Part shown: positions 1 through 32,000 of the stretch, in pieces
Numbering within the stretch: the first letter of the stretch is position 1
Layout: the number at the start of each line of letters is the position of its first letter
Assembly: GCA_021294815.2 (NCBI GenBank)
Contig: CP095464.1
Span: forward strand, 360,001-392,000
DNA length: 32,000 nt
Origin: Verrucomicrobiota bacterium
Lineage (GTDB): Bacteria; Verrucomicrobiota; Verrucomicrobiia; Opitutales; LL51
Direction: 5' to 3'
The notes under the pieces: generated by a model
Database searches by the model: none
What the model was told of the DNA's origin: nothing
What the model saw: the letters and a program-made list of their open reading frames with translations, nothing else
Program-made: the position numbers and the translations under genes

Positions 1-471
1 CAAAAGTGTCGTCTTACCGGTTTTAGGTGGCGCAACAATCAGACCCCGTTGCCCATAACTGAGGGGCGCAAAAAGGTCAATGATCCGATGGCTTAGACGC
101 TCTTCCTCATTTTCTAAGCTCAGTACGTGATTCGGAATCAGTGATGCTCGATCTTCAAACCGGGGGAGATTTTGTCGCATCGATGGATTTAGTCCGTCGA
201 TCTGATCAATCGAAATTACCCGAGGACGCGCATTCGGATCGGTTGATTCGACGCGTTGCATCTTGCCATCAATCCACATCCCCCGACGTAAACGGTAACG
301 CACAAGAAGATCATGGCTCACAATCGGGTCTTCGCGCTGAACCTTGCCGAACGATTTTTCGCCGATAATGTTGCCGAAGCGACCGTTCGGTTCGATTTCC
401 AAAATACCCGCTACGGGGATTGGTTCACCGATGAGTTTCGGGGGCGCTGACCGTCTTACATCTTCCCTCAT
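1..471 (-). CDS. rho: Transcription termination factor Rho, N-terminal part (gene runs off the left edge of the window)
   Basis: Hand translation of the minus strand from the ATG at 469-471: MREDVRRSAPPKLIGEPIPVAGILEIEPNGRFGNII...RIIDLFAPLSYGQRGLIVAPPKTGKTTLL. It has a Rho-type RNA-binding segment followed by the Walker A motif. An in-frame stop lies 4 codons upstream of the ATG. It is absent from the ORF track because there is no stop inside the window. Confidence 0.85.
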   Translation of the reverse strand, partial: MREDVRRSAPPKLIGEPIPVAGILEIEPNGRFGNIIGEKSFGKVQREDPIVSHDLLVRYRLRRGMWIDGKMQRVESTDPNARPRVISIDQIDGLNPSMRQNLPRFEDRASLIPNHVLSLENEEERLSHRIIDLFAPLSYGQRGLIVAPPKTGKTTLL

Positions 472-509
472 TACAGACCATCACAGTCGTAGAATCCCCG
501 CCGTGCAAG

Positions 510-1301
510 CTAAAAATCGGCACAGAGTTTTCGAAGGTCGAGGATACTATGGCTAATTTTCCCTTTTAGCAACGCAGCCATATCGGTTCCCGGCTCAAAG
601 GAAATTTCCGGATGACTCGGCATCTGAAATCGACAAACACCCTGATCATCCGGTTGTTTATAAAGCGGACCGTAGATCGGGCATACAGAACCCCGCATGA
701 TATCACTCAAACGTGTATGCTCGACTTCCGTTTCTTCCGTCAAAGGATACGGGAAATTAATATTATGGACGACACATTCTTTGGATTTTACCGCCTCTTC
801 CGCAAAAACCAAAGTTCGCTCGGCTGCGATTGCGATGCTTTTCATCAGGCCCGCATGGGACAAGAAATCGAACTTTTTTTGTAAAAATTGCCCATCCTGA
901 TCCGGAAGGCTCTGCGAAACCGCAATAGATGAAATGCCCCAAGCAACACCTTCCAACGCCCCTCCAACGGTCCCCGAACTAAACACAACCGGAACAGAAA
1001 CATTCACGCCCCAATTGATCCCCGAAACAACGAGATCCGGTTGACGATCATGAATCAAATACGAAAGCGCGATATTAACACAATCTAAAGGTGTCCCCGA
1101 AATCATCCACGCGTCGCAATTAAGCTCTCGAAAAGACGTTACCTCAGGTGTCCGAGATAGCCCACAAGCACGACCGACACCACTCTGTTCCGTCGCCGGT
1201 GCCGCAATAAAAACTTCCCAACCGTGTCGCTGAAACGCCTGAGCTAGATGGTGTAGCGCCGCAGAATGAATGCTGTCGTCATTAGTTAAAAGAACTCGCA
1301 C
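510..1301 (-). CDS. surE: 5'/3'-nucleotidase SurE
   Basis: 263 aa ORF with the N-terminus MRVLLTNDDSIHS and GINWG/SGTVGGA motifs typical of the SurE family. Confidence 0.85.
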   Translation of the reverse strand: MRVLLTNDDSIHSAALHHLAQAFQRHGWEVFIAAPATEQSGVGRACGLSRTPEVTSFRELNCDAWMISGTPLDCVNIALSYLIHDRQPDLVVSGINWGVNVSVPVVFSSGTVGGALEGVAWGISSIAVSQSLPDQDGQFLQKKFDFLSHAGLMKSIAIAAERTLVFAEEAVKSKECVVHNINFPYPLTEETEVEHTRLSDIMRGSVCPIYGPLYKQPDDQGVCRFQMPSHPEISFEPGTDMAALLKGKISHSILDLRKLCADF

Positions 1302-1345
1302 AGCGGAACTGTATTACGGATGGGAAAAAACTCAAGCGAAGATCC

Positions 1346-3148
1346 CTAGGTCGACGATTTTAGGATTTTAATGAACGCATCCTGTGGAATCGAAACCTTA
1401 CCGATCTGTTTCATCTTTTTCTTCCCCTCCTTTTGCTTTTCCAACAGCTTACGTTTTCGCGTAATGTCACCACCGTAGCACTTCGCCGTAACATCTTTTC
1501 GGTATGCCCCCAGCGTTTCACGTGCAATAATCGTACTTCCAATCGCCGCCTGAATCGCGATCGCAAACATCTGTCGTGGGAGGATTTCCTTAAGCTTTTG
1601 GCAAAGTTCTCGCCCGCGCGTAACCGCTTTTTCTTTATGCACGATGAGTGAAAATGCATCAATTGCCTCGCCGTTGACTAAAAGGTCCATCTTCACGAGA
1701 TTCGAGGTTTGATAGCCCATCAGCTCATAGTCCATCGATCCATAGCCCTTCGTAATACTTTTTAGGCGATCATTAAAATCGACCAGCACCTCATTCAGCG
1801 GTAACTCACAGCATAACATCACACGATGTGCATCTACGGTATCGGTTCGCACACAAGTACCGCGTTTCTCTGCGACCAACATCAACATATCACCTATCGA
1901 TTCGTTAGGGATATGGATCATCGCACGGATCATCGGCTCCTGGATCGAAGCGATCGAGGACGGATCGGGCAAATGGAGAGGATTATCAACCACGAGCTCC
2001 TCTCCATCAGTCTTGTAGACGTGATACACAACGCTGGGATATGTGGAAATGACATCGAGGTTATACTCTCGTCGAATCCGTTCTTGGACAATCTCCATAT
2101 GGAGTAGCCCTAAAAATCCGCACCGGAAGCCAAAACCAAGCGCCATCGAGCTCTCCGACTGGTAAACGAGCGCTGCGTCATTGAGTTGTAGCCGCGCGAG
2201 CGCCGCCTTGAGTTTTTCATAATCCGAGGTATCAATCGGATACAGCCCACTGAAAACCATCGGGTGCACCTCTTTATACCCCGGGAGCATCTCCGCTGCA
2301 GGATCACTATAGTGCGTGATCGTATCGCCAATCTTAATCTCGGAAACATCCTTGATGTTTGTGACAATATAGCCGACTTGGCCCGCTGTAAGCGTTTTTG
2401 TCGATGTCATTTGCGGAGAAAAAATTCCAACGTCTTTCACCTGGACACGTTGCTGCGTCCCCATTAAGAGCATTTCGTCACCGATTTTAACCTCTCCGGA
2501 AAAAACACGGAGATAACAGATTACGCCCTGGTAAGTATCAAAGACAGAATCAAAAACAAGGCATCGAGTTTGCGGATAATCACTCCCACGCGGAGGAGGA
2601 ATTCGTGAGACAACGGCTTCTAAAATAGCATCAATCCCGAGACCGGACTTCGCACTCGCCATGAGCGCTTCTTCACGCGGAATCGCTAGAACGTCCTCGA
2701 GCTGGGTGAGGATAACATCCGGCTGTGCACTTTGAAGGTCGATTTTATTCAGGACGGGAATAATTACAAGTTCTTGTGCGATGGCTAGGTTTGCGTTGGC
2801 AACCGTTTGTGCTTCGATCCCTTGGGACGCATCAATTAATAATAGTGCTCCTTCGCAGGCTGCAATACTTCGGGAAACTTCGTAGGAAAAATCGACATGT
2901 CCCGGCGTATCGATGAGGTTGAGAAGAAATTCTCCGCCATTTGGGCTCTGGTAGCGCATGGTGACCGGATGACACTTGATGGTAATCCCGCGTTCACGCT
3001 CGAGATCCATCGAATCCAAGAGCTGATCCTGCATCTTGCGCTTTTGTACCGTATGGGTGGCTTCGAGGAGACGATCGGAGAGCGTCGTCTTCCCGTGATC
3101 GATGTGGGCAATGATACAAAAGTTCCGGATGTGGTTCAGCGCGCTCAT
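1346..3148 (-). CDS. lepA: Elongation factor 4 (LepA)
   Basis: 600 aa ORF. Motifs IRNFCIIAHIDHGKTTLSDRLL, DSMDLERERGITIK, LIDTPGHVDFSYEVSRS, NKIDL and the LepA-specific C-terminal domain (YGGDITRKRKLLEKQKEGKKKMK). Confidence 0.97.
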   Translation of the reverse strand: MSALNHIRNFCIIAHIDHGKTTLSDRLLEATHTVQKRKMQDQLLDSMDLERERGITIKCHPVTMRYQSPNGGEFLLNLIDTPGHVDFSYEVSRSIAACEGALLLIDASQGIEAQTVANANLAIAQELVIIPVLNKIDLQSAQPDVILTQLEDVLAIPREEALMASAKSGLGIDAILEAVVSRIPPPRGSDYPQTRCLVFDSVFDTYQGVICYLRVFSGEVKIGDEMLLMGTQQRVQVKDVGIFSPQMTSTKTLTAGQVGYIVTNIKDVSEIKIGDTITHYSDPAAEMLPGYKEVHPMVFSGLYPIDTSDYEKLKAALARLQLNDAALVYQSESSMALGFGFRCGFLGLLHMEIVQERIRREYNLDVISTYPSVVYHVYKTDGEELVVDNPLHLPDPSSIASIQEPMIRAMIHIPNESIGDMLMLVAEKRGTCVRTDTVDAHRVMLCCELPLNEVLVDFNDRLKSITKGYGSMDYELMGYQTSNLVKMDLLVNGEAIDAFSLIVHKEKAVTRGRELCQKLKEILPRQMFAIAIQAAIGSTIIARETLGAYRKDVTAKCYGGDITRKRKLLEKQKEGKKKMKQIGKVSIPQDAFIKILKSST

Positions 3149-3196
3149 CGCGTTGAACAGTACAATGCCGGCCGTATTTGCAATGTCAAAGCAGTT

Positions 3197-4552
3197 TTAC
3201 GCCCGATGAGTACGTTTCATAAATTCCTCGATGAATTTCGTCGTCACATTGCCGGCACGAAAATCGTTGTCGGACATAATCTGTTTACAAAACGGAATCG
3301 TTGTCGAAACACCGCGGATAATGTATTCTCCGAGAGCACGTCCCATGCGGTTAATAGCAAGTTCGCGAGTCGAACCGGTCGCGATTAATTTGCCGATCAT
3401 GCTGTCGTAATATTGCGGAATGCGGTAGCCGCCGTAGACATGGCTATCGACACGGATTCCATTGCCGCCTGGGGCATAGTAGAGCGAGACTTCGCCGGGA
3501 CAGGGTGCGAAATTCCGGTCGGGATCTTCGGCATTGATGCGACACTCGATCGCGTGCTTAATAAATTTAACGTGTTTTTGTTCGAAGGGAATTTTTTCGC
3601 CGGCGGCAATCCGGAGCTGGAGGTCGATTAGGTCGAGACCGAGCGCTTCTTCAGTCACCCCGTGCTCGACTTGGATCCGTGTATTCATCTCCATGAAGTA
3701 GAAATTTCCGCGTTTATCGACGAGGAACTCGACCGTTCCCGCGTTTTCATAGCCGCATTGTTTTGCGAGGCGAACGGCGGCATCCCCCATTTTGTGGCGT
3801 AGGCTGTCGTCTAAGAATCCGGATGGGGCTTCTTCAATGACTTTTTGGTAGCGGCGCTGAATCGAGCAATCGCGCTCTCCGAGGTGGAGTACTTTTCCGG
3901 AGCGATCGGCTATGACTTGGACTTCGATGTGTCGGGGATCTTCGACGTATTTTTCAATATAAACTGCACCGTTGCCAAAGTTTTTCTCGGCCTCTGCACG
4001 TGCAATGTTAAATTCTTTGCTGAAGGAAACCGAATTAAAGACGAGACGCATTCCTTTTCCACCACCGCCAGCAACTGCTTTGATGATGATGGGGAAGCCT
4101 ATTTCTTCGGCCACTTTGAGGCCCTCTTTTTCGTCATTCACGGTACCTTCGCTGCCAGGGACTACCGGGACTTTTGCCCGTTTGGCCATTTCTTTCGCGA
4201 TGGACTTGTTGCCCATCTGACGGATTACTTCCGGGCTGGGACCGATAAAGTTAATCTTACAGTCGCGACATTGTTCGGCAAACAGTGGATTCTCGGATAA
4301 AAATCCGTAGCCGGGATGAATCGCGTCAACATTACCGACTTCGGCAGCACTAAAAATACGGTCCGCACGGAGATAGCTCTCGGGTGCCGGTGCGCTACCG
4401 ATACAAATCGCTTCATCCGCTAATTGGACGTGGAGGGACTGCTCATCCGCTTCGGAATAGACGGCAAGCGTCTTAATCCCGAGCTCTCGACAGGTCCGAA
4501 TCACCCGTAGCGCAATTTCTCCTCGATTGGCGATGAGGATTTTTTCGAACAT
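3197..4552 (-). CDS. accC: Acetyl-CoA carboxylase, biotin carboxylase subunit
   Basis: 451 aa [47 protein letters not shown] and [14 protein letters not shown] are all classic AccC motifs. It lies directly downstream of accB. Confidence 0.97.
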
Positions 4553-5002
4553 CTAGACCTCCACGCGGAAGAGCGGTTGACCAAATTCGACCGCTTGCCC
4601 ATTTTTAACGAGAATCTCGCGAATGGTACCGGAGACATCGGATTGGATCTCGTTCATCACCTTCATGGCCTCGAGGATACACACTGGTGTATCGACATCG
4701 ACATGGCTACCGACCTGTACAAAAGGTTCACTTTCCGGCGAAGGGGCGCTATAGAACGTCCCCACCATGGGCGATTTAATGATATGGTAGTTATCGCACG
4801 AAACCGGGCTAACGGGTGGTTCGGAAGTCGTTCCGGTAAGCTGAGGCTGGAAATTAAAGGCAGCGGGCGGTGGCATCACCGGAGCTGCGGTTGGGATATT
4901 TTTACGTAAAACGATACGGGTATTACCGTCCGCGATCTCGATTTCTGCGAGACTCGAACGTTCCATAATCGCGATAAGATCTTCTATATCTTTCTTTTCC
5001 AA
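4553..5002 (-). CDS. accB: Acetyl-CoA carboxylase biotin carboxyl carrier protein
   Basis: C-terminal biotinyl domain with [12 protein letters not shown] (biotin attachment on the K of the AMKV sequence, the usual AMKM position) and a Pro/Ala linker. The ORF track starts at the ATG at 5068. I prefer the TTG at 5002, which is preceded by GGAGG plus a 7-nt spacer and gives the usual (M)[10 protein letters not shown]-terminus. The start is uncertain. Confidence 0.88.
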
Positions 5003-5153
5003 AATACTGCCTCCGCTCGAAACGACTTGACTTGGAACATTTTCTAAACACCTCCACGCTATCTTCAATCTAAAACGGCACAGAACTGTTTTAAAAATGC
5101 AGCCCGTGGTTTACGGGTCCTTACTGTACATGTCAAGCTAAAATTAAAAAAAG

Positions 5154-6356
5154 ATGAAAATTCACCACCAAACGCTTTTATACGACAGTTTCCGGTATTT
5201 TTTTCAGGGGGCGCTAGACATTGAATTTCGCACGACGATTTTACTGATTGCGATTAAGGTTTTCGACATGCCGATGCGCTACAAAGCGACGTTGATGTCG
5301 GTCGGCTATTTGAGTATGTTATTCACGCCGGTTTCGTTACAGTTGATGAACCGATCACGCTGGAATCCGATGCAATTTTCAGCGTTTTATTTTTTCGTCA
5401 TTGCGATTACACTGGGGATTACCGTTGGCCTTCAGAACTGCCTCTTATTTTGTATGCTTACATCGATTGCGCGCATTTGCTACAAACAGCAGATTCCGTT
5501 GATGATCGGTGTTTATCGCAACAATTACACCGAAACGCAACGGGGATTTTGCGTTGGCATCGCATTTGCTTGCTTAGCGATTGGGGGGATTCTTTTTGCC
5601 CACTGGTCTAAAAACGTTTTAGCGGAAAACCCAAACCACTTTGAACCCATTTTACTACTCTCCGCGGTCTTTTCGACTCTCTGTGCCTTGTGTTTTTTAA
5701 AGATCCCGGCACAGAAAATTTTTTACCCGCAAAAACCATCCTTATGGGCAAACTTTTTACTCCTGAAACGCGATATACTATTTAGTAAGATTCTTTTTTT
5801 CTGGACGTTGATTGCCGTTGCTACGCAGATGACGATGCCGTTACGCGTCGAATACCTTGCCAGCCACCGCCAAGGCCTCGATCTTTCTGCAGCCCATGTT
5901 TTAGCGATTCTAGCCGTTACGCAAACCGTTGCACGCGTTTTAAGCGCCCCACTCTGGGGAAAATTTTACGACCACGTCCACTTCGTGACGATGCGACAAT
6001 GCGTCACGCTCTGCTTTACGATCGGCATTCCCCTCTTCTTTCTAACAGATGACCTACGCATCATCCAACTCGCAAACATTTTAATCGGCATCGGTCATGG
6101 CGGTGGCGGCATTATTTGGAGTCTCTGGGTTGCCAATATTGCCCCCAAAGACCAAGTCAGCGACTACATGAGCGCCGATACAGCGATCGTCGGCCTACGT
6201 GATGGTCTTGCGATTTGGTTCGGTTATATTCTCCTCGAACACACAACTTCCTATGGAATTGTCAGCATTGTTGCGCTTGGGTTATTACTCTATTCGCTCT
6301 GGGGCTTTTGGCACTTAAGGAGTGCGATCCAAATGCGTACACAAAGTGTTGCCTAA
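5154..6356 (+). CDS. Multi-pass membrane transporter, MFS-like
   Basis: 400 aa ORF, hydrophobic throughout with about 10-12 predicted helices and basic loops between helices. No specific substrate family was recognised. Confidence 0.55.
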   Translation: MKIHHQTLLYDSFRYFFQGALDIEFRTTILLIAIKVFDMPMRYKATLMSVGYLSMLFTPVSLQLMNRSRWNPMQFSAFYFFVIAITLGITVGLQNCLLFCMLTSIARICYKQQIPLMIGVYRNNYTETQRGFCVGIAFACLAIGGILFAHWSKNVLAENPNHFEPILLLSAVFSTLCALCFLKIPAQKIFYPQKPSLWANFLLLKRDILFSKILFFWTLIAVATQMTMPLRVEYLASHRQGLDLSAAHVLAILAVTQTVARVLSAPLWGKFYDHVHFVTMRQCVTLCFTIGIPLFFLTDDLRIIQLANILIGIGHGGGGIIWSLWVANIAPKDQVSDYMSADTAIVGLRDGLAIWFGYILLEHTTSYGIVSIVALGLLLYSLWGFWHLRSAIQMRTQSVA

Positions 6357-7618
6357 TCGCCTTCGTATTTTTTGACGATTAACACCGAATTTGTCCCCAA
6401 CATCCCAAAGGAATTGTTCAAAATCACCCGAACGTTTCCAACTTGCTTGGGCTCGTTAATGACGAGATTCGGCAATTCACACCGTGGATCCAAGTGCTCA
6501 ATATTAATCGTTGGATGCACATAACCATCCTCAAAAGCCGGCAGGTTACCGGCGAGTTCCAGCGCTCCAGCAGCTCCCATCGCATGTCCAATAAAGCTCT
6601 TAGTATTATTAATATACGTCGTCGGACTTTCCCCAAACACCTTCCGAATCGCATCACACTCAATCGCGTCCCCCATCGGTGTCGACGTCGCATGCGTATT
6701 GACGATATCAACATCCTCAGGCGTAAGCCCGGCACGCTCCAGCGCCAATCGGATACACTGTTCCTGACGTTCGGCATTCGGTAAAACAGCATCGGTCGCA
6801 TCGGTATTCATCGCATACCCAGCGATTTCCCCATAAATTTTCGCTCCACGGCGACGTGCATCACTCAGACGCTCCAGCGTAAAGAGACATCCCCCTTCGC
6901 TCACCACGAGTCCGTTGCGCGCACGATCAAACGGCCGACTAACGCGATTAGGATCATCTCCATGCCCAAGCGCCCCCTGGCTCCGGAATCCCGCAAAAAT
7001 CCCAAATGACCGGATACTTTCGCTAATCCCACCAGCAAGTGCTAGATCGACTTCCCCTAAACGTAGCATTTGGACGGCCTGGATGATACCCGCATTTCCG
7101 GCCGCACACGCCGCACCGATGGTATAGTGAGGTCCGGTAATGTTCAGCTTGAGGTTAATTTCACCGGCGGGATTGTTAGCCACCGTCCGCGGGTTATGGT
7201 GATGCGCCCAATACTTAACGTCATAGTTATACTGCGAAAGCGCATAAACTTCGTTTTCGGTTTCGACATTGCCGTGCTCGGTGATCCCTACATACACGCC
7301 GAGACGCGCGGTATCCCGTTCTGCGAGATCGATTCCGGCATCTTGGAATGCCTCCTGTGCGCAAAAAATACCGATTGAACCGGCCCGGGTACAATTTCTC
7401 AGATCCTTTTTTCGCTGATACTGCAATGGGTCAAAGTCGCACACACCGGCTGGCACAGCGCCCATATACCGCAGATCGATCATTTGAATTTTTGCGACAC
7501 CGCTCAGCAGGCAATGCCGAAAATCGCGAAGGCCATTTGCATTTGGCGCCGTCAAACCAACCCCCGTCATCACAATATGCTCTAGAGCCACGCAATGATG
7601 TTGAACATTTGCCTCCAA
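6353..7618 (-). CDS. fabF: Beta-ketoacyl-ACP synthase (KAS I/II family, FabF-like)
   Basis: 421 aa ORF. Active-site context GPHYTIGAACAAG, then NTHATSTPMGD and SFIGHAMGAAG (the Cys-His-His triad context of condensing enzymes). Confidence 0.85.
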   Translation of the reverse strand: MEANVQHHCVALEHIVMTGVGLTAPNANGLRDFRHCLLSGVAKIQMIDLRYMGAVPAGVCDFDPLQYQRKKDLRNCTRAGSIGIFCAQEAFQDAGIDLAERDTARLGVYVGITEHGNVETENEVYALSQYNYDVKYWAHHHNPRTVANNPAGEINLKLNITGPHYTIGAACAAGNAGIIQAVQMLRLGEVDLALAGGISESIRSFGIFAGFRSQGALGHGDDPNRVSRPFDRARNGLVVSEGGCLFTLERLSDARRRGAKIYGEIAGYAMNTDATDAVLPNAERQEQCIRLALERAGLTPEDVDIVNTHATSTPMGDAIECDAIRKVFGESPTTYINNTKSFIGHAMGAAGALELAGNLPAFEDGYVHPTINIEHLDPRCELPNLVINEPKQVGNVRVILNNSFGMLGTNSVLIVKKYEGD

Positions 7619-7778
7619 AAGAGAAGCGGAAAAGGTTAAATTATAGGGATGACACGGCGGTAGAAAGTAATCTCTAACAAAACCGTTTCAGAAAGCCGCA
7701 GATATCAGACCGCTCATGCAGCACATCACTTCACCTTGCTTATCCTCAATAAGCATGACTGAGACAGACTTTTACAGA

Positions 7779-8480
7779 TCAATCATGATTAGACTGGTCC
7801 CACCCCGTAGCTGCCTCCGCCATATTTCTAAAACCGACCTCTTGGTCCAAAGTCACTTTGTTCCCGAATGGGTCGTACGTATTTTTTCCACGGGTATTAC
7901 CCTGGGTTTTAACACCCGCTTTTGTCACGCCTTCGTCTACGCTATCATTGACAGCGCTATTGCCAGATGTACTTCCCTCGTTACCCTTAAGAGGATCTTT
8001 ATGCTTAGGATTCTCTGGCTTTTTGCTATACCCCCCAACTTGCCAGGATATTTTATTGCCATCTGTCCTACCGGAAAAGTCTACATTCTTTCCAATCTTA
8101 CTCAAGAAGGCCTCAAACTTTTTCCAACGACCTAGGTGCGTGCGAGCCGTAAAGAAATTTCCACTTCGCTTATGCTTAAACATATCTATTACTTTTTGCT
8201 CAGCCGGAGTTGCGCTCCTATTTCCGACAGGTTTTATAGTTATATTACGTCCAAAGATTCTATCGAACAGCGCGAATTTTCCCTTGGTTCTCACTACCTC
8301 AAATTCGAGCTCCTGCTGTTGACCGAATTTGCCCGTTACGGTTATCTTTAAAATATCGTTTCCTTTTTCCCCGATTTTGTTCCCATTTCCCCCCCCTATT
8401 TTACTGGATTCTGCTCTAAACTCTTTGCCGCTTATCCCATTGAATGCCGCATTAAACTGAGTCGCACTCGGTATACTCAT
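7779..8480 (-). CDS. Hypothetical protein, Gly/Lys/Asn-rich, no signal peptide. Candidate secreted protein.
   Basis: Longest ORF in this AT-richer stretch (233 aa). The N-terminus MSIPSATQFNAAFNGISGK is hydrophilic. An internal segment (LKITVTGKFGQQQELEFEVVRTKGKFALFDRIFGRNITIKP) weakly resembles a module repeated in the 793 aa protein at 9125. Confidence 0.5.
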   Translation of the reverse strand: MSIPSATQFNAAFNGISGKEFRAESSKIGGGNGNKIGEKGNDILKITVTGKFGQQQELEFEVVRTKGKFALFDRIFGRNITIKPVGNRSATPAEQKVIDMFKHKRSGNFFTARTHLGRWKKFEAFLSKIGKNVDFSGRTDGNKISWQVGGYSKKPENPKHKDPLKGNEGSTSGNSAVNDSVDEGVTKAGVKTQGNTRGKNTYDPFGNKVTLDQEVGFRNMAEAATGWDQSNHD

Positions 8481-8493
8481 AGCGCCCGGATGA

Positions 8494-8523
8494 TGTCAAT
8501 TTTTACTCATTTGTCAATTTTTA
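8494..8523. repeat. Tandem direct repeat, 2 x TGTCAATTTTTA with an 18-nt period
   Basis: Exact 12-mers at 8494-8505 and 8512-8523, located 14-43 nt upstream of the start of the minus-strand 233 aa gene. On that strand each copy reads TAAAAATTGACA and so contains a consensus -35 hexamer. Confidence 0.6.
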
Positions 8524-8631
8524 TGCCTCCACCCTAACATTGACCTCAGAACAAGTACTAAAGGCGAGGAAAAACAGCAACCCGCGCGAAAAACACCCCA
8601 TCAGTCATATTTCTACAAAAATGCCCCTGGG

Positions 8632-8704
8632 TGGAGCCGATCGGTCTCGAACCGACGACCTCCACAATGCCATTGTGGCGCTCTACCAGCTGAGCTACGA
8701 CCCC
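8632..8704 (-). tRNA. tRNA-Ala (anticodon GGC)
   Basis: Hand-folded cloverleaf. Acceptor GGGGTCG/CGGCTCC with the G3:U70 alanine identity pair, D arm GCTC-AGCTGGTA-GAGC, anticodon arm CCACA-ATGGCAT-TGTGG, T arm GTCGG-TTCGAGA-CCGAT. CCA is not exactly encoded. Confidence 0.88.
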
Positions 8705-8708
8705 GTCC

Positions 8709-8785
8709 TGGCACGCCTCGCAGGATTCGAACTTGCAACCTTCTGATCCGTAGTCAGATGCTCTATCCAATTGAGCTAGAGGCGC
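8709..8785 (-). tRNA. tRNA-Arg (anticodon ACG)
   Basis: Hand-folded cloverleaf. Acceptor GCGCCTC/GAGGCGT, D arm GCTC-AATTGGATA-GAGC, anticodon arm TCTGA-CTACGGA-TCAGA, T loop TTCGAAT, encoded CCA. It lies 4 nt upstream of tRNA-Ala on the same strand. Confidence 0.88.
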
Positions 8786-9088
8786 CCAACACCCACAGTG
8801 TGTCACTCTAAATCCGCTTTTCAAGAAAAAATTCTTACCGAAACACGAACTGTAGCGCCCCCAAAAGCCATCGTGTTGCTTGGCAATGAAACCCCATTCG
8901 CATAGATTTTTCAGAAACGTCGCAACTCCAAATCGATGCTTTCGCTATATCATAGGGGGACTTTTACCGTCTACCGCTCTGGCGAGGGCCATTTACCGAG
9001 AAGATGACCTGCAGGTGCAATTCCTAAAAGTTGATACCCTTCCGTTTTCTAAATGAAACAAGGGAACTGCCATCAAAAGATTCCACGC

Positions 9089-9116
9089 TTGATAAAAAGT
9101 AAATAAACTGCAAAAT
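9089..9116 (+). promoter_or_regulatory. Sigma70-like promoter boxes for the 793 aa gene (TTGATA, 16 nt, CAAAAT)
   Basis: -35 at 9089-9094 and -10 at 9111-9116. Only 8 nt (agtaactc, no SD) separate the -10 from the ATG at 9125. Confidence 0.3.
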
Positions 9117-9124
9117 AGTAACTC

Positions 9125-11506
9125 ATGCCAAACGGTATCAGTTCGCCAATTCAAACAATGCGCACATATGATGTGTACAGTCTGGACGATTTAAACAAAT
9201 TACAGGACAATGTAAAAACTCATCGCAATGTTTTGAAGGGTCGAGTGGACGCAAGCCAGATCAAAAATGCAGGTACCATAACGGTTAATGGCCAATTAAA
9301 ACTAAAGCTTGAAGTCGAAAAGGGAAAAGGAATTTTCCGAAAAAATCGCACAAAAATCACCCTCATGGATACGGAAGGTAAATGCGTTACATCGTTCTAC
9401 CATAATCAGGGGAAAAAGTTTAAGGAAAATTTCCATAAAGCTTTCAATGAATTTAAGGAAATGAACGCCATTGTTGTTGATAAGACTGTCCCAGAAAAAA
9501 ATGCAAACATTGACAGGATTAAAAGCTTCAGTGGACAACAAATGCTACCCCCAGGAGACCTGATTTCAACTCCAACTGAGCATACGGCCACAAAACAGCC
9601 AGAAACTACAGCAAGTAACGACACAACGGCGACAAGTACTGTAGCAACTCAACCGCCTACTGCTGGTGTAAACGGGGCTGCTACAACGGGCACGACGACT
9701 GGCGTAGATAAACCCAAAGAACCTCTCAATATGAATCCAGGCATGGAGATTGTTGATGTGCAAACAAAACTTCAACCATGCCGTACACATATTCAGCGAC
9801 TAACCGTAGTTAGGGCACAACTATCGGCAGCCCAAAATAATTTTGGTATAGAGCATCCCGATATCCCGATGTATATGACGCTACCAAATGGTGGTATACA
9901 AACGGAATTAGGTATCGCACAACACACTTTAGAACATTTAAAATCCGAAGGAAAGTCTAGTACCACAAATATACAGGGTCTCGGAGGATCAGAAGGTAAC
10001 CGTGTGTTTTTAGAGGGGAGCGAAAAAACGGCTCAACGTATTCAAGACCAATTCCTCAGTCCCCTTCTCACGATGAGTGTGGATGAACGACAACAAAGTC
10101 TGACAGCTGTCATCGATACTTATAAACATTTTACAAACCAAATTACCGGGGATCGGACAATCAACGGAAGCGTCAAATCCCTAACGTTAACTGCAGACCA
10201 ACAAAAGGCCGAATTAGGTAAGTTAATAAGCATTCTAGAGGCAGCAAAAAGAGAATTGAGCAACGAAGGCTCAGAAATCAGGCAAAAAATTGAAACCTCC
10301 CCCGGAACAACCCTTTGCTCGATTATGAAATTTACCTCAAATGGACAAGATGTGAAAGAATTAGCAAAAGAGGTAAAAAACAACCATGACACCTTGAAAA
10401 AAGGCGAGGGGATGGAATTTAATAGAACCATCAATGACACAACATTCAAAGTATCGCTTTCTAAACCCAAAAAGTTCTTTGGGAAATCTGGCACACAAGT
10501 TACATTCCAAGATCCACAGGGATACTCTGTGTCTTTTGTATTTGACAAAGGGAAAGATCTGGAGGCGAAAATTAAAGATGCCCTCACATCAGTCGCTGCC
10601 AAGATGTATACCGGACAATTTAGAGAATTAGAAACCGAGCGTCTTTTCAACACACCGACTGAAAATTTCTCGCGCCAATCGCTCGATGATGTAAAGGAAC
10701 TGGGGAGCCTTTACGCCGACCCCAACTCTCCCAAGATTCAAGAACTGGGAAACAAATTAAATGACATTCTTTTGATGCTAGAAGAAAATATTCAAAATGC
10801 GAATCTTCAAGCAGCTAAAGATATATGGTACATGGCAGACGCCATAATGGACGCTTTCAAGAATCTCGACGAACCTCTCCCCGACGTTCAGCGGGTTATA
10901 CGCGACAAAGCCGCAAATATAAAAGAGAACGCTCAAACTATCAAGAATCAAGCCAAAGTTGAACAAACAAGCTCTGAAGCCGCTCAACCTGAAACAACCC
11001 CGGTGGCGACAAATGGAGAAGTTTCAGCGCCGGCAGCTCAAGCCGTAGATATGACTTCCACCCCAGATACGTCTCCTGCTCCGGTTAATACGACAGCGAC
11101 CCCACAAGAATCGATACCGACGGGTATATCACCAGAATTGCAAAAAATTCTCGAGACGCCAACTCAAGACCTTTCCGTGGACGATGTAAAGAAACTCATT
11201 CACCCCTATTGTGATCCCAATTCCTCGGATGCGCCAAAACTCGAAGAGAAAGTTAACGACGTCCTGGATGCGCTCATAGAAGCTCTTCCTCAGGGAAGAA
11301 CGCCAACTGACGCGGCGCATGAAGCACTCGCACCGCTGTATTATCCCAATAGTTTGAAAAGCGACGCCGTATCCGCTAAGTTTGAAAAAATATGCAGTAT
11401 AATGGAAAAGCTTCCGGACTCTGGCTTTGTTTATATTGTCAAAGGTCAAAAATTGTTCCGGGCTTCTGAACAAAAAACTGCAATCTACAGAAACCTGAAA
11501 CTCTAA
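9125..11506 (+). CDS. Large modular hypothetical protein (793 aa). Candidate secreted or T3SS-delivered protein.
   Basis: Single long ORF with no signal peptide or TM segment. It has two Thr/Pro/Ala-rich low-complexity linkers and two pairs of internally duplicated modules (see findings). Confidence 0.7.
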   Translation: MPNGISSPIQTMRTYDVYSLDDLNKLQDNVKTHRNVLKGRVDASQIKNAGTITVNGQLKLKLEVEKGKGIFRKNRTKITLMDTEGKCVTSFYHNQGKKFKENFHKAFNEFKEMNAIVVDKTVPEKNANIDRIKSFSGQQMLPPGDLISTPTEHTATKQPETTASNDTTATSTVATQPPTAGVNGAATTGTTTGVDKPKEPLNMNPGMEIVDVQTKLQPCRTHIQRLTVVRAQLSAAQNNFGIEHPDIPMYMTLPNGGIQTELGIAQHTLEHLKSEGKSSTTNIQGLGGSEGNRVFLEGSEKTAQRIQDQFLSPLLTMSVDERQQSLTAVIDTYKHFTNQITGDRTINGSVKSLTLTADQQKAELGKLISILEAAKRELSNEGSEIRQKIETSPGTTLCSIMKFTSNGQDVKELAKEVKNNHDTLKKGEGMEFNRTINDTTFKVSLSKPKKFFGKSGTQVTFQDPQGYSVSFVFDKGKDLEAKIKDALTSVAAKMYTGQFRELETERLFNTPTENFSRQSLDDVKELGSLYADPNSPKIQELGNKLNDILLMLEENIQNANLQAAKDIWYMADAIMDAFKNLDEPLPDVQRVIRDKAANIKENAQTIKNQAKVEQTSSEAAQPETTPVATNGEVSAPAAQAVDMTSTPDTSPAPVNTTATPQESIPTGISPELQKILETPTQDLSVDDVKKLIHPYCDPNSSDAPKLEEKVNDVLDALIEALPQGRTPTDAAHEALAPLYYPNSLKSDAVSAKFEKICSIMEKLPDSGFVYIVKGQKLFRASEQKTAIYRNLKL

Positions 11507-11702
11507 AAAACGCGAATGGCGTGTCGGAGCATCTCGCAACATGATCCGAGACAACACGGTGAATGGAGTTTTGCGAAAATATTTCCACAAAATGAGTGGA
11601 AATATTTCGATTATAGACTGGATGGCGGGAATAACAGGTGCAGATAAATGACCCGCAAGTGGAATTTCGAAGCTGTCATTGAAGGGGTAAGATTTGGCTA
11701 GA

Positions 11703-11925
11703 AAAACAAACGCGCCCCATATAGAGGCGCGCTGTTGCTATGAAAATACAAAATAAATAACCTACCCTTGGTTTCGGAAAAGCGTTTGGAGGCCCTGGCT
11801 CGTCCTATCTGAGATTTTCGAAGACAGTTCGTTCATGTAGCTTAGTTTGAGTACGAGAAATTACATTTCCAGGAAATTTCCGGGTTGAAAGACTGTGTTC
11901 GCAGGTGAATTTTAAGTGCATCGCC
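11703..11925. repeat. Repeat copy A: degenerate duplicate of the sctI 3' end plus downstream hairpin
   Basis: Aligns by eye with 13340-13560, including exact runs tgttgctatgaaaatacaaaa (21 nt) and agcgtttggaggccctggctcgt (23 nt). The offset is about 1632-1637 nt. Confidence 0.8.
11762..11925 (-). pseudogene. Remnant of an sctI-like 3' end, with an in-frame stop and decayed upstream part
   Basis: The minus-strand translation reads ...PGNFLEM*FLVLKLSYMNELSSKISDRTSQGLQTLFRNQG*. The intact gene reads ...SSKDLLEMQFLVLQLSYVNELSSKVSDKTSQGLQTLFRNQG*. A CAA to TAA change interrupts the frame, and there is no upstream ORF. Confidence 0.75.
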
Positions 11926-11954
11926 AACAAACACGAATCAGTATGCGGAACTTA

Positions 11955-11982
11955 TTTATATTTAAAATAAAATTTATACAAT
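11955..11982 (+). promoter_or_regulatory. Sigma70-like promoter boxes for the 380 aa gene (TTTATA, 16 nt, TACAAT)
   Basis: -35 at 11955-11960 and -10 at 11977-11982. 8 nt (actaaatc, no SD) precede the ATG at 11991. Confidence 0.3.
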
Positions 11983-11990
11983 ACTAAATC

Positions 11991-13133
11991 ATGGGATCTC
12001 TAATCAATAATTTACGGAATTACGGATTTATCGATGGCATCAAGCAAACATTTTCAGATATAAACGTGAAAAAGGCCAAATTTGACCTGAAAATAGCGAT
12101 GGCACCTCATCCCAAACTGGATGGTATACGACAGGCGCTTGTCGGAGGAAAACTTTCTCATGTTAATGGCAAAGAATTATCTCAAACAACAAGTGTCCCC
12201 TCGAGTGTCCCGAAGTTTATACAGACAAAGTTTGAACGGACGGTAAGATTTCTAAATGACAAAGTAAATTTCCGAACACAAAGCCTCCGAGACAAAGATG
12301 ACTGGGACAGTGGCCTCATCACAACAACAACCAAAGAAAATGCCGAGAAATTTTCAGCACGTGACATCAAGAGACTCGCCAATGCAGCACGATGGCTTCC
12401 TCAAGGTAGTTCTGAATCGAACCATGCCAAGGAAATGGTTCACGCCGCTCTAGACCTTATAAGCACCAAAATAAACAAGATGAAGACCTTAGCACAAACG
12501 ACCTCAAAAAAACTAGCAGCTATAGCGAAACTTTTCCCTGAGGAAGTAGCAAAAGCTGTTGCAGATGCTCCGGATTCCTCGAATGATCTTCAAAAATTGC
12601 TTCCTAAGGAAAAACCTTCTGCATCAGAAATTTTTAAAAATAACAACCCAATACCTAAACCTGCGCCGGGTAATCTTTCAGAATTTCACCAGGAAGAAAG
12701 TTCCACGATACCAAATAATCCCACAGAACTCTCCCAACCTCAACGACCAGCACAAGAAGAGTTGATTTCGAACCCGGGAAAACCGCTCGATGACTTTGAA
12801 GAAAAAGTTCCAGAAAGTGGCAATCAAGCGCAAACCAATACTCCAGGTGGTCCGTCGCAGATTTCACCACAAAACAGCAGCTCCATGGAAGAAGCCTCAG
12901 AAGTGTCTCTTTTAGACTCCGGAGTTAAAGTAACTGTAAAAGATCTTGCTGGCATCATGAAAAATCTGGCTGATGTTATGCCAGGAACGAATCTCAATAG
13001 CACCATAAAAAGGGTAGCTGATGTCGATGCAAAAGCGGCGAAAGAACTCAAGAAACTCCTCAGAGAGTCCCAACCAAAAGTTTCTGCTTTCTCCAAATTT
13101 TTAAACTTCTTCCAAACGAAACCCAAATCATGA
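11991..13133 (+). CDS. Hypothetical protein (380 aa) with a Pro/Ser/Gln-rich disordered centre. Candidate T3SS substrate.
   Basis: Long ORF with no TM segment or signal peptide and a hydrophilic N-terminus (MGSLINNLRNYGF). It is bracketed by the two copies of the sctI-3'/hairpin repeat. Confidence 0.6.
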   Translation: MGSLINNLRNYGFIDGIKQTFSDINVKKAKFDLKIAMAPHPKLDGIRQALVGGKLSHVNGKELSQTTSVPSSVPKFIQTKFERTVRFLNDKVNFRTQSLRDKDDWDSGLITTTTKENAEKFSARDIKRLANAARWLPQGSSESNHAKEMVHAALDLISTKINKMKTLAQTTSKKLAAIAKLFPEEVAKAVADAPDSSNDLQKLLPKEKPSASEIFKNNNPIPKPAPGNLSEFHQEESSTIPNNPTELSQPQRPAQEELISNPGKPLDDFEEKVPESGNQAQTNTPGGPSQISPQNSSSMEEASEVSLLDSGVKVTVKDLAGIMKNLADVMPGTNLNSTIKRVADVDAKAAKELKKLLRESQPKVSAFSKFLNFFQTKPKS

Positions 13134-13339
13134 TCGAGAATGGTCTCCCAGAACGCCCATCTTAATAATAGGCTTGCAAGCAGAATGAGAACACGTTGTA
13201 ACTTTTCAGAGGGGTACCACGCCATAAAAATGAACTCTCAGAGCAAGAACGCCCCCTCAAAAAATAAGCGGGATCAGAATTACTTTTCAATAAATCCACG
13301 TTAGTTGCCAATGACCACAAACATAACACTCCTTCCGCG

Positions 13340-13560
13340 AAAATCAACGCGCCCATATAGAGGCGCGTTGTTGCTATGAAAATACAAAACAACTTATCCT
13401 TGATTGCGAAAGAGCGTTTGGAGGCCCTGGCTCGTTTTGTCTGAAACTTTCGAGGAAAGCTCATTCACGTAGCTCAACTGGAGCACGAGAAATTGCATCT
13501 CTAAAAGGTCCTTGCTTGAAGGATCACGGCCGTTTGCGGATAGATAGTTAATGCGACGCG
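13340..13560. repeat. Repeat copy B: the functional sctI 3' end plus terminator hairpin
   Basis: Partner of 11703-11925, as described for that feature. Confidence 0.8.
13345..13370. terminator. GC-rich hairpin between the convergent 380 aa gene and sctI, possibly a bidirectional terminator
   Basis: Stem caacgcgcc / ggcgcgttg (9 bp) with the loop catataga. It is followed by ttgttgct on the plus strand and attttcgcgg on the minus strand, so the T-tracts are modest. Confidence 0.5.
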
Positions 13561-13828
13561 TAATCCCTTTGAAAACATCGCGGACCGATTGAATTGAATC
13601 TAAAATGCCCTGCGTCGGCGAAGACTGCACGGGATTGATGCCCATGCCGAGTTTCGCATTCTGTAAGTTGGCGTCCTGGAGCGCCGCATTGAAAACTTGC
13701 CCGTCCTTAAACGGAGGAACAACATTCGCATCCCAAAACTCAACGTTGCCCATATTGACGCGGCCAACGGTATTGACCTTGCTTACAAGCTCTTGCGCTT
13801 GCGCGACCGCCGCAACTTGATGTACCAT
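13394..13828 (-). CDS. sctI: T3SS inner rod protein (SctI / YscI / PrgJ family)
   Basis: 144 aa from the ATG at 13828, with the RBS AAGGAAGGG upstream. The C-terminus DLLEMQFLVLQLSYVNELSSKVSDKTSQGLQTLFRNQG follows the pattern of the YscI C-terminus (DLMLMQWSLIRITIQEELIAKTAGRMSQNVETLSKGG). It sits after the sctF and YscG-like genes. Confidence 0.7.
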   Translation of the reverse strand: MVHQVAAVAQAQELVSKVNTVGRVNMGNVEFWDANVVPPFKDGQVFNAALQDANLQNAKLGMGINPVQSSPTQGILDSIQSVRDVFKGITRRINYLSANGRDPSSKDLLEMQFLVLQLSYVNELSSKVSDKTSQGLQTLFRNQG

Positions 13829-13832
13829 AAAA

Positions 13833-14225
13833 TTACCCTTCCTTGATGATTTTTGTCGCCAATTTGACCGCATCAGGATCGTGGCCGCCAGCGCTAACCT
13901 CTTCGAGCACAGCGTGGCTTTGGCTCCGTTGCCCTACCTGGTGCAACATAAAGCCGTAAAATGCCTTCGCCATTTCGCTCTCCGGATTAACATGGAGCGC
14001 ACCTTCAACCAGTAGCTTCGATGCTGCAGTATATTCCCCAAAAACCATATGCATAAACGCATAGGCAATGTAGACATACTCGTTTTCGGGGCGAGCCGCG
14101 AGAACGCCCTCAAAGATACGTTCCGCTGTCTTTTTTCGCCCACAACCCGTCGCGACATAACCGATGTCAACGAGCAGTTGCAGCATCTCTGCGGAAATTG
14201 CTTCCCGACCCAATGATCGATCCAT
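13833..14225 (-). CDS. TPR-like T3SS chaperone (YscG/CdsG-like needle co-chaperone)
   Basis: 130 aa all-helical protein with TPR-like A/Y/F spacing (AERIFEGVLAARPENEYVYIAYAFMHMVFGEYTAASKLL). It lies immediately downstream of the needle gene, as in the yscE-F-G and cdsE-F-G arrangements. Confidence 0.6.
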   Translation of the reverse strand: MDRSLGREAISAEMLQLLVDIGYVATGCGRKKTAERIFEGVLAARPENEYVYIAYAFMHMVFGEYTAASKLLVEGALHVNPESEMAKAFYGFMLHQVGQRSQSHAVLEEVSAGGHDPDAVKLATKIIKEG

Positions 14226-14238
14226 CCGCGATTAAAAT

Positions 14239-14547
14239 TTAACGAATGTTCTGCGTAATTTTTGTAAGCGTATCACCGACGAGACGAATGATACCCGTAA
14301 CCGTCGCCGAAACCGTTCCCCAAGTCTGAACCATCGCTTGTAAACGGAGCAATGTCCCCTGGTCAATATCACTCGCGTTACTTCCTTCAATACAACTAAT
14401 CGTTTCCGCAAGGTTCTTTTCGTATGTGTGCAGATAACTCGATAGCGTCTCATACATATTCATGATGCTAAGATGTTGAGTTACTGTCCCCCAAGCCATC
14501 TCAGAAGCTGGCTTGAACTCTAAATCCGGTGTTGCTGGTATTGCCAT
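14239..14547 (-). CDS. sctF: T3SS needle filament protein (SctF / YscF / CdsF family)
   Basis: 102 aa from the ATG at 14547, with the RBS AAGGA 8 nt upstream. The C-terminal helix DQGTLLRLQAMVQTWGTVSATVTGIIRLVGDTLTKITQNIR has the needle-family pattern (LL.LQ....W.......S.....D....I). The longer ORF-track start at 14604 lacks an RBS. Confidence 0.75.
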   Translation of the reverse strand: MAIPATPDLEFKPASEMAWGTVTQHLSIMNMYETLSSYLHTYEKNLAETISCIEGSNASDIDQGTLLRLQAMVQTWGTVSATVTGIIRLVGDTLTKITQNIR

Positions 14548-14612
14548 CCTTATATCCTTTGTTGTGTGTGGAGAGCAGCATAAACCGATTTTTTGAAATC
14601 GCAATAAAAATT

Positions 14613-14843
14613 TTACTGAAAATTAATAATAACGTCTTGAGCCTGGATGAGAGCCTGTTTTAATTGGTCGTAGAGCGCAAATTCGTCGGGTGGGAGGCCA
14701 TGACTGAGATGAGATTGCATCTCTTGTTGGAATGCTTGCAACTTACTTAAAAGTTCTTGGCGATATTGCCCATTGGGATCCTCAAGGAGCTTGCGTTCCA
14801 TTTCTGTTAACGTTAGGCGCTTCGATTGATTCTCCCTATTCAT
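14613..14843 (-). CDS. YscE/CdsE-like small helical needle co-chaperone
   Basis: 76 aa from the ATG at 14843 (MNRENQSKRLTLTEMERKLLEDPNGQYRQELLSKLQAFQQEMQSHLSHGLPPDEFALYDQLKQALIQAQDVIINFQ). It is a two-helix protein whose size and position match yscE and cdsE, directly upstream of sctF. The 123 aa ORF-track version would run through the terminator hairpin. Confidence 0.55.
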   Translation of the reverse strand: MNRENQSKRLTLTEMERKLLEDPNGQYRQELLSKLQAFQQEMQSHLSHGLPPDEFALYDQLKQALIQAQDVIINFQ

Positions 14844-14880
14844 GAAGTGGAAAGGTAGAGAATTTCTGTGAGGTCGCGAG

Positions 14881-14916
14881 GTTAAAATAATATGCGGGGG
14901 CTTTCCCTGCCCCCGC
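14881..14916 (-). terminator. Strong GC hairpin plus T-tract between sctD and the YscE-like gene
   Basis: Stem GCGGGGGC / GCCCCCGC (8 bp, positions 14894-14901 and 14909-14916) with a 7-nt loop. On the minus strand it is followed by ATATTATTTTAAC. Confidence 0.55.
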
Positions 14917-14985
14917 GAGTTAGCCCTCCTTCGCACCGTCACCATCCATCCAAAGGGAGACGTCACGACCATCCAGCCATCCAAT

Positions 14986-16395
14986 CTACATCCACTCGAG
15001 GTCTAACTTAATTTCTTCTTCTGCGTTTTTGATCGTCACACTATCCTGCTCGATCGTCTCGACAACGTAACCACTCGGTAATACCGATCCCTGGAAGTAT
15101 TTATTCCCATTCTTTAGATTCACCCAATCCAGCCCGCTATCGTTGAAGTTGACGCTGTCGATCTTGCCTCCAAAAAATTTCTCAATCGTTAAATTCCGAT
15201 CCGTCGAAACGCCGACGTTAAAACTTAACTGTGCTTTCTTCTTAAAATTCTTTTCAAGGTCGCCCTTCAATTGACTCCAAGTACCTTTGAGGTCGTCAGC
15301 GATAGTACCCGTTACGGCGACACCGGCGTCATCTGCCTTAACCTCTAAAATTTGCTCCATTTTATACTGTTTAATCAGATTCTCGGCAAGCTCCTCGGCA
15401 GAATCCTTGTTGAGTACCTGATCATCGAGCTTGTTGACGCCCTTAATCTTTTCAATCTCCTCGCGTAATGCAGCCCAAGCCTCTCCTTTTTTGACATAGC
15501 CCAGCGCAATGTAATCCCCAAATTCATCGCCTTGTTTAACGACGACATTTTGTTTCGCATCCTGGACGGCTTCACGGATCTGGTTTAAAACTTTTTCGGC
15601 ACAACTGAGCTTTACGGACGCCTTTTCGGTGATATCGCGAACTGCTTTTTTGATTTTTGCCGAATCATCGAGCGTCTGAGTGTACCCAACAACCGAGTAT
15701 CCACCCTCCCCTGTCGCCGTTACCTTCGTTCGGGCGTTGAGTTTTAGATCACGCACTACCCGCTCAATCCGCTTCTCTAAGGGCTCGAGCTTCACCACTC
15801 GTACCGACGGGCGGTCCTTAACCATGACGTAACCAATAGAAATGGCAACCGCAAGTGCAGTACTAATACTCACACCGATGGAACACCGTACCATCCGCTG
15901 TTTCAGGGTGTAATGAATCTTCGCACCGGGACCAATCCCATCCGCAGCATTGATATCTCGGTTTTCGAGTTCCTTTCCAGCGACATCGCTTTCCGAAGCC
16001 TTTAGACCTTCATTGCCCACCTCTTCCGAAGGCGACTCGATTTTTTCTAGCTCTGGAAATGGCTGCTGCTCGACGTCTGCCCAACGTTTACTCTCACTCT
16101 CACCGACCATAAGGTGGGTGTTGCCAAGAGTAATGAAGGTAAAATTCTCAACATCGCTCGGTTCCCTTAAAAGCTTCCCCGCAATAAAAACATCCCCCTC
16201 TAACGGTGTCAGTTTTATGTGGTCACCCTCCAATTGGAGCTCGGCATGCCGATCGGCAACTGCATCGTCATCGATGACAACATCACACGCATCCGCAGTC
16301 CCAATGATAACCGCTTCCGCCGGGATTTCAAACTCCGCACCCCGGTGAGGTCCGGATAAGACTCGTAACGTCAAACCCATCGCACTGCTGGCCAC
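14986..16395 (-). CDS. sctD: T3SS inner-membrane ring protein with an N-terminal FHA domain (SctD / YscD / CdsD family)
   Basis: 469 aa. The N-terminal FHA-like fold reads LTLRVLSGPHRGAEFEIPAEAVIIGTADACDVVIDDDAVADRHAELQLEGDHIKL. There is one TM segment (CSIGVSISTALAVAISIGYVMV) and then a roughly 270 aa periplasmic region. It heads the needle gene set. Confidence 0.75.
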   Translation of the reverse strand: MASSAMGLTLRVLSGPHRGAEFEIPAEAVIIGTADACDVVIDDDAVADRHAELQLEGDHIKLTPLEGDVFIAGKLLREPSDVENFTFITLGNTHLMVGESESKRWADVEQQPFPELEKIESPSEEVGNEGLKASESDVAGKELENRDINAADGIGPGAKIHYTLKQRMVRCSIGVSISTALAVAISIGYVMVKDRPSVRVVKLEPLEKRIERVVRDLKLNARTKVTATGEGGYSVVGYTQTLDDSAKIKKAVRDITEKASVKLSCAEKVLNQIREAVQDAKQNVVVKQGDEFGDYIALGYVKKGEAWAALREEIEKIKGVNKLDDQVLNKDSAEELAENLIKQYKMEQILEVKADDAGVAVTGTIADDLKGTWSQLKGDLEKNFKKKAQLSFNVGVSTDRNLTIEKFFGGKIDSVNFNDSGLDWVNLKNGNKYFQGSVLPSGYVVETIEQDSVTIKNAEEEIKLDLEWM

Positions 16396-16506
16396 GAACT
16401 AAGGAAATTTTCCCCATAAGTCAATATTTTTGAATAAAAGTTTACAAGGATACGGTTTGTCGTTGCGCAATAACGCCTATTTATTAAGGTTTCAAGCGGA
16501 TTGAGG

Positions 16507-17847
16507 ATGGAAGTCACAAAGATCGGAGGAGAAGGGCGTACGGTCACGATGGGACCTCCGGTATACGGAAAATATCGGGGCCAGGCCGTCAGTAATGTCC
16601 TAGTTAATACTGAATCGATTACGCAGTTGGCATCACAGATCGCGGGTTATGAAGCGGTACGTCAACGGCAACGCCCAGATCTTCTTGCACGCAAAGTCGA
16701 ATCAAAAAAGATTTTCCGAGCCAAGGAAAAAGTGCTTGCGGAATACACCGAACGCCTCGGGCAACGCTCCCAGTCAAAGCGTTATAAAGAGACCTATGCG
16801 GAATTCAATCGCTGGCAGTACAAAGAAGAATTTGAGGAAAATCCCGAAAAACTCCGCGACGAAATTTTATATAAAGTCGCCGGCAACTTTGGCGAGGTCA
16901 CCGAACAGGATAACCTTTTGGAGTACGCTATAGCGACGAACGAAATCGACCGAGAACATCTAGAAGGCGCCGTGGTGCAAACCAAAAATATGATCGCGTA
17001 TTATAACGCTCCGGAAAAGTATCGTCTCGATCTCGGATTTGCCAATACCGAGCGTCTTCGGTGGGAGAAGAAGCTCCAAACACTCGAAACGAATCTCAAA
17101 TCGAATACACTATTAAAGGAGCAACTCCAACAGGCACAAGTCGAGCTACGGAAAATTCATCGGCAGGAAATTCGCGATGGGTACAATCTCATTCCCAAGG
17201 CTGCCGCGATCGCGATGCAGTTTGGAGACGATTCCGGAGATACCGCTATTAGCTTGGCAATCGCCTACCGCGATGAGATCTTGACGATTAAAAACCCGCT
17301 CGATGTCTTTGAGATCTTCATCAAACGTCAGGAGCAGAAACGCGAACGATTTCGTCCATATATTGACTCGATGATCGCCCTCTTTGGCTATGATATGTCC
17401 TCGGCCAACCCCTCACGTTCTCGCGAAGAACTCTCCGGTGTCCGCGATAGTCTCTACCGTGTCGAAATCTGCGGTCAAGTATACGACAGTGTGGGTGATG
17501 TGTATGCCGGGATCCAACACCTTTTTCCCGAAGTTCAAGAACCGCTCGCCCATAAAACCCAGGTCGACGCAACCCGATCGCTCGTCCAGATGACTCAGGG
17601 CGCCTTTCCCAGTATCCAGCAAATGACAAATTTCCTCATATTACTCTGCGCTCGATGTAAGACCGACCTCGATATCGCGATCTATACGCTTAACCAGACG
17701 ATCGAACTCGTCCGCGACCTACCCGAAAAATTTTTTAAGGATGATCAGTCACAGGGACAGTTTTTGAAAACCGCACAAAAGAAGCTCGACGAATATATTC
17801 TTCAAGAAGAAGAGATGGCGGGCGCTGCATACTTGGAGGGCAAATAA
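16507..17847 (+). CDS. sctW: T3SS gatekeeper-like protein (SctW / YopN-TyeA / CopN / MxiC family), tentative
   Basis: 446 aa helical protein from the ATG at 16507, with no TM segment. It is transcribed divergently from sctD, and its stop overlaps the start of a class I chaperone-like gene (ATAATGG). Size and context fit the copN-scc1 arrangement. The family was assigned by context and helical character, not by a motif I can verify. Confidence 0.5.
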   Translation: MEVTKIGGEGRTVTMGPPVYGKYRGQAVSNVLVNTESITQLASQIAGYEAVRQRQRPDLLARKVESKKIFRAKEKVLAEYTERLGQRSQSKRYKETYAEFNRWQYKEEFEENPEKLRDEILYKVAGNFGEVTEQDNLLEYAIATNEIDREHLEGAVVQTKNMIAYYNAPEKYRLDLGFANTERLRWEKKLQTLETNLKSNTLLKEQLQQAQVELRKIHRQEIRDGYNLIPKAAAIAMQFGDDSGDTAISLAIAYRDEILTIKNPLDVFEIFIKRQEQKRERFRPYIDSMIALFGYDMSSANPSRSREELSGVRDSLYRVEICGQVYDSVGDVYAGIQHLFPEVQEPLAHKTQVDATRSLVQMTQGAFPSIQQMTNFLILLCARCKTDLDIAIYTLNQTIELVRDLPEKFFKDDQSQGQFLKTAQKKLDEYILQEEEMAGAAYLEGK

Positions 17848-18233
17848 TGGAACGTCACGTTCAAGAAGCACTGAACCAGATGAGTACAAAAATGAACCTA
17901 CCGCCTTTCCAAATCAATGGCGCTGGTGTTATTTACTTGGTTCTCGAAAATGCGGGCGAGCTCTTTATTGACGTCCAACCCGATGCGGTCTATACGTATA
18001 TTTTTAATACATTTGACTTTCTTGATTACGAGCTCACAACGGAGGCGATGTCGTTTTGCGGTCTCGCTACCGCTTACACCATTCCGACCAATCCGGTTTT
18101 GCGTGGCGATCATGATCTCGGCTTCGCGATTAAAATTACGACCGAGGATCTGACGCTCGTCAACCTCGAGGGCGCCATTAACCAACTCATCGATATGGCA
18201 GTCCATCTCCGGAAACTTTCGATTCGTTTATAA
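17847..18233 (+). CDS. Class I T3SS chaperone-like protein (CesT/SycE/Scc1-like)
   Basis: 128 aa acidic protein. The pattern LNQMSTKMNLPPFQINGAGVIYLVLENAGELFIDVQPDAVYTYIFN...EGAINQLIDMAVHLR matches the alpha-beta-beta-beta-alpha layout of class I chaperones. Its start overlaps the stop of the upstream gatekeeper-like gene. Confidence 0.55.
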   Translation: MERHVQEALNQMSTKMNLPPFQINGAGVIYLVLENAGELFIDVQPDAVYTYIFNTFDFLDYELTTEAMSFCGLATAYTIPTNPVLRGDHDLGFAIKITTEDLTLVNLEGAINQLIDMAVHLRKLSIRL

Positions 18234-18277
18234 TCGCATTTTTAAGAAAAACGGTTATTGTGGACCGCGGATGGGTT

Positions 18278-18682
18278 ATGAGTACGACAGAAAATGAGGT
18301 CGCAGAGTTTGACTTTGATTACGGGCTTTCGAGCGTCAGCAAGAGTATAGGGCCGCAACAGCGCATGAAGTTACCGGTCGCGAGCCGGGTCGATCCCAGC
18401 GAAGGTAAAGTCGAAGAAAAATTAAAGAAGGTCTTTCGGATTGGGACGGTTGATAACCTCGTTATGCAACTTCTGCGTCCCGAAATCCAGGACCGAAGCC
18501 TTCTTTCGCCGATCTGCTTCCGGGAGAAAATTCGCGAAATCCGTACGCTTCTCCAAAAAGAGCGCCCCAGCGACCTCGCTCCCGGCGATGACCTCTACGA
18601 ACACGTCGATACGCTGCTCCAAGAAGAAGAAAATAAATCCGAACTTCTCGACCAATACCGCCACACGCTTTTATTGGGCTAA
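18278..18682 (+). CDS. Hypothetical acidic protein, possibly the third gene of the sctW operon
   Basis: 134 aa from the ATG at 18278 (MSTTENEVAEFDFDYG...). It is on the same strand, 44 nt after the chaperone-like gene. No family was recognised. Confidence 0.45.
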   Translation: MSTTENEVAEFDFDYGLSSVSKSIGPQQRMKLPVASRVDPSEGKVEEKLKKVFRIGTVDNLVMQLLRPEIQDRSLLSPICFREKIREIRTLLQKERPSDLAPGDDLYEHVDTLLQEEENKSELLDQYRHTLLLG

Positions 18683-19548
18683 TCCTGTCCCATAAAAGCT
18701 TTATTATCCCGAAGGTATGCCTGAACGTCATGGGCATTAATCACATTCCTCGGAAAATATTTTTTCACCTCCTGGATGTAATCCTTAGTCGCCTCGGGGA
18801 CATCATTCATAAAAAATTCGCCCTCCATATCGTAAACAAAAACGTCACAGGGATTACAATTCCAGATCGGCACAAATGAAATTGTCGTCAGGCGATCTCC
18901 CTCCCACGGACGTGGTAGGAGCGTTGTCATCCCCTCGGATTGAAAAACTTTTGCCTTCGCCCGTGCAAGCGCTTCATAGGGGATCTCCCGTGGTGAATCG
19001 TAGTGCAAAAACTGGTCCATGATGTAGAGTAGGTGCCCCTTGATTCCACGGTAATTTTTCCCAGATGAACGGCGATGATAAACCCATCCCGGGATGCTCC
19101 CCGCCTTTAAAGCCGCCTTGTGATAATCAAACTTATTGCAGTGTTCAAAATAGACAGAAATTCCCTGATCACCCATCGCTTCAAAACGCTCGCGGATGAT
19201 CTTAATCATTTCCTCCTGGCCATAAAAGATGATCCCTGAGCCCCCAAAACTCGGTAAAAATGACAACCTCAGAGAAAAGTACAATATGGGTTTCTGGGTT
19301 ACCTGTGACTCCGAAAATACGACGTTTAGTGATAATACTCCTGCTTGTTCAAGCCCCTGATCTTCGTGAACAAAATCAATCGCGATATGTTGGAGCTCCT
19401 GGCTCGATGCCTCTTCGTTATACATCCACAATAAACGCGATTTAAATAACCCGAACTTCGGAACAAATACCGACATCCCCCCAAGATCTTGAAAAACCGC
19501 CTGGATCACATCCTGGTATCGCCGCTCAACCATCGCATCCACATCCAT
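18679..19548 (-). CDS. Hypothetical protein (289 aa)
   Basis: Clean long ORF with ordinary composition. No motif was recognised. Confidence 0.55.
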   Translation of the reverse strand: MDVDAMVERRYQDVIQAVFQDLGGMSVFVPKFGLFKSRLLWMYNEEASSQELQHIAIDFVHEDQGLEQAGVLSLNVVFSESQVTQKPILYFSLRLSFLPSFGGSGIIFYGQEEMIKIIRERFEAMGDQGISVYFEHCNKFDYHKAALKAGSIPGWVYHRRSSGKNYRGIKGHLLYIMDQFLHYDSPREIPYEALARAKAKVFQSEGMTTLLPRPWEGDRLTTISFVPIWNCNPCDVFVYDMEGEFFMNDVPEATKDYIQEVKKYFPRNVINAHDVQAYLRDNKAFMGQD

Positions 19549-19611
19549 GGCCCGCGATTCTTAAAAAACTCCCCTTAAAATCAAGCCGTATCGCGTAAGC
19601 GCGCACAGGGA

Positions 19612-20316
19612 CTACACCGCATCTGGAACTAGAATCTGGATCATTTCTGGCAAAACGGGCCCCTTACCTTCGACAATCTTCGGCATCCTTTGAAACGTAA
19701 TTTTGGGGTCGTCCTTCACAAGGGCATCTTTGTAGCCGTAGTTCAGGGCCTCACATCGCGAGAGTAATGTCACGTACTTCAAGTGATCCTCCCAGTGGTC
19801 GCCAGAACCGTCATTGCCATTGAGTGCCCTCGGTTTATCTTTTGGCCCAAGGCTGCGGTAGTACAAGCGCAACACCCCGTCGAGATCTTTTTCGTTTTGC
19901 TTTTCAAACTTCAAAAAATACTCGGTTAATCCGCCATAACAGAGGTCGACAAATGGTAGAGGTGCGTCCGATTGCCAGTAAAATGCAACTTCTTCCGGAT
20001 CAAGGTCCGCGTTATCCACTTGCTTGCCGCCCTGTGGAAAAATTTTCCCCAATTCCTTAAACGTCATTTGTTCGCAATTATTGCCCCCGGGGATACTGCG
20101 CATCACAACGGCAATTTCATTCAAAATAGTTCGTGTTGTGATTACTTCCTCATCAAACAAGCGCTGCCGCTCCGAGGAATTCACCGACTGCTGGAGGTTG
20201 AGAAAGGTCGTCAACGTCATCAACATCGCCCCTAAAATCATACCGCTCAATCCCACCGCGAGAATGATTTCAACCAACGTAAATCCCCTTCTCCGACCAA
20301 TCCAACGCCACTTCAT
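19612..20316 (-). CDS. Prepilin-type N-terminal cleavage/methylation domain protein (minor pseudopilin-like)
   Basis: The N-terminus MKWRWIGRRRGFTLVEIILAVGLSGMILGAMLM contains the G/FTLVE prepilin peptidase motif followed by a hydrophobic helix. Confidence 0.7.
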   Translation of the reverse strand: MKWRWIGRRRGFTLVEIILAVGLSGMILGAMLMTLTTFLNLQQSVNSSERQRLFDEEVITTRTILNEIAVVMRSIPGGNNCEQMTFKELGKIFPQGGKQVDNADLDPEEVAFYWQSDAPLPFVDLCYGGLTEYFLKFEKQNEKDLDGVLRLYYRSLGPKDKPRALNGNDGSGDHWEDHLKYVTLLSRCEALNYGYKDALVKDDPKITFQRMPKIVEGKGPVLPEMIQILVPDAV

Positions 20317-20391
20317 CGTTAAGAACCATTATAGAGAAGCGAAACATTTGCGCAAGAAGACAATCCCAAGACAAAGCCGCAAAAAGCTTTA

Positions 20392-20419
20392 TTGAAATTT
20401 TTCAAATATTTTACATAAT
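20392..20419 (+). promoter_or_regulatory. Sigma70-like promoter boxes for the Inc-like gene (TTGAAA, 16 nt, CATAAT)
   Basis: -35 at 20392-20397 and -10 at 20414-20419. 7 nt (taaaaac, no SD) precede the ATG at 20427. Confidence 0.35.
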
Positions 20420-20426
20420 TAAAAAC

Positions 20427-21197
20427 ATGACTGTTCCTAGTGTTACTACACCCGGTTCAACGCCGACTTCCGCGCCTGCTCCCTCGACAGACAAAGCAAA
20501 AAAAACAGGAGAGGAGACAAAAATTAGTGACGCGAAAAAAATGGGAGGGCAAATTGAAAAACAACTTAAAGAAAAGGCCGTTCCAGAGTTCAACAAGCAG
20601 GTAACAGCACTAGCACAACAATCCCTTGATTCCGTCAAAAAGGAAGTTGTGGCCATCGTCAAAACTATTTCCACGATTGTAAAAGACATTACAACTTATT
20701 TAGGGTACAAGCATCCAGGTCTTTCAGCTTTTCTGGAAAAACATCCCATTTTGACGGGTCTTTTTAAGGTCACTATAGCAGTTGCCGCAATTGCGATTCC
20801 GATCGTGGCCAGCGTAGCCGCATCAGTCGCCATCAATGTGTACCCTCTGGTAGCAGCTGTATCTTTTACGATCGCCATGTTTGCGTTGCCACATATCAGA
20901 GGTGCCCTGGAAAAACTTGATACTAAGATTAAAAGTAAAATTGAAACGCTAAAGACAGAACAAGCCGAACAGGAAAGAGCTGCTCAAGAAGCCGCACAAA
21001 AGGCATCTGCAACGGAAGAAGTAGAAGCCAAGGACGCCTCCGAGGCAACATCTCCAGAAGCTAAGGATGCGGCAAATCCAAAACCGGAAGCCGGAGAAGC
21101 AGCGAAACCTCAAAATCCAGAAAGTCTCGAAAAGAAAGAAACAATGCCAGCGGCCTCAGCAGAGAAAACCAAAATGGATGCAGCGGCAGCATCGTAG
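20427..21197 (+). CDS. Inc-like membrane protein with a bilobed hydrophobic domain and a C-terminal coiled-coil/low-complexity tail
   Basis: 256 aa. The N-terminus is hydrophilic and Thr/Pro/Ser-rich. Residues about 108-156 (ILTGLFKVTIAVAAIAIPIVASVAASVAI-NVYP-LVAAVSFTIAMFALPHI) form two hydrophobic lobes joined by a short turn. This is followed by KIKSKIETLKTEQAEQERAAQEAAQKA and an Ala/Glu/Lys/Pro-rich tail. Confidence 0.55.
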   Translation: MTVPSVTTPGSTPTSAPAPSTDKAKKTGEETKISDAKKMGGQIEKQLKEKAVPEFNKQVTALAQQSLDSVKKEVVAIVKTISTIVKDITTYLGYKHPGLSAFLEKHPILTGLFKVTIAVAAIAIPIVASVAASVAINVYPLVAAVSFTIAMFALPHIRGALEKLDTKIKSKIETLKTEQAEQERAAQEAAQKASATEEVEAKDASEATSPEAKDAANPKPEAGEAAKPQNPESLEKKETMPAASAEKTKMDAAAAS

Positions 21198-21263
21198 AAA
21201 ACAAAAATGGGTACCCCGAGCTAGCTAGAAAAATAATTCACAATCCAACATAAAGAAACGGCA

Positions 21264-21473
21264 ATGAAAAAAGAAGAGAAAGAAATTGGGCGGAATTTGC
21301 TGACGAATGACGTCGTAAATGCGATGGATGATTTAGATCATTTGGCGAAAATGTTCAGAGAAGATCCGTCGCTCGACGAAGAGACGCGGCAAAAGATCTT
21401 AGCGCGGATTCAACAGGCGGAACAGGAATTTGCAGCAATCGTCGACCGGCTCGATAAAGAAGCGCAGTGGTAG
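21264..21473 (+). CDS. Small helical hypothetical protein (69 aa)
   Basis: ORF 66 nt downstream of the Inc-like gene, charged and helical (EETRQKILARIQQAEQEFAAIVDRLDKEAQW). Coding status is uncertain. Confidence 0.35.
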   Translation: MKKEEKEIGRNLLTNDVVNAMDDLDHLAKMFREDPSLDEETRQKILARIQQAEQEFAAIVDRLDKEAQW

Positions 21474-21488
21474 TCTAGGGAAATACTT

Positions 21489-22673
21489 CTACTTACAGGC
21501 TTGAGATTCCAAGTTGACGTGAAAATTAGGACAATGGGAGTGTCGATCGATGCCAAAAGTCTTCCCATTGACGATCTGTGCGGCTTCGACCAGGGTCTTT
21601 GTCGAACTTTCTGGTTCTGAGGGTGATTCCGGATGCTCAAGAGACTTGATACGCTCATTGGCAAGCCGGATGCGCTCTTCACAAGATTGCGCTGCATTAT
21701 GACTGGTCATGGAAACCGCCATTTTGATTGCGCTCCGGATGGACCGGTGGTTACTCGAACCATGCGACTTGAGCACTGCTCCTTTCAAGCCCAATAAACT
21801 CGCGGCGCCATAGGTCTCAGGATTCAAACGTCCGCGCAACGATGCTAAAACGCCCCGCGCGAGCACCGCACTAAGCATACGGACGATATTTTTCTTAAAT
21901 TCCTCTCGGAAGTAACTCTTGATCTGGACGACAAACGACTCCATCGTTTTAAGGAGTACGTTGCCAACAAAGCCATCGCAAATCACGACGTCGACTTCCC
22001 CTGTCAGGATCTGAAAGCCCTCAATCAATCCGTGATAGCTAATGAGATCGTCAAGCTTCTTGAGTAATTCGTGCGCCGCTAAAGTGACCTCGTTTCCCTT
22101 CCCCTCTTCGGTGCCAATCGTCAAAAGGCCGATTTTCGGATTTGGAATTTGGAGCACTTTTGTACAATAATCTCCGGCAAGAATTGCATTGTGAACTAGT
22201 TGTAGGGGTGTTGTATTGGGGTTAGCGCCTACATCTGCCATTACGATGTAGCGGTTCATCGTCGGGATAATCGTCGCTAATGCGGGACGTTCGACACCTG
22301 GCATCGTGTGAAGCTTCAACGTACTTCCCGCGATAAGACTTCCGGTATTGCCACAGCTCAGCATCGCCTGGACACGGCCCTCGTGCAGTAGCTCTATCGC
22401 ACGAACCATTGAGGCATCTTTTTTTGTCCGTAAGCTGTGAACGGGTTTCTCATCCATTCCAATGACTTCCGAAGCATGGCAGATCTCGAGCCGCTCCGAG
22501 GGAAACGATCTATAAGATGCAAGCGTCTTTTCAATGACATCACGGTCACCGACAAGAACAGCACGGAAATCCTCACGATCCCCCAACGCCTCAACGACTC
22601 CTTGGAGTACTTCTGCCGGTCCGCAATCCGACCCCATCACGTCGACCGCGAGCGTATGAATATCGGCATCCAT
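21489..22673 (-). CDS. plsX: Phosphate acyltransferase PlsX, with a roughly 45 aa C-terminal extension
   Basis: 394 aa. Motifs LAVDVMGSD.GP, CGNTG, DGF.GNV.LK and LKSHGSS. It lies downstream of rpmF, the conserved rpmF-plsX arrangement. Confidence 0.9.
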   Translation of the reverse strand: MDADIHTLAVDVMGSDCGPAEVLQGVVEALGDREDFRAVLVGDRDVIEKTLASYRSFPSERLEICHASEVIGMDEKPVHSLRTKKDASMVRAIELLHEGRVQAMLSCGNTGSLIAGSTLKLHTMPGVERPALATIIPTMNRYIVMADVGANPNTTPLQLVHNAILAGDYCTKVLQIPNPKIGLLTIGTEEGKGNEVTLAAHELLKKLDDLISYHGLIEGFQILTGEVDVVICDGFVGNVLLKTMESFVVQIKSYFREEFKKNIVRMLSAVLARGVLASLRGRLNPETYGAASLLGLKGAVLKSHGSSNHRSIRSAIKMAVSMTSHNAAQSCEERIRLANERIKSLEHPESPSEPESSTKTLVEAAQIVNGKTFGIDRHSHCPNFHVNLESQACK

Positions 22674-22680
22674 CCAGTAA

Positions 22681-22860
22681 CTACGACTCGTCGACGGCGA
22701 TCACCTGACGCCCACGATAAAGCCCCGTAGCGGGATCAACGTGGTGGCGCATGAAAAGGGATCCATCGGGGGTCTTAGCAAGCTCGGGCGCTACGAAACG
22801 GTTCGCGCCACGGCGCTTCCGGCTCCGCTGTTTTGATTGTTTTCTTTTTGGCTGTGCCAT
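22681..22860 (-). CDS. rpmF: 50S ribosomal protein L32
   Basis: Hand translation gives MAQPKRKQSKQRSRKRRGANRFVAPELAKTPDGSLFMRHHVDPATGLYRGRQVIAVDES (59 aa). This is below the ORF-track length cut-off. The N-terminus is the canonical L32 form, and the gene sits directly upstream of plsX. Confidence 0.85.
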   Translation of the reverse strand: MAQPKRKQSKQRSRKRRGANRFVAPELAKTPDGSLFMRHHVDPATGLYRGRQVIAVDES

Positions 22861-22942
22861 GGCTTTCTTTCACTAAATCACCCCGCATTAAAGCGCTCAC
22901 CCCTAGGCCGTCAAGCTCAATCCCTGACGGAAGGCCTCATGG

Positions 22943-23731
22943 CTACTCTTCGTCGTTGGATTCCGAAGCCGGTGGCGTCGTCAGAAAATAGACATCTTCC
23001 GGTGTTGCATCGTCGTGGGCATTCGCGACCGCAACCGTCCAATGAGCGTTATCGAGATTGTGAAGCCAAACTGTCTGTGGGTTTTCGGCGTATTTTGTTA
23101 GGTCTTCGATGTGGTCATAGTGCTCGGTTTCCCCATCATCAAGAAAAAGATCATAGCCATGGCCCTGGTTATCGGAAACAATCACCGTCTGTCCCATCGC
23201 CTGAGCGAGATACGGTAACATAGCTGTATCGAGAGGAGTTTCTTCGACAAACATACGCCGGACTTCACTTTCAGAAGGCCCTGGTTCCATCGCGAGTGCC
23301 CGCTTCGCCGCTTTACGTTTGAGTTTCGCGATCCATTCCGAACGAATAAGTTTATCTTCGGGGTGCAGCCCTCGTAACAGCGCCCAAAAGCCGCCATTAG
23401 CCTCCGCGGGGACGTCATAGAGCGAGCGATCGTAAGACCGGAGCACTTTGGGGGTACGAAGCGGTTTCGAAAGGACGACGATTGGCCCCGAGGGAACAGG
23501 AGCAGGAGCTACAGGTTGTTTTTCTACCGGTATTACCGGCGGTGCGCTAGGTTCTGCTGCGGGCTCCTCTGATGCCTTAAGTTCAAGTTTTTCAACTTGT
23601 TGCGCCCGGTAACGCTTTAAATCAGAATCCTGGTGCAATTCAATAATTTGTAGCGACAAGACACACATCGCAAATACCATTAACGAAATCGCAATGAGCC
23701 AAAACCAAACCGTTTCTCTCCGTTTCATCAT
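22943..23731 (-). CDS. Membrane-anchored protein with a Pro-rich linker and a C-terminal OTU-like domain lacking the catalytic Cys (tentative)
   Basis: 262 aa. N-terminal TM segment (TVWFWLIAISLMVFAMCVLSL), a PAAEPSAPPVIPVEKQPVAPAPVPSGP linker, and a C-terminal domain with VPAEANGGFWALLRGL and VWLHNLDNAHWTVAV. These resemble the OTU Cys-box (DGNCLFRAL) and His-box (HY..l). Confidence 0.6.
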   Translation of the reverse strand: MMKRRETVWFWLIAISLMVFAMCVLSLQIIELHQDSDLKRYRAQQVEKLELKASEEPAAEPSAPPVIPVEKQPVAPAPVPSGPIVVLSKPLRTPKVLRSYDRSLYDVPAEANGGFWALLRGLHPEDKLIRSEWIAKLKRKAAKRALAMEPGPSESEVRRMFVEETPLDTAMLPYLAQAMGQTVIVSDNQGHGYDLFLDDGETEHYDHIEDLTKYAENPQTVWLHNLDNAHWTVAVANAHDDATPEDVYFLTTPPASESNDEE

Positions 23732-23960
23732 CCCTCCAGAGCAGAAAAGTAATTTTTTTTACGTCAATAGCAAGCCCGAACCCCGGGAATTAACGCAACT
23801 GTAAAGATCAAAAATTACGTCCATATTCCACCGTTAGACAAAACCGCCAGCAGTTTGTATGCAACACCAGGTAACAATCCCAAACGGAAGGGGTGTCAGA
23901 TTTGTGTTGATTTTTGTGCGAGGATACCCAGTCTCGCCGGCGTACATTAGCAGGATCAGT

Positions 23961-24557
23961 ATGAAACAGTTGCAACTTTCGTTTACGGAACGCTTAGGCA
24001 AAGGTCGTCACCCCGCATCTCGGTTACGCAAGATCGGGCGGATTCCGGCGGTTATCTACGGTCCTTCCGGCTCTTTCCCCGTCAGTATCGATGGGCGAGA
24101 TTTTCGGATGCTCATGCGCCAGAAGGGCGATGCAGCGGCTACAATCCAGCTGGCGAGTGATGCGAAAAAGGTACTTTCGATTATCAACGAGATCCAACAC
24201 AACGCGATTACGGATCAGTTTATGCACGTTGATTTTCAGGAAATTTCTGAGAAAGAACCTTTTCAAATTATGGTTCCAATCCATGTCAAAGGTGAGGCGT
24301 ACGGCGTGAAAAACGAAAAGGCAATGCTCGAAGTCGTGCGGCGCGAGGTCATGATTCGGTGTTTACCGAAAGATCTTATCGAAGCCATCGAGGTCGACGT
24401 TACCGATCTTCACTCAGGACAGAATATCCATATCAAAAATCTTCCGCGTTTTGAAGGTGTTGAATACCCCGGCGATCCGAACGGTGTCGTCATCGCATGT
24501 ATCGGCGAAGAGCAGGAAGAATCTGCTGAAACGGCTACCGAAGAAGCGGCAGCTTAG
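23961..24557 (+). CDS. rplY: 50S ribosomal protein L25 / general stress protein Ctc
   Basis: 198 aa from the ATG at 23961 (MKQLQLSFTERLGKGRHPASRLRKIGRIPAVIYG), followed by a Ctc-type C-terminal domain and an acidic tail. The ORF-track start at 23859 adds a non-conserved 34 aa. Confidence 0.85.
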   Translation: MKQLQLSFTERLGKGRHPASRLRKIGRIPAVIYGPSGSFPVSIDGRDFRMLMRQKGDAAATIQLASDAKKVLSIINEIQHNAITDQFMHVDFQEISEKEPFQIMVPIHVKGEAYGVKNEKAMLEVVRREVMIRCLPKDLIEAIEVDVTDLHSGQNIHIKNLPRFEGVEYPGDPNGVVIACIGEEQEESAETATEEAAA

Positions 24558-24597
24558 TTCCGATTCCCTTGTTTGGGCGGCTTAAGTCTACTCCATA

Positions 24598-25344
24598 ATG
24601 AAGCTTGTCGTCGGACTCGGGAATTATGGAGTCCGGTATCAGGACACACGTCACAATGTTGGTTTCAAGGTTGTCGACGCATTCGTACGAACGTTTGACA
24701 GTGTCGAGTGGAAACACGAGCGTGCGTTGTCGGCATTTATCTTAAAGTCCCCGCCCCCTCACAGTATTCCTGAGCTCGATGCGATTCTACGGACACGCGA
24801 ACTGGAAGAACAAAAGAGACATATCGCTCCCAAAGAGACCGCAAAAAATCCGGATACCCCAGTCGAGTCTGAGAAAATTGTAAAAAAAACCAAAATATTA
24901 CCGCAGGAAGTGCCGTGGATTTTTATGAAATCCGATGGGTTCATGAACCATTCCGGAACACCAGTGGCACGCGTCTGTCATTTTTTCAAGATTTTGACAA
25001 AGGATGTAATTGTGGTTTGCGACGAGCTCACGCTTCCGCTCGGCGACGTTAAGATTACGGATCGCCCAGGAACCGCTGGCCACAACGGTGTCTGCGATAT
25101 TTTAGCAAAAATTGGTCCCGGATTTACCCGATTTCGTGTCGGTATTGGCGCCAAAACGCAACCCAAAATGGATCTCGCAGATTACGTTCTCAGTGGGTTT
25201 AATCCTCAAGAAAACGATCACCTCACCCGTCAATTGTCCGAGATCTGCGCCGATTTAAAGCTACTGCTTGACAAAGATCCTGTAACCGCCATGAACTCCA
25301 TCAACAGGAAAGTATGCAGACAAGATCATATAGAGCTACGATGA
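24598..25344 (+). CDS. pth: Peptidyl-tRNA hydrolase, carrying an internal insertion of about 55 aa
   Basis: MKLVVGLGNYGVRYQDTRHNVGFKVVD, then FMNHSG and DELTLPLGDVKI...GTAGHNG. At 248 aa it exceeds the roughly 190 aa typical of the family. Confidence 0.9.
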   Translation: MKLVVGLGNYGVRYQDTRHNVGFKVVDAFVRTFDSVEWKHERALSAFILKSPPPHSIPELDAILRTRELEEQKRHIAPKETAKNPDTPVESEKIVKKTKILPQEVPWIFMKSDGFMNHSGTPVARVCHFFKILTKDVIVVCDELTLPLGDVKITDRPGTAGHNGVCDILAKIGPGFTRFRVGIGAKTQPKMDLADYVLSGFNPQENDHLTRQLSEICADLKLLLDKDPVTAMNSINRKVCRQDHIELR

Positions 25345-25604
25345 TCCTCGATACGCGTAATTATCAGGATTCTGTCGACGCGCTCGTCGAGGCCATCAAA
25401 GCCAAAATGGTCGAGGCCGGCGCCGATATCCGCGAGGTCGTCAATAAGGGCCAGCTCAAGTTTCAACGTGTTACCGATCGCAAGTTCCCCGCGGGGCTTT
25501 ACTTGCAGGTCTCATTCGATGCACCCACAACGGCTCCAGAAAAGATCCGCTCGAAATTTAGCCTCGACGCGACAATCAATCGCATCCTCATCGAGCACGC
25601 GTAA
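25314..25604 (+). CDS. rpsF: 30S ribosomal protein S6
   Basis: 96 aa. RSYRATMILDTRNYQDS matches the S6 N-terminal strand (R.YE...il). It lies upstream of ssb. An alternative start at 25341 forms an ATGA overlap with the pth stop. Confidence 0.8.
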   Translation: MQTRSYRATMILDTRNYQDSVDALVEAIKAKMVEAGADIREVVNKGQLKFQRVTDRKFPAGLYLQVSFDAPTTAPEKIRSKFSLDATINRILIEHA

Positions 25605-26062
25605 TGGCTTCATTTAATAAAGTTATTCTCTTGGGGAACCTTACGCGCGATCCGGAGGTACGCACATCGGCAAGCGGGACACCAATCTGTAAGTTTGGTC
25701 TTGCGACGAGCCGCGTTAGTCGTGGCAGCGATGGTGAGAGCCGCGAAGAGGTCGTTTTTGTCGATGTCGATGCTTTTGGGAAACAGGCGGAGCTCATTGG
25801 GCGGTATTTTACGAAAGGGCGTCCAATTTTTATCGAGGGTCGACTTCGACTCGATCAGTGGGAATCTCAGGCTGGGGAAAGACGCAGTAAGCTTTGTGTT
25901 GTCCTCGAGAGTTTCCAATTTATCGGTAATCAACGGGACGAGGAAGCCGATGGCGGGTTTGGTGGCCCTAGTGCTAATGAGGCACCGAAAAAGTTTGGAA
26001 TTTCATCAGAAAAATCTCCCGCGAAGAGTGAGGAATTTGTGGACGAAGACGTTCCTTTTTAA
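25604..26062 (+). CDS. ssb: Single-stranded DNA-binding protein
   Basis: 152 aa. OB-fold N-terminus MASFNKVILLGNLTRDPEVR, a Gly-rich linker and the acidic tail EEFVDEDVPF (DDDIPF-type). Confidence 0.93.
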   Translation: MASFNKVILLGNLTRDPEVRTSASGTPICKFGLATSRVSRGSDGESREEVVFVDVDAFGKQAELIGRYFTKGRPIFIEGRLRLDQWESQAGERRSKLCVVLESFQFIGNQRDEEADGGFGGPSANEAPKKFGISSEKSPAKSEEFVDEDVPF

Positions 26063-26074
26063 TTTAGAAAAACG

Positions 26075-26527
26075 ATGGCAAGGTCAGAAATTTTATTGTT
26101 GAAAAAGGTCGCAAATCTGGGGTACGAGGGCGATATCGTCGAGGTTGCTGCGGGTTATGCGCGAAATTATTTGTTGCCACAGGCTCTGGCAATTCCTGTA
26201 ACATCGGCAAACAAAAAGCAGATTGCGGCGCTACAGGTACGGCGTCTGGAGCGTGAGAAGAAAGAACTCGAAGAGGCGCGTGCATTGGCGGAAAAAATTC
26301 GGGAGATTGTCGTTTCGTTTGCCGTCAAGACCGGTGCCAATGGGAAGATGTTCGGCGCGGTCACGGCCTCGGATCTGGCGAAAAAAATCCGTGAGGTTGG
26401 TTTCGAGATCGATCGCCGTAAGATCCAGTTGGATCCGATCAAGCACATTGGCTCAGCATTGGCAAAGATCCGCCTCCATCCCGAGGTTGTGGTCGACTTC
26501 GCATTCGAAGTCACCGCTGAGGCCTAG
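26075..26527 (+). CDS. rplI: 50S ribosomal protein L9
   Basis: 150 aa. MARSEILLLKKVANLGYEGDIVEVAAGYARNYLLPQALA is the canonical L9 N-domain. Confidence 0.93.
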   Translation: MARSEILLLKKVANLGYEGDIVEVAAGYARNYLLPQALAIPVTSANKKQIAALQVRRLEREKKELEEARALAEKIREIVVSFAVKTGANGKMFGAVTASDLAKKIREVGFEIDRRKIQLDPIKHIGSALAKIRLHPEVVVDFAFEVTAEA

Positions 26528-26530
26528 TTT

Positions 26531-26806
26531 GTGGAGCCTCTCGTTTTTATCTTTGTCCTGACGGCCTTTCTGGGATTGGAACTCCTTTCAAGGGTGCCGT
26601 CGCGTCTGCATACACCCCTCATGTCAGGAACCAACGCAATCTCCGGTATTGTTTTATTGGGGACAATCTCCGGCGCTGCACACTCTGAGGGGTTTGTTTT
26701 TGTTCTCTCCCTTTGTGCGCTTTTTCTTTCAATGATCAACGTCGTGGGCGGATACGGGGTTACGCACCGCATGCTCTGTATGTTTCATTCACGGTCGAAT
26801 AGCTAG
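26531..26806 (+). CDS. pntAB: NAD(P) transhydrogenase subunit alpha part 2 (small membrane subunit)
   Basis: 91 aa, GTG start. FIFVLTAFLGLELLSRVPSRLHTPLMSGTNAISGIVLLG is the conserved PntAB motif set. It lies directly upstream of pntB. Confidence 0.85.
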   Translation: MEPLVFIFVLTAFLGLELLSRVPSRLHTPLMSGTNAISGIVLLGTISGAAHSEGFVFVLSLCALFLSMINVVGGYGVTHRMLCMFHSRSNS

Positions 26807-26859
26807 CCCTTACGAAAAAAGTCGACACTTTGGCAGGATGCGCCACCGTTGTGGGTGCT

Positions 26860-28203
26860 ATGTCGTCTGTATCGTTAGCCTACCTTTTAGCGTCCATCTG
26901 CTTTATTCTTGGTACGAAGCTCATGGGCCGTATGGAAACAGCCGTACGAGGCAATCTGTTATCGGCGCTCGGAATGCTAATCGCCGCCATTGCGAGTTGG
27001 GTCGCTGCGGGGGGCCAGCATTTTCAAGCGATTGCCATTGTGGTTGCCATAGGGGGCCTCGTAGGTGGCGTTATGGCTGTTCGCGTTGCAATGACACAGA
27101 TGCCCCAGATGGTTGCCCTTTTTAACGGTTTCGGCGGGCTGGCAAGCTACCTCGTCGGTGCCTGCGAATTACGAACATTTGCATCACTACTTGTTTCTCA
27201 TAGCACTCGGATTGCGACCGTTGCCTCAATCATTATCGGCGGTATTACTTTTTCTGGAAGCATGATTGCCTACCTTAAACTTCGAGGAGGCCCAACCTCT
27301 TGGCTCGATTTTTTGAAAAAAACTTCATGGGCTGCATTACTCCTATCACTCGTCCTTCTCCTTAGCGGATCTCTGGGTGCTGTTGCCGTGTTTTTACTAC
27401 TCCTCCCTCTCTGTCTCGGTATTCTTATAACCATCCGTATTGGTGGCGGAGATATGCCCGTTGTAATCGCGCTGCTCAACAGTCTTTCTGGGCTCGCGGC
27501 ATCAGCAACCGGTTTTATGATCGCCAACAATGCACTGATTATTGCGGGCTGCCTCGTCGGTACCAGTGGGCTCATTTTAACGATCATTATGTGTCGTGCG
27601 ATGAACCGCTCACTGCGATCGGTTTTGTGGGGATCCTTAAAGAAAAATACAAAAATTACCTCAGAGGCATTTGCCGGTGAGCCACGATTGATTTCCCCAG
27701 AAGACGCTTACTATCTTCTCGAAGCCGCGCGTAAGGTTATTTTTGTTCCGGGGTATGGAATGGCGGTTTCGCAGGCCCAATACGCCCTCAAAGAGCTCGC
27801 AGATCTTTTAAAAAATAACGGCGCAACGGTTCAATATGCGATCCATCCCGTAGCGGGCCGTATGCCGGGACACATGAATGTACTGCTTGCCGAGGCCAAC
27901 ATCCCATACGACGATCTTAGCGATCTCGAAACCATCAACCGCGAGATGTCGGAGGTCGATGTCGCCCTTATTATCGGCGCAAATGATGTCGTGAACCCGG
28001 CCGCAATCGAGGATCACAACTCGCCGATTTATGGGATGCCCATTATCGAAGTCAGCCGAGCGCGCAATGTACTCATTCTCAAACGTGGCTCTGGAATGGG
28101 ATTCTCCGGCCTGCCTAACGCGCTTTTTTATAAGCCCAATGCGGCAATGATTTATGGCGACGCCAAGGCAACCTTATCGGCCATCTCAGCAGAATTCAAA
28201 TAG
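26860..28203 (+). CDS. pntB: NAD(P) transhydrogenase subunit beta
   Basis: 447 aa from the ATG at 26860 (the ORF track offers a TTG at 26830). There is an N-terminal multi-TM region and then the NADP(H)-binding domain III motifs (VPGYGMAVSQAQ, YAIHPVAGRMPGHMNVLLAEA, IGANDVVNPAA). Confidence 0.92.
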   Translation: MSSVSLAYLLASICFILGTKLMGRMETAVRGNLLSALGMLIAAIASWVAAGGQHFQAIAIVVAIGGLVGGVMAVRVAMTQMPQMVALFNGFGGLASYLVGACELRTFASLLVSHSTRIATVASIIIGGITFSGSMIAYLKLRGGPTSWLDFLKKTSWAALLLSLVLLLSGSLGAVAVFLLLLPLCLGILITIRIGGGDMPVVIALLNSLSGLAASATGFMIANNALIIAGCLVGTSGLILTIIMCRAMNRSLRSVLWGSLKKNTKITSEAFAGEPRLISPEDAYYLLEAARKVIFVPGYGMAVSQAQYALKELADLLKNNGATVQYAIHPVAGRMPGHMNVLLAEANIPYDDLSDLETINREMSEVDVALIIGANDVVNPAAIEDHNSPIYGMPIIEVSRARNVLILKRGSGMGFSGLPNALFYKPNAAMIYGDAKATLSAISAEFK

Positions 28204-28262
28204 GCTGCAGACAATGAAAAGGCTTGACGACAAACTCCCAATCGCGATCGTTAAGCGGCACT

Positions 28263-28333
28263 GCGGGTATAGTTTAGCGGTAAAACTTTAGCCTTCCAAG
28301 CTAGTGTCGTCGGTTCGATTCCGTCTGCCCGCA
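28263..28333 (+). tRNA. tRNA-Gly (anticodon UCC)
   Basis: Hand-folded cloverleaf. Acceptor GCGGGTA/TGCCCGC, D arm GTTT-AGCGGTA-AAAC, anticodon arm TTAGC-CTTCCAA-GCTAG, T loop TTCGATT with one T-stem mismatch, discriminator A. CCA is not encoded. Confidence 0.8.
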
Positions 28334-28388
28334 CCCGAGGTTGCTGATTTTACTTTTCTCCACTCGGCGGTTGCTTAGAGTGATACGT

Positions 28389-29114
28389 ATGCTGCCCAAT
28401 GCCGACATTTATTGGAATCCTTGGCACGGTTGCCACAAAGTGAGCGAAGGGTGCAAAAATTGCTACGTTTACTTCCTCGATCGCCGTTACGGACGCGATG
28501 CCTCGGTAATTTTTCGAACAAAAACCGTCTTTAATTTACCGGTTGTCCGGACTCGAGAAGGAGTTTTCAAATATCCCAAAGGGACAACGTTTATGACGTG
28601 CTTTAACTCCGATTTCTTTTTGGAAGACGCGGATCCTTGGCGTCCGGAGGCTTGGGATATTATGCGTCAACGTCAGGACTGCGCGTTTTTCCTAATGACC
28701 AAGCGTCCTGAGCGAATCGCCCAAACTTTTCCCAAAGATAGAGAACACTTTCGACATCTCATGATCGGCGTTTCGACGGAGAATCAAGCGGCGGTAGACC
28801 GTCGTCTTCTGGGTTTTCTCGCGGTTGACCTCCCCTATCACGGCATTATGGTGGGCCCTATTTTAGAAGCCGTCGACCTCCGCCCGTACCTCGCAACCAG
28901 AAAGGTCAATCAGGTTACGGTCAGCGGCGAAAGCTATGAAGGTGCCCGTGTTACACATTATGACGATGTCCGCTCAGTTTATCTCCAATGCAAGGAATTT
29001 GATGTGCCTTTCCATTTTCTCCAAACCGGTAATCTCTGGTTTAAAGACGGCGAAATCCGCCATGTCGCACGCGCCAAACAACGTTCCCTTGCCCAAACAA
29101 TCACATTCGAATAG
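28389..29114 (+). CDS. Phage Gp37/Gp68 family protein (DUF5131)
   Basis: 241 aa from the ATG at 28389. The N-terminal signature YWNPWHGCHKVSEGCKNCY matches the family hallmark (WNP..GC...S.GC..CY). It lies 55 nt downstream of tRNA-Gly. Confidence 0.7.
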   Translation: MLPNADIYWNPWHGCHKVSEGCKNCYVYFLDRRYGRDASVIFRTKTVFNLPVVRTREGVFKYPKGTTFMTCFNSDFFLEDADPWRPEAWDIMRQRQDCAFFLMTKRPERIAQTFPKDREHFRHLMIGVSTENQAAVDRRLLGFLAVDLPYHGIMVGPILEAVDLRPYLATRKVNQVTVSGESYEGARVTHYDDVRSVYLQCKEFDVPFHFLQTGNLWFKDGEIRHVARAKQRSLAQTITFE

Positions 29115-29162
29115 TCGCCCCTCTTTTTCGAATTTGGGTGCCTCTGAAAGTAAATAAAATTA

Positions 29163-29200
29163 TAAATATTCTTTAAATTTATTTTTTATTTACTAAAATA
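29163..29200 (+). promoter_or_regulatory. 38-nt AT-rich promoter block, copy 1 (TTTAAA, 16 nt, TAAAAT)
   Basis: taaatattctttaaatttattttttatttactaaaata is identical to 30320-30357. -35 at 29172-29177 and -10 at 29194-29199. 8 nt (accctctc, no SD) precede the ATG at 29208. Confidence 0.45.
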
Positions 29201-29207
29201 CCCTCTC

Positions 29208-30215
29208 ATGGATATGCCAATAAACGATGGGTATAATTACCCTGCGCCACGACAGCATCAAGTTTATCAAGCACCTGCAGCAAAATCAAGCTGGGGTAGC
29301 TACCTTCCTTGGCGTTGGTTCTCAGGAAATTCCGATGCATACAGTGTTCAGGAATCAAGTATTGCTGGTAAACAAAATGCCCCAGATGTTCAACAATACA
29401 CTCCTGCTTCCAAGTCACCTGCAACAAAATCAAGTTGGAGTAGTTACCTTCCTTGGCGCTGGTTCTCAGAGAATTCCGACACATATGATGTGCAGGAACA
29501 GAGCATTGCCGATGTCCCAGACATTTCCGTCGATCAACAATATGATCAAGTTTCTCAGACTTCAATGCAAATGACATATGACGCTAGAGGGCTACCAACG
29601 GATCCATTTGCAAATGGTGCCGATGCGCCATTGAGTTTGATGCAAATTTCAAGCTTTGACGACAGACTCAATGCATATGCAGAGGAATTACTCTTAAAGG
29701 ATTCAAACGACAAAACTCCGGTACTTCAAGCCATTTTTCGCCTCTACAAACAGTACCCCGGAAAAGCTTATGCAATTCATAACGTCTTAAACGATTGGGT
29801 TGGAGACATTATCCCATTGTTGCGCCATGCCTTTACTGGATGCCGGAGATCGCGTATACTTACACAAGACCTCAAAAATCTCCTCCACTCGATTGATACG
29901 CTGCTGTATGTTGTTCAATCCGGAGGAGATGTGTTTAAAACACTCCAAGAAGCTCAAGCTTGTCAGGACCTTGATACGATTGTAACTCGCTCAAGACTTC
30001 TCAGCTATTTTGAAATTTTCATGCAAACCGATGGGGTCGATCTTGAACGCTTCTTCAATAGCATATTTGACCTTTGGGAAGACCTTCATTCTCCGCAGAT
30101 GAAACGTTTGATTAGCCGTATTTTGGATATGGGTAACGGCGCTCACCGCTCAATTAATCCCGTTCGAAATTCGCGGGATCTTTCGGCGATCTACCGCTAT
30201 CGGAGGCCTAATTGA
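29208..30215 (+). CDS. Hypothetical protein, paralog family member 1 (335 aa), with an N-terminal Trp-rich tandem repeat
   Basis: Long ORF. The C-terminal 180 aa or so align by eye with the protein at 30366 (QYP...W...LR.AF..C...R...L..LL..ID..L.V.Q.GG ... SPQM.R). The N-terminal QAPAAKSSW corresponds to VAPAVAKSG in the paralog. Confidence 0.65.
   Translation: MDMPINDGYNYPAPRQHQVYQAPAAKSSWGSYLPWRWFSGNSDAYSVQESSIAGKQNAPDVQQYTPASKSPATKSSWSSYLPWRWFSENSDTYDVQEQSIADVPDISVDQQYDQVSQTSMQMTYDARGLPTDPFANGADAPLSLMQISSFDDRLNAYAEELLLKDSNDKTPVLQAIFRLYKQYPGKAYAIHNVLNDWVGDIIPLLRHAFTGCRRSRILTQDLKNLLHSIDTLLYVVQSGGDVFKTLQEAQACQDLDTIVTRSRLLSYFEIFMQTDGVDLERFFNSIFDLWEDLHSPQMKRLISRILDMGNGAHRSINPVRNSRDLSAIYRYRRPN
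29272..29516 (+). repeat. Intragenic tandem repeat with a 144-nt (48 aa) period, 2 copies
   Basis: cacctgca(g/a)caaaatcaag(c/t)tgg(g/a)gtag(c/t)taccttccttggcg(t/c)tggttctcag... starts at 29272 and again at 29416. The protein units are PAAKSSWGSYLPWRWFSGNSDAYSVQESSIA and PATKSSWSSYLPWRWFSENSDTYDVQEQSIA. Confidence 0.85.
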
Positions 30216-30242
30216 TCATCCGAACAACACAGGACCGACACT

Positions 30243-30272
30243 CGCGCGCCTCCTGGCGCGTGTATTGTTTTC
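30243..30272 (+). terminator. Rho-independent terminator-like hairpin after paralog 1
   Basis: Stem cgcgcgcc / ggcgcgtg (8 bp, one G:T pair) with the loop tcct, followed by tattgttttc. Confidence 0.5.
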
Positions 30273-30319
30273 AGAAGAATATCTGCATTTTGCTATTTAA
30301 AAATTTTACATAAGAATTT

Positions 30320-30357
30320 TAAATATTCTTTAAATTTATTTTTTATTTACTAAAATA
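30320..30357 (+). promoter_or_regulatory. 38-nt AT-rich promoter block, copy 2 (TTTAAA, 16 nt, TAAAAT)
   Basis: Identical to 29163-29200. -35 at 30329-30334 and -10 at 30351-30356. 9 nt (agcaatatc, no SD) precede the ATG at 30366. Confidence 0.45.
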
Positions 30358-30365
30358 GCAATATC

Positions 30366-31112
30366 ATGGATTTGGATACAACTTTCTCGAGCTACGCAAA
30401 TCACACGCCACAAGTCGCCCCTGCTGTGGCAAAAAGCGGTGATTTCACGCAAAAAATTTCAAAAATCGAATCTCCTAAACTGGAACTTGTCAACCTTTCA
30501 GCTCCGCTTTTTAAGCGCTTCAGAGCGGATTCTAAAAAGAACCGCATCGTCAGGGCATTGCTCAACCTCTGTAGGCAATACCCTCAACTGGTTCCCGTAA
30601 TTCTCGGAATACTTGACCAGTGGACAGATTCTGTCGCCGGAAATCTGAGGGACGCCTTTGTACGTTGTCTTAAAATTCGGGCGATCTCCAAGGAACTTTT
30701 TGACCTTCTTTTAGCCATTGATCACATCCTAGAGGTTTGTCAGCAAGGTGGTCCTCTCGCCGAGGCACTGCGTGCGGGTTACACCTATCGAATATTAAAC
30801 AATCTCGTCGGCGATAATGGCCTTTCCAACGGTAACCTTGTGGTTGGGCGTTTTCAAGAACTTTTAGCCGTAGCGAGCCGTTATAGACGAGAAAACGTTG
30901 TCCTCAAAATCGTTAGGTACTTGAGGAAGCTATGTAAGTCGCCTCAAATGATTCGTATCGCCGACGATGTGCTCTACATCGGCAAATCTCCCAGAATGAA
31001 CGTTGAAAAGAGGACGCATCAACCGATACGTTCCACAAAACCCGCCTATAGACCAACATCACAGCGTTCCCGTGGGGTTTCCATTGTCCAATATGGGCGC
31101 CAATCTAACTGA
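30366..31112 (+). CDS. Hypothetical protein, paralog family member 2 (248 aa)
   Basis: Homologous by eye to the C-terminal two thirds of the 29208 protein. It has the same promoter block and also starts with MD. Confidence 0.65.
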   Translation: MDLDTTFSSYANHTPQVAPAVAKSGDFTQKISKIESPKLELVNLSAPLFKRFRADSKKNRIVRALLNLCRQYPQLVPVILGILDQWTDSVAGNLRDAFVRCLKIRAISKELFDLLLAIDHILEVCQQGGPLAEALRAGYTYRILNNLVGDNGLSNGNLVVGRFQELLAVASRYRRENVVLKIVRYLRKLCKSPQMIRIADDVLYIGKSPRMNVEKRTHQPIRSTKPAYRPTSQRSRGVSIVQYGRQSN

Positions 31113-31168
31113 AACACAATTTACACCTTAACAATTAACAAATTATATTATGTTTGACATCGATTTTA

Positions 31169-31750
31169 ATGGTTTATATGGGCAGTAAGTACGCGGAAGC
31201 CCGAAAGGCAGTTACACGCTGGAGAACCACATCTGAAACGATCCAAGCTGGGAACTACACATTTATTGTGACGACACGCCCCGCATCTGAAAGTTTTTGG
31301 AATTCACAAAAAAAGGTGCTTGTGAGCCTAGAGCCGTTAGAGGACGTTTCGTCACCCGTGGCCCTTGCGTTTAGGGATCGCTGGATCGTTGCGAAGTTGC
31401 TCAAAAAAAATCCGGCCCTGTTAAACACAATTTTACAGCTTATCGATTCCATCGACTTCCATTGCTTAACACCTAATGATTTGGGTACGCTCAAGCAACT
31501 GGACAGGATCTATAGCCATTGGAAAATGCCGAAAGAACTCAAAGAATCGCTACGCGAGCACGCTGTCACGGAGATATTGCAAAACCAAAACGCGCTCAAA
31601 TCGGTCTTTGCTTGCATGGATTCTATCAACCCTGCCCATCTGCAAAAGAGAAATAAATGGGCAATGGAACAATTGAGAAAAATTGCCCACAACCCGCAAA
31701 TACCTCTTGCAATCGAGTCGAGGAGACAATCCTTGAGGGAGTCTACGTAG
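31169..31750 (+). CDS. Hypothetical protein, probable distant third member of the paralog family
   Basis: 193 aa from the ATG at 31169 (the ORF track starts at the TTG at 31154). DRWIVAKLLKKNPALLNTILQLIDSI resembles NRIVRALLNLCRQYPQLVPVILGILDQW, and NPQIPLAIE resembles SPQMIRIAD. The similarity is weak. Confidence 0.5.
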   Translation: MVYMGSKYAEARKAVTRWRTTSETIQAGNYTFIVTTRPASESFWNSQKKVLVSLEPLEDVSSPVALAFRDRWIVAKLLKKNPALLNTILQLIDSIDFHCLTPNDLGTLKQLDRIYSHWKMPKELKESLREHAVTEILQNQNALKSVFACMDSINPAHLQKRNKWAMEQLRKIAHNPQIPLAIESRRQSLREST

Positions 31751-31818
31751 TCGTTAGAGAGATCGGTAATCGCGCGGTAGGATATTTATATGCAATACCA
31801 AGGAGCATTACGGATAAG

Positions 31819-32000: not shown

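Follow-up and report, generated by a model that had tools for sequence, protein, structure and literature searches.

In Pseudomonas syringae, the exchangeable effector locus (EEL) of the tripartite Hrp pathogenicity island gathers effector-type genes in a hypervariable block that runs from the end of a T3SS structural operon to a tRNA gene, has a lower G+C and varies in content among close relatives while both of its flanks are conserved. To our knowledge, a partial duplicate of the end of a structural gene is not a described feature of the EEL. Direct repeats of a 3' end that flank foreign DNA are found at genomic islands inserted into the 3' ends of tRNA, tmRNA or protein genes (attL/attR), where the target stays intact and one of the repeats is partial; such islands carry an integrase gene of the tyrosine or serine type, and their att cores are short and identical. 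Direct repeats around an insert also result from the Campbell-type, RecA-dependent single crossover of circular DNA, in which each repeat is a reciprocal donor/recipient hybrid and renewed recombination of the repeats can undo the integration; most known cases are laboratory suicide-vector insertions and plasmid co-integrates. Finally, in T6SS effector-immunity arrays and Rhs/CDI loci, modules anchor on a conserved upstream stretch and join illegitimately at the other end, and displaced 3' gene ends and arrays are left downstream of secretion genes with a homology that is usable for later recombination (PMC5361080). The duplicated piece in those loci comes from a polymorphic toxin gene and travels with an immunity gene.

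The locus described here belongs to the Verrucomicrobiota, in which injectisomes and effectors are almost unstudied, and lies in a stretch of 32 kb (the window) that was analysed as a whole. As in the EEL, a slot of variable content reaches from the end of a T3SS structural operon, here the sctI terminator at 13339, to a tRNA-Arg gene at 8785. The same frame is present in the closest relative, L007, which carries the same tRNA-Ala/tRNA-Arg pair, and, judging by contig ends, in L001, L002, L005 and L006, whose contigs all stop within tRNA-Arg. Window and L007 are 91-96% identical in nucleotides on both flanks, and the homology breaks off at 13339 and sets in again at 8836, while the interiors are unrelated. 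Indeed, the slot of L007 measures 1.9 kb and holds a single 551-aa gene, with neither a second sctI copy nor p380, the 380-aa gene found next to sctI in the window. In L001, L002, L005 and L006, sctI and its hairpin are followed by arrays of paralogs of 250, 318 or 384-403 aa and then by tRNA-Arg, the slot being 3.5-4.7 kb long in L001, L002 and L005. L014 and L015 have yet another neighbour gene each, and across the relatives at least six different genes adjoin sctI. The slot is thus hypervariable, with different orphan genes, which are candidate T3SS effectors, in nearly every lineage of the clade. Its left edge is conserved and consists of the sctI 3' end, a 26-nt 3'UTR and the hairpin. Furthermore, the GC3 of the slot genes is 0.36-0.44 vs 0.50-0.60 in the flanks; p380 (0.36) and p793, the 793-aa second occupant (0.39), are equally atypical, and the GC and codon-usage comparison does not tell which of them is foreign. 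Among the ORFs of at least 110 aa in the 32-kb window, none has an integrase or transposase domain, in agreement with the initial annotation. Because the organism is verrucomicrobial and such domains were not found, the slot is an analogue of the EEL and not a member of it. It also differs from the EEL in its anchors (sctI terminator and tRNA-Arg/Ala), in having no IS remnants and in holding orphans without known effector homology. The combination of sctI terminator and tRNA-Arg/Ala genes provides a practical flag for orphan effector candidates in these genomes.

The gene at the left edge is the last one of its operon. Its product matches PF17001 (26.4 bits, E = 1e-5, cut-off 32.4) and TIGR02497 (16 bits, residues 107-140, cut-off 23.45) weakly and below both cut-offs, and for its five homologues the precomputed Pfam assignment is the needle family PF09392. 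By Pfam, the operon order from 16395 to 13833 is SctD (Yop-YscD_cpl, FHA), SctE, SctF and HrpB1/TPR, followed by sctI. Hence sctI stands after sctF and a YscG/HrpB1-like chaperone gene, and the same order is found in L001-L007. A metagenome scan with the SctI alignment gave a single distant locus.

The two occupants of the slot were searched against families and large protein collections. p793 has no family match, finds only itself among 5.8 billion proteins and shows no similarity to p380, p551 or p233, and its region has no blastn or tblastx match in any of the fetched loci. p380 has no match in Pfam or NCBIfam, nor in a word-index search of 5.8 billion proteins, while an exhaustive phmmer search of 1.84 billion representatives returned one match (P0007, E = 1.4e-10). 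p380 also matches weakly the paralog family that adjoins sctI in relatives (E = 4e-8). Its N-terminal half is predicted to be helical, residues ~200-315 disordered and the C-terminus helical, and an AF2 single-sequence model has a pLDDT of 43.6, too low for the model to be of use. A 90% cluster mate of p380, P0009, was rejected as spurious: it is a protein of 57 aa, and its contig, L013, is phage-like.

Table 1. Features of the slot and its borders, in window positions
Feature	Position	Strand	Evidence or remark
tRNA-Ala(GGC) and tRNA-Arg(ACG)	8630..8785	-	conserved far slot boundary
Variable (exchangeable) locus	8837..13338	.	4.5 kb here
p793, orphan 793-aa gene	9125..11506	+	ORF; second slot occupant; converges on hairpin of upstream copy
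Upstream partial copy (F+R)	11701..11869	-	alignment, translation, terminator scan, fold, codon analysis
Upstream copy, hairpin	11709-11733	-	terminator scan match 11733-11709
Upstream copy, 3'UTR	11734-11761	-	
Upstream copy, stop TAG	11762-11764	-	
Near-identical core (repeat family D2)	11716..11756	-	95% identical to 13352-13392; spans hairpin and 3'UTR
Upstream copy, remnant of sctI codons 109-144	11765-11869	-	codon analysis; premature TAA 11861-11863
Junction and AT-rich region upstream of p380	11870..11990	+	without similarity to live sctI
p380, orphan 380-aa candidate effector	11991..13133	+	ORF
Spacer, p380 stop to live terminator	13134..13338	+	part conserved with L012
Live repeat copy	13339..13501	-	hairpin about 13345-13370, 3'UTR, stop TAA 13394-13396, sctI codons 109-144
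sctI-like inner-rod gene, 144 aa	13394..13828	-	last gene of sctD-sctE-sctF-sctG-sctI operon

The initial annotation had reported a degenerate direct repeat of the sctI 3' end and terminator, bracketing a single gene directly beside the T3SS needle operon, and its main lines hold. Local alignment of 11650-11990 with 13290-13640 gives a score of 175 at ~81% identity for the blocks 11701-11869 and 13339-13501, compared with 18.9 +/- 2.3 (maximum 31) in 500 dinucleotide shuffles. Two shared exact runs had been noted and were recovered, a 21-mer at 11733 and 13369 and a 23-mer at 11781 and 13413, each occurring exactly twice in the window. The minus-strand translation of the upstream copy, ...PGNFLEM*FLVLKLSYMNELSSKISDRTSQGLQTLFRNQG*, is likewise correct, including the in-frame TAA at the place where the live gene has CAA. 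The extent of the copy had to be revised. It comprises the terminator hairpin, the 3'UTR and the final 36 codons of sctI instead of about 50 (tblastn covers residues 107-144), and the end formerly placed at 11925/13560 lies ~55 nt too far. Nor does its 5' part fade out, as had been proposed: the breakpoint at 11869 is sharp, in-register 12-mer matches falling from 8-12/12 to 2-5/12 beyond 11869/13501, and gapped alignment of 11870-11950 with 13502-13590 is no better than shuffles (P ~0.22-0.25). The outer edge at 11701/13339 is the point where synteny with all relatives ends; homology of the window with L001, L002, L005 and L007 stops at 13339-13340. The direct repeats of ~170 bp are spaced by 1632-1636 bp and enclose a 1.46-kb unit (spacer, p380 gene, promoter) in which the lineage-specific orphan p380 is the only substantial ORF, as first described. 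Within the slot there are no tandem repeats. Among L001-L008, searched by blastn with word size 7 and by a hairpin/UTR regular expression, each locus has one sctI end and none has a second, and no intact second sctI occurs among the relatives examined.

The coding part of the upstream fragment was next compared with live sctI ends. Against every sampled live end it shows 22-25 differences, 17-20 synonymous and 5 non-synonymous, while the live ends differ among themselves at 3-14 synonymous and 0 non-synonymous sites. Against the resident live end, 17 of the 23 differences fall at third codon positions, and 18 are synonymous and 5 non-synonymous, a split with P = 2e-6 under neutrality, with a dN of 0.05 and a saturated dS. 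From L007 the upstream copy differs at 24 positions in 108 nt. Furthermore, it retains the outgroup states at positions 42 and 93, and its coding part stands as outgroup to the whole set of live sctI ends sampled, with those of this genome and of L007 among them. Since the differences to all live sctI genes are mostly synonymous, the coding part of the fragment must have spent most of its history in a working sctI of another lineage, from which it derives. In this genome it is probably non-functional, because the TAA comes right after the only in-frame upstream ATG. Hence the initial description of a non-functional partial duplicate and of a recombination footprint is supported, while the outgroup position and the synonymous excess argue against its proposal that the original end of the resident gene had been displaced and then decayed neutrally.

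The fragment is not uniformly foreign. A 21-nt run in the UTR, the hairpin and the 23-nt run are identical between the two window copies. In a multi-genome alignment, the 41-nt core carries three derived states found only in these two copies (A in GTATTTT, an extra C in AGCAACA and the loop TCTATAT), and a CTC codon in the 23-nt run is unique to them as well. The identical patches and the shared derived states indicate crossover or gene conversion with the resident copy, which has homogenised patches of the extra copy. The patch statistics alone are modest: a run of at least 23 nt has a chance probability of 0.045, which is weak taken alone, and the core comparison involves a handful of sites. 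The greater conservation of UTR and hairpin could also come partly from terminator function instead of conversion. The repeats resemble donor/recipient hybrids, with a foreign-like coding part and a resident-like UTR/hairpin core and 23-nt run.

A second instance of the arrangement (n = 2 with the window) was found in L012, a 1.6-kb metagenomic contig from a second, divergent organism. Fragment, junction, p380-like gene, spacer and hairpin form a collinear module common to both. Positions 2-134 of L012 are 76% identical to 11763-11895 of the window, so that the similarity extends past the sctI breakpoint, and the first 25 nt of the junction (11871-11895) are conserved with L012 109-133 (P = 0.013). 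The L012 gene translation is 30% identical to p380 over 329 aa (E = 3e-19), and the spacer at 13226-13331 aligns with L012 1427-1534 at a score of 34 vs 17.7 +/- 2.2 (P < 0.001). The L012 fragment is near-identical to the live sctI ends found in its clade (L002 differs at 7 positions), yet it shares junction-proximal sequence with the window fragment, which shows that conversion occurred in the L012 lineage too. It had been proposed that the repeat would date the acquisition of p380. The divergence of the copies is no clock and cannot be used as an insertion date, because the fragment comes from another lineage's live gene and is subject to patch conversion by the resident copy, and because the module of fragment, junction and gene is present in a second, distant lineage.

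Taken together, these data point, with a probability of roughly 0.6, to a footprint of recombination within a slot of exchangeable genes, where a cassette came in by one-ended homologous recombination and the anchor was duplicated. The duplicated segment is the conserved anchor at the slot edge, and the inner junction is sharp and non-homologous. In this scheme the conserved sctI edge would act as homology anchor for swapping slot contents, and the duplication would stem from a one-ended event. This would be a single crossover of Campbell type by a circularised cassette, or else homology-facilitated illegitimate recombination (HFIR), in which homology is found at one end only. The module may later have moved between lineages as a unit via ordinary homologous recombination, and fragment and live copy would have gone through crossover or conversion repeatedly, chiefly at the UTR and hairpin. 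The window alone cannot discriminate between the Campbell-type event and HFIR, nor between an event in this lineage and one in an ancestor or donor. In its hybrid direct repeats around an insert the locus resembles Campbell-type integration, although the natural 1.6-kb effector cassette is here one that we infer. Unlike in T6SS, Rhs and CDI loci, the duplicated piece is the invariant C-terminal domain of a structural inner-rod gene together with the terminator, and next to it lies an unrelated gene in convergent orientation. On present evidence the feature is a real and fairly ordinary recombination scar of a kind well known at other secretion-system loci, which offers a nucleotide-level view of the exchange of candidate effector genes beside a T3SS in Verrucomicrobiota.

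A more specific origin for the 1.6-kb unit, namely a mobilisable cassette with a dedicated attachment site, similar to an integron cassette or IMEX, whose circle is reinserted at the sctI UTR/hairpin core by a recombinase acting in trans, is unlikely. The module occurs in two lineages with its ends better conserved than its gene, both organisms have an identical core at the palindromic hairpin with diverged arms, and neither the hairpin stem nor the UTR varies among lineages with near-saturated synonymous sites. The hairpin and UTR of L012 lie at the far end of the contig, which is hence circularly permuted relative to the sctI end, as a circle would predict. But exactly 30 nt are shared by the L003 end and the L012 start, and a de Bruijn graph breaking at shared 30-mers (k = 31) would give this permutation just as well, with n = 2. 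Moreover, there is no recombinase in the 32-kb window and no intI or xer-type gene in particular, a single unit is present, the palindrome is absent from the other slot genes and doubles as operon terminator, each relative has one hairpin, and plasmid, phage and viral collections gave no match. Equally doubtful is a recombinase-less version, in which a mobile effector cassette would excise as a circle through recombination of its sctI-derived arm with the live sctI end, move between verrucomicrobial lineages and re-insert at the sctI terminator. If such a cassette were real, part of a T3SS structural gene would work as a portable attachment site, always docking new effector genes directly behind the needle operon, and effector genes would be directed to a secretion-system locus in a way that is new.

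It is quite unlikely that a recent integrating element entered the sctI 3' end and brought a replacement end, leaving the upstream copy as the displaced native end to decay neutrally. The absence of both p380 and the second copy from L007 and the direct repeats around a single lineage-specific gene are what such an element would leave, and the dS between window and L007 sctI, 1.38 in codons 109-143 against 0.52 in codons 1-108, hints at a possibly recombinant live 3' end, although this covers 35 codons and is not significant, and sliding identity of live sctI with L007 has no clear step that would mark a recombination break. Against it, the upstream copy is not L007-like and its synonymous excess is incompatible with neutral decay. 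The unit of fragment, junction and gene is also common to a distant lineage, and the truncation is therefore not recent in this genome. The comparison with 3'-end islands points the same way: direct repeats that include the target 3' end are present, but no recombinase lies beside them, the distal repeat is not the displaced native end, the insert is a 1.46-kb single-gene unit, and the 170-bp repeats have an identity of 81% that is unevenly distributed.

Import from the tRNA side is distinctly improbable. Here a donor segment carrying an sctI' 3' piece, terminator, p793 and tRNA would have entered by homologous recombination at the tRNA genes and by an illegitimate join upstream of a p380 already in place, with p793 as the newcomer. 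This would account for the foreign coding part of the fragment, and it agrees with the weak membership of p380 in a family that natively adjoins sctI in the sister clade while p793 is a complete orphan. However, L012 links fragment and junction to a p380-like and not a p793-like gene, and the near-identical UTR/hairpin patch would be left without reason.

Very improbable, too, is a function of the fragment itself, as a small SctI C-terminal peptide (e.g. one that regulates rod or needle assembly) or as a cis-acting RNA. The fragment spans exactly the conserved C-terminal domain (TIGR02497, residues 107-140), its substitutions are few and mostly conservative, and in L012 an intact 34-codon ORF starts from the conserved Met, with changes E>K, Q>R and T>P. 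In the window, by comparison, TAA directly follows this Met and leaves a 24-codon ORF made by V>M (changes Q>*, Q>K, V>M and K>R), invariant residues are changed in both fragments, no promoter or ribosome-binding site is evident, and an Rfam scan returned three tRNAs only, with no match in the fragment. Live genes, as source or as conversion donors, account for the conservation at the protein level.

An intragenomic tandem or segmental duplication of the sctI end and its neighbour gene followed by divergence, which the initial annotation had offered as an alternative, would suit direct repeats at this spacing and the tandem paralog arrays in the slots of relatives but is effectively refuted, as the coding part is outgroup to all live ends and not sister to its own genome's copy and as p793 and p380, like their 3' spacers, have nothing in common.

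The AT-rich promoter initially assigned to p380 is present as a match, TTTATA-16-TACAAT at 11955-11982, though such matches are not enriched over shuffles. Both hairpins fold, the upstream one at -20.1 kcal/mol (z = -4.2) and the live one at -17.9 kcal/mol, and the upstream hairpin may insulate p380 from p793 read-through.

The minus-strand run of T3SS genes ends with a gene that we assign to the sctI-like inner-rod family by its position and by two weak profile matches. The Pfam T3SS_basalb_I match stays under the cut-off (26.4 bits), and the TIGR02497 SctI-domain match covers residues 107-140, exactly the duplicated part. SctW/TyeA, SycN-like and YscX-like genes are transcribed divergently from this operon, and the other window genes are housekeeping (plsX, ribosomal proteins L25 and L9, Pth, SSB, PntB, accB/accC, fabF, lepA and surE). 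The window yielded no integrase or transposase. The injectisome set at 13394-18682 is partial (sctD, E, F, G, I, sctW/TyeA, SycN-like, YscX-like) with housekeeping genes around it, and the rest of the T3SS must be encoded at other sites of the genome; such a scattered layout recalls Chlamydiota.

Features of the sctI locus and of the related contig L012
Feature	Sequence	Position	Strand	Remark
tRNA-Ala(GGC) and tRNA-Arg(ACG)	window	8630-8785		
p793, orphan ORF	window	9125-11506	plus	between tRNAs and sctI terminator
p380, orphan ORF	window	11991-13133	plus	between tRNAs and sctI terminator
SctD (Yop-YscD_cpl, FHA), SctE, SctF and YscG/HrpB1-like TPR chaperone genes, sctI-like gene last	window	16395 down to 13394	minus	Pfam matches
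sctI 3' fragment	L012	1-105	reverse	begins at stop codon

Local alignment of 11650-11990 with 13290-13640 gives a score of 175, compared to 18.9 ± 2.3 (maximum 31) in 500 dinucleotide-preserving shuffles, which bears out the direct repeat described in the initial annotation and places its blocks at 11701-11869 (the fragment) and 13339-13501 (the live copy). On the same pair, a repeat finder returns two segments, one of 115 nt (79% identity) and one of 41 nt (95%), with a spacing of 1632-1636 nt. Both the 21-mer and the 23-mer given as shared exact runs are present at exactly two places in the window and absent from the shuffles. The minus strand of the fragment does translate, as reported, to ...PGNFLEM*FLVLKLSYMNELSSKISDRTSQGLQTLFRNQG*, with an in-frame TAA (11861-11863) in place of the live CAA. 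The fragment had also been described as the last ~50 codons with a 5' part that fades out, and neither description holds. In-register 12-mers fall from 8-12 to 2-5 matches out of 12 exactly at 11869/13501, a sharp breakpoint, and gapped alignment of the 80 nt past this edge stays at shuffle level (P ~0.22-0.25). Hence, the fragment is made up of the last 36 codons plus the 26-nt 3'UTR and terminator hairpin. Synteny with every relative stops precisely, to the nucleotide, at the outer repeat edge, 11701/13339.

The slot between the sctI terminator and the tRNA-Arg/tRNA-Ala pair was compared in contigs of five SctI database relatives (L001-L006, L010 and L011), in L007 (an uncultured Verrucomicrobia MAG) and L008 (Puniceicoccales), both added by a GTDB scan, and in two cluster mates, L014 and L015; related loci from all sources came to ten. 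In L007, the closest relative, 10.4 kb of T3SS and adjoining genes match the window at 91% identity as far as 13339, and identity is 96-97% from the tRNA pair on (8836 and below). The interval between these flanks is unrelated, being 4.5 kb long in the window and 1.9 kb in L007, where it contains one 551-aa gene. In L001, L002, L005 and L006, whose contig ends all fall inside tRNA-Arg, the slot is filled by arrays of paralogs (250/318/384-403 aa), joined in some contigs by an additional gene, and p380 weakly matches an HMM of this paralog family (E = 4e-8, 22 bits). L014 and L015 each carry a further different gene after the hairpin. Given these differing genes between conserved flanks, the slot keeps its edges and changes its content across the clade. 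No second sctI end or second hairpin was found in the syntenic related loci that extend past sctI. Furthermore, GC3 of the three orphan genes around the tRNAs is 0.36-0.44, compared to 0.50-0.60 in the flanks.

The last 36 codons of the fragment were aligned with the live ends of the window, L007, L001, L002 and L005, and later with L003, L010, L011 and L012. Live ends differ among themselves by 3-14 substitutions, synonymous in every case; the fragment differs from each of them by 22-25, of which 17-20 are synonymous and five non-synonymous, and third positions account for 17 of its 23 differences from the resident live end. Neutral decay would be expected to give ~72% non-synonymous changes (P(<=5/22) = 2e-6), and by Nei-Gojobori dN is 0.05 with dS saturated. 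At positions 42 and 93 the fragment retains the distant-outgroup state and therefore branches outside the sampled live-gene clade. The non-synonymous set is made up of Q>stop, Q>K, V>M, V>I and K>R; three replacements and the nonsense change fall on residues invariant even in 41-47%-identical homologues, and these look like the sole decay after inactivation. From this pattern we infer that the fragment spent most of its divergence in a working sctI of another lineage, which excludes a simple duplication in situ. The displaced native end proposed in the initial annotation is likewise excluded, as such an end should resemble that of L007, and the substitutions are mostly synonymous. In the window genome the fragment probably has no coding function, because TAA directly follows the Met.

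An exhaustive phmmer search with p380 (1.84 billion representatives) returned one relative, P0007 (E = 1.4e-10), encoded on L012, a 1593-nt contig from the same sample as L003. L012 is collinear with window 11762-13393. Its positions 2-134 match 11763-11895 at 76%, the similarity running 25 nt beyond the sctI breakpoint (junction segment P = 0.013); the gene, when translated, aligns with p380 along 329 aa at 30% identity (E = 3e-19); conservation extends to ~105 nt of spacer (score 34 vs 17.7 ± 2.2); and the contig ends with the hairpin/UTR, 3 nt short of its own start. Given this collinearity, the unit of fragment, junction, gene and spacer appears either to predate the present arrangement of both genomes or to travel as a unit. 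The fragment lies between p793 and p380 in the window and could alternatively have arrived with p793 from the tRNA side, but its linkage to a p380-like gene in L012 speaks against this alternative. The L012 fragment differs from the L002 live end at seven positions, three of them replacements of invariant residues, and is almost identical to live ends of its own clade; from the window fragment it differs at 27, mostly third positions. Judging from these alignments, the sctI-derived arm of the unit is repeatedly overwritten from whichever live copy adjoins it. L012 is circularly permuted, which hints at a circle but does not distinguish one from an integrated repeat: the final 30 nt of L003 recur exactly as the first 30 nt of L012, the overlap expected where a k = 31 assembly graph is cut at shared nodes. 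The p380-like gene of L012 (229-1494) has two in-frame stops and is split by gene calling into a 239-aa protein and a 107-aa ORF; it could represent a pseudogene or else an effector of reduced length.

The fragment is also a patchwork. Its 41-nt UTR/hairpin core is 95% identical to that of the live copy, and three states (the A in GTATTTT, the extra C in AGCAACA and the loop TCTATAT) are found in both window copies only, L007, L001, L002 and L005 differing at all three. The exact 23-nt coding run contains a CTC Leu codon present in the two window copies only, and a run of this length has P = 0.045 under a codon-aware null. Past the loop, the fragment is closer to L007 (GGGG, TTTG) than the live copy is, which is weak evidence. 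Such patches, each only modestly significant, are of the kind that crossover or heteroduplex repair between two copies would leave. In the live 3' end, synonymous divergence between the window (13394-13501) and L007 (10292-10399) is 1.38 in sctI codons 109-143 vs 0.52 in codons 1-108, and L007 is nearer the L002/L005 clade than the window in this last segment; this hints that the live end is itself recombinant, the contrast over 35 codons being not significant.

Together, the conserved anchor that forms the slot edge occurs as two direct repeats flanking a single-gene unit, with a sharp inner junction, a foreign coding arm bearing resident-like patches, and a module conserved in a second lineage. 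The anchor would have been duplicated by a one-ended homologous event, either a Campbell-type single crossover of a circularised fragment or homology-facilitated illegitimate recombination, the latter being the proposed route by which T6SS effector-immunity modules and Rhs/CDI orphans are displaced (PMC5361080). Later, ordinary homologous recombination may have spread the allele, with the repeats exchanging sequence by gene conversion. Anchor duplications and orphan 3' fragments are known from variable loci of secretion systems, and the feature resembles these in its behaviour; the slot resembles the exchangeable effector locus of Pseudomonas syringae, by analogy and not homology. The kind of feature is known, but the phylum is unusual and the anchor is the end of a structural gene. 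A recombinase-less mobile effector cassette with the sctI end as portable docking site is improbable on two instances and an ambiguous contig topology. An integron-type cassette array fails, with a single unit, other slot genes lacking the palindrome and no cognate recombinase in view, and so does an integrase-borne island, with no recombinase and a distal repeat that is not the native end.

Essentially no variation is seen in the 26-nt sctI 3'UTR (TTGTTTTGTRTTTTCATAGCAA) or in the hairpin stem ACGCGCC/GGCGCGT at window 13345-13393 and its equivalents in L001-L007, L012, L014 and L015, in lineages with synonymous sites near saturation (dS about 1); the loop varies. The element is absent from the more distant SctI loci L008 and L010. 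Such conservation may exceed the need of a plain terminator. The fragment hairpin is predicted to be a good minus-strand and a weaker plus-strand terminator, and may incidentally separate p793 from p380 transcription. Another CGCGCC/GGCGCG hairpin at 30245-30260, 30 nt past an ORF ending at 30215, suggests that the GC stem is a common terminator type in this genome, not unique to sctI. At 11573-11607, 67 nt past the p793 stop, there is a perfect AT-rich inverted repeat of 14 bp, CGAAAATATTTCCAC...GTGGAAATATTTCG (RNA fold -17.3 kcal/mol, z = -4.7), with no T-run after it.

The sister-clade arrays 3' of sctI (L001, L002, L005 and L006, about 10540-15100) show 24-31% identity between paralogs and internal repeat modules. 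L014 (10903-10962) has a 20-residue block (DLQKLLPKEK[S/P]SAS...) and 43 nt at 86% identity in common with p380 (window 12585-12644), within an otherwise unrelated gene adjoining sctI; it appears that slot genes are pieced together from short modules that they share. Beyond the tRNA pair, a second variable patch (window 7637-8620 vs L007 12571-13879) carries an orphan 233-aa ORF (7779-8480, minus) where L007 has unrelated sequence, next to fabF-like and MFS genes at 96-98% identity. Hence, both sides of the tRNA-Arg/Ala pair are hot spots.
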